Shown here piece by piece: positions 1 to 64,000 of a stretch of 64,000 bases of DNA. Position 1 is the first letter of the stretch. Every line of letters begins with the position of its first letter. The notes beneath the pieces are model-generated. The model worked only from the letters and a program-made list of their open reading frames with translations, made no database searches and was not told the origin of the DNA. The position numbers were made by a program, and so were the translations under genes. Source of the stretch: Thermoanaerobaculia bacterium (GTDB lineage Bacteria; Acidobacteriota; Thermoanaerobaculia; UBA5066); the NCBI GenBank assembly GCA_963809425.1, contig CAWEJK010000013.1, positions 49,359 through 113,358 on the forward strand, given 5' to 3'.

Positions 1-371
1 TCCACGTCCGCGCTCGCGGAGGCGATCCGTGCCGCGGAGGCGAGCGCGTCGTCGGCCTCCAGCTCGGTCATCGGCCAGACGGCGACTCCCATGGCCGCGA
101 GCGCGTCCTCCAGCGGATGGAACTGCGCGAGGAGCGCGCGGTCGACGCCGTCCCCCGTCTTGTAGGAGGGCCAGAGCCGGTTCCGGAAGGACTCGATCAC
201 GTGGTCCGTCGCGACGCCGACGTGCGTCGCGCCCGTCTCGATCATCTGCAGCACCGAGTGGAGGACGCCGAGGGCGGCGCCGTGGGGTTCGTCCGCGCCC
301 TTCCGGAAGCTGCGAAGGCCGTAGAACTGGCGGAACAGCTCGTACGTCCCGTCGACGACGTGGACGATCAT
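1..371 (-). CDS. 5'-3' exonuclease (FEN/PIN-like), N-terminal part; gene runs off window start
   Basis: Own translation of the minus strand from ATG at 371: MIVHVVDGTYELFRQFYG...GVATDHVIESFRNRLWPSYKTGDG...MTELEADDALAS. This matches the N-terminal 5'-3' exonuclease domain. ATGA overlap (368-371) with the stop of the upstream sigma gene. Absent from the ORF track because it is open at the window edge. Confidence 0.65.
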   Translation of the reverse strand, partial: MIVHVVDGTYELFRQFYGLRSFRKGADEPHGAALGVLHSVLQMIETGATHVGVATDHVIESFRNRLWPSYKTGDGVDRALLAQFHPLEDALAAMGVAVWPMTELEADDALASAARIASASADV

Positions 372-1651
372 GCCTTCGTCGAAGGGACGTGCCCCGCGCG
401 GCACGCGGCGGCCCGCGCGAGGAGGACGTCGCGCTCCCTCGCGTTCGACGTGAGCGCCGCGGACCTCTCGAATTCCGCGCGGGCCTCGTCCTCGCGGCCG
501 ACTCTCTGGAGGAGATCCCCGCGAACGGCCGGCAGGAGGTGGTAGCCGGCGAGCGCGGGCTCGCCCGCGAGCGTCTCCACGATCGCGAGGCCGGCCGCCG
601 GTGACGCGGCCATCGAAACGGCGACCGCGCGGTTCAGCTCCACGACGGGCGAAGGCTGGACGCGCGCGAGCTCGCCGTAAAGCTCCGCGATGCGCGCCCA
701 GTCCGTCTCGGCCGCCATCCGGGCCCGGGCGTGGCACGCCGCGATCGCGGCCTGCAGCGCATACGGGCCGGGTTCGCCGCCCTCTGCCCCGGCGCGATCC
801 AGCGCCGCGAGACCTCGCCGGACGAGGAGGTGATCCCAGAGCGCGCGGTCCTGGTCGAGAAGCAGAACTGGCTCGCCTGCAGGACCCTTCCGCGCTCTCA
901 CGCGCGACGCCTGGATCTCCATGAGCGCGACGAGGCCGTGGACCTCGGGCTCCCGCGGGACGAGCTCCGCGAGAATCCGGCCCAGCCGGAGCGCCTCCTC
1001 GCAGAGCTGCGGCCGCATCCAGTCGTCTCCCGCGGTCGCCGCGTAACCCTCGTTGAAAATCAGATACAGGACCTCGAGGACGGACTCCAGCCGGGCGGCG
1101 CGATCCTCGCCGCGAGGGACCTCGAAGGAAACCCGCGCCTCGGCAAGGGCCCGTTTCGCCCGCACGATCCGCTGCGCGACGGTCGCCTCCGGAACCAGGT
1201 ACGCCCTCGCGATTTCCGGCGTCGTCAGCCCTCCGAGCAGCCGCAGCGTGAGCGCGATGCGGCCTTCGCGGGACAGCACGGGATGGCACGCCGTGAACAC
1301 GAGCCGCAGGAGGTCGTCCCCGATGTCGTCGTCCAAGGCCGCCTCGAGATCCGGCACGGCTCTCTCGCGCCCGGCGTCGAGCTCGCGGCCGATCTCTGCC
1401 TGCGCTTGCTCGGCGCGCCGACCGCGCCGCATGTGGTCGATCGCCCGGTTCTTCGCCGCGGTCGTCAGCCACGCTCCGGGGTTGTCCGGCACGCCCGACT
1501 GAGGCCATTTCTCCAGAGCGGCGACGAGCGCGTCCTGCGCGAGATCCTCGGCGAGACCGACGTCACCCACGATACGGGCCAGCCCGGCGATGATCCGGGC
1601 CGATTCGATTCGCCAGATGGCGTCGATCCGGGCATGCGTCTCGGAGGACAC
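368..1651 (-). CDS. ECF-type RNA polymerase sigma factor with long C-terminal helical (TPR-like) extension
   Basis: 427-aa ORF. Sigma-70 region 2/4 motifs (DLAQDALVAALEKWP, NPGAWLTTAAKNRAIDHMRR) followed by a ~250-aa extension. It clusters with YciI/VOC genes, as this long ECF class usually does. Confidence 0.85.
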   Translation of the reverse strand: MSSETHARIDAIWRIESARIIAGLARIVGDVGLAEDLAQDALVAALEKWPQSGVPDNPGAWLTTAAKNRAIDHMRRGRRAEQAQAEIGRELDAGRERAVPDLEAALDDDIGDDLLRLVFTACHPVLSREGRIALTLRLLGGLTTPEIARAYLVPEATVAQRIVRAKRALAEARVSFEVPRGEDRAARLESVLEVLYLIFNEGYAATAGDDWMRPQLCEEALRLGRILAELVPREPEVHGLVALMEIQASRVRARKGPAGEPVLLLDQDRALWDHLLVRRGLAALDRAGAEGGEPGPYALQAAIAACHARARMAAETDWARIAELYGELARVQPSPVVELNRAVAVSMAASPAAGLAIVETLAGEPALAGYHLLPAVRGDLLQRVGREDEARAEFERSAALTSNARERDVLLARAAACRAGHVPSTKA

Positions 1652-1715
1652 GACGGCCGATTAGAGCATCGTCCTCCGCCCCTGCCGGACTCCCGCGCGC
1701 CGCGCGCCTTGCGGG

Positions 1716-2228
1716 CTACCGCTTCTTCTTCGTCTCCTTCGCGATCGTGAGCTTGAATCCGTCGGGATCGGTCAGGGCGAAGTCGCGCATGCCCCATGGC
1801 TGGTCGGTCGGCTCGTGGTCGAGCGTCCCGCCGCGCGCCACGATGCCCTTCGCGAAGGCGTCGATGTCCCCCGTCGTCAGGCAATAAAGGCGGAAACCCT
1901 CGCCCTTCTTCCGGTCGCGGCCCTTCTTCCAGTCGTCCTGCCCGAGCATGAAGGCGACGTCGCCGGCCCGGAGCTGGACCCCGGCCAGCCTTCCTTCCCG
2001 CTCCCAGCGCTCCTCGACGGCGAACCCGACGACGTCCCGGTACCAGGCGAGGCTCTTCTCCAGGTCGTTCGCGGTAATGCCGGGCGTCACCGAGGACATC
2101 TTCAGAGCACCCGATTTCACGCCGGCCTTCTTCGGCGGAGCCTTCGTCTTCTTCGAGGGCTTGTTCTTCTTCGAGGAAGCCTTCTTCGTCGTCTTCTTCT
2201 TCACGGGCATGTCGTTCCTCGCTTTCAT
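1716..2228 (-). CDS. VOC (glyoxalase/bleomycin-resistance fold) protein with Lys-rich N-terminal extension
   Basis: 170-aa ORF. The C-terminal ~125 aa form a single VOC fold (ITANDLEKSLAWYRDVVGF...LTDPDGFKLTI). The first ~40 aa read KKKTTKKASSKKNKPSKKTKAPPKK. Confidence 0.75.
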   Translation of the reverse strand: MKARNDMPVKKKTTKKASSKKNKPSKKTKAPPKKAGVKSGALKMSSVTPGITANDLEKSLAWYRDVVGFAVEERWEREGRLAGVQLRAGDVAFMLGQDDWKKGRDRKKGEGFRLYCLTTGDIDAFAKGIVARGGTLDHEPTDQPWGMRDFALTDPDGFKLTIAKETKKKR

Positions 2229-2304
2229 TACTGTCCGTCGAGAACGGAGAGAATATTCCCGGCAGGGTCCTTGAACCAGGCGATCTTCGCCCCGCGGCGC
2301 GAGG

Positions 2305-2730
2305 TCAGCCCTTCGCCTGCTTCGCGAACTTTTCGCGACGGTCTTTCATCTTCTGCAGCTCGGGCGTGAGCTCGCCCCAGTCCTCCATATCCATGACCTG
2401 CCGGATCTCGATCTCGGAATCGCCTTCATGGGGGTTCGGGCAGCGCTTCACCCACTCGATCGCCTCCTCCTTCGACTTCACCTGCCACAGCCAGAAGCCG
2501 GCGATCAGCTCCTTCGTCTCCGTGAACGGCCCGTCGACCACGGTGCGCTTGCTCCCGGAGAACAGGACGCGCGCCCCCTTCGAGCTCTGCTGAAGTCCCT
2601 CGGCGGCGAGCATGACGCCCGCTTTCACGAGCTCCTCGTTGAACTTCCCCATGTCGGCGAGCAGCTTCTCGCTCGGCATCACGCCCGCCTCCGAGCTCTT
2701 GTTCGCCTTGACGATGATCATGAATCGCAT
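2305..2730 (-). CDS. YciI-family (DGPF-type) protein
   Basis: 141-aa ORF, MRFMIIVKANKSSEAGVMPSEKLLADMGKFNEELVKAGVMLAAEGL...DGPFTETKELIAGFWLWQVKSKEEAIEW, typical of the YciI-like family found next to long ECF sigmas. Confidence 0.85.
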   Translation of the reverse strand: MRFMIIVKANKSSEAGVMPSEKLLADMGKFNEELVKAGVMLAAEGLQQSSKGARVLFSGSKRTVVDGPFTETKELIAGFWLWQVKSKEEAIEWVKRCPNPHEGDSEIEIRQVMDMEDWGELTPELQKMKDRREKFAKQAKG

Positions 2731-2854
2731 CTGAATCTCCTTTCGTCGTTCCGGAGGCCTGGGTCGGGCTCCCCCTCCCCGGCTTCATCTTCACGACGAA
2801 CGAGGGCGGCCGGAATCGACAAACGCCCGCAGACTATTTTCGCCTCCGCTCGTC

Positions 2855-3625
2855 CTACCCCTTGTAGACCGCGAAGGTCGCCCCCTGTTTGTCCGCGAAG
2901 ACCGCGAACCGGCCCATCCCCGGGATGTCGGTCGGCGGCACGTACGTCGTCGCTCCCAGGGACGCCGCGAGCGCCGCGGCCGCGTCGCAATCGGCGACGG
3001 CGAAGTAGGAAAGCCAGTGCGGCGGTCCCCCGGCGCCCGGAGGAAGCGTCATCATCCCGCCGATCGGCTTTCCACCCGTGATCCACTCGGTGTAGGTCAT
3101 TCCGCCGTCCGAGCCGGTCTTCGCCGCCCAGCCGAAGAGGGCCGTGTAGAACTTCTCGGCCTTCGCGGTGTCGGTCGTGTTGAGCTGACCCCAGCAGAAG
3201 GCGCCGGGCTCGTCGATGACCTCGAGACCGTGGTGCGATTTCGCCTGCCAGACCGAAAGCGTCGCGCCGGTGGGGTCCGTCAGGACGGCCATCCGCCCGT
3301 AGTCCATCACGTCGAAGGCGGGTGCCGTCAACTTCCCGCCCAACTCGGCGGCGCGCCGGGCCGTCGCGTCGGCATCGGCCGTCGCGACGTAGAGCATCCA
3401 GTGGGCCGGCACGCCGGCGTGAGTCTTCGGATCCAGCGTGTACGCCGCCCCGACGGCCTTCCCCTTCAGAGTGAAGGTCGTGTAGACACCGCCGGGGCCC
3501 ATGTCCTGATCCCGGAAAGCCCAGCCGAAGAGCTTTCCATAGAACTCCTTCGCGGCGTTCTGGTCCGTCGTTCCGAGCTCGACCCAGGAAAACGCCCCGG
3601 GCGCATGTGACGTGACTTCGGCCAT
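2855..3625 (-). CDS. two-domain VOC/glyoxalase-family protein
   Basis: 256-aa ORF with two tandem VOC repeats (FSWVELGTTDQNAAKEFYGKLFGW and FCWGQLNTTDTAKAEKFYTALFGW). Confidence 0.8.
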   Translation of the reverse strand: MAEVTSHAPGAFSWVELGTTDQNAAKEFYGKLFGWAFRDQDMGPGGVYTTFTLKGKAVGAAYTLDPKTHAGVPAHWMLYVATADADATARRAAELGGKLTAPAFDVMDYGRMAVLTDPTGATLSVWQAKSHHGLEVIDEPGAFCWGQLNTTDTAKAEKFYTALFGWAAKTGSDGGMTYTEWITGGKPIGGMMTLPPGAGGPPHWLSYFAVADCDAAAALAASLGATTYVPPTDIPGMGRFAVFADKQGATFAVYKG

Positions 3626-3796
3626 GGTGCACTCCTCTCTCCGACGCTGAGATCCCCGTTCATACGCCTCCCTCGCGGGGGAGTTTCACGGGGCCGCCCC
3701 CCGCGGGAGTGCGCACGGTTCTGCGAAGCACGGCTTTTGCCACGAGGCGATGTAATCCCGTCATGTACAGATTACCGGCCGCGATGTCGATCGGGC

Positions 3797-3817
3797 TGCA
3801 TTCAAACGCTGAATGCA
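3797..3817. promoter_or_regulatory. perfect 8-bp inverted repeat TGCATTCA-aacgc-TGAATGCA (candidate operator/UAS)
   Basis: Lies in the 250-bp intergenic region upstream of the 3879-6446 kinase/bEBP operon. Confidence 0.35.
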
Positions 3818-3850
3818 TCGGGAAGGCCAGCAAATACGGCGACCGGGGGC

Positions 3851-3865
3851 TGGCATGCTGCGTGC
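3851..3865 (+). promoter_or_regulatory. weak sigma-54-type promoter candidate (TGGCAT-N5-GTGC)
   Basis: GG-N10-GC spacing is correct, but the -12 element is GTGC and sits only 14 nt from the GTG start at 3879. Confidence 0.3.
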
Positions 3866-3878
3866 TCTTGGCTAGTTC

Positions 3879-4316
3879 GTGCTGGACAGACTCAACTCTC
3901 TCCTTCGTATCGAACTCGCCGCGGTGGCCGGATACCAGAGGGCCCTGAGCACGCTCAAGAAGAAGGCGGTCGTCGACAGCGACCATCTTCTGAAGCTCGC
4001 GTCCGAGCACCAGCGCACGGTCGCGGTTCTCCAGGGAACCGTCCATGCCCGGGGAGGAGCGCCCGTCGTCCTGGCGGACCCCTGGGAGGACTCGGTTTCC
4101 GCCGCTCTCGACGGCAACGGACACTCGCCCGCGCTGAAGAGCAGGGAGTTCGTGGGCGCGCTTCTCTCGGTCGAGAAGCGCGGTCTCGCCGAGTACGAGG
4201 CCTCCCTGGGCTCGCTCGACGATGACGCCCGGGAGCTCGTCGAGCTCGAGCTGATCCCGCGGCAGCAGAGACACGTCGCGCAGCTCTCCGCCATGCTCGT
4301 CAGCCTCGCGGCGTGA
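3879..4316 (+). CDS. four-helix-bundle, ferritin-like (DUF2383/PA2169-type) protein
   Basis: 145-aa all-helical ORF with a GTG start. The LNSLLRIELAAVAGYQRAL and LLSVEKRGLAEYEASL segments resemble the PA2169/YciE ferritin-like family. Assigned by eye only. Confidence 0.5.
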   Translation: MLDRLNSLLRIELAAVAGYQRALSTLKKKAVVDSDHLLKLASEHQRTVAVLQGTVHARGGAPVVLADPWEDSVSAALDGNGHSPALKSREFVGALLSVEKRGLAEYEASLGSLDDDARELVELELIPRQQRHVAQLSAMLVSLAA

Positions 4317-4329
4317 CCCGCGGCTCGCC

Positions 4330-5043
4330 GTGGAACGAGGTGCGCTCCGTGCCGGTGTGCTAGTTTCGCGGCTCGTCGACATGGACGCAGCGTCGCATCC
4401 CGAACCGGCCGGAGAGTCCGCCCGTACCCTGCGTGCTCTCCGGCATGCCCTCGCCGACCCGCTCTCGGCCGCCGCGCTGAAGCTCGACCTCGTGGAGCGG
4501 CGCATCCAGACGCCGTCCGGTGCCGATCCGTCGTGGATCGTCGAGCGGGTGCGGGCCGCGAAGGCCGATCTGGGCTCCGCGAACCGCCTCCTCGACCTCC
4601 TGCTTCGCCTCGCGGAGATCGTCGGCGAGCGGCCTGAAGAGACGTCTCTCGGCGAGGTCTGCCGCACCGCGGGCGTTCCCCTCCCCGACGGCACGGCGGA
4701 CCTTCCGCGCCTGCCGCTGCGTCACAGGGCGTCGGCCGAGGCGATCCAGAGTGTCGCGTCGTTCGCCACGAGAGGCGACGGCGTCCCTCCGCCGATCGGA
4801 CGAGCGGGACTCGAGAGCGGGCGGGTGACGCTGGTTCTCGAAGGGTCGCGGGTGACAGTCGATGGACGTCCCGAGCGGCTCCTCGATCTCCCTCCCGGGG
4901 TCGAGGGAGCGGAAGCGCTGTTCGTGGCCCGCGCAGCCGTCGAAGCCGACGGCGGTCGCCTGGAGCTGAAAGAGCGCGGCGGGCGCTTCGTGGCGCTCTT
5001 CTCGTGGCCGATCGCGGCTGCCGGTCCGGAGGACGAATCGTGA
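4330..5043 (+). CDS. small cytoplasmic histidine-kinase-like protein
   Basis: 237-aa ORF with no TM segment. H-box-like LRHALADPLSAAALKLDL and a C-terminal ATPase-lid-like GGRLELKERGGRFVALFSWP. GTGA overlap with the downstream response regulator. The start is uncertain (GTG 4330 or ATG 4381). Confidence 0.55.
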   Translation: MERGALRAGVLVSRLVDMDAASHPEPAGESARTLRALRHALADPLSAAALKLDLVERRIQTPSGADPSWIVERVRAAKADLGSANRLLDLLLRLAEIVGERPEETSLGEVCRTAGVPLPDGTADLPRLPLRHRASAEAIQSVASFATRGDGVPPPIGRAGLESGRVTLVLEGSRVTVDGRPERLLDLPPGVEGAEALFVARAAVEADGGRLELKERGGRFVALFSWPIAAAGPEDES

Positions 5044-6446
5044 GGGTCCTCGTGGTGGAGGACGAGCCGGGGGTCCGGGCATCGCTCGTCGACCTCATCC
5101 AGGAGCTCGGATACGAGACATCCGCCGTGGGCTCGGTGGCCGACGCGCGCGCCGCGTTGACCCGTGGAGCTCCGGACGTCTGCATCACGGACCTCGGGCT
5201 GCCGGACGGGAACGGGCTCGACGTCGTGCGCGCCGCGAAGGCGGCTCGGCCGGATTCGGCCGTCCTCGTCCTGACGGGGAAAGGCTCGATCCTGGCCGCA
5301 GTCGAGGCGATGCGGGCCGGCGCGTACGACTTCCTCCTCAAGCCGCTCAAGCCCGCCCTCCTCGCGTCGGCTCTCGGGCGCCTTTCGGAGCATCACGTTT
5401 CACTCGCCGAGGCGCACCCCGAGCCGGCGGCCGCTGGCCGGCTCGGGGAGATGGTCGGCCGATCACCCGCGATGCAGGAGGTCTTCCGTCTGATCGCCCG
5501 CGTCGCGGGGTCCGAAGCGCCCGTGATGATCACCGGGGAGAGCGGTACGGGCAAGGAGGTCGCGGCCCGCACCGTGCACGCCCTCTCGCGCCGCATTCGA
5601 GGACCGTTCGTCGCGGTCAACTGCGGCGCGATCTCGCCGACGCTCGTCGAGAGCGAGCTTTTCGGGCACGAGAAGGGTGCTTTCACCGGGGCGGAGCGGC
5701 GCCGTGCCGGCACCTTCGAGATGGCCCATGGAGGAACTCTCTTCCTGGACGAGGTGACGGAGATGCCGCCCGAGCTGCAGGTGAAGTTCCTTCGTGTCCT
5801 CGACACACGCGCCTTCCGGCGGGTCGGCGGAAACGAGGAGCTGGACGTCGACGTCCGCCTCGTCGCGAGCTCGAACCGCAACCTGGCGGAGGCGGTGAAA
5901 AGCAGGTCGTTCCGACCCGACCTCTTCTATCGGCTGAACGTCTTTCCGCTCGTCATGCCGCCCTTGCGCGAGCGCAAGGTGGATATTCAGGCTCTCGCGA
6001 GCCATTTCCTTTCGGAGGTCGGGGAGAAGGAGCGGCGCGGCATCACGTCGTTCGAGCCCCGTGCGCTCGACGTCCTGGACAGGCACGACTGGCCCGGCAA
6101 CGTGCGCGAGCTCCGGAACGCCGTGCACAGGGCCTATGTCCTGAGCGACCCGCCGGCCATTCGGGCCGAGGCGGTGGAGTCGGTCCTCGGCGCGCCGCGC
6201 CCCGTCGAGCCGCAGCCGGCGGCGGACCAGGCCGGGGAGTCATGGCCCGCCGTGCCGGTGCGCGTCGGAGAGAAGCTGGAGGACGTCGAACGCAAGCTGC
6301 TCATCGCGACACTGGAGGCCGTGAAAGGCGACAGGAAGACGGCGGCCGAGCTCCTCGGCATCAGCCTCAAGACGGTCTACAACCGGCTCAAGCATTACGG
6401 CCTCGACCACCCCGCTCCTCCACGAGGACCAGCTCGAGACGCTTGA
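5040..6446 (+). CDS. sigma-54-dependent response regulator (NtrC family bEBP: REC-AAA+-HTH)
   Basis: REC (VLVVEDEPGVR...DLGLPDGNG), AAA+ Walker A GESGTGKE, ESELFGHEKGAFTGA (GAFTGA loop), C-terminal Fis-type HTH (AAELLGISLKTVYNRLKHYG). GTG at 5040 overlaps the kinase stop. The ORF is open from 5004. Confidence 0.92.
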   Translation: MRVLVVEDEPGVRASLVDLIQELGYETSAVGSVADARAALTRGAPDVCITDLGLPDGNGLDVVRAAKAARPDSAVLVLTGKGSILAAVEAMRAGAYDFLLKPLKPALLASALGRLSEHHVSLAEAHPEPAAAGRLGEMVGRSPAMQEVFRLIARVAGSEAPVMITGESGTGKEVAARTVHALSRRIRGPFVAVNCGAISPTLVESELFGHEKGAFTGAERRRAGTFEMAHGGTLFLDEVTEMPPELQVKFLRVLDTRAFRRVGGNEELDVDVRLVASSNRNLAEAVKSRSFRPDLFYRLNVFPLVMPPLRERKVDIQALASHFLSEVGEKERRGITSFEPRALDVLDRHDWPGNVRELRNAVHRAYVLSDPPAIRAEAVESVLGAPRPVEPQPAADQAGESWPAVPVRVGEKLEDVERKLLIATLEAVKGDRKTAAELLGISLKTVYNRLKHYGLDHPAPPRGPARDA

Positions 6447-8039
6447 GCTCGACCGGCTTCGCGAGGTGATGGTCGAAGCCGGCTTCGCGGGATCGTGCCA
6501 GATCGTCCGGGTGGACCCAGCCGGAGAGCGCGACGAGGACGACTTCTCTCAGCTTCGGATCCTTCCGGAGGCGGCGCGCCACCTCGAGGCCGTCGAACCC
6601 CGGCAGGCCGATGTCGAGAATCGCGACGTCGGGGCTCATGCGCCGCGCCGCGTCGACGGCGGACGGGCCGTCGTGCGCGACGTGCGTCTCGTGACCCTCG
6701 AGGGTCAGGAGCTCGGCAAGCGTGAGAGCGGCGTCCACGTTGTCGTCGGCGATGAGGATCCGGCGCGGCGGCGGTGTCGCGCTCGGCGCAGGCCGGCGTG
6801 GCCTGGGGAGCGGCCGTGTCGTCGGCCGCGCACGGGAGGCGGAGCGTGAAGACGCTCCCCTTGCCCTCCCCCTCGCTCGCCGCGGTCAGACTGCCGCCGT
6901 GCAGCTCCGCGAGGCCCTTCGAGAGAGCGAGGCCGATCCCGAGCCCTCCGTAGACCGGCTCGTGCGCCCGGTGCCCTTGCCCGAACATCGTGAAGACGTG
7001 CGCGAGGTGCGCCGCCGGGATCCCGATGCCGGAGTCGATCGACCGACGCGACGATCCACTCGCCGTCTCGCACGACCTCGAGGCGGATCCGCCCGCCCGG
7101 CTCGGTGTATTTGGCGGCGTTGGAAAGGAGGTTCGACAGGAGCTGCGCGAGCCGCATCGGATCGGCGTGCAGGAACACCGGCGTCTCGGGCACGACGAGC
7201 TCGAATGCGTGCCGCCGACGGGTGAGGAGATGCCCGCTCGTCTCGAGCGCGCTCTCGACGAGGGCCGAGAGGGGCACCCGGGCACGGCGCAGCTCCAGCT
7301 TCCCGTGCTTGATGCGCGAGATGTCGAGAAGGTCGTCGATCAGGCGGACCATGTGCTCGACCTGCCGCCCGATCACGTTGAGAGCGCGCTCGCGCCTTGC
7401 CGCTTCCTCGGGTGCGTCGCCCGTCCGCGACAGGATCTCGGCCGCGCTCGAGAGCGGCGCGAGCGGGTTCCGGAGCTCGTGCGCGAGGGTGGCGAGGAAC
7501 GCGTCCTTCCGGCGGTCCACCTCGCGCAGCGCGCGCTCGGCCGCGCGCCGCTCGGCCACCTCGGCCCCGAGCGCCTCGTTCATCGTCTCGAGCGCGTCGG
7601 TCCGCTCGGCGACCCGGGTCTCCAGCTCGTCGCGAACGCGGAGGAGTTTCGCCGCGCGCCGTGACGCCTCGACCGCGTATCGGATCGCGTGCTCGAGGTG
7701 CGCCGCGTCGAGACCATCCCTGACGAGGTAGTCCGCGGCTCCTCTCTCCATCGCCGCGAGGTCCTCGGCTCTGTTCGGCTCGTCCGCGATCAGGATCACG
7801 GGACCGGCGCCGCCGGACTCTCGATAGGCGCGGAGAAGCTCGACACCGCTCTTCGTGTCGAGCCGGCAGGCCACGAGGTGGGCGTCGTAGCGGCGCGCCG
7901 TCATCGACTCGAGCCCCGCGTCGAAGGTCGCGACCCGCTCCACGTTCGCGGGAGCGGCCATCCCCGCGATCATGTCGCGCAACTCGGCGGCGCCGCCTTC
8001 GTCGGCGTCGACGAGCAGGACGCGGATCGGGTCAGGCAT
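6388..8039 (-). pseudogene. hybrid histidine kinase (REC-coiled coil-HisKA-HATPase-REC) with two frameshifts
   Basis: Three consecutive reading frames carry contiguous domains. 8039-~7045: REC plus HisKA (FLATLAHELRNPLAPL). ~7045-~6790: HATPase (SIDSGIGIPAAHLAHVFTMFGQG...GGLGIGLALSKGLAELHGGSL). ~6770-6388: REC (RILIADDNVDAALTLAELL...DIGLPGFDG). The shifts lie near 7040 and 6770-6800. Confidence 0.8.
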
Positions 8040-8071
8040 CAGGGGGCCTCGAAAAACAGGATATTGCTCGA

Positions 8072-8084
8072 ACGATCAGATCGT
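8072..8084. promoter_or_regulatory. palindrome ACGATC-a-GATCGT (candidate UAS)
   Basis: About 150 bp upstream of the sigma-54 element at 8230, a distance typical for bEBP sites. Confidence 0.3.
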
Positions 8085-8229
8085 CAACGTGGCGGGCGAA
8101 GGCGAACCGCCGGCGGGTCGCCCTGAAGGCCGCCCACGAGACGTCGGCACGTTTTTCCCGGGAAACCGGTAAAGCGTGCCGGCTCGCGCGAGCGCCCGCA
8201 CCGATCACGCGGCCGCGACTGCCTCACGT

Positions 8230-8244
8230 CGGCACGATGTTTGC
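8230..8244 (+). promoter_or_regulatory. sigma-54-type promoter (cGGCACG-atgt-TTGC)
   Basis: GG (8231-32), N10, GC (8243-44). 94 nt upstream of ATG 8338. Confidence 0.6.
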
Positions 8245-8337
8245 GATCCTCGTCACAGCGTCGTATCGCAGCGGCTCCCGATTCCCCACCGGCCGCGGGT
8301 TCGGGACGGTCGAGGCCGCGCCGAAGGAGGCACGCAG

Positions 8338-8556
8338 ATGGACAGGTTCAAAGGTGTCGCTCTCGTCCTCATCGTCGCGGGCGTCCTCGCGCTCCTGTAC
8401 GGCGGCTTCACCTACACGAAGGACACGCATCGAACGAAGATCGGACCGATCGAGTTTGCGGTCAAGGAGAAGGAGACCGTCAACGTGCCGGTGTGGGCCG
8501 GCGTGGCGGCGATCGTCGTCGGCGGGGTCCTGCTCTTCGCCCGCACGAAGAAGTAG
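8338..8556 (+). CDS. small two-TM membrane protein
   Basis: 72-aa product MDRFKGVALVLIVAGVLALLYGG...VPVWAGVAAIVVGGVLLFARTKK. SD AAGGAGG at 8324-8330. Sigma-54-type promoter at 8230-8244. Confidence 0.65.
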   Translation: MDRFKGVALVLIVAGVLALLYGGFTYTKDTHRTKIGPIEFAVKEKETVNVPVWAGVAAIVVGGVLLFARTKK

Positions 8557-8634
8557 CCGCATTTTCAGCCGCGCCTCACGACTCCGAAGGCGCCCAAGCG
8601 CGCGGTCCCCAGGGCCGCAACGAGGAACACGACC

Positions 8635-9126
8635 ATGACCACGCACCATTTCAGGGCTCTCTTTCCGGGCGTCGTCGCCGCCACCGCGCTCGCGCTGGCC
8701 GTGAGCGCGGGCGCCCAGACGCCTCCGCCCGCCGGGTCCACCCCGGCCGCCAAGAGCCCTCAGGCGGCCTCCACGACCGGCCACCACAAGGCCGGTGCCG
8801 CGAAGGCCACGCACGCCGCCGACATGAAGGCGGAGTGCGAGGCGATGATGGCCAAGAAGCACGAGATGCACGCCAAGCTCCAGGCGATGGACGCGACTCT
8901 GGACAAGCTCGTGGCCGAGATGAACGCCGCGAAGGGGTCCAAAGAGGTCGACGCCATGGAGAAGCCGATGGCGGCCGTCATCAACGAGCTCGTCGCCCAG
9001 CGCAAGGCCTCCCGCTCGATGATGATGGAGATGCAACACGGGACGATGGCGCACACGGCCCATCACATGCACATGCACGGCGCGCAGGGGGCGATGGAGT
9101 GCCCGATGATGAAGGAGACACCATGA
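8635..9126 (+). CDS. secreted His/Met-rich helical protein (putative periplasmic metal-binding)
   Basis: 163-aa ORF with a signal peptide (ALFPGVVAATALALAVSAGAQ). C-terminus MMMEMQHGTMAHTAHHMHMHGAQGAMECPMMKE. No family recognised. Confidence 0.65.
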   Translation: MTTHHFRALFPGVVAATALALAVSAGAQTPPPAGSTPAAKSPQAASTTGHHKAGAAKATHAADMKAECEAMMAKKHEMHAKLQAMDATLDKLVAEMNAAKGSKEVDAMEKPMAAVINELVAQRKASRSMMMEMQHGTMAHTAHHMHMHGAQGAMECPMMKETP

Positions 9127-9326
9127 GACAGCAGGAAGTCGACGGGAAAGTGAAGAAGGCCAAGGGGAAGGTGAAAGAAGCCGTCGGGATCCTCTCGGGC
9201 AACAAGAAGATGGAGCAGGAGGGTTCCCTCCAGCGCGCCGCGGGCACGGTCGAGGAGGGTCTCGGAAAGGCGCGCCGCAAAGTCGGCGAGGCCCTGACGA
9301 GTCTCGGCAACGCCATCAAGAAATAG
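9123..9326 (+). CDS. CsbD-family stress protein
   Basis: 67 aa, MRQQEVDGKVKKAKGKVKEAVGILSGNKKMEQEGSLQRAAGTVEEGLGKARRKVGEAL, a typical CsbD repeat. ATGA overlap with the upstream gene. Confidence 0.85.
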   Translation: MRQQEVDGKVKKAKGKVKEAVGILSGNKKMEQEGSLQRAAGTVEEGLGKARRKVGEALTSLGNAIKK

Positions 9327-9357
9327 CCCGAGCAGGTCCGGAAGTTCTGGACGTCGC

Positions 9358-9387
9358 GCGCCCCTCGACCGGCACTCCGGGGGGCGC
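9358..9387. terminator. GC-rich hairpin between convergent csbD-like and omp85-like genes
   Basis: GCGCCCC (9358-9364) pairs with GGGGCGC (9381-9387). No clear U-tract. Confidence 0.35.
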
Positions 9388-9391
9388 CCGT

Positions 9392-10972
9392 TCAGAACAG
9401 CGAATCTGTCGTGACGAGGTAGATGGGCTTTCCGCCGCGATCGGGAAGCGCAACCTCGAGGCGGAGGATGCGAACGAGAGACGCGCGCGTGAGCTCGACG
9501 AGCATGCCCACGCCGATGTCGCCGCGCCACCCTTCGGTGGACGGCCCGACCCGCGCTCCCCAGGTCTTTCCGACATCGGCGAACCCCGTGAGACCGAGCG
9601 CCGCGATGTGGAGCAGCTCGCCGGTGATGCGATGCCGCCACTCCATGTTGGCCACCACCCGTGAGGTGCCGTCGAAGGTATTGGGGTCGTAGCCGCGCAG
9701 GCCGGCGTCGGCGCCGAGGGTGAGCTGCCTCTCGCGATCGACGGCGTAGCCGAGGTCGGCGGCGACGCGGACCCTCAGGCCCGCCGAACCGGTGATGGCG
9801 CCCCCGGCCTCGAGGTGCGTGATCGCGTTGCCCAGGCCGCGGCTCTCGACTCGTCCCGAGAGGTCGGCGCGCTGCCAGGTGTAGGTCCGCCCCGCGTACT
9901 GGCCCGCTTCGAACGTTCCCCGGTAGCGCAGCCGCACGCTGTCGCCGCCGAAGAACGGCAGCGAGAGTCCGGTCGTGACCTTCCAGTTCGGCCCGAGCGG
10001 CAGGTCCTCCTGCCTGAGCCAGGCGCGGAACCCGCGCACGAGCTTCCAGCGAAACGTCGTGTGCTCCCAGCCCACCTCGCCGCCCACGAGGTTGCGATCC
10101 CGGGGCTGAGGGTAGAGCGAGCCGTCGACGCCATGCCAGTTCCGGAAGAGCGCTCGTTCGCCGAACGCTCCGGCGATGAGACGGTTCGTGCGGATGCCGC
10201 TGCCCGGCAGCCGGAGCCCGCCCCAGACTTCCCAGTCGCGTGTGTTCGCGTCGCCCGTGACACGCCGTTCCCCGTCCGACCAAAGGTACTTCAGGGACTG
10301 ATCCCGCCTCCACTCGACGCCACCGGCTCGCGGCGTCGTCAGGGAGAAAAACGGGTACTCGACCAGAAGGTGGTCCGTCGATCCGTCGGAGGACGACTGG
10401 TGCTCGAGCGCGAGCTGCCAGCGACTGTGGAGGAACGTGAGGTCTTTGTAGCGAAACTTCGTCGAAGTCCGTTCGGGGTCCGACGTGACGTCGAAAAGCA
10501 GGCTCTTCCCCATGCCGAGGACGTTGTCCTCCCAGAGGCCGAAGCCGGCGGTCCTCCGATCCCCGGACATACCGAAGCTGACGGAAATGCCGGTCGTCCA
10601 CTGGTCGTGGGTCTCGACCACCACCTCGGCCCCGCCGGGGACCGGCCGCGCGGAGATGTTCACGGGGTTGAGGAAACCCGTGCCTCGCAAGATGAGCTCG
10701 CTTTCGGCCATTCGCACGGGATCGAGGCGGTCGCCGACCTGGAAGAGCAGCAGGGATCGGATGAAGTCCTCGCGGGTGACGATGTGCAGGGCGTCGACCC
10801 AGCGATAGGGCCACGCCGAGGTGGACGGGTCGTCCAGATCGAAGACGTCGTGCCGGTCGATCCGTACCGCCACGATGGGGGTGCCGGGAGCCACGTTCTC
10901 CTCCGCCGCGCCCGGGCAGGCGAGCGCACAGAGGAAGGCGAGGAGATGCAGCGGTCTGCCCGCGGGCCCCAT
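9392..10972 (-). CDS. Omp85/BamA-family outer-membrane protein (POTRA + surface-antigen barrel)
   Basis: 526-aa ORF with a signal peptide, a POTRA-like N-terminus (IVAVRIDRHDVFD...FQVGDRLDPVRMAESELILRGTGFL) and a beta-barrel ending in F (YLVTTDSLF). Sigma-54-type promoter at 10998-11012. Confidence 0.75.
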   Translation of the reverse strand: MGPAGRPLHLLAFLCALACPGAAEENVAPGTPIVAVRIDRHDVFDLDDPSTSAWPYRWVDALHIVTREDFIRSLLLFQVGDRLDPVRMAESELILRGTGFLNPVNISARPVPGGAEVVVETHDQWTTGISVSFGMSGDRRTAGFGLWEDNVLGMGKSLLFDVTSDPERTSTKFRYKDLTFLHSRWQLALEHQSSSDGSTDHLLVEYPFFSLTTPRAGGVEWRRDQSLKYLWSDGERRVTGDANTRDWEVWGGLRLPGSGIRTNRLIAGAFGERALFRNWHGVDGSLYPQPRDRNLVGGEVGWEHTTFRWKLVRGFRAWLRQEDLPLGPNWKVTTGLSLPFFGGDSVRLRYRGTFEAGQYAGRTYTWQRADLSGRVESRGLGNAITHLEAGGAITGSAGLRVRVAADLGYAVDRERQLTLGADAGLRGYDPNTFDGTSRVVANMEWRHRITGELLHIAALGLTGFADVGKTWGARVGPSTEGWRGDIGVGMLVELTRASLVRILRLEVALPDRGGKPIYLVTTDSLF

Positions 10973-10997
10973 GCTGACTCCTTCTCGGTCGAGAGAC

Positions 10998-11012
10998 GCA
11001 AAGGCGAAGCCA
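10998..11012 (-). promoter_or_regulatory. sigma-54-type promoter (TGGCTT-cgcct-TTGC)
   Basis: Read on the minus strand. The -12 GC is 26 nt from ATG 10972, with GAAGGAG in between. Confidence 0.6.
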
Positions 11013-11015
11013 GCT

Positions 11016-11030
11016 TGGAAAGTTATTCCA
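11016..11030. promoter_or_regulatory. inverted repeat TGGAA-agtta-TTCCA between two divergent sigma-54 promoters
   Basis: Located between the 10998-11012 (-) and 11094-11108 (+) elements. Confidence 0.3.
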
Positions 11031-11093
11031 TGCCGCGGGCGCCTGCACTCTCCCCCGCTCGGTCAGGCGAGCCCTGAAACAGCCCGCGCACTC

Positions 11094-11108
11094 TGGCAGG
11101 GGAATTGC
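11094..11108 (+). promoter_or_regulatory. sigma-54-type promoter (TGGCAG-gggaa-TTGC)
   Basis: The -12 GC is 30 nt from GTG 11138, with AGGAG in between. Confidence 0.7.
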
Positions 11109-11137
11109 GCTGGGATATCAAGCAGGAGACTCAGAAC

Positions 11138-11683
11138 GTGAAAAAGAACTTTGTTCCAATCCTCGCAGCGGCCCTCTCCCTCACGTGGCTTCTCACCGCG
11201 TCGCCGGCGAGTGCGGCGGGCGAGCGCGAGACGGAGGTCTCCGAGGCGCTCAATGCCACCTCCGTCAGGGCCAAGCTGATCGAAAAGCTCGGCGTCGACG
11301 CCCTTCGCATCAAGGTCTCCGTCTCCGGAGAGACGGCAACCCTGACAGGCGAGGTCGCGAAGTCACCCAGCCAGGGGCTCGCCGAGCAGGTCGCCCTGTC
11401 GGTCGAGGGGATCAAGAAGGTCGACAACAAGGTGACGGTCAAGGACGCCTCTGGTCCGGTGGCCGCCAGCGAAGCCTCGGTGAAGAACGTGGCCCTCGAA
11501 CTGAAGGTCAAGAGCATCCTTCTGGCCGAGATCGGAAAGAACGCGCTCAAGATCGAGGTCGAGGTCGTCGACGGAGTCGTCAGCCTCCGCGGCAAGCTCG
11601 ACAACCCCGATGTCTCCAGGGCCGCAATCGAGAAGACCCGTTCGATCCACGGCGTCAAGAAGGTCATCAACCTTCTCGGCTGA
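11138..11683 (+). CDS. BON-domain protein (OsmY-like, two BON domains)
   Basis: Signal peptide plus two BON repeats (LGVDALRIKVSVSGETATLTGEV...; GKNALKIEVEVVDGVVSLRGKL...). GTG 11138 follows AGGAG at 11124-11128. The ORF is open from 11105. Confidence 0.85.
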   Translation: MKKNFVPILAAALSLTWLLTASPASAAGERETEVSEALNATSVRAKLIEKLGVDALRIKVSVSGETATLTGEVAKSPSQGLAEQVALSVEGIKKVDNKVTVKDASGPVAASEASVKNVALELKVKSILLAEIGKNALKIEVEVVDGVVSLRGKLDNPDVSRAAIEKTRSIHGVKKVINLLG

Positions 11684-11715
11684 GCTCCGCGACTCCGCTC
11701 CCGACTCATCGGTCG

Positions 11716-11735
11716 CCGGACCGTCTCCGGTTTTT
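11716..11735 (+). terminator. candidate intrinsic terminator after the BON gene
   Basis: CCGGA-ccgtc-TCCGG followed by TTTTT. The stem is short. Confidence 0.4.
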
Positions 11736-11770
11736 CCAACGTCCAACAAGAGAAAGAAAGAGGTTTTGAG

Positions 11771-12445
11771 ATGAAAAAGCTGATGACCTGTTTGGCCCTC
11801 GGCGCGTTCGCGACGCTCGTCGGAGTCGCATCCGCGCCCGTCGCATCCGCGCAGACCGAAAAGGAAAACTCGACATTCACCGTGGCGGAGCCGCTCGACG
11901 TCGGGAGCTTCACTCTGCAGCCCGGAACGTACCTCATCAAGGTCGTGGCGCTCACCTCCGACCGCAACGTGATTCAGGTGACGAACCCGGAACAGACGAA
12001 GGTCTTCGCGAACGTCCTCGCGACGCCGCACCCGGTCCGGCCGGGAGAGGAGATCCCCGCGAGCCGCTACACCTACTACGCGACCGAACCGGGCCAGCAC
12101 AGGGCGCTTCGGACGTGGTTCGCGCGCGACACGGCGAACGGCCAGGACATCGTCTATCACAAACAGCGCGCCATGCAGCTCGCCGCGGTCGCCAAGGAGC
12201 CCGTGATCGCGATTCCTGACGCCGTGACGGAGCCGGAATACAAGACCGCGACCCTCACGGTCGTGACGCCGGATCAGAGCATGAAGCCGTACGAAGAGCC
12301 GGCGCCTGCCGCTGTCGTGGCGGAGGCCCGTCCCGCCAAGGAGCTGCCGGCGACCGCGAGCCACGTTCCGCTCTTCGCGGCGCTCGGGCTCCTGTCTCTG
12401 GGCGGCGCTTTCGGACTTCGCGCTCTCACGAACCGGGCGGCGTGA
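11771..12445 (+). CDS. secreted protein with C-terminal sortase sorting signal (LPATAS + TM + basic tail)
   Basis: 224-aa ORF with a signal peptide. It ends KELPATASHVPLFAALGLLSLGGAFGLRALTNRAA. GTGA overlap with the sortase gene. Confidence 0.75.
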   Translation: MKKLMTCLALGAFATLVGVASAPVASAQTEKENSTFTVAEPLDVGSFTLQPGTYLIKVVALTSDRNVIQVTNPEQTKVFANVLATPHPVRPGEEIPASRYTYYATEPGQHRALRTWFARDTANGQDIVYHKQRAMQLAAVAKEPVIAIPDAVTEPEYKTATLTVVTPDQSMKPYEEPAPAAVVAEARPAKELPATASHVPLFAALGLLSLGGAFGLRALTNRAA

Positions 12446-13071
12446 CAGGGTCGCACCTCGTGCGCTGGTTCCGCCGGGCCGAGATCGCCCTCTGCGTGAT
12501 CGGGGTCTCGCTCCTCGGCGGAGCCCTTGGTTCGGTCGTCGGCACTTTGGACTACCAGGCGCGCCAGGGGCGCGCCTTTTCCGACATGGAGCGGGGTGCG
12601 GCCGCGTCGACGCCCGGTCCCGAATCTCCGTCGGCGTCGGCGTCCTCCGTACCGAACACGCGTTCTCTCGACGCCGATCCGCTCGTCCTCGGCCGGATCG
12701 AGATCCCGCGGATCGGCGTCTCCGCGATCGTGCGGGAGGGCGACGACGACACGACGCTCTCCATCGCGGTGGGACACATTCCCGGGACGGCGCGGCCCGG
12801 CGAGCTCGGCAACATGGCGCTCGCGGGGCATCGCGATTCTTTCTTCCGCGCGCTGCGGCACATCCAGGTCCGCGACACGATTCGCATCCGCACGGCCGGC
12901 CGCCGCTACGAGTATCGCGTGGACTCGACCGAGGTGGTCGCGCCGGGGGCGATGCGCGTTCTCGATCCGACGAGCGGCGCCTCCCTCACGCTCGTGACGT
13001 GCTATCCGTTCGGTTACCTGGGGCGCGCGCCGGACCGGTTCATCGTGCGCGCCTCGCAGCTCGTGCCCTGA
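12442..13071 (+). CDS. sortase-family transpeptidase
   Basis: 209-aa ORF with an N-terminal TM anchor, catalytic His region LAGHRDSFF, TLxTC motif (SLTLVTCYPF) and a downstream conserved Arg (PDRFIVRA). Confidence 0.85.
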   Translation: MTGSHLVRWFRRAEIALCVIGVSLLGGALGSVVGTLDYQARQGRAFSDMERGAAASTPGPESPSASASSVPNTRSLDADPLVLGRIEIPRIGVSAIVREGDDDTTLSIAVGHIPGTARPGELGNMALAGHRDSFFRALRHIQVRDTIRIRTAGRRYEYRVDSTEVVAPGAMRVLDPTSGASLTLVTCYPFGYLGRAPDRFIVRASQLVP

Positions 13072-13103
13072 CCTCCGATTCTCCCCGGCTTCGCCCCACT
13101 CTC

Positions 13104-13118
13104 TGGCCTGGAAATTGC
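13104..13118 (+). promoter_or_regulatory. sigma-54-type promoter (TGGCCT-ggaaa-TTGC)
   Basis: The -12 GC is 29 nt from ATG 13147. Confidence 0.65.
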
Positions 13119-13146
13119 GTTTCGAACGCAGGTACCTGAAGAGGAA

Positions 13147-14043
13147 ATGATCAATTACCCACGGTCGAGGCGAGCCCATCTCCGCGTGACGCTCCTGGCC
13201 GGCGCGGTCCTGGCGGCATCGCGCGGGAGCGCGCAGGAGACCGGGCCGCCGATCAGCGCGTCGAGCGCGGACGTACCCGCTCCCCACGAAGTGGCCCGGC
13301 CGTCCAGCCCGCCGTCGTTCCCGAAGATGGTGCTCCTCGACACGGGGCACGTCCTCGGGTCGCCGTTCCGCTGGGGAGGCCGCGAGTGGGCTCTGCTGGC
13401 GGCGTCCACGGCGGCGGTCGCGGCGCTGACGCTGGCGGACAGCGCCGTGAGCGACGCGGCGCGCGAACGCGGGTCCACGCTCGGTTTCTTCGGGGACACG
13501 CTCGAGGGGCTCGGCGACGCCCGCTCGTTCGTGCTCCTCGGAGGGTTCTACCTGGCCGGCGCGATCGGACACGACACGAAGGCGAAGAACGTCTTCTTCG
13601 ACGGACTGTCGGCCAGCCTGATCGCGAGCGGGATGCTCACGCCGGTCCTTTCCACGCTCGTCGGGCGCGAGCGGCCGACGGCGGGACAGGGCGAATATGC
13701 GTTCCATCCGTTCGGAGGACGCTCGTTTCCCTCGGGTCACGCGACCCAGGCGTTTGCCGTCGCATCGGTGATCGCGACGTCCTACGACCAGCTCTGGGTG
13801 AAGGTCACGGCGTACGGAGCGGCCGCGGTGACGGCTTACGTTCGCGTCCAGCGGGGCAAGCACTTCGCGTCGGACGTCGTCGCGAGCGCGGCGATCGGCA
13901 CGCTGGTCGGCCGCTCCGTCGTCCACTTCAACCGAAAGCTTCGCTCGGGACAGAAGGAGCCGGAGAGCGCGGGCGCTCGCCTCACGATCCTTCCCGTTCT
14001 GGGCGGCGGCACGTTCGGTTTTTCCGCGAGTCTCGACTTCTGA
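13147..14043 (+). CDS. PAP2-family (acid/lipid) phosphatase
   Basis: 298-aa ORF carrying the PAP2 motifs GRERP, PSGHA and RVQRGKHFASDV. Sigma-54-type promoter at 13104-13118. Confidence 0.85.
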   Translation: MINYPRSRRAHLRVTLLAGAVLAASRGSAQETGPPISASSADVPAPHEVARPSSPPSFPKMVLLDTGHVLGSPFRWGGREWALLAASTAAVAALTLADSAVSDAARERGSTLGFFGDTLEGLGDARSFVLLGGFYLAGAIGHDTKAKNVFFDGLSASLIASGMLTPVLSTLVGRERPTAGQGEYAFHPFGGRSFPSGHATQAFAVASVIATSYDQLWVKVTAYGAAAVTAYVRVQRGKHFASDVVASAAIGTLVGRSVVHFNRKLRSGQKEPESAGARLTILPVLGGGTFGFSASLDF

Positions 14044-14068
14044 AGGCTGGCCTTCTCGAGGAAGCAAA

Positions 14069-16085
14069 ATGAGTTTCAAGACTCGACAGCGGTATCACGC
14101 ATCCGGATTCGCGTGGCGCGTCGCGATGACCCTCCTCTCGGGAGCGGCCGCCCTTCAGGCGCGTCCGGCCGTGGGGCAGGACACCGGCCGGTGGGAGGTC
14201 GGTGCCTTCGCGGGCGGTTACTTCGGGAGCCGGACCTTCCGGAACCCGAGCACCGACATCGAGATCGGCACATCGGCCGCGTTCGGCCTGCGTGGAGCCT
14301 TCAGCGTCGATCGCACGTTCAGTCTCGAAGTGACCCTGTCGAGGGCCAGCGCCCGCCTCGACGCGGTCGACCCGTCGACGGGCGCCTCCCTCGCGCCGTC
14401 GGCGCCGATCGACGTGAACACCTACGAGCTCAACGGCCTTTACGGATTCGGCACGGGCCGGATGCGCGGCTACATGGGGCTCGGGGTGGGCGCCATGACG
14501 CTTCACCCGTTCGTCCCGGGCGTCGCGACGAAACCGGACACGCGGTTCGTCGCGAACGTCGCGCTCGGCGCCAAGCTCTACCTGAGCGACCGCCTCGCGC
14601 TCCGGGTCGACGGCCGCTATCGCTGGAGAAGCGCCAGCCCGGGGACCAGCACGGTCGTCTGCGGAAGCATCGGCTGCTACGGCTTCACGACGGACCTCTA
14701 CTCGAGCAGCGAAGTCACTGGCGGGCTCGCGTACCGGTTCGGAGGAGCGCGAATCTGGGATCTCCCGGCCGCTCCGGCGACACCGGGCTCCACCGCCGTC
14801 CTCGCGGCGCCGTCGAGGCGCCCGGCGCCGCCGGAGCGTTTCTTCACGGCCGCGGGCGAGGTCGCCCTGGTGGAATTCCTGCCCTGGGCCTATGACCGGT
14901 ACGTCGCGAAGGACGACTTCGCGTTCATCTCCATCGCGAGCGTGAAGGAGAACTTCAAGGACGGCTTCGGCTACGACCGCGACGACTTCAACACGAACCA
15001 GGCGGCGCACCCGTTCCACGGCAGCCTCTACTTCAACGCCGCGAGGTCGAACGGCTACGGCTACTGGGAATCGGGCGCGTTCACGCTGGCGGGCAGCTTT
15101 CTGTGGGAATGCTGCATGGAAAACACCCAGCCTTCGATCAACGACATCGTAAACACCACGTTCGGAGGCATGTCCCGCGGGCGAGATGGCTCACCGCCTC
15201 GGCGTGATGCTCCGCGACAACCAGGCGACTGGCTTCACGCGCTTCTGGCGCGAGCTTGCCGGCGTGGTCGTGGATCCGATGGGGGGGTTCAACCGGCTCG
15301 TGCACGGAGAGATGACGCGGCAGTTCCCGAACCCCGACGAGCGCTTCCCGAGCCGCTTCAGCGTGGTCGGCGATCTCGGCTACCGGCACATCGGCGGCGG
15401 AGTCGCCGATCCGAACCAGGCCGTCATCTCCGTTTCCGCGGTCTACGGCGACGCGTTCGCCGGTGAGATACGCAAACCGTTCGACACGTTCTGGCTCGAG
15501 GCCGACATCAACACGTCGGGAGGCGTGTCGCGGGTCGAGGGACGGGGAGTCCTGAAGGGGTGGGAGCTGGGCGACCCGGCTGCGCGGGCGCGGCACATCC
15601 TCGGCGTCTTTCAGGAGTACGAGTACTTCAACAACGAGTCCCAGGTCTTCGCCGCGCAGATCTTCAGCGTCGGGCTGCTGTCGCGGTACAACCTTCGGCC
15701 GGACCTCAAGGCCAGCACGGACGTCACCGCGATCGCGTTTCCGCTCGCCGGCATCCGGACGACGGACTTCCTGAACCCGGAGACGGGCCGGACCTACGAC
15801 TACGCGCCCGGCGGCGGGTTCCGCGTTGCCGCCCGTCTCTATCGGAGAGAGTGGGAGATCGTCAGGCTCGGCTACGGCGTCGCATACGCTCGCACCGCGA
15901 ACGGGAGCTCCTCCAGCAGCACGCTGCAGTTCTTCCGCGCCTCGGGGCGGGTCCCGCTCACCCGGTCACTGGGCGCTGGAGCCGGCTACTCGTGGTACAG
16001 CCGCAGGACGACTTACTCCGGCGGCTTCCAGGAAGCTCCCAAGACGCAGTCCGAGTGGCGCGTCTTCGCGAGCTGGAGCCTTTAG
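14069..16085 (+). pseudogene. outer-membrane beta-barrel domain + DUF3943-like protein, one frameshift
   Basis: 14069-~15180 continues in a second frame (15186-16085): ...INDIVNTTFGGMSRG / EMAHRLGVMLRDNQATGF... The shift lies in the GGG run at 15179-15181, so it may be an assembly artefact. Confidence 0.7.
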
Positions 16086-16191
16086 AAAGCCTCTCGTGAG
16101 CCATCTGCCTCGAATCGGCATGTTTTTCTGAGGAAACCGGCAAACGCTTCCGAAGGCGCCCGATCCGCCTCGATCAGGTGCACGCGATGTT

Positions 16192-16207
16192 TGGCACCCT
16201 TGTTGCA
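16192..16207 (+). promoter_or_regulatory. sigma-54 promoter, perfect consensus (TGGCAC-ccttg-TTGCA)
   Basis: Exact match to TGGCAC-N5-TTGCA. The -12 GC (16205-16206) is 67 nt upstream of ATG 16273. Confidence 0.75.
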
Positions 16208-16272
16208 CCGTCGACCAAAGAACCGGTTGAAGTGGCGGCAGTCCGGACCCGTTCCCCTCCCACTTCAGCGCG

Positions 16273-19221
16273 ATGAACGGAGGCCACATCTCCTCGAGTC
16301 AAAAGGTCGCCGTGGAAGCGTCCGGCGGCAACCAGGCCATCCGGCACGCGGAAGCTCTGCTCAGGACCGGGGCCCTGCAGAGCGCGATCTTCAACAGCGC
16401 GAACTTCTCGAGCATCGCGACCGACGCGAAGGGCGTCATCCAGATCTTCAACGTCGGCGCCGAGCGGATGCTGGGCTACGCGGCCGCCGACGTCGTGAAC
16501 AAGATCACGCCGGCCGACATCTCGGATCCGCAGGAAGTGATCGCGCGCGCCAAGGCGCTGAGCGTCGAGCTCGGCACGCCGATCACGCCGGGCTTCGAGG
16601 CCCTGGTCTTCAAGGCGTCGCGCGGCATCGAGGACATCTACGAGCTGACCTACATCCGCAAGGACGGGAGCCGGTTCCCCGCGGTCGTGTCCGTCACGGC
16701 GCTGCGCGACGCGCAGGACGCCATCATCGGCTACCTGCTGATCGGCACCGACAACACCGCGCGCAAGCAGGCGGAAGAGGCGCTGCTCAAGGCGGGCGCC
16801 CTGCAGAGCGCGATCTTCAACAGCGCCAACTTCTCGAGCATCGCGACCGACGCGAAGGGCGTCATCCAGATCTTCAACGTCGGCGCCGAGCGGATGCTGG
16901 GCTACGCGGCCGCCGAGGTGATGAACAAGATCACGCCGGCCGACATCTCCGATCCGCAGGAAGTGATCGCGCGCGCCAAGGCGCTGAGCGTCGAGCTCGG
17001 CACGCCGATCGCGCCGGGGTTCGAGGCCCTGGTCTTCAAGGCCTCGCGCGGGATCGAGGACATCTACGAGCTGACCTACATCCGCAAGGACGGGAGCCGC
17101 TTCCCGGCGGTGGTGTCGGTCACGGCGCTGCGCGACGCGCAGGACGCCATCATCGGCTACCTGCTGATCGGCACCGACAACACCGCGCGCAAGCAGGTCG
17201 AAGAGGAGCGGAAGAAGCTCGATCAGCGGCTGCGCGACCAGCACTTCTACACGCGCTCGCTCATCGAATCCAACATCGACGCGCTGATGACCACCGATCC
17301 GCGCGGCATCATCACCGACGTCAACAAGCAGACGGAGGCGCTGACCGGGATGCACGCGCGACGAGCTGATCGGCGCGCCGTTCAAGAACTACTTCACCGA
17401 TCCGGACCGGGCCGAGGCGGGCATCAACCGCGTGCTGAGCGAAGGCAAGGTCACCAACTACGAGCTCACCGCGCGCGCCCGGGACGGCACGCTCACCGTG
17501 GTGTCGTACAACGCGACCACCTTCCACGACCGCGACCGGAGCCTGCAGGGCGTGTTCGCCGCGGCGCGCGACGTGACGGAGCTGAAGCGCTTCGAGCAGA
17601 CGCTGCAGCAGAAGAACGTCGAGCTGGAAGACGCGAGCCGCATGAAGTCCGAGTTCCTCGCCAACATGTCGCACGAGCTGCGGACGCCGCTGAACGCCAT
17701 CATCGGCTTCTCCGAGGTGCTCAGGGACGGCCTGATGGGCGAGCTGACCGATCAGCAGCGCGGGTTCATCGGCGACATCTTCAGCAGCGGCAAGCATCTG
17801 CTCTCGCTGATCAACGACATCCTCGACCTGTCCAAGGTGGAAGCCGGCAAGATGACGCTCGACCTCGAGCCGGTGCAGGTGTCCTCGCTGTTCGCGAACA
17901 GCCTGTCCATCATCAGGGAGAAGGCCGCGGCCCGCCAGCATCCGCCTCGCGGTGGATGCCGCCGAGGAGCTGGGCTCGATTCAGGCGGACGCGCGCAAGG
18001 TCAAGCAGATCGTCTACAACCTGCTCTCCAACGCGGTCAAGTTCACCGGCGAGGGCGGCCACGTGACCCTGCGCGCCGGCCGCGTCCCGCGCGCGCGAGG
18101 TCGGCCAGCTGTCCGGCTCCTGGCCGGGCCGGAGCTTCCCGCTGGCCGAGAACGAGTTCGCGGAGTTTCTCGAGATCAGCGTCACCGACAACGGCATCGG
18201 CATCTCGCCCGAGGAGCTGGAGCGCCTGTTCAAGCCTTTCAGTCAGATCGACAGCGGCCTGGCGCGAAAGTTCGAGGGCACGGGACTCGGCCTGGCCATG
18301 GTCAAGCTCCTCGCCGAGCTGCACGGCGGCACGGTGGCGGTGGAGAGCGCCGTGGGCGAGGGCTCCTGCTTCACGGTCTGGCTGCCGCTCCGGGCGACCG
18401 GGGACGGACGCTCACGCTCGGCCAAGGCGCCGGCCGCTCCACGGATCGAGGCGCCGGCGGGAGCGCGCACCGCGCTGGTGGTGGAAGACGACTTCAAGTC
18501 CGCCGAGCTGATCCGCGTGCAGCTCGAGGCGGAGGGCTTCCAGGTGCTGCACGCCGCCTCCGCCGAGGCCGCGCTGGTCCTCGCGGTGCAGCAGCCGGTC
18601 GTCGCTGATCACCCTCGACATCCTGCTGCCCGACATGGACGGCTGGGAATTCCTCGAGCCGCATCAAGCAGGTGCCGGCGCTCAGGCGCATCCCGGTCGT
18701 GATCATCTCGATCGTGGCCGATCGCAACAAGGGCTTCGCGCTCGGCGCCGCGGCGGTCATGCAGAAGCCGATCTCCCGGCAGGAGCTGTACGAGTCGCTC
18801 GTCGATCTCGGCCTGCTTCCCGTCTCGCCAGGGCCGGCCGCTCAAGGTCCTCGTGGTCGACGACGATCCCAAGGCGGTCGAGCTGATCGCCGTCCGCATC
18901 ACGGGCCTCGCCAGCACCGTGCTGCGCGCCTACGGCGGCCGCGAGGCGATCGAAGCCGCGCGGCGGGAGCTGCCGGACCTGATCGTGCTCGATCTGATGA
19001 TGCCGGACGTGAACGGCTTCGACGTGGTGGAGGCGCTCAACGGACGCCCCGACACGGCGCGGATTCCGATCCTGGTGGTCACCGCCAAGCAGATCACCGC
19101 CGAGGACCGCGCCAGGCTGAACGGCTACGTGACGGCGATCATGGAAAAGGCCGACTTCGACCGCGACCGCTTCACGGCCGAGGTCCGGCGGGCCATGTCG
19201 GGGCGCCAGCTGGCCGCCTGA
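16273..19221 (+). pseudogene. PAS-PAS-PAS-HisKA-HATPase-REC-REC hybrid histidine kinase with ~6 frameshifts
   Basis: Contiguous domains are spread over alternating frames. PAS x2: 16369-17220. Third PAS after the shift near 17350. HisKA ([21 protein letters not shown]). Further shifts near 17935, 18090, 18600, 18660 and 18830. HATPase ([26 protein letters not shown]...[18 protein letters not shown]). Two REC domains. Stop at 19219-19221. Confidence 0.8.
16369..17220 (+). repeat. tandem duplication, 2 x 426 bp (one complete PAS domain each), near-identical
   Basis: 16369-16794 and 16795-17220 encode 142-aa units (GALQSAIFNSANFSSIATDAKGVIQIFNVGAERMLGY...LLIGTDNTARKQ). They differ at only a few nucleotides. 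Confidence 0.9.
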
Positions 19222-19222
19222 G

Positions 19223-19595
19223 ATGGCCAAGAGTCCTGATCGTCGAGGACAACCCCGCCAACATGACGCTGGCGGTCTTCCTGCTGCAGTCGGCGGGCCA
19301 CGACGGTGCTCAGCGCCAGCGGATGCCGAGGCCGGGCTGACGCTGGCGCGCGACGAGCAGCCCGACCTGATCCTGATGGACATCCAGCTCCCCGGCATGG
19401 ACGGCCTCGCAGGCCACCGCGCTGCTCAAGAAGGACGATGCGACGCGCGCCATCCCGGTGATCGCCCTGACCGCGCTGGCGATGAAGGGCGACGAGGAGC
19501 GCATTCGAGCCGCGGGCTGCGACGGCTACATCGCCAAGCCGATGCGCTATCAGGAATTTCTCGCGACCGTCGCGGCACAGCTGGCGCGCACATGA
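19223..19595 (+). pseudogene. single-domain response regulator (REC) with ~3 frameshifts
   Basis: The pieces RVLIVEDNPANMTLAVFLLQSAGH / DAEAGLTLARDEQPDLILMDIQLPGMDGLA / TALLKKDDATRAIPVIALTALAMKGDEERIRAAGCDGYIAKP lie in three frames. The terminal TGA overlaps the next ATG (19592-19595). Confidence 0.7.
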
Positions 19596-21601
19596 GCGTC
19601 GCGCCTCCGATGCCCCCGACGAGCCGGCGGCACGACCTGCCCGAGCACCAGGCGCGCGTGCTGATCGTGGACGACGAAGCGAAAAACAGAAAGCTCCTGG
19701 AGGTCATGCTCGCGCCGGAAGGATTTCTGATCCAGAGCGCCTCGAGCGGCGAGGAGGCGCTCGCCATCGTGGCGAAGCAACCGCCGGACCTCATCCTCCT
19801 CGACATCATGATGCCCGGCATGGACGGCTACGAGGTGGCAGGCCGAATCAAAGCCGACCCCACGACGAAGAACATTCCCATCATCATCGTCACCGCCCTG
19901 GACGATCGGGACGCCATGCTGCTCGGTCTGAGAGCCGGAGCCGAGGACTTTCTCACGAAGCCGGTGGATCGTGCCGAGCTGCGTGTGCGCGTGCGGAACC
20001 TTCTGCGCCTCAAGGCCTACGGCGACTACTACGACACGTACAGCCGGAAGCTCGAAGGCGAGGTGGGCTCGCGCACGGCCGACCTCGTCGAGAGTCTGCG
20101 TCTCTACCGATCGACGTTCGAGGCGGCGCCCGTCGGGATCGTGCACGTGGGTCTGGACGGCCGCTGGCTGCGCGTCAACCAGCGCCTGTGCGATCTCCTG
20201 GGATACGCGCGCGAGGAGCTGCTGACTGTTGCGATTCAGGAGAGCGTGCAGGGGCAGGAAGTGGACGGCGAGGACGCATGGTCCCGTCAGATGGCCGTGG
20301 GACCGCTGGACCGCCACGCGGCCGACGAAAAGCAATACCGGCGGAGAGACGGCACGTTCGTGCATGTCCGGGTCAACACGTCCGTCCATCGCGACGCGGA
20401 GGATCTGTCCCGGTTCTTCATCTCCGTCGTCGAGGACGTCACGGAGCAGCGACTCCTCGAGGCGCAGATCCAGCAAGCAGGCAAGATGGATGCGATCGGG
20501 CGCCTGGCCTCCGGCGTCGCGCACGATTTCAACAACCTTCTGACGGTGATTCTCGGCTTCGCGGCGATCGTGAACGAAGACGTCGCGATCGCCGAGAAGC
20601 ATGGAGGGGATCTCGGCGAGATCATCAAGGCCGCCGAGCGCGCCGCGGGTCTCACGAAACAGCTTCTCGCCTTCAGCCGCGAGCAGGTCCTGCACACCGC
20701 GCCGCTCGACGCGAACGGGCTCATCACGGACATGTCCGGAATGCTGAGGATGCTGATCGGCGAGAACATCACCGTCGCCCTTTCGCTGGCCCCCGATCTT
20801 CCCCTGGCGCTCGCGGACCGGGGCCAGATCGAGCAGGTCGTGATGAACCTCGTCGTCAATGCGAGAGACGCGATGCCCGACGGCGGAAAATTGACGATCG
20901 AAACGGCGGACGTCGAGCTGGGCTCCGCCTCCATTCTCAAGCGGGAGGTCGTTCCGGGGCACTACGTGATGCTCGCGATCACGGACACCGGCAGCGGAAT
21001 GACGAAGGAAACGCAGCGGCGGCTGTTCGAGCCGTTCTTCACGACCAAGGGAACGGGAAAGGGCACCGGGCTCGGCCTCTCGACGACGTACGGCATCGTC
21101 AAGCAGAGCAAGGGCCATATCTGGGTGTACAGCGAACCCGGTCTCGGGTCGACGTTCAAGGTCTACCTGCCCCGCGCGGATCGCGACGCTCCTCTGGTAT
21201 CCGTCAGCCCGCTCGTCGCCGCCGTCAAACCGGCCACCGAGACCATTCTCCTCGTCGACGACGATGCCGGCGTGCGCCAGCTCTCGAAGCGGATCCTCGA
21301 AAGAGTCGGCTATCGGGTTCTGGAGGCGTCGAACGGGAACGACGCCGAGAAACTATTCGGAACCCAGGCCGACGCGATCGATCTGCTCGTGACGGACATG
21401 ATCATGCCGGGCTGCGGCGGCCCCGAGCTGCTGAAACGACTTCGCGTTCGGGCACCCGCGCTCCGGGCGCTGTACATGTCCGGCTACACCGAACAATCCG
21501 CGGTGGACCAGACCGGAATCGATCATGGCCTCCCGTTCGTCCAGAAGCCCTTCACGGCTGCAGTGTTCGCGCAGCAGGTGCGCGGGGCCCTGGATCGCTG
21601 A
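19592..21601 (+). CDS. hybrid histidine kinase (REC-PAS-HisKA-HATPase-REC), intact
   Basis: 669 aa from ATG 19592. REC (RVLIVDDEAKNRKLL...DIMMPGMDGYEV), PAS, H-box (LASGVAHDFNNLLTVILGF), HATPase (ITDTGSGMTKETQRRLFEPFFTTK, GTGLGLSTTYGIV), C-terminal REC. Confidence 0.9.
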   Translation: MSVAPPMPPTSRRHDLPEHQARVLIVDDEAKNRKLLEVMLAPEGFLIQSASSGEEALAIVAKQPPDLILLDIMMPGMDGYEVAGRIKADPTTKNIPIIIVTALDDRDAMLLGLRAGAEDFLTKPVDRAELRVRVRNLLRLKAYGDYYDTYSRKLEGEVGSRTADLVESLRLYRSTFEAAPVGIVHVGLDGRWLRVNQRLCDLLGYAREELLTVAIQESVQGQEVDGEDAWSRQMAVGPLDRHAADEKQYRRRDGTFVHVRVNTSVHRDAEDLSRFFISVVEDVTEQRLLEAQIQQAGKMDAIGRLASGVAHDFNNLLTVILGFAAIVNEDVAIAEKHGGDLGEIIKAAERAAGLTKQLLAFSREQVLHTAPLDANGLITDMSGMLRMLIGENITVALSLAPDLPLALADRGQIEQVVMNLVVNARDAMPDGGKLTIETADVELGSASILKREVVPGHYVMLAITDTGSGMTKETQRRLFEPFFTTKGTGKGTGLGLSTTYGIVKQSKGHIWVYSEPGLGSTFKVYLPRADRDAPLVSVSPLVAAVKPATETILLVDDDAGVRQLSKRILERVGYRVLEASNGNDAEKLFGTQADAIDLLVTDMIMPGCGGPELLKRLRVRAPALRALYMSGYTEQSAVDQTGIDHGLPFVQKPFTAAVFAQQVRGALDR

Positions 21602-21643
21602 GTCACGTCGCCCATCGTGGCGGCTTTCAAGGAGCGATCAACG

Positions 21644-22816
21644 ATGAGCAAGAGTCTTTCCTCCCTCCTCCTCCTCGCCCTCGCTTTTTCCCTCGCGGTA
21701 CCCCCGCGGCGCGCGGACGCAAGCGGCAGCGTCAGCATCTCGTTCTTCTACGACGAGCTGCGCCCTCACGGTGACTGGATCACGGTGAAGAGCTACGGCC
21801 ATTGCTGGCGCCCCCGCGGAATCGATCGGAGCTGGCAACCTTATCTGAACGGGGAGTGGCTCTACACCGAGATCGGCTGGACCTGGGTGTCGAGCGACCC
21901 GTGGGGCGGTGACCCGTACCACTACGGCACGTGGGCCTGGTCGAGCGTCTACGGCTGGGTCTGGATCCCGGGCACCATCTGGGCTCCGGCGTGGGTGACG
22001 TGGTACGTCGGCGACAGCGACATCGGATGGGCGCCGGTCCCGCCTTCGTTCAATGTCGGGATCTCCGGCTACCTCGGGCCCCCGGTGACCGTCTCGCGCT
22101 CGTCGTACATCTTCGTGCCCGCGACGCAGTTCGTCGGCGTGAACGTGGGGACGGTGCGACTCCCCGCGGCACGGAACGCCGCCCTCCTCGCACGTGCCAG
22201 GCCCGTGACACGGTTCGCCGCCTCGGGCGGCGTGCTGACGAGCGGCGGCCCTACGATCGCGCAGGTGGAGCGCGCCACGCAACGGAAGATCGCGAGAGTC
22301 AGTGTCGGGGACGCGCGCACGAAGGCCGTGCCGCTCGCCGACGGGTTCCGGGGCCGGCGGGGCAACGTGATTGCGCCGGCCGCCGAGAGAGCGAAGTTCA
22401 TCGCGCCGCCGCGTGCGCCGAAAGGCGCACGCGAGGCATCGCCCGCGTCGCGGCCGAGGGCGACGGTGAAGCACGAAGGCTCGCCGGCCGCGAAAGAGCG
22501 CGCCGTGCCCCGTGAGCAGACCGCGCCGGCGCCCGTGCGCGTGAAGCCCGCGAATACGCGGAAGGAGCACGCCCGGACGGAGGGGCCTGCGGAGTCGATC
22601 GCGAAGCCGGCCCCTCCCGCGCGCGAGCGGCACGACGCGCCCGCTCCCCGCGTCGAGGGCGTCCGTCCACCGCACGTCGCGGCGCCTGCGAACCAGGCGC
22701 CACCCCCGCAGGCGGCGCCGCAGGGTGAGAAACACGGGCCCGACGCGGCTTCACCTCAGGGCAAGGCTCACGAGCCGAAGGACGAGAAAGGCGGCAAGAA
22801 AGACAAGAAGGACTAA
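21644..22816 (+). CDS. secreted Trp/Tyr-rich protein with Pro/Lys-rich C-terminal tail
   Basis: ATG 21644 follows AAGGAG. Signal peptide MSKSLSSLLLLALAFSLA. W-rich core (GDWITVKSYGHCWRP...WTWVSSDPWGGDPYHYGTWAWSSVYGWVWIPGTIWAPAWVTWY). Low-complexity tail ending KDEKGGKKDKKD. It resembles DUF6600-like proteins, by eye only. Confidence 0.7.
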   Translation: MSKSLSSLLLLALAFSLAVPPRRADASGSVSISFFYDELRPHGDWITVKSYGHCWRPRGIDRSWQPYLNGEWLYTEIGWTWVSSDPWGGDPYHYGTWAWSSVYGWVWIPGTIWAPAWVTWYVGDSDIGWAPVPPSFNVGISGYLGPPVTVSRSSYIFVPATQFVGVNVGTVRLPAARNAALLARARPVTRFAASGGVLTSGGPTIAQVERATQRKIARVSVGDARTKAVPLADGFRGRRGNVIAPAAERAKFIAPPRAPKGAREASPASRPRATVKHEGSPAAKERAVPREQTAPAPVRVKPANTRKEHARTEGPAESIAKPAPPARERHDAPAPRVEGVRPPHVAAPANQAPPPQAAPQGEKHGPDAASPQGKAHEPKDEKGGKKDKKD

Positions 22817-22838
22817 CAGGACCGGCACGTTTTCCCGG

Positions 22839-23495
22839 CTACTTCATCGACCTCGACGACATCTGACCCGTCATGTTCGAGAGCGCGAGGAGCGCGACGT
22901 CGATGCTCTGCGCGACCCTGGCTCCCTTTTCGTTGGCGCCCTGGGCGACCGCCGTGTTCCCGACGAGCGACTGACCGGCGGGGGTGAGGTCGTTGCCGAG
23001 GACCTTCTGGACGTCACCGAGATTGCTCAGGAACGGGTCGAATGTCTCGGTCGCGACCGTCAGCGACTCGATGACCCGGTCCAGGTTCGCCCTGACCTCC
23101 GAGCGGCGGGAGTCGCCGAGCTGCCGGAGCTCCGGGTCGCTCACGCGGCCCTGCTCCCTGCCCCACACCGCGATGTAGTCGTTTTTCTTCGTCTTCATGC
23201 TCTGAAACCGCTTCTTCGTCTCCACGGCATCGGCTCGCAGCCTGTCGACGTCCTTGCTGTACTTGCCGTAGGTCGGCCGGAGCCGCTCCGGGCTCGCGTT
23301 CATCACTTCGCCCAGGGACGCCAACGTCTGGTCGATCTGCGTGCGCACCTTCGCGAGGCCCGCGTGGGTCTCCTCCATCGTCTCGACCGCCTTCGCGGAG
23401 CGGGAAGGGCCGCTCGATGCGCAGGCGATGAGTCCCAGAACAAGGGTGCCCGATCCGAGGCCCAGCAATGCGGTCGAGAAGGGATTGCGTTTCAT
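22839..23495 (-). CDS. lipoprotein, DUF2959-like
   Basis: 218-aa ORF with lipobox LGLIAC. Helical, with KYSKDVDRLRADAVETKKRFQSMK...DYIAVWGRE resembling DUF2959. Sigma-54-type promoter at 23524-23538. Confidence 0.7.
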   Translation of the reverse strand: MKRNPFSTALLGLGSGTLVLGLIACASSGPSRSAKAVETMEETHAGLAKVRTQIDQTLASLGEVMNASPERLRPTYGKYSKDVDRLRADAVETKKRFQSMKTKKNDYIAVWGREQGRVSDPELRQLGDSRRSEVRANLDRVIESLTVATETFDPFLSNLGDVQKVLGNDLTPAGQSLVGNTAVAQGANEKGARVAQSIDVALLALSNMTGQMSSRSMK

Positions 23496-23523
23496 GGTGA
23501 CCTCCAGCTTTCACGTCGGCCTT

Positions 23524-23538
23524 GCAAGGGCGCGGCCA
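23524..23538 (-). promoter_or_regulatory. sigma-54-type promoter (TGGCCG-cgccc-TTGC)
   Basis: Read on the minus strand. The -12 GC is 29 nt from ATG 23495, with GGAGG in between. Confidence 0.6.
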
Positions 23539-23587
23539 ACGAAATCGCGAGGGCTTGCGCCTTGCCCGGGCCCCCCGCCGCGAGCGA

Positions 23588-24733
23588 TCACCGGCGATCG
23601 AAGATCTCCTTCGCGATGATGAGCCGCTGGATCTGGCTCGTCCCTTCGTAGATCTGGTAGATCTTCGCGTCGCGCATCAGCTTTTCGACCGGGTACTCCT
23701 GCGAATAACCGTACCCGCCGAAGACCTGTACGGCGTCGGTCGCGACGCGCATCGCGACGTCGGCCGCGAAGGCCTTCGCGAAGGCGGCCAGCTTCGTGTT
23801 GCGGCGGCCGTTGTCGATGGCCCAGGCCGCCTGCCAGACGAGCAGGCGCGCCGCCTCGACGTCCTTGGCCATGTCCGCGATCATGAAGCTCACGGCCTGG
23901 TATTTCGCGATCGGCTGGCCGAACGTCGACCGCTCGGTCGCGTACTTGACGGCCTCGTCCATGGCGCGGCGGGCCAGACCCACGGCCCCCGACGAGACGG
24001 TCGGGCGCGTGTGGTCGAAAGCGCTCATCGCGATCTTGAAGCCGTCGCCTTCCTTGCCCAGAAGGCACTTCGCCGGGATCTTCACGTCCTCGAACGTGAT
24101 CGCCCGCGTGTCGCTCGCGCGCTGCCCGAGGTTCTTCTCCTTCTTCCCCACCGTGATGCCGGGCGTGTCGCGCGGAACGATGAACCCCGACATTCCGCGG
24201 TGCCTGGCGGAGGGGTCCGTGTAGGCGAGAAGGAAGTACCAGTTCGCGACGCTCGCATTCGTGATCCACATCTTCTCGCCGTTGATCACGTAGTCGTCGC
24301 CGACGCGCTTCGCGGAAGTCCTGATTCCGGCCACGTCGGAGCCGGCCCCCGGTTCGGTCACGCAGTAGGCCGCGAGGAGGAAATCTTTCGTCAACCGGCC
24401 GAGGAACTCTCTCTTCTGCTCCTCGTCGCCCGCGACGATGACGGGCGCCGCGGCGAGGCCGTTCGCTTCCAGTGCGGTGGCGATGCCCGTGCACCCGTAC
24501 GCGAGCTCCTCCGTGATGAGGCAGCCGTCCAGGACGCCCAGCCCCGCACCGCCGTACTCGGCGGGGACGTGCGTGTTCATCAGCCCGATCTCCCACGCTT
24601 TCCGTACGATCTCGCGCGGGAACTCGCCCGTCAGATCGTGGGCCGCCGCGTTCGGGATGATCTCTTCCCGGGCGAACTTTCGGGCCAGCTCCTGGAGCTG
24701 GACCTGCTCTTCGGTCAGCGAAAAATCGATCAT
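23588..24733 (-). CDS. acyl-CoA dehydrogenase (short/medium-chain type)
   Basis: 381-aa ORF with full-length ACAD similarity ([17 protein letters not shown]...[11 protein letters not shown]...[16 protein letters not shown]). Confidence 0.92.
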
Positions 24734-24808
24734 GTTCGCGCTCCGTTTGCGAACGGCATCTTACCCGCGGGTCCGGGATCCCTCTGGCGGCGGAGCCCCC
24801 GCCGCTCT

Positions 24809-25291
24809 ATGCTTGCCGTGAGGAGGGGCCCGCTCTTGCTGATGGCCCTCGCCCTTCTCGCAGCGATCGACGCCGTTCCGTCACCTGCGGTCTCTCTGAC
24901 CTTCACGGGAGAGACCTCGAGACCGCCGGTCAGCGCCGCGCGCCGCAGCCTGTCGGATGTCGCGCGCGAGCTCCGCGAGGGCAGGAAAGCCATCGGAGGT
25001 TTTTCGGCGGTCGAAAGCACGGTGCCTCAGAGCAGGATCGCCTTCCTCCCGGTATTTGAACCGGAGCCGGACAGGGCGGAGCCCGAGGTCGTCGTCGAGC
25101 CGCCGCCGGTGTACGTTCCGGCCTACATCCCCGTGTGGGTCGGAGGCGGCCAGAGGAGCGGCCGCCTCCACGGGCGCCCGGCCGCTCGTCTCGTCGCTCC
25201 CAGGGCCATGCCGCCGCCCCCCCGTCGCCTCTCCGCACCGCCGACGTTCCAGCCGCGTCACTCTGCGTCCGGACACTTCCGCCAACGCTGA
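24809..25291 (+). CDS. hypothetical secreted Pro-rich protein
   Basis: 160 aa from ATG 24809. N-terminal hydrophobic segment LLLMALALLAAIDA. No recognisable domain. Coding status rests only on the ORF and the signal-like N-terminus. Confidence 0.35.
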   Translation: MLAVRRGPLLLMALALLAAIDAVPSPAVSLTFTGETSRPPVSAARRSLSDVARELREGRKAIGGFSAVESTVPQSRIAFLPVFEPEPDRAEPEVVVEPPPVYVPAYIPVWVGGGQRSGRLHGRPAARLVAPRAMPPPPRRLSAPPTFQPRHSASGHFRQR

Positions 25292-25333
25292 CGAAGACGC
25301 CGTCGATCGGCGCGGCGACGCTCCACCCGCGAG

Positions 25334-26863
25334 CTACTGGGGATGCGCGCCCGTCACGTAAATGCCGTCCCCGGTCTTGTTGTCGACGACCGTCGAGTAG
25401 ACGAAGAGCGGTCCGTCTGTCGTGTAGGTGACGTAGAAGTCGTCCCAGGAGACGTCGCCCGGCACCGTGGTCGCGATCAGGTCGAAGACGGCCTTTTGGT
25501 CCCTGGCGAAGCCCGCGATCGTGACGCTGCCCGAGGTTCCGATCAATGTTCCGTCGTTCCGAAGCGCCTTGAAGGTCGCTTTCACCGGGTTGGACGTGGG
25601 GTTGAAATAACCGATGTTCGTCCGGAAGCCGACCTTCGCGGCGATGCCGCTCGGGGAGGCGTTGGAAAGCAGACCGAGCGTCCCGTTGATCGGGGCGTCC
25701 GTCAGGACGGAGGCGGGCACGAGGAGACCGTTCGTTCCAGCCCCGAGCGGGCGCTGGTCGTTCAGCACGCGGGAGGTGACGACCACCGGAATGTTCGACG
25801 TCAACCGGAGACTTCCCAATCCGCTCCCTCCGAAGAGCCCGCCAAGCGCGTCGTTGTAAACAGCCTGGGACGCGGCCAGGACCGGCACCGTGATCGTGCT
25901 CGCCGGACCCGTCGCGCCTGTCGTACCGGTCGTGGAGGCGAAGAACTCGACGAAGACGTTCGCCGTCGTTCCTGTCGTGTTCACGATCCGGAGGTCCGAG
26001 ACGAACGACGTGCTGTTCAGGCCTCCCGCCTTGACGACGGTCGGGATGTACGTGGTGACGGGGGTCGTCGCGTTCAGCACGCCCCTGACGGCGCCGCCGG
26101 GGAATTCGACGGTATGGAAGTTCACGTAGAAGCCCGCCGGGTTCGAGAGGATCTCGTTCGAGAGCGTCTGCGTTATCGTGGTCGTTCCCGCCGAGACTCC
26201 GTTGACGAAGGGCGCGGGGAACGGGACGACGACTGGGCCAGAGGAACCCAGCAGTCCGCGGTGGATGTGGGCCGCAACCGGCGACGACGCGAGGCCCTGA
26301 ACGATGAGCGTGTAGTTGACCGTGGTCCCGCTGATCGAAATGAGGGCGACACCGCCGCCGTCCACGGAGCCGGCTGCAGGCGCCTCCCCGGCCCCGGAAA
26401 GGGCCGTCACGAAGGAGGCCGTCGGCTGCGGGGCCGGCCCGAGCTGGCCGCGCAACGCGCCCGCGGGAAACTCGACCGTGTGGACGTTGACGTAGTAGCT
26501 CGACGGGTTCGCGAGCAGATCCGTCACGTCGCTCAGCGCCGCCGTGGTCGTTCCCGTCGCGAATCCATTCGTGAACGTCGGAGCATGGAAGTCGATGACG
26601 ACCGCGCCCGAGGCGCCGGCGGCCGACTTGTGAATGTGCGCGAGCGTGGGTGTGGTGATTCCCTTGACGAGGATCGAGAACGAGACGCTCGTTCCCTTGA
26701 TCGTGATCACGGCGACACCGCTTCCATCTGGCGAACCTGAGCCGGCCGGAAACTCCGCCGCGCCCGTCATCGCCGTGCCGAACGTCTGGGCGAGGGCGCC
26801 GAGGGGTGTCGCGACCAACAAAGTCAGCGCCAGGACGCCTGGGCGAAAGATCGAAGTTCTCAT
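25334..26863 (-). CDS. secreted protein: 2 x CHRD domains + ~240-aa uncharacterised beta-rich C-terminal domain
   Basis: ATG 26863 follows GGAGG. Signal peptide. Two CHRD repeats (AHIHKSAAGASGAVVIDF...YYVNVHTVEFPAGALRGQL; AHIHRGLLGSSGPVVVPF...FYVNFHTVEFPGGAVRGVL). The C-terminal domain is homologous to the N-terminus of the divergent neighbour. Confidence 0.8.
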   Translation of the reverse strand: MRTSIFRPGVLALTLLVATPLGALAQTFGTAMTGAAEFPAGSGSPDGSGVAVITIKGTSVSFSILVKGITTPTLAHIHKSAAGASGAVVIDFHAPTFTNGFATGTTTAALSDVTDLLANPSSYYVNVHTVEFPAGALRGQLGPAPQPTASFVTALSGAGEAPAAGSVDGGGVALISISGTTVNYTLIVQGLASSPVAAHIHRGLLGSSGPVVVPFPAPFVNGVSAGTTTITQTLSNEILSNPAGFYVNFHTVEFPGGAVRGVLNATTPVTTYIPTVVKAGGLNSTSFVSDLRIVNTTGTTANVFVEFFASTTGTTGATGPASTITVPVLAASQAVYNDALGGLFGGSGLGSLRLTSNIPVVVTSRVLNDQRPLGAGTNGLLVPASVLTDAPINGTLGLLSNASPSGIAAKVGFRTNIGYFNPTSNPVKATFKALRNDGTLIGTSGSVTIAGFARDQKAVFDLIATTVPGDVSWDDFYVTYTTDGPLFVYSTVVDNKTGDGIYVTGAHPQ

Positions 26864-26914
26864 GTCTCCTGTCCTCCAGAGATTGAGTCTAAATCCAATT
26901 GTGGGCGACAGGCT

Positions 26915-26930
26915 TGTGACACGGCTCACA
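26915..26930. promoter_or_regulatory. CRP/FNR-family-type palindrome TGTGA-cacggc-TCACA
   Basis: Perfect TGTGA-N6-TCACA in the divergent intergenic region. 52 nt upstream of the CHRD gene start. Confidence 0.5.
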
Positions 26931-27011
26931 CACGGTGTTGATCGGCCATTCCTCTTGAGGCACGCTCCCTGACGTGGAGCGCCATCGCCACCCGGAGAGG
27001 GCGCGGGCCGA

Positions 27012-27026
27012 CGGCGCGATCGTTGC
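27012..27026 (+). promoter_or_regulatory. sigma-54-type promoter candidate (cGGCGC-gatcg-TTGC)
   Basis: Correct spacing, and the -12 GC is 29 nt from ATG 27055. The -24 element is GGCGC rather than GGCAC. Confidence 0.45.
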
Positions 27027-27054
27027 TTCCGTCGGGATGAAAGGGAGGTCCTAG

Positions 27055-28434
27055 ATGCTCATGACTCGGAACGTGCGTCCGGCAGTCCGGTCACTCGTAG
27101 CCGCCCTCGCGGCTCTCGCACCAATGACCGTTGCCGCCGACGTCGTGGTCCCGTCGTCCGCGTTCTCGGCCGGGAAGAACAGCGCGGAGTTTCACTCCGA
27201 CGCGCGCGTCTTCAACCCGACGAACGCCCCGGTCAACGTCACACCCGTCTTCTACCGCTCGGACGCCGGCGGAAACGTCCTCGACACGGTGGCGATGCCG
27301 GTCGTCACGATCGGCCCGCGCCAGCAGATCGCTTACGACAACGTGCTGCAGAGCCTCTTCGGCCAGGCGATCGGCGTGTTCGGCCCGATCCGCTTCCAGT
27401 CGACGGGCACGCTCCTCGTTTCGTCGAACGTGAACAACGTGAACGGCTGCGGCAACGGCTCCACGTCCGGCCAGTGGCTTCCGGGCATTGACACGAGCCA
27501 GGCGCTCAGGGCCGGCACGCTCGTGCAGCTCGCCGCGAGCGCGGACGCCGCGACCGGCTATCGCAGCAACCTCGACTTCATGAACCCCGGAACGGCCGCG
27601 GCAAACGTGACGGCCACGATCCGGAAAGGCGACGGAACGCAGCTTTCGCACGCCACGATCTCCGTCGGCCCGAACGGTCTCGTCCAGAGGGCGATCGACG
27701 ACGGCGGCGTCTTCCCCGGCGTGGCCGGAACCACGGACACGAACCTATGGATGGAGTTCACGAGCGACGTGCCGGTCCTCGTCTTCGCCTCCGTCATCAA
27801 CAACGCCTCGGGTGATCCGTTCGCGATCGTGATGACGGCCGAGCCTTCGGTCGGCGGGGCCGCGCCTGTGGCGTCGTACACCGTGTCGGACCTCCCGGCG
27901 ACGGGCCAGCCGGTGACGTTCACCGACACGTCGTCGAACGCGCCCGTGAACCGCTTCTGGGCGTTCGGGGACGGGGCGTTCAGCGCGTCCGGACCGAGCG
28001 TGACCCAGCACGCGTATACCGCGCCCGGCACCTACAAGTCGGCTCTCTTCGTGGACAACGCGAGCGGCTCGAGCAGCGCGTTCAAGGACGTCGTCGTCAC
28101 GACGGCCGGACCGCTCGCGGTCGGAATCAGCGCGACGACGACCGGCGGCACGCTCTGGACGTACGCGCCCAACAACGTGAACTTGAAGGTCGGCCAACCC
28201 TACGTGATCACGTGGACGACACCCGCCGCCGAGGCGACGCAGCACGGGATGGGCGGGCTGGAGGTGCTCGGGATCGCCGGGTGCGACCCGATCAGCGCGA
28301 CGCTCCCCTGCATTCGGAGCTTCACGCCCACCGCCGGTCAGGTCGGCGTTTGGTCGTACGCGTGTACGCACACGGCCTGCGGGACGGTGAGCCAGCACGG
28401 CGGGATGACGGGGACGATCACGATCGCGCCGTGA
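27055..28434 (+). CDS. secreted protein: uncharacterised beta-rich domain + PKD domain + cupredoxin-like domain
   Basis: 459-aa ORF with a signal peptide. PKD-like segment (VTFTDTSSNAPVNRFWAFGDG...HAYTAPGTYKSALFV). C-terminal cupredoxin-like ligand pattern (QHGMGG...YACTHTACGTVSQHGGMTGTITI). Confidence 0.75.
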   Translation: MLMTRNVRPAVRSLVAALAALAPMTVAADVVVPSSAFSAGKNSAEFHSDARVFNPTNAPVNVTPVFYRSDAGGNVLDTVAMPVVTIGPRQQIAYDNVLQSLFGQAIGVFGPIRFQSTGTLLVSSNVNNVNGCGNGSTSGQWLPGIDTSQALRAGTLVQLAASADAATGYRSNLDFMNPGTAAANVTATIRKGDGTQLSHATISVGPNGLVQRAIDDGGVFPGVAGTTDTNLWMEFTSDVPVLVFASVINNASGDPFAIVMTAEPSVGGAAPVASYTVSDLPATGQPVTFTDTSSNAPVNRFWAFGDGAFSASGPSVTQHAYTAPGTYKSALFVDNASGSSSAFKDVVVTTAGPLAVGISATTTGGTLWTYAPNNVNLKVGQPYVITWTTPAAEATQHGMGGLEVLGIAGCDPISATLPCIRSFTPTAGQVGVWSYACTHTACGTVSQHGGMTGTITIAP

Positions 28435-28617
28435 GGACGGCCTCCCCGGTTGCCAGCGTTCGTATACGGGGTCCGCGTGACGCGGTAACGCGGGGTTGCT
28501 GCCCGTCACCGCGGAGCAGCCACGCGTTGGCGCGTTTCGCCACTACAATGGCGCGTTCTGCTAATGACCTGCCGCCCTGGGCGCCCTACCTTGTACCCCG
28601 CCGGGAGGCACCCAGAA

Positions 28618-29729
28618 ATGACCGAAACGACAAAGGCGAAGCTGGCGGAAGTCGCTGTGCTCGAGGGAAATACGTACGAGGCCAGGGCCTACGCCGCCTC
28701 GAGCGCGAGATCGCCTCTCGCTCCGGCGACGATCCGGCGCCGCACGCCGGGGCCGCAGGACGTGCAGATCGACGTGCTCTTCTGCGGGATCTGCCACTCG
28801 GACCTGCACACGGTCCGGAACGAGTGGCAGAAGGTCCTGCCGACCGTCTATCCCTGCGTCGCGGGCCACGAGATCGTCGGCCGGGTGACGCACGCGGGCA
28901 GCGCCGTTCGCAAGTTCAAGGAAGGCGACCTGGCCGGGGTGGGCTGCCTGGTCGACTCGTGCCGCGCCTGCTCCGCGTGCCGGGACGGGCAGGAGCAGTT
29001 CTGTGAAGGACCGGCGACCTTCACCTACAACTCCCCCGACAAGCATCTCGGCGGCGTCACCTACGGCGGTTACTCCGAGAGCCTCGTCGTGGACGAGGCC
29101 TTCGCCCTGCGGGTGTCGGACCGCCTGGACCCGGCCGGGGCGGCGCCGCTTCTGTGCGCCGGCATCACGACCTATTCGCCGCTCAAGCACTGGAACGTCC
29201 GGAAGGGGCAGAAGGTGGGCGTCGTCGGCCTCGGCGGACTCGGGCACATGGCCGTCAAGCTCGCGAACGCGTTCGGCGCCCAGGTCGTCGTGTTCACGAC
29301 GTCGGCCGGCAAGGCGGACGATGCGGTCCGGCTGGGCGCCCACGACGTGGTGATCTCCAGGAACGCCCCGGAGATGCAGAAGCACCTCGGCAGCTTCGAC
29401 TTCATTCTCGACACCGTCTCGGCCGAGCACGACGTGAACGCCTACCTCGACCTGTTGAAGCGGGACGGCACCCTGACGCTGGTCGGAGCACCCGAGACTC
29501 CCCTGCCGGTCGGGGTCTTCAGCCTCATTTTCGGGCGGAGGCGCCTCGCGGGCTCGCTCATCGGCGGCATCCCGGAGACCCAGGAGATGCTGGACTTCTG
29601 CGCGGAGCACGGGATCACGTCCGACGTCGAGGTCATTCCGATCCAGAAGATCAACGAGGCCTACGACCGCATGGTGAAGAGCGACGTGAAATACCGCTTC
29701 GTCATCGACATGGCCTCGCTGAAGCAGGA

Positions 29730-29736
<7 letters not shown>
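28618..29736 (+). CDS. zinc-dependent NAD(P) alcohol dehydrogenase (YahK/cinnamyl-ADH type)
   Basis: ATG 28618 follows GGGAGG. GICHSDLH, GHEIVG, CRACSACRDGQEQFC and GLGGLGHMAVKLA motifs. The ORF is open from 28564. Confidence 0.9.
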
Positions 29737-32669
<2,933 letters not shown>

Positions 32670-32702
32670 TGCTCGACCGCTTGCGGTCTTGAGCTCGTGC
32701 GG

Positions 32703-33179
32703 TCAGCCCCGCCGCGCTGCCTCGATGGTGGCGACGTCGATCTTCTTCATCGGCATCATCGCCTCGAAGGCACGCTTTGCCTCGGCGCCGCCAGCCGCAA
32801 GCGCGTCGGTCAGAACGCGCGGGGTAATCTGCCACGACAGGCCCCAGCGGTCCTTGCACCAACCGCACTGGCTCTCCTCGCCGCCATTGCGGACGATCGC
32901 ATTCCAGTAACGATCCGTCTCTGCCTGATCGTCCGTCGCGATCTGGAAGGAAAACGCTTCGCTGTGCTCGAACGTCGGGCCGCCGTTGAGACCGAGACAG
33001 GGAATGCCCAGAACGGTGAACTCCACCGTCAGCACGTCGCCCTCCTTGCCTCCCGGGTAGTCACCCGGCGCCTTATGAACGGCAGTCACTTGACTATCCG
33101 GAAACGTGGCGGCATAGAAGCGCGCCGCCTCCTCCGCGTCCTTGTCGAACCAGAGGCAGATCGTGTTCTTTGCCTTCAT
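32703..33179 (-). CDS. PhnB-like VOC protein (3-demethylubiquinone-9 3-methyltransferase-domain family)
   Basis: 158-aa ORF, MKAKNTICLWFDKDAEEAARFYAATFPDS...QCGWCKDRWGLSWQI, diagnostic of this family. Confidence 0.85.
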   Translation of the reverse strand: MKAKNTICLWFDKDAEEAARFYAATFPDSQVTAVHKAPGDYPGGKEGDVLTVEFTVLGIPCLGLNGGPTFEHSEAFSFQIATDDQAETDRYWNAIVRNGGEESQCGWCKDRWGLSWQITPRVLTDALAAGGAEAKRAFEAMMPMKKIDVATIEAARRG

Positions 33180-33253
33180 ATCTGTCGCTCCTTCTGCTCC
33201 GAGACCGTGCCCCGCGTTTCACGGGCTCGAATCCGTTTCGATTGTGAGCTAAA

Positions 33254-33297
33254 TGGTCGGGACTGTGGGATTCGAACCCACGACCCCTTGAACCCCA
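33254..33297 (-). repeat. duplicate of the 3' 44 nt of tRNA-Pro (putative att direct repeat)
   Basis: tggtcgggacTgtgggattcgaacccacgaccccttgaacccca is identical to 36138-36181 except for one base (33264 t vs 36148 g), in the same orientation. No matching 5' acceptor half is present, so it is not a functional tRNA. Confidence 0.85.
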
Positions 33298-36137
33298 CGG
33301 TGAAAACGGCCGTTTAGTGCCCTCGGGAGCCTCGCGGGTAACTGGGTCGAGGGGTCGCCCTGTGGGTTACAAGCCACTCCGCCAGAATGAGTTCCAGTTC
33401 TCGCCTCCCCACTCCAGAGGGGTCTCCCTGGATACCGGCGGACACCGATGGGTCCGCCGATGTGGCCCAAAGTGTGGCCATCGGACGCCCCGTCGGTTCC
33501 CTGCATCTCACGTCCTTGACGGTTCACCGGTCGATCGGCGCCCGCCGTCGCGTCCGGTGCGTCACTTCAAAGAAATGTGTCGGGACTCTCGTCCACTTCC
33601 CGACGTTTTGTCCTAAGACCTCTTCGTGACCGATCTCGAGCTTCGAGCGGCCGTTAGTTCGCTCGGTGTCTTTCGCCCAGGCGAGCTCGAGGCGACGGCG
33701 CGTTACTTCCACCCCGGCGTCCAACTCCCGCCGGGCAGCCCGGGAATGTCGATCTTCCCCGCGCCCCGTCCGTAATCCATGATGGGGGTCAGGTTGGCGC
33801 CGTTCTCCAATGACACCGACCCGGTCACGCCCACGGCCCCCTTCGCGATGCCGGAGTTGCCGCTGGCCGCCACGGTGCTGGTGAGGCTCACATCCTGCAG
33901 TCCGCCCGCATCACTGGCTCGGATGCCGATCATGATTTCGGCGGTGATGCTGGCTCCGGCCGACATCCCCGGCGGCGTCCACCCGTTCTTGCTCTCTCCC
34001 AGACCCTTTCCGCTGCCCAGGTCGATGCCCGCCCCGACGCTGGCGCCGACGCCGATATGGGCGGCGGATTCCTTCTTCACGAAGTTCCGCTCGAACTTGA
34101 ACCGGAGCACTTCGCCGCCGGAGATGGAGAACTTATCGCAGCCCAGCGAGAAACTCAGCGCGCCGGCGCCCAGCTTCAACGGCGGATTCAGCGGGCAATC
34201 CGCCTTGGACTTCTTCAGGTCCGGATCCTTGGCCGTCTTCGGCGGCGCGGGCGGCGGAGGCTCCACGCACTTCATGTCCCTCAGGCTCTTGCCCAGGTTG
34301 GCCAGCGATGAACCCTGTCCGGCGGCCTGCTGATAGAGGCTCAACACCACCAACTCCCGTTGCGCCTCCATCAAGTCATGCAGGGCTGGGACCCAGATCT
34401 GCTCGAAGTAAGGATCGGAGAACGCGTAGAGGTCGCGCGCCGAAACGCGCAGCGAGTCCGAGAATTGCTTCCACACCTTGTACTGCTGTGCGTACAGCAA
34501 CTCCGTCGCGCTCTTGGCCTGCTTGCACGCGAGATAGGCGCGCTCGTTCAACTCCCGCTCCAGGGGATCGATTTCCTTGCGGAGTTGCTGGCCGCAGGCC
34601 TCCACGCAGGGGCCCAGGCAACTGCTTTTGCTGCCACACTTGCCCGGACATCCTTCGACGCAGGCCAGGCTCCGCTCCTGCGCCTTCAGTACCTCGTCCA
34701 TCTGCTTCAGGCTCTTCTCCGCGGCGATGCCTGCCTGCCCGGCCGCCTGTTCCATCGTGGGTTCAATTACCTTGGCGGCGCCTTGCCACTGCTCGGCGGA
34801 CAGCTTGACCGTCTGCGCGACGGTCAGTTCGACAATCTCGCCGAACATGAACACCTGCTTGTCGAAGAGCCGCGGCAGATCGATGGTCCCGTCCGGGTTC
34901 TCCCGTCTGCGCCGCTCGATGGCCATCAGGCGGCCAAACGCCTCCCGTGCCTTCTCGTACGCCGCCGGAACGTGCTCATTGGTAAACTGCAGCGCGTGCT
35001 CGAATGCCTCCTCCGACGCCGCGGTGACCGACGGCGTCTCCGACACCGGCAGCTCAGGAACCGGGCCTGAGTCCGGATCCTTGTCGGGAGCCCCCGCGTC
35101 GTACTTGTCTTCGTGCTGGGTCTGCTCCTTCGCCTTGCGGTAGCCCGCCGCCACCAGGCCCGAGTAGCTCTTGCTCAGCGACCGTCGAAACTGGATCAGC
35201 GCCGTGGCCTGATCGCCCCGGCAACTCGCCAGCAGCCCCAGCCCCGCATAGGAGCCGGCCAGATCAGGCGCGAGCTGCGAGGCCTCCTGAAAGTGTTTCT
35301 GCGCCAGTGGCGCGTTGCCCGCGTTGTAGTAGGCCCAGGCGAGGTTCAACGCGGCCAGCCCCGACGTAGGGTTCATGTAGCGCGCGTACAGCAGCACCTT
35401 CGTGGCGGCCGCCGAGTCCGGAATGGTGTCCAGCGCGACGCCGAGGTTGCCCGCGGCCTGCACGTCAGCCGGGTTCTTCTGGACAGCCAGCGCGCTGGTG
35501 TAGACCGACGCCGATGCGGCGCCGCTCACAAAGAGAGCCCCGGCGATGCCCGACGTGTTGCTCTCCTTGCCAACAGCCGCGTCCACGACGTTCTTGCCGG
35601 GACCGAGTCGCGTGCCATAGGTGCTCACCAAGGACTTGATCAGCGCGGCGAACTCCTGCGGGGTCGGTGCGGCGGTCGCCACTGCTGCCGGCTTGGCGGT
35701 AGGGCAGGGGAGGGACGTCGTCCCTGCCCCGGCGGTGGAGCCGAAGCTCTGGGCGGAGGCGGACAGGCCAGAAAGAAGCGCAAAGGCCACAACGAAGTGG
35801 GTGGCAGGCATGCCTGCATCTTGTGACCAGGATGGCCGAATGACAACCTCCGACGGCTCTGATGGCTGGCCGTATGGCGATACTCAGACGGTCGTGATGA
35901 AGAATAGAGAACTGCGATCCACGAGGAAGAGCGTAGAGTTCTACTCAGGCGACCTCAAGAGATTGTGATCTCGTCCGATGCGATGGCGACGCTCGCTTCG
36001 CTCGGGCCGCGCCGGTAAACCGGCTGACATTAGTCGGGGGTCCGCTCGCGACGCTCGCTGCCCCCGTGCCCCCGGTCGCGCGTTCGAATCGACTCTGCGA
36101 GCAAATCGCGCGCCGGAGCGCTCGAGAATGACTCATA
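33298..36137. mobile_element. putative integrase-less genomic islet bounded by tRNA-Pro 3'-end direct repeats
   Basis: Bracketed by the 44-nt repeats. Contains one large ORF with visibly AT-richer codon usage, plus about 400-bp and 325-bp noncoding flanks. No recombinase is detectable in any frame. Confidence 0.45.
33703..35811 (-). CDS. 702-aa secreted orphan protein (TPR-like N-terminus, Cys-cluster middle, Gly-rich beta-like C-terminus)
   Basis: Long unbroken ORF. Signal peptide MPATHFVVAFALLSGLSASAQS. TPR-like LNLAWAYYNAGNAPLAQKHFQEASQLAP. Cys cluster CVEGCPGKCGSKSSCLGPCVEACG. C-terminus GVGASVGAGIDLGSGKGLG...GVTGSVSLENG. No family recognised. Confidence 0.75.
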   Translation of the reverse strand: MPATHFVVAFALLSGLSASAQSFGSTAGAGTTSLPCPTAKPAAVATAAPTPQEFAALIKSLVSTYGTRLGPGKNVVDAAVGKESNTSGIAGALFVSGAASASVYTSALAVQKNPADVQAAGNLGVALDTIPDSAAATKVLLYARYMNPTSGLAALNLAWAYYNAGNAPLAQKHFQEASQLAPDLAGSYAGLGLLASCRGDQATALIQFRRSLSKSYSGLVAAGYRKAKEQTQHEDKYDAGAPDKDPDSGPVPELPVSETPSVTAASEEAFEHALQFTNEHVPAAYEKAREAFGRLMAIERRRRENPDGTIDLPRLFDKQVFMFGEIVELTVAQTVKLSAEQWQGAAKVIEPTMEQAAGQAGIAAEKSLKQMDEVLKAQERSLACVEGCPGKCGSKSSCLGPCVEACGQQLRKEIDPLERELNERAYLACKQAKSATELLYAQQYKVWKQFSDSLRVSARDLYAFSDPYFEQIWVPALHDLMEAQRELVVLSLYQQAAGQGSSLANLGKSLRDMKCVEPPPPAPPKTAKDPDLKKSKADCPLNPPLKLGAGALSFSLGCDKFSISGGEVLRFKFERNFVKKESAAHIGVGASVGAGIDLGSGKGLGESKNGWTPPGMSAGASITAEIMIGIRASDAGGLQDVSLTSTVAASGNSGIAKGAVGVTGSVSLENGANLTPIMDYGRGAGKIDIPGLPGGSWTPGWK

Positions 36138-36214
36138 TGGTCGGGACGGTGGGATTCGAACCCACGACCCCTTGAACCCCATTCAAGTACGCTACCAGGC
36201 TGCGCCACGTCCCG
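36138..36214 (-). tRNA. tRNA-Pro (anticodon GGG)
   Basis: Manual cloverleaf: acceptor CGGGACG/CGTCCCG, D arm GCGC-AGCCTGGTA-GCGT, anticodon arm CTTGA-ATGGGGT-TCAAG, T arm GTGGG-TTCGAAT-CCCAC, discriminator A, encoded CCA. Confidence 0.9.
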
Positions 36215-36314
36215 ACCGAGGACAGGATCGAAGAGCAGAAGCCCTTCGGGGGTAGCGGTTTATACCATGCCGCGCGCGCCGTCACACGCGCGGGATTCAC
36301 TTGCCGGTGCGGCT

Positions 36315-37040
36315 TTAGTGCCCGGTGTGGCCCGCATGCGGGTCTGCCGCGGCGGGCGCCTCGTGCCCCGCGTGGCCGGAATGGAAAAGGCGGATGCCGA
36401 AGCCGCGGGCGAGCGTGATCAGGGCCACCGCGACGAGGAGCGCGCCCGCGACGCGCGCGACGTTTCGCCGCCAGACCGCCGAGAGCATCGTTCCGAACAT
36501 GGCCGACACGAGGAGCGCCGGGACGGTGCCGAGCGCGACGCCCGCCATCGTGAGCGCGCCCGCGAGCGGCCGGCCGGTCGCGGCCGCGGCGCCGAGTCCG
36601 GCGTAAACGAGCGGGCACGGGAAGAAGCCCATCGCCATCCCGACGACGAGCGGGAAGCCCGCGGGTCGCGTTTCGAGGAGCGGGCGCATCACGGAGGACC
36701 AGACGGGCGCGAGGGCACGCGCCAGCGCGTCGTCGCCGCGCCCGAGCAGGCCGAGGAGGACGAGCCCGGCCGCGAGAAGCGCGAGGCCCGCGACGACTGA
36801 GACCACTCGCCCGCCGAGATCGAGCGCCGCGCTCTTCACGATCGCGCCGCCGAGGGCGCCCGCGAGGGCCCCGAGGAACATGTACGAGGTTGCCTTCCCG
36901 GCCTGCAGGAGGAGCTGGCTGACGACGAGCGCGCCGCTTCGCGCGCCGGCCGAGGTGGCTGCCGCGAATCCCCCGCACATCCCGACGCAGTGGGCGGACG
37001 CCGCGAACGTGAGGGCGGCGGCGACGAGGAGATCGTTCAC
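36315..37040 (-). CDS. TauE/SafE- or DsbD_2-like membrane protein (cbb3 cluster accessory)
   Basis: 241-aa polytopic ORF with HCVGMCGG and FFPCPLVY motifs and a His-rich tail (HSGHAGHEAPAAADPHAGHTGH). Overlaps the ccoI stop by 4 nt. Confidence 0.7.
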   Translation of the reverse strand: MNDLLVAAALTFAASAHCVGMCGGFAAATSAGARSGALVVSQLLLQAGKATSYMFLGALAGALGGAIVKSAALDLGGRVVSVVAGLALLAAGLVLLGLLGRGDDALARALAPVWSSVMRPLLETRPAGFPLVVGMAMGFFPCPLVYAGLGAAAATGRPLAGALTMAGVALGTVPALLVSAMFGTMLSAVWRRNVARVAGALLVAVALITLARGFGIRLFHSGHAGHEAPAAADPHAGHTGH

Positions 37041-39142
37041 GCGGCGGCTCCGGGCAGCGGGTACCGGGTCAGACGCTGCGAGTGGACGACGACGAGGAGG
37101 CTCGACGCAATCATCGCGACCGCCCCGAAGAGCGGATGCAGGAGGCCGCAGACGGCGAGCGTGATCCCGATGCCGTTGTAGAAGAAGGCCCAGAAAAGGT
37201 TGAGGTGCGCGGTCCGGACGGTCCGGTGCGCGAGGTCGATCGTCCAGGGCAGCTTCCTGAGGTCGCCGCCGAGGATCGTGACGTCCGCGACCTCGCGCGC
37301 GAGGTCCGTGCCGGACTCCAGTGTGACGCCCGCCGACGCGACGCCGAGCGCGGGCGCGTCGTTGATCCCGTCGCCGACCATGGCGGGCGACTCCCCCGCC
37401 TGCACCGACGAACGGATCAACTCCAGCTTCCCTTCCGGCGAGAGACCGCCGGTCGCCTTCAGGCCCGGGAAGTCCGCGGCGAAGGACGAGACGCGGGAGG
37501 GAAGATCGCCGGAGAGAACTTCGAGAGAAAGACCGCGGGCCTGGAGCGCGCCCACGGCCTCGGCAGATTCGGGCCGGATCGCGTCGGAGAAGAAGAAGAT
37601 TCCTGCGAAGGTGCCCGCAGCAGAGACGAAGGCCGCGGTCGCGCCTGTGGCCACCCCGGCGGCCGCCACGTGGCCGGGAGCTCCGGCGAAATCCGCCGTT
37701 CCGATCCGAACGACCTCGCCGCCCACGCGCCCTTCCACGCCGAGCCCGGGCCGCGCCCTGAACTCTTCCACCTTCAAAGAAATCTTCTCTTCTCCCCTCT
37801 TCTCCCCTGCCGCCGCGCAGATCGCGCGGCCCACGGGGTGCTCGCTGCCTTCCTCGAGCGCTGCCGCGAGGGCGAGTAGCCGGTCACGGTCGAACGGCGG
37901 AGCAGGGCGCAGGTCCGCGAGCGAGAGAACGCCCGTCGTGAGAGTGCCCGTCTTGTCGAGAAATACGCGCTTCGCCCGCGCGAGAGCCTCGAACACGGCG
38001 CCCGACCGCACGAGGACGCCGGCGGCCGCCGCGCGGCCGACCGCCGCCGTCGAGGCGAGCGGCGTCGCGATGCCGATCGCGCACGGACACGCAATCAGGA
38101 GGACCGAGAGCGCGTTCATGAGGCCTTCGCCCGGGCCCGCGTGGCGCGTCCAGTACGCGAGCGTGAGGAGCGCGACGGCGAGGACGAAGGGCACGAAGGC
38201 GGCGGAGAGACGGTCCACGACGGGCGCGAGCGTGTACCGGCCGGCGCGCGACTCCTCGACGAGCTTCACGAGGCGCGCGACCGTCGTCTCGGGGCCGGTC
38301 CGGCGGGCCTCCACGAGAAGGCTTCCGTCCTGGTTCAACGTGCCCGCGGCCACGTGATCGCCTGGTCCGCGCGCCGCGGGAACGCTCTCGCCCGTTATCT
38401 CGGCTTCGGAGACGCTCGCCGTCCCGTCCACGATCGTGCCGTCCACGGCGATGCGCTCGCCGGGCCGCACGCGGATCACGTCGCCCGGGTGCAATGCATC
38501 CACGCTCACGCGTTCCTCGACGCCGTCGACGACGCGGGACGCCTCCGCGGGAAGCTGACGCACGAGCGCGGAGAGCGCGTCGGTCGTGCGCGCGCGGGAC
38601 GACGCCTCGAGGTAGCGCCCGATCGTCACGAAGAGGAGGATCCCCATCGCCGTGTCGAGGTAGATCGGGCCGCCGCCCGAGAGGACCGACCGGACCGAGA
38701 GCGCGAATGCCGCGACGATGCCGATCACGATGAGCGCGTCCGTGTCGAGCCTCCGGTCCTTCAGGCGCCTGAGGCCCCGGTTCAGGAACGGAAGGCCGAG
38801 GAGAAAGAGCGCCGGGGTCGCGAGCGCGAGGAGCGCCCAGCGCACCCACGCCTCGCCCGCCACCCGGTCCGCCTCGGCGCCGCGCGTGTACAGGACGAAG
38901 CTGCACATCATGACGTTCATCGCGAGGAACGCTCCGACGCCGACCGCCATGAGCAGGCCCGACGCCTGGCCGTGGCCCGAGGCGCCGCCCGTGAGCCGAT
39001 GCGCGAGCGCGCACCCGCCGCAGCAGTAGCAGGGTCCGGACGGGAGCCTCGAGACACCCACGACGCGCAGGCCGCAGTGCGCGCAGAGGGGTAGCGGGGG
39101 CAGAGTCTGGCTGGACGCCGCGGCGGCCCCGATGGCGCTCAA
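37037..39142 (-). CDS. ccoI: heavy-metal (Cu) P1B-type ATPase, CcoI/FixI-like
   Basis: CPC (LIACPCAIGIATP), DKTGTLT, GDGINDAPAL and N-terminal Cys motifs (CAHCG, CCGGC). I favour TTG 39142, which overlaps the stop of the upstream small ORF (TTGA). The ORF remains open up to 39265. Confidence 0.88.
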   Translation of the reverse strand: MSAIGAAAASSQTLPPLPLCAHCGLRVVGVSRLPSGPCYCCGGCALAHRLTGGASGHGQASGLLMAVGVGAFLAMNVMMCSFVLYTRGAEADRVAGEAWVRWALLALATPALFLLGLPFLNRGLRRLKDRRLDTDALIVIGIVAAFALSVRSVLSGGGPIYLDTAMGILLFVTIGRYLEASSRARTTDALSALVRQLPAEASRVVDGVEERVSVDALHPGDVIRVRPGERIAVDGTIVDGTASVSEAEITGESVPAARGPGDHVAAGTLNQDGSLLVEARRTGPETTVARLVKLVEESRAGRYTLAPVVDRLSAAFVPFVLAVALLTLAYWTRHAGPGEGLMNALSVLLIACPCAIGIATPLASTAAVGRAAAAGVLVRSGAVFEALARAKRVFLDKTGTLTTGVLSLADLRPAPPFDRDRLLALAAALEEGSEHPVGRAICAAAGEKRGEEKISLKVEEFRARPGLGVEGRVGGEVVRIGTADFAGAPGHVAAAGVATGATAAFVSAAGTFAGIFFFSDAIRPESAEAVGALQARGLSLEVLSGDLPSRVSSFAADFPGLKATGGLSPEGKLELIRSSVQAGESPAMVGDGINDAPALGVASAGVTLESGTDLAREVADVTILGGDLRKLPWTIDLAHRTVRTAHLNLFWAFFYNGIGITLAVCGLLHPLFGAVAMIASSLLVVVHSQRLTRYPLPGAAA
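37771..37793. repeat. AT-rich intragenic motif copy (ccttcaaagaaatcttctcttct) in ccoI
   Basis: 23-nt exact match to 61355-61377 in an unrelated gene. Encodes EEKISLK. Confidence 0.8.
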
Positions 39143-39324
39143 CGGCCGGGCGCCCGGGTCGCGACGGGCTTGCCCGTCTCGAGGTCGAGCAGGACCGGGT
39201 GCGCCTTCTCCGCGCCGCGCCAGACCCAGACGAGACCGATCAACGCCGCGAGCGACACGATCCACAGGAGCGCGGAGAGGACGCGTCCCTCGGCCGGGAA
39301 GAACGAAGCTTTCGGCGTCTTCAT
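39139..39324 (-). CDS. 61-aa single-TM protein between ccoG and ccoI
   Basis: GGAGG lies just upstream of ATG 39324. The ATG shares one base with the ccoG stop. Hydrophobic helix VLSALLWIVSLAALIGLVWVW. It appears in the ORF track only as the tail of a spurious 1100-aa ORF. Confidence 0.5.
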   Translation of the reverse strand: MKTPKASFFPAEGRVLSALLWIVSLAALIGLVWVWRGAEKAHPVLLDLETGKPVATRAPGR

Positions 39325-40568
39325 CAGCTCTTCCTCCCCGGGACGAACAGCGCGGCCGGGAACGACTCCGTGCGGTCCTTCGCCTTCACGACGAGCGTGA
39401 ACGGCACGACGCTGGATGCCATCTCGGCCCGCGGGATGCGAACCGTGATCGTGAACCTCTTCTCCGTCCCCGCCGGTACGCTCGAATCCCCGAGGCCGTC
39501 CAGCGCGACGCCCTTCGGCAGGCCCTGGGGCGTCACGGCGAGGACGACCGCGTCTCTGCCCTTGTTCGTCGCCCGCAGGAGGAAGCGCGATTCGGCGAAC
39601 TCCGACGTGGCGGCGGCCGCCTCGGTGTAGACGGGCGAGAGCCGGAACGAGACGTCCTGTCGCATCGCGATCGCCGAGACGAGCGCGACGCCGAACCCGA
39701 CCGTGGAGACGGCGACGAGGACGCGCTTGGCGTCCCAATGCCTCAGGCCCGCGCCGCCGAAGTCGAACGCGAGGAGGCCGGGGCGTTTCTTCTTGCCGAG
39801 TATCAGGTTGCAGGCGTCGATGCAGTTCCCGCAGCGCGTGCACTCGATCTGGTAGGGGCCCTCGCGGATGTCGATCTCCATCGGGCAGACCTTTTCGCAG
39901 AGGTTGCACTGGATGCACGGGCCCGCCGCCTCGTCGAATTTCACGTGGAGGCTGCGGCCGTCCTCGAGGATCCCCTGCAGGAGTCCGTACGGGCACACGG
40001 AGCGGCAGAAGCCTTCGCGCAGGAACGCGAAATCGAGGAAGAAGAGGACCGCCGTGATCGCGCCGAGGAGCCCGACCCAGGGAAACACGTCCAAGCGCAC
40101 GAGACGAGCCACGACATCGGGGAGAGGCGCGAAATACGCCATGAGAAGGAGAGAAAAGAGCACCGAGACGGGTAGCAATAGAAGCAGGGCCAAGGCGCGT
40201 GCCGCCGCCCCTCTTCCATTCGCAGAAATCTTCCGTACGACCTTCCGTGCGAGATGGTCGATGTCGTGCGCGTATTCGGAAAAAATCATCTGCGGGCACG
40301 CGTAGGCGCAGTAGACCCGGCCGAGGATGAGCGACGCCGCCCCGACGAGCCACATCGCGAACATGAGCGCGAGCCAGATGAGCGTCCACTCGTCCAGCCA
40401 GATCTCCTTCCGGAAGAAATAGAAGCGGCTGATCGTGAAATCGAAGCGGAAGAGGTCGAAGAGAGGCAGGAGCGCGAATACCGCGAAGAACCCGAGCTGG
40501 ACGAGTCTCCGCTGCCGTGTGAACCGGCCCGTCCAGCCCGGAAGCGACAAACCCCGACCTTTTTCCAT
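39324..40568 (-). CDS. ccoG: cbb3 oxidase accessory protein CcoG/FixG (membrane 4Fe-4S ferredoxin with FixH-like C-terminus)
   Basis: 414-aa ORF with CAYACPQ, CRSVCPYG, CIQCNLCEKVCP and CTRCGNCIDAC motifs plus TM helices. Confidence 0.88.
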   Translation of the reverse strand: MEKGRGLSLPGWTGRFTRQRRLVQLGFFAVFALLPLFDLFRFDFTISRFYFFRKEIWLDEWTLIWLALMFAMWLVGAASLILGRVYCAYACPQMIFSEYAHDIDHLARKVVRKISANGRGAAARALALLLLLPVSVLFSLLLMAYFAPLPDVVARLVRLDVFPWVGLLGAITAVLFFLDFAFLREGFCRSVCPYGLLQGILEDGRSLHVKFDEAAGPCIQCNLCEKVCPMEIDIREGPYQIECTRCGNCIDACNLILGKKKRPGLLAFDFGGAGLRHWDAKRVLVAVSTVGFGVALVSAIAMRQDVSFRLSPVYTEAAAATSEFAESRFLLRATNKGRDAVVLAVTPQGLPKGVALDGLGDSSVPAGTEKRFTITVRIPRAEMASSVVPFTLVVKAKDRTESFPAALFVPGRKS

Positions 40569-40574
40569 CGGGCC

Positions 40575-42500
40575 TCAGTACTTCAGGCGCGCGTTCGGAA
40601 ACGGATCGATCTGAAGCTCCCGGTGGAACGCGTAACGCTGCATCGTGAACGCCCGCGTCGGACAGCGGCTCGCGCACATCGAGCAGCGGATGCAGGCGGT
40701 CTCGTCCTTGAGCATGGCGCCGCCGAGCGCGTCGAGCTCGGCCGGCTCGAGGGCGGCGAGCGCCTCCTTCGTGATCCCGAGCTGCTCCTCGGCCATCGTC
40801 ATGAGGCGCGGGTCGGCCGCGACCTGAGAGAGGCCCACGAGGTGGAGACAATCGTCCGGGCAGACGTCCACGCACCCGTTGCACGCGATGCAGTGCTGGG
40901 CCTCGAAGAACGTCTGGACGTCGCAGCGCAGGCAGCGCTCGGCCTGGCGGCGCGCGTCGGCCTCGGCGTAGTTGCGCTCGACGAGACGGTCGGCCGCGGT
41001 GGGCAGCTCCTCGAGACGCGGGGCCTCCGACGGCGGCAGGCGGCGCTCCTCGACCTCCCAGTCCTCCCCCATCGTGTACGAAGCCGGCGACCACGCGTAC
41101 CTGAGGACGACCTGCGTCGTGGACCTCCGGAGGTAGTCGTGGATGCTCCGGGCTGCGACCTGGCCGGACGCGATCGCGTCGATGAAGAGGCGCGGGCCGA
41201 GGACGACGTCGCCGCCCGCGAAGACGTCCGGGCGGGACGTCTGGAGCGTCTCGGAGTCGACCTTCACGAGGCCGCGGTCCGTCAGCTCGATGCCGTCCTC
41301 GGGCGTCAGGAAGTTGAATTCCGCGCTCTGGCCGATCGCGAAGATGACCGTGTCCGTTTCGATCGTCTCCCGCGCCGCCTCGTCGAACTTCGGGTTGAAG
41401 CGTCGTTCGGAGTCGAAGACGGACAGGCATGCCGCGAACTCGACGCCCGCGACCTTGCCGTTTCCGAGGATCGCGCGCGGGCCGAGCGACGTGTGGAGGC
41501 GGAGCCCCTCGTGGAGGCCCTCGTCGATCTCGACCGCGTCGGCCGGCATCTCCTCGCGCGACTCGAGGCAGGCGATGCGGACCTCCGTGACGCCGGCCCG
41601 GCGCACCGCCGTGCGCGCGACGTCCGCCGTCACGCGGAAGTCCTCCGACTCGTCGGCGTCGCTCCGGAGCGCGGTGCGGGCGACATCGAAGGCGACGTTG
41701 CCGCCGCCGATGACGAGCACGCGCGGCCCGATCTCGATCCTCTGGCCGAGGTTCACGAGCTTCAGGAACTCGAGGCCGTTCACGACGCCCGGGAGGTCGG
41801 CGCCGGGGATCTTGAGCCGGCGGCTGCCCTGCAGGCCCGCGCCGATGAAGAAGGCCGCGTAGCCCTCGCGGCGCAGGTCGGACAGCGTGAGGCCGGGCGC
41901 GCCCACGCGCGCGTTGAGCCTCAGCTCGACGCCGAGGGACAGGATCGCGTCGATCTCGGCCTTCACGAGCCCGCGCGGCAGGCGGTAGAGAGGAACCCCG
42001 AGCGTCAGCATGCCCCCCGGCACGGAATTCGCCTCGAAGACGGTCACGGCGTACCCGGCCCGGGCCAGGTCGTGGGCGACCGTGAGGCCGCCCACACCCG
42101 AGCCGATCACGGCGATCTTCTCCGCGTAGGCTCCCTTCGGGATGAGCATCCGCCCGTCGGCGAAGCGGTGGTACTTCTCGGAGCCGCCGGTCTCGGCGCC
42201 GTGCAGCTCGCACGCCCAGCGCTTGATCGCGCGGATCGAGACGGAAGCGTCCACGCTCCCGCGGCGGCAGGCGGCTTCGCACGGGGCGCCGCAGATGCGC
42301 CCGCAAATCGAGACGAAGGGGTTCGTCGCCCGCGCCGCCGCGTAGGCGTCCTCGTCCCGGCCCTCGGCCACGGCCGTCACGTAACCGCAGGCGTCCGTGA
42401 AGACCGGACAGCCGACGCGGCACTTGACCTGCTCGACCCAATATCGCTCGGCGTCCGGGATCCGGAGCGTTCGATACGCGGAAGAGATGGCCGTGTCCAT
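40575..42500 (-). CDS. GltD-like NAD(P)H/FAD oxidoreductase fused to Fe-S cluster domains
   Basis: 641-aa ORF. N-terminal Cys clusters (CRVGCPVFTDAC, CGRICGAPCEAAC). Dinucleotide folds (KIAVIGSGVGGLTVAHDLARAG, RVLVIGGGNVAFDVART). C-terminal 2x[4Fe-4S] ferredoxin (CLRCDVQ..., CIACNGCVDVCP, CIRCSMCASRCP). Confidence 0.85.
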   Translation of the reverse strand: MDTAISSAYRTLRIPDAERYWVEQVKCRVGCPVFTDACGYVTAVAEGRDEDAYAAARATNPFVSICGRICGAPCEAACRRGSVDASVSIRAIKRWACELHGAETGGSEKYHRFADGRMLIPKGAYAEKIAVIGSGVGGLTVAHDLARAGYAVTVFEANSVPGGMLTLGVPLYRLPRGLVKAEIDAILSLGVELRLNARVGAPGLTLSDLRREGYAAFFIGAGLQGSRRLKIPGADLPGVVNGLEFLKLVNLGQRIEIGPRVLVIGGGNVAFDVARTALRSDADESEDFRVTADVARTAVRRAGVTEVRIACLESREEMPADAVEIDEGLHEGLRLHTSLGPRAILGNGKVAGVEFAACLSVFDSERRFNPKFDEAARETIETDTVIFAIGQSAEFNFLTPEDGIELTDRGLVKVDSETLQTSRPDVFAGGDVVLGPRLFIDAIASGQVAARSIHDYLRRSTTQVVLRYAWSPASYTMGEDWEVEERRLPPSEAPRLEELPTAADRLVERNYAEADARRQAERCLRCDVQTFFEAQHCIACNGCVDVCPDDCLHLVGLSQVAADPRLMTMAEEQLGITKEALAALEPAELDALGGAMLKDETACIRCSMCASRCPTRAFTMQRYAFHRELQIDPFPNARLKY

Positions 42501-42507
42501 TCGAGCG

Positions 42508-42819
42508 CTACTCGCCTTCCTCGCGCGACGTGAAGGCGAAGGCGAGGAGCCCGACCACGAAGGCGAGAAGGATCACGCCGATCACGGCGTGCCAGCCGGC
42601 GCCCGGGACCTGCATGATCCTGTTGGCCTCCTGGACGAGCGTCCCGCGCGAGGCGTGCGTCGTCTCGCCTGCCCAGTAGGTCCAGAGATACCAGAGGCCG
42701 AACAGGCAGAAGCCGACGTAGGTGAGCTTGAGAAACGTCGGGATGGGCGTCCCGGCGCGCTCGGTGATCCAGCCTCCCGCCAGCTCGTGGAGTTTCCCGC
42801 TGTCAGGCTTGTCAGCCAT
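42508..42819 (-). CDS. 103-aa two-TM membrane protein (possible CcoQ-like subunit)
   Basis: GGAGG precedes the ATG. Two hydrophobic helices (LKLTYVGFCLFGLWYLWTYW; AVIGVILLAFVVGLLAFAF). Tightly packed in the cbb3 operon. Confidence 0.6.
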   Translation of the reverse strand: MADKPDSGKLHELAGGWITERAGTPIPTFLKLTYVGFCLFGLWYLWTYWAGETTHASRGTLVQEANRIMQVPGAGWHAVIGVILLAFVVGLLAFAFTSREEGE

Positions 42820-42988
42820 TTCTTCCTCCCCTGTCGTCGTCGAGCATCCGGTATTTCGGGGCCTCGTCGTCCTTCATCGCGCCGGTTCTGACCGCCCACA
42901 CGAGGAGGCAGAGCGCGGAGGCGACGAACGACGCCATGAGGGCGTAGACGCCGTAGATCGGATGCCACGCGGCGAGCGTCACGTTCAC
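42812..42988 (-). CDS. ccoS: CcoS/FixS-family cbb3 maturation protein (58 aa)
   Basis: The GTG start overlaps the ccoO stop (GTGA). VNVTLAAWHPIYGVYALMASFVASALCLLVWAVRTGAMKDDEAPKYRMLDDD fits the FixS pattern (W-A-x-R/K-x-G-x-x-D-D...L-D-D-D). Confidence 0.65.
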   Translation of the reverse strand: MNVTLAAWHPIYGVYALMASFVASALCLLVWAVRTGAMKDDEAPKYRMLDDDRGGRNG

Positions 42989-43554
42989 TGCTCGTAGTCC
43001 TGGGCGGGCCGCCAGTCCTTCTGGCGTCCGAGGCTCTGGATGTAGGCGACGAGGGCGTCCAGCTCCTTCGGGTCGTTCGCGATCCACGTGAACGGCGGCA
43101 TGACGGAGCCCGGAACGAGCGCGCGCGGGTCGCGGAAGTGCGTCACGTGCCACTGCCTGTCGTACTTGCCGCCGACGCGCGAGAGGTCCGGCCCGATGCG
43201 CCGGGTTCCGAACATGTGGGGGCTGTCGTAGACGAACTCGTCCGGCGTCGAAACGGGGCTCCTGACCCCGCGCCAGCCGTAGCGAACCGTGTCCGCCTCG
43301 ATCGTGCGCGTCTGCTGCGTGTGGCAGTACCAGCAACCCTCGCGGACGTAGATCGCGCGGCCCCGCATGATGTTTCCCGAATTCGCGTCGCCCGATTTCG
43401 CGAGCGCCGCATGGTTCTTGAGGCCCGGAACGGGCTTCGTCCAGCTTGCGTCGAAGAACGGGGGCGCGAACGTCGTCAGGATCGCGCCGATCGCGAAGAA
43501 CCCGACGGCGCCGCCGATGAAGAGCCCGCTCGATTTGTCGACTTTGCTCAGCAT
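42985..43554 (-). CDS. ccoO: cbb3-type cytochrome c oxidase subunit II (CcoO, monohaem)
   Basis: 189-aa ORF with an N-terminal TM, haem motif CWYCH, and HMFGTRRIGPDLSRVG. Confidence 0.92.
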   Translation of the reverse strand: MLSKVDKSSGLFIGGAVGFFAIGAILTTFAPPFFDASWTKPVPGLKNHAALAKSGDANSGNIMRGRAIYVREGCWYCHTQQTRTIEADTVRYGWRGVRSPVSTPDEFVYDSPHMFGTRRIGPDLSRVGGKYDRQWHVTHFRDPRALVPGSVMPPFTWIANDPKELDALVAYIQSLGRQKDWRPAQDYEQ

Positions 43555-43564
43555 GGCGCGCTCC

Positions 43565-44965
43565 TTACGCGGCGAGGGCGGCCGCGCGGTCGCGCCGTCC
43601 CGTCCACGTCATGAGGAGGTTCCAGAAGAAGATCAGGATGCCGAGGAACATGAGCGTGCCGCCGAGGAGGCGCACGAGCCAGTACGGCTTGATGAACTTC
43701 ACCGTGTCGATGAACGGGATCGAGACGTCGTTCCACTGGAGGCCCTGGAGGAACCCGCCGATCCACAGCGACACGAAGAACGAGAGCCCGCCGATGAGCC
43801 ACAGCCAGAAGGTGGCGTTCGCGAGCGTTTCGGAGTGGAGCTTCGTCTTCAGGATCCGCGGGATCGCGTAGTACGCGGCGCCGATCGCGAAGAACGAGAA
43901 CGCGCCGAGGACCGCCATGTGCGCGTGGCCGACGATCCAGTCCGTCTTCGAGACGATCGCGTTGACGCTGCGCAGCGAGTGCATCGGGCCCTGGAAGCAG
44001 GTCAGGAGGTAGAAGATCGTCCCCGTCATCAGGAACTTGATCGGGACGTTGTCCTTGAGCTGGTGCCACTGGCCCTTCATCGTCGCGAGGAAGTTCCAGA
44101 CGAGGCTCCAGACCGGGATCATGAGCATGACGGAGAAGAGGATCGCGACCGTCTGCAGCCACTGGCTGATCGGCCCGTGGAGCATGTGGTGCGCGCCCGT
44201 CCAGACGTAGACGAAGGCGAGCGACCAGAAGCCGACCATCGAGAGCCGGTGGGAGTAGAGCGGCGTCTCGGCGGCCTTCGGGATGAAGTAGTAGCCGATC
44301 CCGAGGCCGAGCGGCGTGAAGATGAGGCCGACCGCGTTGTGGACGTAGAACCAGTTCAGGTTCGCCTGGTTCGTGCCCGACGTGAACATCGTCGCGAAGT
44401 TCCCGACGATGTAGACGACGGCCGTCCACAGGATGCCGCCCACGATGTACCAGATCGCGACGTACATCTGCTCGTACTTGCGCGTCACGACGGTCATGAT
44501 GATGTTCAGGCCGAACATCACCCAGGCGATCGTGACGAGGACGTCCAGGACGAACGGCAGCTCGGCGTACTCGAGGCCCTGCGACATCCCCGCGACGAGC
44601 GTCACGACGGCGCCCAGGACGATGGCGATCCAGAGCCAGAGCGTCGCGAGACCGAGCTTCTCGCTCCAGAGCTTCACGCCGCAGAGCCTCGGAATCATGT
44701 AGAAGCAGAGGCCCATGTCGGCGGCGAGCAGCCAGCCGAAGAGCATCCCGTTCGTGTGGACGGGGCGGAGCCGGCCCCACTGGAGCCACGAGATGTTCCC
44801 GAGGAGCGTCGGCATGTTCATCTTGCCGGCGACGACGAGGGCCACGAGGCCGGAGACCACGAAGAAGACCGAGGCGACGAGGATGAAGCCGAACGCGGCC
44901 TTGTCCTCGTGCTCCACCCCCGGGACGGGCGTGCCGGGTCCGGCCGCGGCCGCGCTGCTGCTCAT
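43565..44965 (-). CDS. ccoN: cbb3-type cytochrome c oxidase subunit I (CcoN)
   Basis: 466-aa, 12-TM ORF with conserved haem/CuB His regions (WTGAHHMLHGP, VGHAHMAVLGAFSFF). Confidence 0.92.
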   Translation of the reverse strand: MSSSAAAAGPGTPVPGVEHEDKAAFGFILVASVFFVVSGLVALVVAGKMNMPTLLGNISWLQWGRLRPVHTNGMLFGWLLAADMGLCFYMIPRLCGVKLWSEKLGLATLWLWIAIVLGAVVTLVAGMSQGLEYAELPFVLDVLVTIAWVMFGLNIIMTVVTRKYEQMYVAIWYIVGGILWTAVVYIVGNFATMFTSGTNQANLNWFYVHNAVGLIFTPLGLGIGYYFIPKAAETPLYSHRLSMVGFWSLAFVYVWTGAHHMLHGPISQWLQTVAILFSVMLMIPVWSLVWNFLATMKGQWHQLKDNVPIKFLMTGTIFYLLTCFQGPMHSLRSVNAIVSKTDWIVGHAHMAVLGAFSFFAIGAAYYAIPRILKTKLHSETLANATFWLWLIGGLSFFVSLWIGGFLQGLQWNDVSIPFIDTVKFIKPYWLVRLLGGTLMFLGILIFFWNLLMTWTGRRDRAAALAA

Positions 44966-44969
44966 GCGG

Positions 44970-46739
44970 TTACCTCCCTGCCGTGCTGCGGATTTCGGCG
45001 ACCTTCGCCGGCTCGCTCTTCGGAGCAGGCCGTGTCAGGCCGGTGATGTAGTTGATGACGTCTCCGATCGCCTTGTCGTCGAGGGCGAAATCGAAGCCGG
45101 CGGCCGGCATCGCCGTGCCCTGGACGCCGTACTTGATGCTCTCGTGGAGGCGCGCGTACGTGACGGACCCGACGAAGGGCGCGTTGCGCAGGTTCCGCGG
45201 CCGCGGCTGGATGTCGGCCGCGTTCGGACCGTTGCCGTCGGCTTTCTTGCCGTGGCAGCCCCAGCAGCGGTTCAGGAAGACGGCCTCGCCTCTCGCGACG
45301 CTCTCCCTGGAGAACGGAACCGGATTCGTCGCCGGAATCACGCGCCCCTTCGGCACCTGCGCCGTGGAGCCCTTCGACCACGTCTCGAGGACGTAATCGA
45401 CGAGGGTCAGCGCTCCGTCGGCGCCGAGGACCTTTCCCCAGGGCGCCATGCTCGTCCCGGGCACGCCGTTCATCACGCCGGCGACGAGGCGATCCTTCGT
45501 CTTGGTCCGCATGAAGGCGGCCTTCGACAGGTCCCGCGGCTTCGGGTCGAGGTACGTCGCGATGACGCCGTCCGCCTGCCCTTTCTCGCCGTGGCACCGC
45601 GAGCAGAGCGCCTGGAACCGCTCCGCGGGACCGGCCGGAACCTCCGGAGCTTTCCGCGCGAGCAGATAGCGGGTGAGCGAGTCGAAAATCTCGCTCGGAA
45701 GCGGATACGGGGGCATCAGCGAGCCGGGCACGACGCTCTTCGGGTTCTCGAAGTGCCCGACGAGCCACGCGGCGTCGCGCTGCTCGTTCGTGAAGGCGAG
45801 GTCGGGCCCGACGCGGCCGTCCCGCGCGTCCAGCTTGTGGCAGGAGAGGCACCCGACCTTCGGCAGGAGGGCCTCCCCCCGCGCCGCAGCCTCCAGCTTT
45901 TCGACGGCGGCCGCGCCGGGGCCGACGATGACCGACAGCGGCAGCCACTTCGGCCGCTCGGCCCGGGCCGAGACGAACTGCGTCAGCGGAGCCTCTGAAA
46001 TGTGGGCGCCCTGCTGGGCTTTGAGGAAGCTGACGAGCGCGGTGCGCTGCTCGCCCGTCAGGTCCTGCATCGGCATCGTCGAGACGGGGTTCGAGCCCCT
46101 CGGATCACGGATCTTCCAGAGAACCCAGTCGACCCTCCGTTTGACGCCTTCCGTCGAGAGCTCGGGTCCGATCGATCCGGACGAGAGGCCCGCGATCGTG
46201 TGACAGGTGTAGCAGGCCCGCTCGAAGAAGAGGCGCCTCCCCTGGTTGACGAGGGGCGCTCCGTCCCAGCCCGGCTCGGCGTGGCACTGGACGCAGTTGG
46301 CCTGGATCAGCTCCTTCGGCAGGAGCGGCCAGATCCAGTCTTCCCCTCCCTCGTGGGCGCCCGCCTTGTCGACGGCTCGCCCCTGCCCGTCGTGACAGAT
46401 CGTGCACCCGAACGTCTCGAACCGGTGGGTCCCGGGGAGCGGCGGGTGCGTCCGGAGCGGCTGGTCGGCCTTCGCAAAGCGCGGGTCGTCGGCCGCGATG
46501 TGGCAGCTCATGCAGCGGTCGACGCGCTCGGCGCCGAAGCTCCGGACGAGCACCTGCTCGATCTGCGGCGTCCGGGCCGCGAGCGTGGCCTTCACGGCCG
46601 GGCTCTCGGACTTCGCCGCTGCCTCCGAGAAGTAGCGCGCCTGGTGGTCCTGCCATTTCGCGAAGAACTGGTTGTAGAAGACGACGCCGTGGATGGCGAG
46701 GACGACGACGGAGATGACGGCGAGCGCGGTTCGCATCAT
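44970..46739 (-). CDS. membrane-anchored heptahaem c-type cytochrome
   Basis: 589-aa ORF with an N-terminal TM and seven CxxCH motifs (CMSCH, CTICH, CVQCH, CYTCH, CLSCH, CSRCH, CWGCH). The last three lie in class-I-like modules. Confidence 0.88.
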   Translation of the reverse strand: MMRTALAVISVVVLAIHGVVFYNQFFAKWQDHQARYFSEAAAKSESPAVKATLAARTPQIEQVLVRSFGAERVDRCMSCHIAADDPRFAKADQPLRTHPPLPGTHRFETFGCTICHDGQGRAVDKAGAHEGGEDWIWPLLPKELIQANCVQCHAEPGWDGAPLVNQGRRLFFERACYTCHTIAGLSSGSIGPELSTEGVKRRVDWVLWKIRDPRGSNPVSTMPMQDLTGEQRTALVSFLKAQQGAHISEAPLTQFVSARAERPKWLPLSVIVGPGAAAVEKLEAAARGEALLPKVGCLSCHKLDARDGRVGPDLAFTNEQRDAAWLVGHFENPKSVVPGSLMPPYPLPSEIFDSLTRYLLARKAPEVPAGPAERFQALCSRCHGEKGQADGVIATYLDPKPRDLSKAAFMRTKTKDRLVAGVMNGVPGTSMAPWGKVLGADGALTLVDYVLETWSKGSTAQVPKGRVIPATNPVPFSRESVARGEAVFLNRCWGCHGKKADGNGPNAADIQPRPRNLRNAPFVGSVTYARLHESIKYGVQGTAMPAAGFDFALDDKAIGDVINYITGLTRPAPKSEPAKVAEIRSTAGR

Positions 46740-46743
46740 CGGG

Positions 46744-48132
46744 TCACCTCGCTCCCGCCGGAGGGGTAGCGGGCGTTTCCGGCGCCGGCACTGCTGCGGC
46801 GGGCGGCTTTGCGCCGTGGATGTCGACCCGTTTCTCCCAGGGAACGATGAGGTCCCAGTTCGCGCCGCGGAAGAACGTGCCGATCACGATGAATACGAGG
46901 TTCGTGATGAGAAAGAGGGCGAAGACGGTCGAGGAAAGGATCCGGTGTCGTGAGAACCAGACGCCGACGCCCTTCTGCGACCGGTCCAGGTACGGGAGGA
47001 GGAGGAGCCCGATCACGAAGAGCGTGGGAACTCCGATTCCGCCCCAGAACGCCGAGTACGAGACCATCTCCTGGAGACCCAGGAAGTACCACGGGGCCTT
47101 CGACGGGTTCGGCGGGAGGTTCTGGTTCGCGGGCGACTCGAGCGGCGCGTTGAAGAGGAGCGCCACGACGAGCACCGCGAGGAGCGTGAGGGAGAAGCAG
47201 AGAAGCTCGGCCACGAAGAGGTTCGGCCAGGAGTAGACCGTGTTGTCGGGGGTGCTCCCGACCTTGTTGAAGGGACCGCGGACGATTCCCATCACGCCGA
47301 ACGTCTTCGTCTTCTGCGTCTTGGCGCGAGGCGCGAGCCCCTCGAGCTTGCCCGCGAGCGCGTCCGGGTACTTCGGCTGCGCCTCCGGGGCGTCCGACCC
47401 CTCCGGGCGCGAGAGGCCGCCGTCCTTTCGAATGCGCCAGAAGTGAACGCCGAGGAGCGTCGTGATGGCCACCGGGAGGACGGCGACGTGGAGGACGTAG
47501 AAGCGAATGAGGGCTTCCTGCCCGACGACGCGGTCGCCGAGGAGGAGGAACCGGATCTGCTCCCCGACGAGCGGCGCGTATCCCGCGATGGAGGTCCCGA
47601 CCGTGACGGCCCAGAAAGCGAGCTGGTCCCAGGGGAGAAGGTACCCGGTGAACGACTCGAACATCGTCAGGAGGAGGAGGACGATGCCGACGACCCAGTT
47701 GAACTCACGGGGCGGCTTGTAGCTGCCCGTGAAGAAGACGCGGCACATGTGGAGGATGACGAGGGCCACCATCCCGTGCGCCGACCAGCGGTGCATGTTG
47801 CGCAGGAGGACGCCGAATGCGACGGTTCCCTTCAGGTCGAGCATCCGGTTGTACGCCGTTTCGACGGAGGGGACGTAATAGAACATCAGAAGAACGCCGG
47901 TCACCGACAGGATCACGAAGAGGCTCAGGGATATGACGCCGAGCCCGAGCGTGTACGCCGGCCGGAGCGAGTTGACGTGCGTCTTGACCGGGTGGACGTG
48001 CAGGAAGAGGTTCGAGAAGGTCGTCTGCGAGCGCCCGAGGTCGGACGACGGGAGCGGGTTTCGGAAGATCGAGTCCCAGACGTTGGCCGGAAGCGACCGG
48101 AGGTTCCGCAGGAAGCCGGGTTCGCGCTGCAT
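46744..48132 (-). CDS. cytochrome b (fused b6 + subunit-IV-like) of a Rieske/cyt b complex
   Basis: 462-aa polytopic ORF ([59 protein letters not shown]). Confidence 0.9.
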
Positions 48133-48144
48133 CTTTCGCTCCGC

Positions 48145-48624
48145 TCAGACCTTCAGGAACGTGCCGGCCGGGACGGCCTCGGCCGTGTCGACCTCGAGGT
48201 CGCCGCTCGGCGACAGCGAGACCCTGAACCAGGGAAGCGCGCGAGGGGCGGGACCCCCGAGGACCGCGCCGTCGGCGTCGAACCGGCTGCCGTGGCATGG
48301 ACAGTCGAATCCGATCTCCGTCGTCGCGATCACGCACCCGAGGTGCGTGCACGTGTTCGAGATCGCGGCCATGCCCGCATCGGTCCGGACGATCGTGATC
48401 CGCTGGCGGGTCATCGGGAGGCGCGTTCCGAGCGGGAAGGCCTCCGGCCGGCCGATCCGGGAGCGCGAGGGCTCGCCATACGTCACGCGCGGCTTGAAGA
48501 AGAGCAGGTTCGAGAAGATGGCGACGGCGTTCGCGCCGAAGAGAGAGACCACGCTCGTGATCGTCAGCGCCCTTCGCCGGCTCATCGTCATGCTCGGTTT
48601 GGCCGTCCCGGTCGGAATCGTCAT
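48145..48624 (-). CDS. Rieske [2Fe-2S] subunit with Tat signal
   Basis: CTHLGCV...CPCHGSRF. Twin-arginine motif MSRRRALT. ATG 48624 overlaps the upstream stop (ATGA). The ORF is open up to 48747. Confidence 0.88.
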   Translation of the reverse strand: MTIPTGTAKPSMTMSRRRALTITSVVSLFGANAVAIFSNLLFFKPRVTYGEPSRSRIGRPEAFPLGTRLPMTRQRITIVRTDAGMAAISNTCTHLGCVIATTEIGFDCPCHGSRFDADGAVLGGPAPRALPWFRVSLSPSGDLEVDTAEAVPAGTFLKV

Positions 48625-48818
48625 GTCCGCCTCCGCGGTTCGGTGTGCGGACCCGCACCGTCGCCGTTTTCGTCGGCGATGTCGGGCCAGAAAAGCTGTT
48701 CCTTGGTCTTCTCGAGGTCGCGGAACTGTCCTCTGCGGACGCCCCACGCCCAGGCGAGGGCGCCGGCGATCCCCATCGAGATGCCGGCGGCGAACAACAT
48801 GACCGTGATGGTCATCAT
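48621..48818 (-). CDS. second CcoS/FixS-like small membrane protein (65 aa), first gene of the operon
   Basis: MMTITVMLFAAGISMGIAGALAWAWGVRRGQFRDLEKTKEQLFWPD fits the FixS pattern. Confidence 0.6.
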   Translation of the reverse strand: MMTITVMLFAAGISMGIAGALAWAWGVRRGQFRDLEKTKEQLFWPDIADENGDGAGPHTEPRRRT

Positions 48819-48895
48819 TTCGGCTTCACGCTCCGCGCACGAGGGAAGCCGCTTGTACCCTCATGGGATAAGCATTAGGAACTTGGAGCGTTTGC

Positions 48896-48921
48896 CTCCA
48901 TAGTTCATCTGCGCTATGGAG
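48896..48921. promoter_or_regulatory. perfect 8-bp inverted repeat CTCCATAG-N10-CTATGGAG upstream of the Rieske/cbb3 operon
   Basis: Lies in the 146-bp gap between the merR stop (48965) and the operon start (48818). It could be an operator or the merR terminator hairpin. No U-tract follows. Confidence 0.35.
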
Positions 48922-48964
48922 TCGCGGGACGGGACGGAGACGCCCCGCTACGGGAGCTTTCCGG

Positions 48965-49489
48965 TCAGGGCTCGGATCGCGAGAGGAGGGCCAGGATCTC
49001 CTTGAGCTCCGCGACGACGCGCGCGATCCGTGGGTCCGGCGCCGGCGGGGTTGCGACCGGCACCGTCTGTCCGCTGGCCGGCGACGTCTCGACGAACACC
49101 GGAGCGCTCACCCTCGAGGGTGACCGGCGCGCGAGAGGGCGCTCCGGGGGCTTCCCGGCCTTCTCGGAAGGCGTCTCGACCTTTCCCGCGTCGGCCGCGT
49201 CGAGGGCCGGACTCGCGTCGAGAGCGCGCGCGCCCGCCGCCTCGCTCTCGAGGCGCTTCTTCGCGCCCGCGATCGTGTAGCCCTCGTCGTAGAGAAGCCG
49301 CTTGATCTGCCCGATCAGCTCCAGCTCGCGCGCGCTGTACGTGCGGGGGCCGGGGATCGAGCGGTCGGCCGCGAGGAGCGGGAATTCCGACTCCCAGTAA
49401 CGCAGGACGTACGGCTGCACGTCCGCGATGCGGCAGACGTCCCCGATCTTGTAGCGGGCCTCGGAGTTCTCGCCCGGCGTTTGCGTCAT
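48965..49489 (-). CDS. MerR-family transcriptional regulator
   Basis: 174-aa ORF with an N-terminal MerR HTH (YKIGDVCRIADVQPYVLRYWESEF...YSARELELIGQIKRLLYDEGYTIAGAKKRL). Confidence 0.85.
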   Translation of the reverse strand: MTQTPGENSEARYKIGDVCRIADVQPYVLRYWESEFPLLAADRSIPGPRTYSARELELIGQIKRLLYDEGYTIAGAKKRLESEAAGARALDASPALDAADAGKVETPSEKAGKPPERPLARRSPSRVSAPVFVETSPASGQTVPVATPPAPDPRIARVVAELKEILALLSRSEP

Positions 49490-49499
49490 GTCGTCAGTC

Positions 49500-49518
49500 A
49501 GGCCGCCTCGGCCTTTTT
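49500..49518. terminator. hairpin AGGCCG-cct-CGGCCT with flanking T/A run between der and merR
   Basis: 6-bp stem with TTTTT on the plus strand (AAAAA upstream on the coding strand). Function uncertain. Confidence 0.3.
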
Positions 49519-49544
49519 AACACATCGACGGGCCGATCCGAACT

Positions 49545-50861
49545 TCAGTCGTCCCTCTTGACGACGAACTTCAGGGGCACGCCGTTGAGGTTCCACTTCT
49601 CGCGGATGCGGTTCTGCAGGAATCTCTCGAAGGAGAAGTGCAGAGGCTCGGTCCGGTCCGCGAAGAGACGGATGAGCGGGGGCTCGGCGGCTACCTGCAC
49701 GGCGTAACGGATTTTCATGTTGCGGCCCGAGCGCCCGCGCGGCTCCTCCCGTTCGAACGATTTCTGCAGCAGCCGGTTCAGCTCGCCCGTGGACATCCGC
49801 GTCGTGAACCTCTTCGCAAGCGCGTCCGCCTCGGGCAGGAGGCGCTGGACGCCCTTCCCCGACGTTGCGCAGAGCGGCAGGAAAGGCGCCTTGCGAAGGA
49901 AGATGAAACGCCGCTCCGTGTCGTGCTTGAGCTCGGCCGCGCGCTCGCGGTCTTTTTCGATCAGGTCCCACTTGTTCGCGACGAGAAGAACGCCGCGGCC
50001 GGCCTCTTCCGCGTAGCCCGCGATCGTGGCGTCCTGCGCCGTGATGCCGGCGGAGGCGTCGAACACGATGACGACGAGCCGCGCCCGGTCGATCGCCTTG
50101 CGGGACGCGACGATCGAGAGCAGCTCGGCCGAATCCGTCGTCTTTCCCTTGCGCCGGATTCCCGCCGTGTCGACGAAGAGATACTCCCGGCCGCCCCGGG
50201 ACAGTCGCACGTCGATCGAGTCGCGCGTCGTGCCGGCGATCTCCGACACCATCACGCGCTCCGCCCCGACGAGCGCGTTCACGAGCGACGACTTCCCGAC
50301 GTTCGGGCGGCCGACGATCGCGATCGGAAGAGGCTCGGTGCGCGTGTCCGGATCGAGATCCGACGGCAGCACGGCCTCGATCGCCTCGAGGAGCTCGTCC
50401 GCGCCCGTGCCGTGGAGGGCCGAGACGCCGATCACCTTCGGAAAGCCCAGCGAGAAGCCGTCGGCGAGCGACTCGGCCGCGGCTTTCGCGTCGCACTTGT
50501 TCCAGGCGACGACCACGTTCTTGCCGAGGGCGTGGAGCTTGCGGGCGAGCCGCTCGTCCTCGGGCAGGCGCCCCGCGACGCCGTCGAGGACGAACAGGAT
50601 GAGGTCCGCGTCCGCGACGGCCGCGAGAGCACGGTCGCTCGTCCACGCCGCGAACCCGCCGGCCGCGTCGAGGTCCAGGCCGCCCGTGTCGACGAGCGTG
50701 TACCGTCGCCCTGACGGCGTTTGCGCCGTCATCTCGAGCGCGTCGCGCGTCATCCCCGGGCGATCGTGCACGAGCGCCCGGCGCTCCCGCGCGAGCCGGT
50801 TGAAGAGGGCCGATTTCCCGACGTTCGGGCGGCCGACGAGGACGACACGAAAAGCGTTCAC
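49545..50861 (-). CDS. der: ribosome-associated GTPase Der (EngA)
   Basis: 438-aa ORF with two G domains (GRPNVGKSALFN, DTGG; GRPNVGKSSLVN, DTAG, NKWD) and a KH-like C-terminus. Confidence 0.95.
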   Translation of the reverse strand: MNAFRVVLVGRPNVGKSALFNRLARERRALVHDRPGMTRDALEMTAQTPSGRRYTLVDTGGLDLDAAGGFAAWTSDRALAAVADADLILFVLDGVAGRLPEDERLARKLHALGKNVVVAWNKCDAKAAAESLADGFSLGFPKVIGVSALHGTGADELLEAIEAVLPSDLDPDTRTEPLPIAIVGRPNVGKSSLVNALVGAERVMVSEIAGTTRDSIDVRLSRGGREYLFVDTAGIRRKGKTTDSAELLSIVASRKAIDRARLVVIVFDASAGITAQDATIAGYAEEAGRGVLLVANKWDLIEKDRERAAELKHDTERRFIFLRKAPFLPLCATSGKGVQRLLPEADALAKRFTTRMSTGELNRLLQKSFEREEPRGRSGRNMKIRYAVQVAAEPPLIRLFADRTEPLHFSFERFLQNRIREKWNLNGVPLKFVVKRDD

Positions 50862-50876
50862 CGGGCCATCACTCCG

Positions 50877-53264
50877 TCAGCGCCGCCGCCGCGTCTTTCC
50901 ACGCGACGGAGCCGGCGACGGCCGGCGGCCGCGGCCCTTCTGCTGCGCGTGGACGGCCCCGGCGCGCGGGCCGCCGCGCGTCCCCGCGCTCTCGCCCACG
51001 GGCACGAAGTCGAGACCGCGCTTCTCGGCGTCGGCTTTCACGAGCTTCACGCGCAGGCGGTCTCCGAGGCGGTAGACGCGCCCCGTCGAGGAGCCGACGA
51101 GGCGGTGCTCGACGTCCTCGTACCGGTAGAAGTCGTCCCCCAGCGACGAGATCGGCACGAGGCCGTCGACGTAGATGTCCTCGAGCGTGACGAACAGGCC
51201 GAAGCCCACGACCGCCGAGACGTACGCCCAGAACTCCTCGCCCACTCGCGACGAAAGGAACACGAACTTCTTCCAGGCGATCGCCTCGCGCTCGGCCGAC
51301 TCGGCGCGCCGTTCGCGCGACGAGCAGTGCGCCGCCGCCTCGTGGAACCAGCGCGTGCGGCCGTCCGCGTCGTCGGCCGCGGGCGGCCGGCGGATCGCGA
51401 GCCACTCGACGAGCGCGCGGTGGACGAGAAGGTCCGGATACCGCCGGATGGGGGACGTGAAGTGGCAGTAGTGCTTCGCAGCGAGCGCGTAGTGCCCGCG
51501 GCACTCCTCGGAGTAGATGGCCTTCTTCTGGGCCCTGAGGACGAGGTCCGAGACGAGGCGTTCTTCGGGCTTTCCCTGCGCCCGGTCGAGGATCGCCTGA
51601 AACGTCGCCGGGGAGACCTCTTCCTCGTCCTCGGGAATGACGTAGCCGAGCGGGCCGAGCACGACCCGGATGTCCGCGAGGCGGCTCTCGTCCGGCCGGT
51701 CGTGCACGCGGTAGAGGGCCGGCGTCGGGACGAGCTCGAGGTGCTTCGCGACCGCCTCGTTCGCGGCCAGCATGAACTCCTCGATGAGGCGGTGCGCCTC
51801 GTTGCGCACGGCCTTCAGGATCGCGACGACGTCGCCGGTCTCACTGAGGATCACGTCCGCATCCGGCAGGTCGAAATCGAGGGAGCCGCGGGAGACTCTT
51901 TTTGCTCGGAGAAGAGCGCCGGCCCTCTGGGCGGCGCGAAGCATTGCGGCTACGTCCGAAGAGACCGCGGATTTCTTAGAAAGGGGATCAGCCGGCGGCT
52001 CGCTTCGGCCCTCTGCCGTGCTCGATTGCTGCGCTGTAGGTTCGCGCCGGGTCGCCGCCGGTGCGCCGCGCCTGCTGCCCTCCCCCTCTTCACCTTCTAA
52101 GAAATCCCCTACTGCCGTATATGTCAAACGGGCCCGACTCTTGATGAGAGACCTGAAGAACTCGCTCTTCACGGTCTCGCCCTGCCTGTTCAGTGTGAGC
52201 ACCGCGGACAGCGTCCGCCGCTCCTCGTTCGGGCGCAGCGAGCAGAGGTCGTTCGAAAGGCGCTCCGGGAGCATCGCGATCGCGCGGTCGGGGAAGTAGA
52301 CCGACGTGCCGCGTTCGAAAGCCTCGGCATCGAGAGCGCTGCCGATGGGCACGTAGTGCGAGACGTCCGCGATGTGAATCCCGATGCGGAAGCAGCCGTT
52401 CGGAAGCGGTTCGGCCTCGATGGCGTCGTCGAAGTCGCGCGCGGTCTCGCCGTCGATCGTGACGATCGTCCGTCCCGTGAAGTCCGCCCGAAGCTTCCGC
52501 TCGTCGGTCCCGACCGCCCCGTTCGCGGCCTCGGCCTCGGCGATCACGCTCTGCGGGTACGTGCGCGGTATTCCCCACTTGCGGGCCACGACCTCGACGT
52601 CGACACCGGGGTCGCCCTCGAAGCCGATCAGCTCCAGCACCTCGGCCAGGGCGAGCCGGCGGTCGTCGGGGTACGCGGTGATGCGCGCCTCCACGAAGAT
52701 GCCCGTCGGGGCCGACAGGTCCTTGCCGTCCGGCACCGCGAGCCGCGCGTCTATCCGGCGGTCGAACGGCACGATGAACGTGCCCTCCGGGCCGCGCGCG
52801 ATCTTTCCGACGACCGTTTCGCGACGCCTCTGCAGGACCTTCACGACGACGCCCGAGGCACGCGGCGCGAAGCGCGACGCGGGCCGCTTGCCCTTCGGCT
52901 CGACTCTCGGGGCTTCGACGCGCACGAGAACGACGTCACCGTCGAGCGCGCTTGCCACCGCCGTCACCGGCACGTCGGGAACACCCGGCACTCCGGACAG
53001 GAGGAACGCCCGGCCTTCGCCGCGTATCGCGAGCGTGCCCGCCTGATAGTCGGTGAACTCGATGCGCGAGAGCTTCTCGCCCTTGACGCGGACGATCTCG
53101 CCCCGGCGCTCGAGCTCGGCGACGGCTGCGCGAAGCGCATCCTCGCGGGACGGATCGGGATCCGCCCGCAGGACACGATTCGCGACCTCCGAAAACGAGA
53201 GGACGTGCGAGCCCCGAGGCTTCAGCGCCTCGAGGATCGCGTCACGGAGTCGTTGGGGCGTCAT
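50877..53264 (-). CDS. rnr: ribonuclease R, carrying an in-frame ~45-aa low-complexity insertion
   Basis: 795-aa ORF with cold-shock/OB N-terminus, RNB domain (TIDGETARDFDDA, FTSPIRRYPDLLVHR), S1 domain and a basic tail. The insertion is EGEEGEGSRRGAPAATRREPTAQQSSTAEGRSEPPADPLSKKSAVSS. Confidence 0.93.
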   Translation of the reverse strand: MTPQRLRDAILEALKPRGSHVLSFSEVANRVLRADPDPSREDALRAAVAELERRGEIVRVKGEKLSRIEFTDYQAGTLAIRGEGRAFLLSGVPGVPDVPVTAVASALDGDVVLVRVEAPRVEPKGKRPASRFAPRASGVVVKVLQRRRETVVGKIARGPEGTFIVPFDRRIDARLAVPDGKDLSAPTGIFVEARITAYPDDRRLALAEVLELIGFEGDPGVDVEVVARKWGIPRTYPQSVIAEAEAANGAVGTDERKLRADFTGRTIVTIDGETARDFDDAIEAEPLPNGCFRIGIHIADVSHYVPIGSALDAEAFERGTSVYFPDRAIAMLPERLSNDLCSLRPNEERRTLSAVLTLNRQGETVKSEFFRSLIKSRARLTYTAVGDFLEGEEGEGSRRGAPAATRREPTAQQSSTAEGRSEPPADPLSKKSAVSSDVAAMLRAAQRAGALLRAKRVSRGSLDFDLPDADVILSETGDVVAILKAVRNEAHRLIEEFMLAANEAVAKHLELVPTPALYRVHDRPDESRLADIRVVLGPLGYVIPEDEEEVSPATFQAILDRAQGKPEERLVSDLVLRAQKKAIYSEECRGHYALAAKHYCHFTSPIRRYPDLLVHRALVEWLAIRRPPAADDADGRTRWFHEAAAHCSSRERRAESAEREAIAWKKFVFLSSRVGEEFWAYVSAVVGFGLFVTLEDIYVDGLVPISSLGDDFYRYEDVEHRLVGSSTGRVYRLGDRLRVKLVKADAEKRGLDFVPVGESAGTRGGPRAGAVHAQQKGRGRRPSPAPSRGKTRRRR
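51969..52107. mobile_element. MITE-like ~139-bp element with 13-bp terminal inverted repeats inside rnr (in frame)
   Basis: ggatttcttagaa at 51969-51981 is the exact reverse complement of ttctaagaaatcc at 52095-52107. The segment encodes the extra residues that E. coli RNase R (sequence as I recall it) lacks at this position. Confidence 0.4.
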
Positions 53265-53363
53265 GTGTAGGCAGGCCGAAAGGCAGCGTGCCTCCGGGGC
53301 CAGTTCATTCTGCCCTAAGACCCGGATTTCCGCACGGGGGCTCGAGAAACGGCCGTTCGATCA

Positions 53364-53819
53364 TTGGATTGCGGGCAGCGTAAATGCCACGATGGAGATG
53401 ATCATCGACGCACCCAACGGCTGGACCGTTACGTCCGCGACCTACAGCGGGACCGCAGGACGGTCGCCTTTTTCCGGAACCACGACTGTTTCCTCAGCGC
53501 CCCCGGACCTTGCTCGATTGGCGCCGTGACTGCCGGGTACCAGAAGATCTACCTGACCGCAGGGCCCTTCACGACCGTCGCCTTCCCGGACGCCGCGAAC
53601 ATTTCCGTCACGTTTCTCGTGGGAGGCGCGCCGGGCACGTACACGCTGGGCTTCAAGGGCGGCGGCGGCAACGGTGCGGCGTTCGATTGCCAGGCGGCGC
53701 CGACGACTCTCGCGGTCACGTCGCAGTCGACCCCATTCATTCCTGCCCTGGACGCGAGGGGTGTCATCGTTCTGCTCGCGGCTCTCGCGATCTCGGGCTT
53801 CCATCTTCTCCGGCGGTGA
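53364..53819 (+). pseudogene. fragmentary secreted-protein gene ending in an IPTL-CTERM-like sorting signal
   Basis: The C-terminus PFIPALDARGVIVLLAALAISGFHLLRR resembles an IPTL-CTERM anchor. The N-terminal part reads sensibly only in another frame (IIDAPNGWTVTSATYSGTAG..., 53390-53529). No signal peptide was found. Confidence 0.4.
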
Positions 53820-54044
53820 CGCGCCGCTAATCCGCGGGTTCGGGAGAGCAATGAGACGAGAACGGGGCCGGAATCCGGCCTGTCCAGCGCCTGAACGCAA
53901 GCGTCCGGCCGAATCGCCGCGCCGGTCCGTTTCACGTAACCGATAACTTACTTGATACACAACGTGACCGCCGCAAATGCATGAAGAATCGTCGGTGCAG
54001 CACGGAAGTCCTCGGAGGGATTTCTCGTTACACAGAAGCCGACG

Positions 54045-55402
54045 TCAGCGGAAGTATCCGTTCACGTCGAAGACGACATCGGCCGTGGCGGCGCTGTCGT
54101 TCAGGATCGTGACCGACTGCGTCCCGTCCTGCGACAGGGCGACCAACAGGTTGTTGGCCCGTATCTTCAGCGCGTTGAAGTTGATCACGGTCGTCGAGGG
54201 CACCGCGTGGTCGGCCGGGTAGACACGGAAGTCTCCTACCGCCGAAGGGCCGACCGCCACGACGTTTCCCGAGACCACGACGGCATCGGACGGTATGCCG
54301 CAGGCCCCGGCAAACGCGAAGCTGCGTAGCTCCTCTGGACCGAGCGCAGGTCCTCCGAGTGGACTGACTGTGCCGCGCGTATCAAGGACGCGGCAGGGGG
54401 GCAGAGTGAAAAAAAGGAGCGCGAGCGATATCTGGCCGATCTGGTTGCCGCTGGACTGGCTGTACTCCGTAAACCAGAGGTTGCCGTCAGGGCCGAGGCA
54501 TATGTCGTAGGGGAGGCTATTGGCCGTCGGGACCGTGAACTCCGTGATGGTGCCGGTGGCGGTGATGCGGCCGATCTTGTTGGTGTTGGACTCCGTGAAC
54601 CAGAGGTTTCCGTCGGGACCAGAGGTGATCTGCGAGGGCCAACTTGACGGCGTCGGGATGGTGAACTCGGTAATCAAGCCTGCGGTGGTGATCCGACCGA
54701 TTTTGCTGCTGGCAGAAGACGACAAGGTTTCCACGAACCAGAGGTTGCCGTCTGGACCGGCGGTTATCCCCTCAGGCGCGCTGGCCACCGTTGGAATCGT
54801 GAACTCCGTGATGATGCCGGTGGTGGTGATGCGGCCGATCTTGTTGGCGTTGGACTCCGTGAACCAGAGGTTTCCGTCGGGACCAGAGGTGATCCCGAAG
54901 GGGATGCTGTTTGCCGTCGGGATCGGGAATTCCGTGAAGGCTCCGGCGGTGGTGACACGGCCGATTTTGTTACCAATCGCTTCCGTGAACCAGAGGTTGC
55001 CGTCGGGACCGGAGACAATCCATAAGGGGGCGCTGCTCGCCGTCGGGATCGGGAACTCCGTGATGACTGCCGGAAGGCGTGATGCGACCGATCGAGTTGT
55101 TGCTGCTCTTGTCCGTGAACCAGAGGTTGCCGTCAGGGCCGGAAGCAATCCCTTGAGGAGCTGCCGCCTGGCAGCGCGAACTCGGTGACGTCGCCGGAAG
55201 GCGTGATGCGGCCAATTCTGGCGCCATAGTTTTCGGTAAACCAGAGGTTGCCGTCGGGACCGGAAGCGATACTGAACGGGATGCAGGCTGGCGTCGGGAT
55301 CGGGTACTCGTGGATCGTGACTGCCATCGCAGCCCGAGATTCGAGGAGAACGGCCACGACACTGGCGACCCACAGAGTGATTGACCGCCCGGCTCCTTTC
55401 AT
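54045..55402 (-). pseudogene. Vgb (streptogramin-lyase)-like beta-propeller repeat protein, at least 2 frameshifts
   Basis: Repeats of ITEFxIPT...GPDGNLWFTE...IGRIT. Signal peptide and first blades at 55402-~55140, a second frame to ~54990, then 54045-~54990. C-terminal PPCRVLDTRG domain. Confidence 0.7.
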
Positions 55403-55567
55403 AGCGCCCTCCCGTGTGTCCTCCTCTTCGGCATTCCCGAAGACAGAACTGTCCTTGAACCTTATGCTGCGCCACGCCCAACGGGACCTGATGCAGTTGC
55501 ATCGAAGGCTCCCGTGGGAGTGGCTCTTCGCGCGGCGAACGGGTCAATGGCCCGTCCGCGCCGCCGA

Positions 55568-55789
55568 CTACGCCTGGCAAAGGACCAGCACGAAGAGGAG
55601 GCCGAGGATTAGCCGGCGTCGCCTATTGAGGCGAGCCCATTCGTCACGGGCGGCGACGATCTCCTCAAGGCTGGCCCTCCTCATCGGACCCCTTGCCTCG
55701 GATGCCATGATCCGTGCGGACAGGGCCCACTCTTCGTCGAGCGTCAGCGCAGGCAGAGATTTCGGCGACAACTTCATCGAAGCCGCCAA
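55568..55789 (-). CDS. hypothetical 73-aa tail-anchored protein
   Basis: ORF with a C-terminal hydrophobic segment (LILGLLFVLVLCQA). Overlaps the end of the upstream gene by 16 nt. No homology recognised. Confidence 0.3.
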   Translation of the reverse strand: MAASMKLSPKSLPALTLDEEWALSARIMASEARGPMRRASLEEIVAARDEWARLNRRRRLILGLLFVLVLCQA

Positions 55790-56178
55790 ACCGCGATAGC
55801 GGTCGCTACGATGCAGAGGAGCAAGACGAAACCGAGCACGGATGCGAGAAGACGATCCCCGCGCCTGGATACCTCGCGGTGGGTTGTGGAATCTCCGGGG
55901 CCGCTAAACTCGTCGATGCCGCAGCCACAAGACCCGATCTGAGTCGCTCGGCAGACAGGGCATGCCTCGTATTCACACTCTGCGAAAACGTGCAGCTCGC
56001 CCTTGACTACTCCGCAATCGCGGCACGGTGTTTCGCCCCAGCGCGGGTCCTCGGCACCGTAGGGAATGCGGGCGTAGGGTTGGCCGTGACATGTGTAGTG
56101 AGTAGCAGCCTGGGATGCCACGAGTTTGTCTCGCCATGCCGGCGTCATTGAAGCGCCACGATGCATGATCCGGGTCAT
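55774..56178 (-). CDS. hypothetical Cys-rich (zinc-ribbon-like) tail-anchored protein
   Basis: ATG 56178 follows GGAGAT. Cys-rich segment CRDCGVVKGELHVFAECEYEACPVCRATQIGSCGCG. C-terminal TM LLASVLGFVLLLCIVATAIAVW. The ORF is open up to 56268, but that part covers the upstream repeat motif. Confidence 0.45.
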   Translation of the reverse strand: MTRIMHRGASMTPAWRDKLVASQAATHYTCHGQPYARIPYGAEDPRWGETPCRDCGVVKGELHVFAECEYEACPVCRATQIGSCGCGIDEFSGPGDSTTHREVSRRGDRLLASVLGFVLLLCIVATAIAVWRLR

Positions 56179-56207
56179 CGGTTCGGCATCTCCACGAAAA
56201 GTAAGCT

Positions 56208-56253
56208 GCCCAACGATACCGCGTTCACCGGGGGCGCAGCGAGACCGCTGCAA
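56208..56253 (-). repeat. ~46-bp upstream repeat, copy A (contains hairpin GCAGCG-gtct-CGCTGC)
   Basis: gcccaacgataccgcgttcaccgg...gcgcagcgagaccgctgcaa. About 90% identical to copy B. 30-75 nt upstream of ATG 56178. Confidence 0.7.
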
Positions 56254-56327
56254 TGAGTCGATACACATCTGCGGCGGTAGGCCTCAAGGTCGGCCGCGAC
56301 CGCCCTTCGGCTCCGAAGTCCCCGCTG

Positions 56328-56909
56328 TCAGCTCCCTGGCGACTGCGCCTGCGAGAACTTCGATTTCGGCGCCGCCTTCGGCGCGGATGGGCGGTCCACG
56401 CGGTCGGCCGTGCGGCAGTCGGCGCCCTCGTCGAACGGGATGCGCAGGACGACCTCGTCTCCCTGCTTCAGGCCCTGGTACACGGTGGCGTGCGGTGCGA
56501 GCGAGACCTGCCGCTGGCGTCCACTCTTTTCGAGGACGGTGATCGCATTCTTCGTATAGGTCGTCACCGTCCCGCGCACACTTGCGTAGGCCGCTCCGAC
56601 GACCGCCGGGCCGGTCGGACCGCTCGGGGCCGGTGCATACGCGGCGCCGCCGGCTGTTCCGAGATCCGGTTGTGCTCCTCTGGCACGCGCCGTCGCCCTC
56701 GGCGCACCCGAGGTGGCGGCCCGTTCGCCCTGCAGGATCCACCCGTTCCTCGCCTGCTTCATCGCGTCGCTCGGCCGTACGAGCATCTCTTTGTTGCGTT
56801 GCCCGGGCGCGGATGGGACCGTCACGTGCTGCTCTGCGCCCGGAAGACGATCCTGAGCTGCGACGGGCAGGACGAGCGCCACGACGAAGATCAGCGGAAC
56901 GCGCTTCAT
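56328..56909 (-). CDS. hypothetical secreted protein
   Basis: ATG 56909 gives the signal peptide MKRVPLIFVVALVLPVAAQD. No domain recognised. Confidence 0.45.
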   Translation of the reverse strand: MKRVPLIFVVALVLPVAAQDRLPGAEQHVTVPSAPGQRNKEMLVRPSDAMKQARNGWILQGERAATSGAPRATARARGAQPDLGTAGGAAYAPAPSGPTGPAVVGAAYASVRGTVTTYTKNAITVLEKSGRQRQVSLAPHATVYQGLKQGDEVVLRIPFDEGADCRTADRVDRPSAPKAAPKSKFSQAQSPGS

Positions 56910-56943
56910 CGTCCGATTATCGGTCCGGCACGCCACGAGAATG

Positions 56944-56966
56944 CCGGGCGTAGCGAGTCCGCTGCT
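56944..56966 (-). repeat. partial copy C of the upstream hairpin repeat
   Basis: ccgggcgtagcgagtccgctgctgcg shares the cgagtccgctgc core. 35-57 nt upstream of ATG 56909. Confidence 0.5.
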
Positions 56967-57044
56967 GCGCCTTGTTGGGCGGCGCACGTCTATCCAGAGT
57001 CGGGCTCCCTTCTCTCTGTGTCGTCACTCCAAGATGCTTTCCGG

Positions 57045-57620
57045 CTACTTCTTCTGTAGCTGTTTCGGCTTGAGCTCCATGCCGAGTTGCTGCATCCATC
57101 CCAGAACGTCAGCCTCTTCTCTGGCCGCGATGACCTTGCCGTTCTTGATGCGACCCGTCCAAACACCGCCGATCTCAAACGTGTTTCCCGTCGGCAGGAG
57201 TCCCTGGTATTCGCTCTTGTGCGTGCCCCTGACTATGAACCGAGCCACGATTGTGTCGTCGCGGGCGAACATCTCTTTAACATCCCAATGAATATCGGGG
57301 AATCCGGCCCAAAGCAATTTGACGAATCCCGCTTCCTCTTCCCGGTTCAGGGCTTTCGGATTGTTCGACGGAAAATGCCAGCCATACTCGGGAGCGTACA
57401 GCTCCTGATAGATGGCGTCGTTTCGTCTATTCAATTCGTCGAATACGCTTCTGACGAGGGCACGGTTCTGCTCCTCGACCGTTGCTCTGACCCTGTATTT
57501 CTCCAGCTCCGCCACGGTCGCCTTGTCCTTGCAGGCGACCGTAAGCACGGGAGCAGAACGAATGCGGTCAAAGCCACGACCCTGCTCACCTCCCGAATCC
57601 TTCTCATGATCTCCCTCCAT
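57045..57620 (-). CDS. SnoaL-like (ester-cyclase family) lipoprotein; N-terminus disrupted by a 1-nt indel
   Basis: SnoaL-like core (EEQNRALVRSVFDELNRRNDAIYQELYAPEY...DTIVARFIVRGTH). The strong SD GGAGGGAG serves ATG 57607, giving MRRIREVSRVVALTAFVLLP. Adding one base to the GGG run at 57549-57551 restores LLPVLTVAC (a lipobox). Confidence 0.7.
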   Translation of the reverse strand: MEGDHEKDSGGEQGRGFDRIRSAPVLTVACKDKATVAELEKYRVRATVEEQNRALVRSVFDELNRRNDAIYQELYAPEYGWHFPSNNPKALNREEEAGFVKLLWAGFPDIHWDVKEMFARDDTIVARFIVRGTHKSEYQGLLPTGNTFEIGGVWTGRIKNGKVIAAREEADVLGWMQQLGMELKPKQLQKK

Positions 57621-57666
57621 AAAAGACGAAAGGCTGAATTCCTTCTTTCCCGTTCAGACCGAGTCC

Positions 57667-57713
57667 GCCCAACGATACCGCGTTCACCGGCGCGCGCAGC
57701 GAGTCCGCTGCAA
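57667..57713 (-). repeat. ~46-bp upstream repeat, copy B
   Basis: gcccaacgataccgcgttcaccggcgcgcgcagcgagtccgctgcaa. 60-106 nt upstream of ATG 57607. Confidence 0.7.
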
Positions 57714-57872
57714 CGGGGGTTAGACAGCGTTTTCCATATCGACGACGTTACGCCGAATAGCCCTTCATTGGACCCGTTCTGGACCTGTTCGGGTTCAGAA
57801 ACCGCCGTTCAGGCAGACAGAGAACCCCCGCCATTCCGACGTAAACCGTTGATCATTCGTCGGGGGGATGAT

Positions 57873-57961
<89 letters not shown>

Positions 57962-58013
57962 GCGGACCGGCAGGATAAGGCCCATGCCGGGCGTCGTCAA
58001 ATGAGCGACGCCG

Positions 58014-58751
58014 TCAGCGTCGAAAGCCCGCGCGCTCGCGCTCCGCGACGAAGGCATCCACCCGCATCTGATCCCGTTCGGCGATCTCCGTGAACCGGAT
58101 GCCGAAGGCGGGGTGAAAGTGGTCGAGCTCGGCGGTCCGGCGCATGATCCGGCCCTTCGCGTTCAGGGGCTGGGGGTCTTCGGGCAGGAAGAACTCGATC
58201 TCGACGACGCGCCCGATCGCGATCGCGCCCTCGATCTCGAGGAGGAGGCCGTTTCCCGAGACGTTGAGCGTCTTGCCGAGAAGGAGCGCCCCGTCCGGCC
58301 GGACCTCGCGCACGCGCGCCAGCGTGTTCAGCTCCCGGCGTGCCGGAATGAGGGTGAGCCTCTGCGTCTTGTCGAGGAGCTCGGCGGGAGGGAACGGGGC
58401 CAGCAGGAAGTCGTTCACGCCGGGCACGAGGGCCTCTTCCAGGTGAGGCTCCCCCGCCGCCACGACGAGCATCATCGAGACCGTGCGCCACCAGGGCTGC
58501 TCGCGCAGCTTCCGGCAGGCGGCCACGCCTCCGTCCGGCGGAAAGCCGCTGTCCAGGATCACGAGGTCCGGGACCTTCTCGGCGGGGATGCCGAGGAGGT
58601 CGTCCAGCCGCCCGACGGCCACGACCGAATAGCCCGCGGTCTCGAGCGCGCCGGCAGCCCCTCGCAGAAGGCCGGCCGGAGGGCCGGCGAGCGCGACCTT
58701 CTTCTTCGCGAAGAGGCCCGAGCCGCGCGGGAAGGTGCCGGAGCTGTCCAT
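58014..58751 (-). CDS. degenerate receiver domain + PilZ domain protein
   Basis: ATG 58751 overlaps the upstream stop (ATGA). REC-like (DLVILDSGFPPDGG...) but lacking the N-terminal acidic pair. PilZ motifs RRELNTLARV...DGALLLGKTLNVSGNGLLL. Confidence 0.75.
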   Translation of the reverse strand: MDSSGTFPRGSGLFAKKKVALAGPPAGLLRGAAGALETAGYSVVAVGRLDDLLGIPAEKVPDLVILDSGFPPDGGVAACRKLREQPWWRTVSMMLVVAAGEPHLEEALVPGVNDFLLAPFPPAELLDKTQRLTLIPARRELNTLARVREVRPDGALLLGKTLNVSGNGLLLEIEGAIAIGRVVEIEFFLPEDPQPLNAKGRIMRRTAELDHFHPAFGIRFTEIAERDQMRVDAFVAERERAGFRR

Positions 58752-59149
58752 CAGGCGCTCCCCTGCTTGACCGTCACGGCGGCGCGCGCGACCGCGCCGC
58801 CTTCGGTATCGCGGACGACGCCTTCGAACTTCACCGTGTCGCCGAGCCGTCCGGCGATCGCGACGTCGATCGTGAGGACGTCTCCGGCGACGGGCAGCCG
58901 CTGGACCGAGAAATCGGAGATGCCGGCGAGGAAGCCCTTCCGCCCGAGCGCCGCGTCGCCGCCCTGGAGGAGCAGGGCCGACTGCGCGACGAGCTCGGCC
59001 AGCACGGCGGCTGGAAATCCATTCGCACGCACGGCTTCGGCGTCCGCCGTCACGCAAGCCCGCACGCGGCCCTCCGCCGGGCCGGTCCGTTCGACGACGC
59101 GATCGGCGAAGCGGAACGGAAACGCGTGCGGCAGAGCCTGAAAGTCCAC
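58751..59149 (-). CDS. FabZ/FabA-like hotdog-fold dehydratase
   Basis: 132 aa from GTG 59149: VDFQALPHAFPFRFADRVVE... (LPHxxPF motif), then a hotdog-type sequence to the stop at 58751. Confidence 0.65.
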   Translation of the reverse strand: MDFQALPHAFPFRFADRVVERTGPAEGRVRACVTADAEAVRANGFPAAVLAELVAQSALLLQGGDAALGRKGFLAGISDFSVQRLPVAGDVLTIDVAIAGRLGDTVKFEGVVRDTEGGAVARAAVTVKQGSA

Positions 59150-59154
59150 CTCTC

Positions 59155-59418
59155 TCAGGCCGCCTTCTGGCGCACGAACTCGCACAGGGCGCTCACGGAG
59201 GCGAACGCTTTCACGCCCACTTCCTCGTCCTGCACCTTGATTCCGAACTCCTTCTCGACGCCGAGCACGAGCTCGAGGGCGTCGATCGAGTCCAGGCCGA
59301 GGCCGCCGTCCGCGTCCCCGAAAAGCGGCGCGTCGTCGGCGATCGTCGCGGGATCCATTTCGAGCTTGAGCTGCCGAACGATCAGCTCCTTGACTCTCTT
59401 CTTCAGGTCGTCTGACAA
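59155..59418 (-). CDS. acyl carrier protein
   Basis: 87-aa ORF with the phosphopantetheine site LGLDSIDALELV. Confidence 0.9.
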   Translation of the reverse strand: MSDDLKKRVKELIVRQLKLEMDPATIADDAPLFGDADGGLGLDSIDALELVLGVEKEFGIKVQDEEVGVKAFASVSALCEFVRQKAA

Positions 59419-59480
59419 GGACTACTCCCTCCCGGGTTGGCCGGAACCGCGGAGTATACGAGCGCTGGACCCGGCCGGCC

Positions 59481-60257
59481 TCAGCCGACGAATCCACCGT
59501 CGATCCGCACCGTCTGGCCCGTGAGGTACCCCGCGCCGTCCGTGCACAGAAACGAGACGAACGGGGCGATGTCCTCCGGCCTGCCGAAGCGCCGCGCCGG
59601 AACCCGCTTGAGGAAGTCCTCGCGGGCTTCCTTCGTGAGGAACGAGATCATCTCGGTCTCGACGAATCCGGGGGCGACCGCGTTCACGGTGACGCCGAAA
59701 GCCCCGACCTCGGCCGCGAGCGACTTCGTGAAGGCGACGAGAGCGCCCTTCGCGGCGGAGTAGTTCGTCTGCCCGGCGCTCCCCGAGAACGCCGCGAGCG
59801 ACGAGATGTTCACGATGCGGCCCCAGCGGCGTCGCAGCATTCCGCGCATCACGGCCTTCGTCATGCGGTACGTGCCGCCGAGCGCCGTGTCGAGGACGAG
59901 ATTCCAGTTCGCGTCGGGCATGAGCGCGAAGAGGCCGTTCTTCAGGACGGCGGCGTTGTTCACGAGCACGTCCACGCCCTCGCGCTCCTTGTCGAGGCGA
60001 TCGGCGAGGGCGGCGATGTCGGCCGCGGACGTCACGTCCGCCTTGACGGCTTCCCCGCTCCCTCCGGCCGCCCGGATCGCCTCGACGGCGGCCTCCGCCC
60101 CCGATGCGTCCGCGCGGTACGTGAGAACGGCGTGATAGCCGTCGGCGGCGAGGCGCTCGCCGATGGCGCGGCCGATGCCGCGCGATCCGCCGCTCACGAG
60201 CGCGACGCGCTTCCGGGCGGAGGAATCGGAGGAATTCGGAGAATTCGGAGAAGTCAT
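59481..60257 (-). CDS. 3-oxoacyl-ACP reductase (SDR, FabG-like)
   Basis: 258-aa ORF with VSGGSRGIGRAI, NNAAV, a YSAAK catalytic motif and PGFVETEM. Confidence 0.9.
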   Translation of the reverse strand: MTSPNSPNSSDSSARKRVALVSGGSRGIGRAIGERLAADGYHAVLTYRADASGAEAAVEAIRAAGGSGEAVKADVTSAADIAALADRLDKEREGVDVLVNNAAVLKNGLFALMPDANWNLVLDTALGGTYRMTKAVMRGMLRRRWGRIVNISSLAAFSGSAGQTNYSAAKGALVAFTKSLAAEVGAFGVTVNAVAPGFVETEMISFLTKEAREDFLKRVPARRFGRPEDIAPFVSFLCTDGAGYLTGQTVRIDGGFVG

Positions 60258-61320
60258 TTTGTTTCGGACCCGAGCGCATCCCGAGATGCCATGACGGAGT
60301 CGCGCTTCGGATTCTCCTTGAAGGGGAAGAGGGGAGGTGGAGTCAATTCCTTCGCGAAGGCGTCGATGGCCTCCGGATCTTCCAGCGCGCCCTTCGGCAT
60401 CTGTGCGTCGCGAACCGTCCAGCGGACGAGCTTCGTGAGCACGTCCCCAGGCCCCACTTCCGCGAAGCGGCGCAGCCCGGCCTCGCGCATGACCTTCAAC
60501 GTCGGTCCGAAAAGGGATGGAAGAGAGATTTGCTTAGAAAGGACATGGGCGGCCTCCTCGGCGGACTGCACCCGGCGGCCCAACATGGGAGCGAAGAGAG
60601 CCGACCGCGGCTGCGAGACGCTCACACCCCTTTCTAAGAAACTTTGCAGGCGCTCTACAAACTGGTTCAAGGCGAGTCGTGTGCATCGGGATCTTGATCG
60701 AAAGCAAATCTGTCTTCAGCGCCACCGGCCGAAAGGCGTCGACCGCCGACGCGACGAGCGCCCGCTCGCCCGAAAAGACGAACTGCGCGGCCGCGTTCTC
60801 GGTCGCGATCGCGAGGCGCGCGCGGTCGGGCGTCAGCGCGCGGAGCGTCGCCTCCACCGCCGGCCGCCCGAGCCCGATGACGTACGCCATCCCGCCATCC
60901 AGCTCCCCCCGCCGCGATGCTTCGGTCATGAGGCGCTCGGCCTCGAGGAGGACGTCGAGCGCGGCCCACGTCTCGAGCGAGCCGACCGCGACGAACGCGG
61001 CGTACGTCCCGAGGCTGTAGCCGACGGCGGCCGCGGGCTCGAGCCGATGGATGCGCCGAAGCGTTTCGAGCGCGGCGAGAGAGGTCGCAAAGACGCCGAC
61101 CTGGGCGGGCAGGTCGTCGTGAAGCGACGAATTGCCCTCTCCAAAGAACGTATCGGCGAGGCGAACTCCCGACCGCACGGAGATTTCTTCGAATAGAGAG
61201 GACGCGAACTCGTATCTGCGGGCGAGAGCCTCGCCCATCCCCGCCTTCTCGGACAACTGACCCGGAAAAAGCGCCGCGAATGAAGACGATCGCGGCTCGC
61301 CGAACGACGAGAGTCGTCAC
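60254..61320 (-). pseudogene. malonyl-CoA:ACP transacylase (FabD-like), two homopolymer frameshifts
   Basis: GTG 61320 overlaps the deacetylase stop (GTGA). Removing one base from the A5 run at 61266-61270 gives AAIVFIRGAFPGQLSEKAGMG. GYSLGTYAAF (GxSxG). Removing one base from the A3 run at 60659-60661 joins ...MHTTRLEPV to VERLQSFLERG... Confidence 0.8.
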
Positions 61321-62243
61321 GCCGCGACCCCCGACTTCTCTTCTTCTTTCTTCCCCTTCAAAGAAATCTTCTCTTCTTCTTTCTCTTTCTTTCTTTCCAA
61401 AGAAATCCCCTCTTCGGCCCTCGCCGACGAAATCGGGGCGAACGTCCATCGCTTCAGGAACCGCGCCCAACGGCCCTCGGTCCGCGTTCGCCCCGCGAAG
61501 TGGACGAGACTCTGAACGGGCGACAGCCCGGGCATCGCGGGGTGGTCCGGGTCGAGCTCCCAGGGATGCGCGTAGAGGACCGGCGGAGCCCCGGCGGCGA
61601 GAGACCGCTCGATCGCCGCCGCGACGCGGCTCTCGCGCGTCAGGCGAGCGCAGACGCCGCCGCCCCAGATCGCGCGAAAGCCGAAGAACGTGCCCATGAG
61701 CGGCGGGACTTCCAGAATCGGGCCCGATCCGGTTTCGAGCGTCACGGGGCGCGTCGGATTCGACGGGTCCCCGACCGGCGGCGCCGTCGTGAGCGAGGAG
61801 TCGAGCGTGAAGCGTTCCTCGGCGAGAACCGAGAACGCGGCGTTGTCGGCTCGAAGCATCGACCACTCCGGGGCGCGGAAGGACGTCACGGGCTTCCCGA
61901 CGATCTCCTGAAGCGTGTCGCGGCTCTTCCGGAGGTCCTCCCGAAACTCGGGCAGCGTCATCTCGAACACCCGGCGGTGGACGTCGCCGTGGCAGCCGAC
62001 CTCGTGCCCGGCGTCGGCGATACGCCGCACGAGCGACGGGTTCTGCCGCGCGATCCAGCCGAGGGTGAAGAACGTCGCCGTGGAGCCGGTCCCGTCGAGG
62101 AGCGCGAGCAGGCGCTCGACGCCGGCGTGAACGCGCTTTCCCCGGCCGGCCCACGTGGCCGGGTCCGCGTAGAGCGGATTCCCGCAGACGTGGAACCATT
62201 CCTCCACGTCGACGGTCAGGATCGGGACAACGCTCGCGCTCAC
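61317..62243 (-). CDS. polysaccharide deacetylase (DUF3473 / PEP-CTERM-locus subtype) with odd Lys/Glu-rich tail
   Basis: 308-aa ORF with LTVDVEEWFH, TFFTLGWIA and HGDVHRRV motifs. The tail ISLERKKEKEEEKISLKGKKEEEKS is encoded by the AT-rich repeat motif. Confidence 0.85.
   Translation of the reverse strand: MSASVVPILTVDVEEWFHVCGNPLYADPATWAGRGKRVHAGVERLLALLDGTGSTATFFTLGWIARQNPSLVRRIADAGHEVGCHGDVHRRVFEMTLPEFREDLRKSRDTLQEIVGKPVTSFRAPEWSMLRADNAAFSVLAEERFTLDSSLTTAPPVGDPSNPTRPVTLETGSGPILEVPPLMGTFFGFRAIWGGGVCARLTRESRVAAAIERSLAAGAPPVLYAHPWELDPDHPAMPGLSPVQSLVHFAGRTRTEGRWARFLKRWTFAPISSARAEEGISLERKKEKEEEKISLKGKKEEEKSGVAA
61355..61415. repeat. two direct copies of the AT-rich motif in the tail of the deacetylase gene
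   Basis: ccttcaaagaaatcttctcttct (61355-61377) and tccaaagaaatcccctcttc (61396-61415), within a polypyrimidine tract. Confidence 0.8.
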
Positions 62244-62367
62244 CTCCGCGGATTATGCCGCTCGCCCCGGCGATCACGGCGCGCGTCTCGCCCTCCGATT
62301 CGAAGTTGGAGAATGAAAGACGGGAGAACGCCGGTCGGCGTTCTCCCGTCCGTGTCGCCGCGCGGGT

Positions 62368-62748
62368 CTACGGCCTCGCGCCGGGATTACCCGACGGCGA
62401 CGTTGCCGGCGCCGAGATCAGCTCGACGGTCAACGACTTCGTGCTTCCGCTTTTCTGCTCCGTCACCTTCACGCGCGATCCGACCGCGACGGAAGGATCG
62501 ATGTTCACGGTCGTGCCTTTCTGATCGAGCTTGAAGGTCAGCGTCTTGTTGTCGATCGAGGTGAGGACCAGCCTCTTGTTCGCCTCGAACTCCTTGACGG
62601 TGCCCTCCGTTGTTTTCATCTCCCCGGTGGGATCGGCGGTGGAGACTTTCATCTCGTCTCCGGCAGGCTTCGCGTACTTCTGTTCCGCGAGGACGGGACC
62701 TCCGAAGAGAAGAGCCGTGGACAGAGCTGCAATCACGCGTCTATTCAT
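62368..62748 (-). CDS. hypothetical secreted 126-aa protein
   Basis: ATG 62748 follows GGGAGG. Signal peptide MNRRVIAALSTALLFGGPVLA. Beta-rich. Sigma-54-type promoter at 62810-62824. Confidence 0.6.
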   Translation of the reverse strand: MNRRVIAALSTALLFGGPVLAEQKYAKPAGDEMKVSTADPTGEMKTTEGTVKEFEANKRLVLTSIDNKTLTFKLDQKGTTVNIDPSVAVGSRVKVTEQKSGSTKSLTVELISAPATSPSGNPGARP

Positions 62749-62809
62749 AAAACCTCCCTGCAACATTTCCCGTGACCGCGGTGCAAGATGCGGCCACACC
62801 CTCGGCAAC

Positions 62810-62824
62810 GCAATCGCCGTGCCC
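62810..62824 (-). promoter_or_regulatory. sigma-54-type promoter (gGGCACG-gcga-TTGC)
   Basis: Read on the minus strand, in the GT2/secreted-protein intergenic region. 62 nt upstream of ATG 62748. Confidence 0.55.
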
Positions 62825-62839
62825 GGGAGAGACGCCGGC

Positions 62840-63556
62840 TCAGGACGCGTCGGAATCCAGCGTCTTGTAATAAACCGACAGCCACGAGGTGATCCACGTG
62901 TCGCGGAACGGGCGGTAGTGCGACCGCGCACCGTAGATCGTTTTCACGGGCACCGCGGCGAAGCGGCGGACCCGGGGAGCCGCCTTGATGAGGATCTCGT
63001 TCTCGATGGAATACCGTTCCGCGCGGAGGCGGAGCGCGCGGAGCAGGTCCGCGGCGATCACGCGATAACCCGACTGGCCGTCCTCGACGGGCAGTCCCGT
63101 CATGCGCGAAAGGACCTTGTCCCCGATCGTGTTCGCCCAGTAGTTCTTCGCCGGCATCGCGGCCGCGTCCTTCAGGCGCGACCCGATCACGAAGTCCGCG
63201 CCGCCGCGCGCGGCGGCGAGAAGCGCCGGAAGGTCGTCCGGATCGTGCTGGCCGTCCGCGTCCACGAACGCCACGTGCGTGATGGAACGCGCGAGGAGGT
63301 CGGCGAGCCCGGACCGAAGCGCGCCGCCTTTCCCCCCGTTTTCCGGGCGCTCCAGCACGCGCGCGCCCGCGGCCCGGGCCTCGTCCGCGGTGCCGTCGCG
63401 GCTGCCGTCGTCCACGACGAGGACCTCGCCGAGATGCGTCAGGAGGCCCCGCACGACGCCGCCGACGGTGCCGGAACAGCGATAGGCGGGAACGAGGGCG
63501 GCCGGGAGAAAGGACTCGCTGCCCTCGGGCCGGGTCGTGAGGAGGTCGCCTGACAT
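62840..63556 (-). CDS. family-2 glycosyltransferase (polyprenyl-phosphate sugar transferase-like)
   Basis: 238-aa ORF with VVDDGSRDGT, NGGKGGALRSG, DADGQHDP and GYRV motifs. Confidence 0.88.
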   Translation of the reverse strand: MSGDLLTTRPEGSESFLPAALVPAYRCSGTVGGVVRGLLTHLGEVLVVDDGSRDGTADEARAAGARVLERPENGGKGGALRSGLADLLARSITHVAFVDADGQHDPDDLPALLAAARGGADFVIGSRLKDAAAMPAKNYWANTIGDKVLSRMTGLPVEDGQSGYRVIAADLLRALRLRAERYSIENEILIKAAPRVRRFAAVPVKTIYGARSHYRPFRDTWITSWLSVYYKTLDSDAS

Positions 63557-63611
63557 GCGAATGAGGGGTTGACGAACGTGCCTACTTTGTGAAAAGTATC
63601 ACGAGCGCCGC

Positions 63612-63974
63612 ATGGGTTCTCCGCTCGCCTTCCTGCCGATTCTGCTCATGCTCATGGGCGCCCTCGGCATCGGCGTCGTTCTCCTGAGCCTGAACGCTCT
63701 CCTCGGCCGGAAAATCCGCACGAAACGGAAGCTCTCGCCCTACGAGAGCGGCATGCCGCTGCTCGACGACAGCCACAAGCGCATCAGCGTCAAGTTCTTC
63801 ATCGTCGCGATGATCTTCATCCTGTTCGACGTCGAAGCGGCGTTCCTCTACCCCTGGGCCGTCGTGTTCCGGGAGGGCGGATGGCCGGTCTTCGCCGAGA
63901 TGCTCGTCTTCGTCTCCGTCCTCTTCCTCGGGTTCGCCTACCTGTGGAAGAAAGGCGCGTTCGAATGGGATTGA
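63612..63974 (+). CDS. nuoA: NADH-quinone oxidoreductase subunit A
   Basis: 120-aa, three-TM ORF with YESGMP and FDVEAAFLYPWAV motifs. Confidence 0.93.
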   Translation: MGSPLAFLPILLMLMGALGIGVVLLSLNALLGRKIRTKRKLSPYESGMPLLDDSHKRISVKFFIVAMIFILFDVEAAFLYPWAVVFREGGWPVFAEMLVFVSVLFLGFAYLWKKGAFEWD

Positions 63975-63975
63975 C

Positions 63976-64000
63976 GTGAGCGGCGGCCAGAACGTTCCCG
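63976..64000 (+). CDS. probable start of NADH-quinone oxidoreductase subunit B (truncated by window end)
   Basis: GTG lies 1 nt after the nuoA stop. Only 8 codons are visible. Inferred from conserved nuoA-nuoB order only. Confidence 0.3.

Follow-up and report, generated by a model that had tools for sequence, protein, structure and literature searches.

In a REPIN, a highly conserved short repeat occurs twice, in inverted orientation, on either side of a less conserved spacer; the whole measures ~100 nt, and copy numbers are high. Doublets are far commoner than any other arrangement, singlets resemble decayed remnants, and the elements persist within a clade for a long time. REP doublets and BIMEs are mobilized by RAYT transposases. 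The clade-specific words known as USS in Pasteurellaceae and DUS in Neisseriaceae occur about once per kb, on both strands. They arise over native codons where the frame is tolerated and the protein is poorly conserved, and some form inverted pairs; within coding regions they are reported from both strands, in several frames, and as stop-avoiding variants. Correia elements duplicate a TA target. They have terminal inverted repeats of ~25 nt, are 100 to 150 bp long, number more than 100 copies, vary in presence between strains, and share a conserved body with promoter and IHF sites (PMC10969869). MITEs are ~90% intergenic in a census of 183,232 genomes (PMC11602168). REPs lie outside genes, and each is imperfectly palindromic and tagged by GTAG or CGTC (PMC3733652). 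RPEs are ~150 bp long with palindromic ends, are present in many copies, and lie in frame in unrelated housekeeping genes in a manner compatible with the protein fold; their copies share the whole sequence and encode a conserved peptide (PMC10969869).

In-frame palindromic repeats in housekeeping genes are best known from Rickettsia, whose genomes are reduced and AT rich and whose lifestyle is intracellular. Here, we describe inverted repeats in the RNase R gene of a Thermoanaerobaculia bacterium, within a 64-kb stretch of DNA that was analyzed as a whole (the window). An earlier note, made from the letters of the window, read them as the ends of a ~139-bp palindromic, RPE/MITE-like insertion.

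Results

The host protein combines CSD, RNB, and S1 domains, and its RNB core is conserved. Its open reading frame (ORF) matches the Pfam RNB domain with an E value of 2.5e-103, and a PDB search aligned it with RNase R structure 8cdu (E = 1e-141) on both sides of an extra segment. Protein P0001 is 100% identical to the window RNase R, and more than 100 orthologs are available. Residues 398 to 439 of the window protein correspond to residues 387 to 393 of Bacillus subtilis RNase R (8cdu), and residues 394 to 452 correspond to residues 315 to 337 of Escherichia coli RNase R (5xgu). The extra segment proposed in the earlier note, which put the E. coli linker at roughly 35 to 45 amino acids (aa) shorter, is therefore real and measures ~35 to 36 residues relative to either protein. 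It is absent from B. subtilis, E. coli, and distant acidobacterial RNase R, and the alignment of orthologs thus bears out a lineage-specific, low-complexity, in-frame stretch bracketed by inverted repeats. The net gain over insert-free orthologs is 105 to 114 bp; the insertion size of ~139 bp, which is not a multiple of 3, has to be abandoned. The reading frame is preserved, as first described: the 795-aa ORF is intact in the window and, as judged from predicted translations, in over 100 orthologs whose inserts differ in length. An E-value scan of positions 50800 to 53400 against Rfam detected no known RNA family.

At this one loop, orthologs form a series of 50, 52 (with the arms head to head), 59, 73 to 80, 88, and 113 aa, and those bearing the insert retain a ..SKKS.. 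motif. In the AF2 model, residues 393 to 432 have a pLDDT of 26 to 40 and are flanked by helices at 382 to 395 and 436 to 459. The prediction for the RNase R unit is thus a disordered loop joining two RNB-domain helices, with the ORF kept. This loop of about 35 to 40 residues is apparently floppy and dispensable.

We confirmed the exact 13-bp reverse-complement pair inside the RNase R gene: the left repeat, GGATTTCTTAGAA (51969 to 51981), and the right repeat, TTCTAAGAAATCC (52095 to 52107), are 100% complementary and lie 113 nt apart. As a background we used 40 order-1 Markov simulations of the window. Perfect inverted repeats of ≥13 nt with a loop of ≤300 nt number 4 in the window, compared to a mean of 1.6 in the simulations. 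The length of the repeat is by itself unremarkable against this background. The RNase R repeat is the only such inverted repeat in the window with ≥8 A/T bases, a kind that arose in 0 of the 40 simulations. Allowing ≤2 mismatches, the 13-mer occurs 6 times in the window, versus 0.25 times expected. With ~1.6 perfect 13-nt pairs expected within 300 nt per window, the repeat could in principle have arisen by chance in an ordinary lineage-specific low-complexity loop. However, the simulations did not produce an AT-rich pair of this kind, and the arm word recurs in the window and, more than 100 times and under a strict pairing rule, in related genomes. We consider the chance reading refuted by this recurrence and this rule, and give it practically no credence.

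Table 1. Positions of the RNase R gene, its repeat unit, and other arms in the window
Feature	Position	Strand	Description
Host gene RNase R, 795 aa	50877..53264	-	ORF call; Pfam CSD2, RNB, S1
A arm	52078..52109, core 52093-52106	-	GGG GATTTCTTAGAAGG TGAAGAGGGGGAGGG; exact match to the family 20-mer
Interior, locus specific, GC rich	51984..52077	-	Translated ..SRRGAPAATRREPTAQQSSTAEGRSEPPAD..; without codon-position signature
B arm	51954..51987, core GATTTCTTAGAAAG 51970-51983	+	Tail GTCCGAAGAGACCGCG, head GGGA
Further arm, GATTTCTTTGAAGG with purine flanks	37771..37784	-	In frame in P-type ATPase ORF (..GEKRGEEKISLKVEEF..)
Two tandem arms	61355..61408, cores 61355-61368 and 61395-61408	-	C-terminal tail of polysaccharide deacetylase ORF
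B-like arm GATTTCTTCGAATA	61182..61195	+	On native FabD codons SLFEEIS

Further copies of the repeat, which the earlier note proposed to count, do exist; the inverted-repeat sequence is multicopy in the genome of the window and in its relatives. The repeated sequence is an arm consisting of a purine tail followed by GATTTCTTAGAAGGTGAAGAGGGG, dispersed clade-wide, and the start of the tail, CCGAAGAG, is enriched upstream of arms. A scan of a genome collection for the exact 20-mer found at least 116 stretches; among the matches listed (at least 116), 105 come from ~27 Thermoanaerobaculia/Acidobacteriota assemblies, with several per genome, and matches are spread along a 3.88-Mb chromosome. In a sample of relatives comprising 0.94 Mb of related loci, there were 96, 64, 79, and 137 matches with 0, 1, 2, and 3 mismatches, respectively, compared to 0, 0, 3, and 31 in simulated sequence. 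Conservation in the consensus profile is confined to about -20 to +28 around the core. Hence, the repeated module is the 25- to 46-nt arm only, and its outer end fades into the purine tail. Read directly, GATTTCTTAGAAGGTGAAGAGGGG is not self-complementary and has no GTAG or CGTC tag. The window has 5 to 6 arms in 64 kb (~1 per 10 to 20 kb; Table 1). Among orthologs of the polysaccharide deacetylase, the tail has 1, 2, or 3 arm copies, and the B-like arm on FabD is convergent with the arm at 61355, at a separation of 173 nt. Among 2.9 million viral contigs scanned for the arm, we found no GC-rich contig with one; the 4 matches were all in phage DNA of 33 to 37% GC and are attributable to chance, and we rejected carriage by phage.

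By a heuristic based on GC3 and open frames, 107 of 160 arms fall within a reading frame, a share that may be an overestimate. The frames read SSPSKKS (46 arms), DFLEGEEG (30), KISLKVK (11), LHLLRN (9), and FTFKEI (6); 5 further frame assignments contained stop codons and were spurious. In RNase R, the A arm encodes G-D-F-L-E-G-E-E-G-E-G, overlying native FLEG codons, and the B arm reads P-L-S-K-K-S-A-V-S-S-D on the coding strand. In the two frames in which the A variant would produce a TAG or TAA stop, the arm always has the T variant. Because five different frames, on both strands, read through the same arm DNA, a module acting at the peptide level (DFLEGEEG or SPSKKS) is ruled out. We concluded that the arms are a multicopy DNA-level repeat that occupies both strands and several frames, and most of them appear to lie in ORFs.

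Arms are paired in a preferred orientation. Among arm pairs with ≤2 mismatches in the 0.94 Mb, 45 were convergent, 12 direct, and 2 divergent, and there was no orientation bias past 400 nt. The start-to-start distance is 27 to 283 nt (median, 115 to 120 nt; 123 nt for the RNase R unit). A unit consists of an A arm, a GC-rich interior peculiar to its locus, and then an inverted, slightly differing B arm, GAT(T)TTCTTAGAAGGTGAATAGG; only 3 of 76 units pair an A arm with another A arm. We concluded that the arms are organized as convergent doublets. The two arms are paired in the predicted minimum-free-energy fold of 78 of 82 units. Such pairing could give long stems in transcripts.

Comparison of relatives revealed both gain or loss of whole units and changes without any change in length. 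At the nuoF/nuoG junction, a compact unit of ~72 nt is present in related locus L003 and absent from L005 and L006; in the der-merR spacer, a unit is present in L003 and absent from L001, L006, and the window. Blocks of 81 nt distinguish L100 from L120 and L069 from L085, and there are dozens of length differences of 24 to 189 nt at arm sites. Units therefore come or go as blocks between relatives, and arm sites are hot spots of in-frame length change. At the position of the RNase R A arm, distant orthologs (L123 and L124) have GCCTTCCTGGAGGGGAAG, which uses GC-rich codons and is also GDFLEG-like. The site changed from GAFLEGKPG to GDFLEGEEG, so that this left arm consists of native codons recast as AT rich, with no inserted DNA; the left "terminal inverted repeat" is, by ortholog comparison, remodeled host coding sequence and not the end of an element. 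Arms on native codons without length change are also found in Ser/Thr kinases (VLPEDFLEGEE) and FabD, and nearly so in the P-type ATPase, whose arm site is ~3 residues longer than the CopA sequence. Arms of this kind look like in situ remodeling rather than insertion. AT-rich codon third positions are frequent in the A arm (AT3 of 0.59, versus a gene mean of 0.10) and are kept in RNase R orthologs down to 71% protein identity, which would fit drive, conversion, or selection that is still acting better than neutral decay.

These observations bear on the possibility that the arm is an over-represented DNA word that evolved in situ, functional or driven, and that the RNase R insert is an unrelated loop expansion. 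Point mutation or short-patch conversion would generate such a word at sites where the protein tolerates it, and the word could be a DNA uptake sequence or a paired site for a chromosome-structuring or regulatory protein. The native-codon arms at the RNase R, kinase, FabD, and ATPase sites are consistent with this, as are the conservation of one sequence across species and genera, its persistence as AT rich against a GC3 of ~0.9, and its occurrence on both strands, in several frames, and in stop-avoiding variants. However, compact units of at least ~72 nt lie between adjacent genes in one genome only, the density is below that of USS/DUS, and arms are duplicated in tandem. The strict convergent doublets with their A/B asymmetry and variable spacing are also unlike a word of this kind, and indel hot spots would be costly for functional sites inside essential genes. 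We therefore regard an in situ origin as doubtful.

We searched the interiors for the body of a mobile element. A BLAST search with the RNase R interior against the window and the 0.94 Mb gave no match outside RNase R orthologs, which contradicts the proposal that the insert is a copy of a 139-bp element. An all-against-all comparison of 79 interiors detected similarity only where the flanks were homologous (orthologs and paralogs). GC content at codon positions 1, 2, and 3 was 0.68, 0.84, and 0.72 for the interior, scored over its central 75 nt, and 0.71, 0.48, and 0.88 for flanks pooled over 60 units. The mean folding z score of interiors was -0.6, compared to 0.0 for controls, and inner arm heads left in the sequences, which pair with one another, may explain much of this; the advantage over controls being so slight, we rejected a structured interior.

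A classical MITE or RPE would be a defined element of ~139 bp with terminal inverted repeats, inserted by a transposase acting in trans. The inverted ends, the small size, the lack of an ORF of its own, the multicopy arms, and the tolerated in-frame position agree with this. For the interior, however, the reading is already largely refuted: a MITE with a conserved body was rejected because interiors match only orthologs or paralogs, and no copy-and-paste of a whole unit was caught, interiors at nonhomologous sites being dissimilar. The net insertion is shorter than such an element, one of its ends is host sequence, and its outer boundary is a fuzzy purine tail rather than a sharp end. At the base level, the one pair of filled and empty junctions compared, nuoF/nuoG, has no direct repeat that would represent a target-site duplication. 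In the 0.94 Mb, we found no transposase or autonomous element with arm ends, and convergent arm pairs at 0.4 to 8 kb showed no excess and no 1- to 2-kb peak. The comparison with RPEs remains a fitting description of short, palindrome-ended DNA tolerated in frame in housekeeping genes; with a unique interior, no target-site duplication at the junction pair compared, and no autonomous element in the 0.94 Mb, an RPE/MITE-like mechanism is not supported, and we consider a classical element of either type improbable.

The same inverted repeat around short segments at many loci could also be an intragenic inverton, in which the DNA bounded by the arms would be turned around by a site-specific recombinase, giving the RNase R loop a different coding sequence. 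Read as its reverse complement, the RNase R unit also remains open in frame (ORF 51772-52299; DFLERGSAGG...SPSKKS), but at a sense GC3 of ~0.9 this is uninformative, since the antisense frame would normally be open anyway. In contrast, the orientation of interior and flank was concordant in 29 of 30 ortholog or paralog pairs, with 1 ambiguous and none discordant, and no recombinase was identified. Since no orientation switch occurred among the 30 homologous unit pairs, we rejected the inverton, which we rate as very improbable.

Discussion

We conclude, with a probability of roughly 0.55, that the paired arms in RNase R form one unit belonging to a dispersed, Thermoanaerobaculia-specific, REPIN/RPE-like family of nonautonomous palindromic repeats. 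A full-text literature search retrieved no account of a repeat like this from Thermoanaerobaculia or Acidobacteria, and the family is best read as being of a kind not described in the literature searched. The family would be nonautonomous selfish DNA of the REPIN, RPE, or MITE kind, spread by a route that depends on hairpins or microhomology; candidates would be template switching and a single-strand enzyme of the HUH type, not cut-and-paste with duplication of the target. Arms often land on, and overwrite, native sequence that is already arm-like, which spread of this kind could explain. After arrival, arm-arm hairpins and (GAR)n tails may drive slippage, which would produce the 50- to 113-aa allelic series in RNase R, and the encoded peptide would be tolerated filler rather than a functional module. 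Since the repeated module is only the arm, REP doublets (REPINs) are a nearer parallel than a classical MITE or RPE. The family has in common with them an overall size of roughly 100 nt, a high copy number, singlets that resemble decayed remnants, and long-lasting inheritance in its clade.

A more tentative suggestion is that the arms represent an undescribed class of repeat, an "arm-only" palindromic doublet that colonizes the coding DNA of a GC-rich acidobacterial class. It might do so in two ways, by overwriting native sequence that is already arm-like and by creating blocks with a unique GC-rich interior. The agent could be an unrecognized enzyme system that acts on single strands or by template switching, or else selection that favors a paired site on the chromosome. 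If this is correct, arm-only doublets are distinct from the MITE, RPE, REPIN, and USS paradigms.

The REPIN/RPE-like family extends a phenomenon comparable to that of Rickettsia to GC-rich Acidobacteria known from metagenome-assembled genomes, with ~27 assemblies among the matches listed. The arms stand out sharply against the genome because they are AT rich. They provide two natural experiments, one on the tolerance of proteins for disordered inserts, in the length series at a single RNase R loop, and one on the persistence of short repeats against strong compositional pressure. The combination of conserved arms, unique interiors, and overwritten proto-sites is a puzzle that could point to an unrecognized mobilizing enzyme or a paired DNA-binding system. 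In practical terms, the units cause length heterogeneity and low-complexity tails in the predicted proteins of the clade, and annotators should recognize them.

Of the known systems, the uptake words resemble the family in being clade specific and present on both strands, and in that some arms arise on native codons without indels. They differ in that the arms are 10 to 20 times less dense, form an obligatory convergent doublet with A/B asymmetry, and undergo block insertion and tandem duplication. Invertons are found in both orientations, which the homologous unit pairs are not. Correia elements and other MITEs share with the units the inverted ends, the small size, the lack of coding capacity, a copy number above 100, variable presence between relatives, and the potential for long stems in transcripts; the body features of Correia elements are absent here, no target-site duplication accompanies the single nuoF/nuoG junction pair, and the units have no conserved body and no convergent excess at 0.7 to 3 kb in the 0.94 Mb that would mark autonomous ends.

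RPEs are similar in being short, palindrome-ended DNA in frame in a housekeeping gene, here in a predicted disordered loop that leaves RNase R intact; palindromic ends and in-frame residence in intact ORFs, as predicted by translation, are common to both. RPE copies, however, share a full-length sequence of about 100 to 150 bp and a conserved peptide, whereas here only the 25- to 46-nt arms are shared, interiors are unique, and some arms overwrite native codons. The hosts differ as well, an acidobacterial genome of 68% GC from environmental metagenomes compared to AT-rich, obligately intracellular Rickettsia. In contrast to REPs, the arms are neither self-complementary nor tagged with GTAG or CGTC, and a large share apparently lies in reading frames. 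Spacer length and sequence are unconstrained, unlike those of REPINs, and no RAYT gene has been linked to the family. As in REPINs, inverted doublets of a conserved short repeat predominate.

An inverted repeat in a predicted disordered loop of RNase R

The earlier note reported exact 13-bp inverted repeats bracketing a segment of the RNase R gene, and we confirmed both at the positions listed in the table; both fall within the RNase R open reading frame (ORF); among solved structures, its best relatives are the RNase R proteins of B. subtilis and E. coli. The window has a GC content of 67.8% and contains four perfect inverted repeats of ≥13 nt with a spacing of ≤300 nt, compared to a mean of 1.6 in 40 simulations. 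An AT-rich perfect 13-nt inverted repeat occurred in none of the 40 simulations and once in the window, in RNase R, and the 13-nt word (≤2 mismatches) occurs six times in the window versus 0.25 expected. A chance origin of the RNase R repeat is excluded. The remaining three perfect repeats (7244/7380, CGAGCGCGCTCTC; 12670/12708, GACGCCGATCCGC; 62319/62338, GACGGGAGAACGC) are all GC-rich, and the number of GC-rich inverted repeats in the window is no more than chance allows.

Alignment to the solved proteins located ~35 to 36 extra residues exactly at the inverted-repeat segment (residues 398 to 439 align with B. subtilis 387 to 393, and 394 to 452 with E. coli 315 to 337); the earlier note had put the excess over the E. 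coli linker at roughly 35 to 45 amino acids. In an AlphaFold2 model (39 orthologs; mean pLDDT, 66), residues 393 to 432 have a pLDDT of 26 to 40, lack secondary structure, and sit between helices 382 to 395 and 436 to 459. The insert is predicted to form a disordered loop capping a helical hairpin in the RNB domain. We conclude that the unit (two inverted arms plus the interior between them) lies in a predicted disordered loop and that RNase R is intact. Elsewhere in the window, an ORF at 54045 to 55580 (minus strand) has repeated ..GPDGNLWFTE.. units of ~40 amino acids that may form a beta-propeller.

Window positions of the RNase R inverted repeat and other arm-bearing features
Feature	Position	Strand	Remarks
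Inverted repeat arm GGATTTCTTAGAA	51969-51981	+	Exact reverse complement at 52095-52107; 113 nt between
RNase R ORF, 795 aa	50877-53264	-	Pfam CSD2, RNB (E = 2.5e-103), S1
Arm in P-type ATPase (..GEKRGEEKISLKVEEF..; EKISLKVEEF)	37771-37784, ORF 37037-39265	-	In frame; purine flanks
Two tandem arms 39-40 nt apart, deacetylase C-terminal tail GISLERKKEKEEEKISLKGKKEEEK	61355-61408, ORF 61317-62243	-	Polysaccharide deacetylase
B-type arm-like GATTTCTTCGAATAGAG on native FabD codons SLFEEIS	61182-61195, ORF 60534-61256	+	FabD

Length variation at the RNase R locus

A protein search returned >100 orthologs, together with an identical protein encoded on a 571-kb contig; orthologs with a named source are labelled Thermoanaerobaculia or Acidobacteriota. 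The segment from ARLTYTAV to RGSLDFD is 50 to 53 amino acids long in distant orthologs, which lack the insert, and in a few close ones, and reaches 113 in others. Its ends recur across orthologs (DFLEG(E)EG... and ...SPSKKS..ISSDV), and its middle changes fast. Among loci of relatives, the left motif alone gives 50 amino acids (ortholog DNA, L001 and L002), two head-to-head motif copies with the spacer absent give 52 (L005), and a 14-nt perfect inverted repeat with a 13-nt loop gives 59 (L006); the window allele has 88, and an additional tandem motif copy with a serine run brings the total to 113 (L003). The locus is hypervariable in length, and the net gain of the window allele is 105 to 114 bp, not the ~139 bp first proposed. 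In one ortholog, P0087, the insert is in another frame (..RRRSLRRIHLLRNPRSLRTSPACSA..) and the normal frame is regained before AHKASG; two frameshifts that compensate each other, or else a misassembly inside the unit, would account for this.

The inverted pair is real, but the description of both its members as terminal repeats of an insertion does not hold for the left one on the coding strand (52095 to 52107): judged by its codons, this is native FLEG sequence remodelled to GATTTCTTAGAAGGTGAAGAG, because truly distant orthologs (L123 and L124) encode GAFLEGKPG or GALLEGQP there in GC-rich codons (e.g., GCCTTCCTGGAGGGGAAG). Third positions of the left arm are 59% A/T, versus 10% for the RNase R gene; of 655 other 7-codon windows, a single one was as AT-rich, and the pattern was seen in eight clade members.

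A lineage-specific family of palindromic repeats

The word, with purine-rich flanks, is also found in the P-type ATPase, polysaccharide deacetylase, and FabD genes of the window and at further sites in relatives' RNase R-centred loci. Scanning one genome per species for exact GATTTCTTWGAAGGKGAAGA yielded at least 116 stretches. Among the matches listed, 105 came from ~27 Thermoanaerobaculia/Acidobacteriota assemblies, several per genome, with arms spread along a 3.88-Mb chromosome; the remaining 11 were in unrelated, mostly low-GC taxa and are attributable to chance. The 14-nt core occurred 96, 64, 79, and 137 times at 0, 1, 2, and 3 mismatches in 0.94 Mb of related loci (simulated, 0, 0, 3, and 31). 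Around the core, conservation is confined to about -20 to +28; this stretch takes in a (GAR)n tail, GATTTCTTAGAAGGTGAAGAG, and GGGG(A)GG.

Adjacent arms (≤2 mismatches, ≤400 nt apart) were convergent in 45 cases, direct in 12, and divergent in 2 (104, 27, and 6 with 3 mismatches allowed); orientations were unbiased at >400 nt. Start-to-start distances within pairs were 27 to 283 nt (median, 115 to 120), and the 123 nt of the RNase R unit is typical. The two arms of a unit differ: one, the A arm, has the consensus given above, and the other is usually a B arm, GAT(T)TTCTTAGAAGGT(G/A)AAT(A/G)G, or else degenerate; A-A units make up only 3 of 76. For 78 of the 82 units folded, the arms were predicted to pair with each other. 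We concluded that the inverted repeat in RNase R belongs, as one doublet, to a palindromic repeat family specific to this lineage.

Interiors are unrelated between nonhomologous sites. Among 32 pairs with similar interiors, the flanks were also similar in 30, and the other 2 were kinase paralogs; whole-unit queries matched other loci over at most ~46 nt, i.e., arm plus tail. Short interiors, the RNase R one among them, abound in A, R, G, and P, and the codon-position GC signature is missing from them (GC1/2/3 pooled over 60 units, 0.77/0.60/0.82, versus 0.71/0.48/0.88 for flanks; RNase R interior, 0.68/0.84/0.72). The RNase R interior is unique and seems unconstrained. Some of the long "interiors" clearly represent native domain sequence; the arms on either side of them probably have nothing to do with each other, or else one of them matches by chance. 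An inverton, in which the segment between arms flips, is disfavoured, since 29 of 30 homologous unit pairs were concordant in orientation and 1 was ambiguous.

Arms on native codons and in several reading frames

Several arms coincide with native codons and alter the length little or not at all (RNase R left arm, Ser/Thr kinases, FabD, and ATPase). In a Ser/Thr kinase family (L024, L042, L046 at two sites, L082, and L089), VLPEDFLEGEE codons carry an A arm and IYSFEEI codons a B-like arm; the two are exactly 94 nt apart and flank native RFEREAxLLAxLNHP (reading VLPEDFLEGEERxxRFEREA); hence, both are on conserved catalytic-domain sequence. Comparison with CopA sequences suggests that the ATPase arm falls where the nucleotide-binding domain natively has an E/K-rich stretch and that the net insertion there is small. 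The native-codon arm readings in FabD are SLFEEIS and SFLEGG. The FabD arm and the arm at 61355 are convergent, 173 nt apart across the deacetylase/FabD gene junction, and L003 has a homologous pair. The deacetylase tail carries one arm copy in L003, L005, and L006, two in the window, and three in L004.

With a heuristic that drew on open frames and GC3, we placed 107 of 160 arms in a reading frame, a count that may be too high because stops are rare at this GC content and some arms may precede true start codons. Readings were SSPSKKS (46), DFLEGEEG (30), KISLKVK (11), LHLLRN (9), and FTFKEI (6); five more assignments held stop codons and were spurious. The T variant was always present in the two frames where the A variant would create TAG or TAA, and the ATPase arm needs it to avoid TAG. 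We concluded that the arm is a DNA-level repeat filtered by protein tolerance. Separately, the arm-head segment AGAAGGTGA (e.g., 52084 to 52096, minus strand) has 8/9 identity to the canonical Shine-Dalgarno sequence AGGAGGTGA, and in some loci (L016 and L107) an arm lies 5 to 25 nt upstream of an apparent start codon.

Gain and loss of units

Units are present or absent as whole blocks between relatives. At the nuoF/nuoG junction, the genes are adjacent or overlapping in L005 and L006, and in L003 a block of ~72 extra nt (L003 288 to 365) runs from a B arm through an 8-nt loop to an inverted A arm with its tail; the junctions of this block show no visible direct repeat. Beside this unit, the nuoF call is split into two ORFs (145 and 287 amino acids). 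A larger unit with (GAGAAGGA)n repeats occupies the der-merR spacer in L003 (13750 to 13871) and is absent from L001, L006, and the window. Across the sample, homologous loci showed dozens of 24- to 189-nt length differences at arm sites; the pairs L100/L120 and L069/L085 each show a difference of 81 nt, and the shorter alleles resemble a collapsed palindrome or single arm.

The main rival explanation is that the word evolves in situ and is kept through drive or selection, for example as an uptake sequence or a paired binding site. While it accounts for arms on native codons and for the maintained AT-richness, it leaves block insertions, tandem duplications, low density, and doublet geometry unexplained. 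We infer instead that the arm family is non-autonomous selfish DNA. Cut-and-paste transposition is disfavoured: no target duplication is visible at the nuoF/nuoG junction, the outer boundary is fuzzy, interiors are unique, and native sequence resembling an arm is overwritten; these features better fit a hairpin-, single-strand-, or microhomology-dependent route, by which a putative enzyme would spread the arms. Arm-to-arm hairpins and (GAR)n tails could afterwards generate slippage-type allelic series.

Relation to known repeats

Full-text literature searches did not turn up any report of a repeat like this from Thermoanaerobaculia or Acidobacteria, an Rfam scan of 50800 to 53400 gave no family match, and a scan of 2.9 million viral contigs found no arm in GC-rich ones. 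In a MITE census of 183,232 genomes, ~90% of elements were intergenic (PMC11602168). Palindromic interspersed repeats that are short and tolerated within coding DNA are a known kind, and we file the arm family as a variant of it; there is a real chance, though well below even, that arm-only conservation and proto-site overwriting reflect a mechanism not yet described. The RPE/MITE-like reading of the earlier note survives in part: the unique interiors and the absence of visible target duplication at the nuoF/nuoG junction speak against it, but the Rickettsia palindromic element is the closest analogue in behaviour. In architecture, the closest analogue is the REPIN, a REP doublet.
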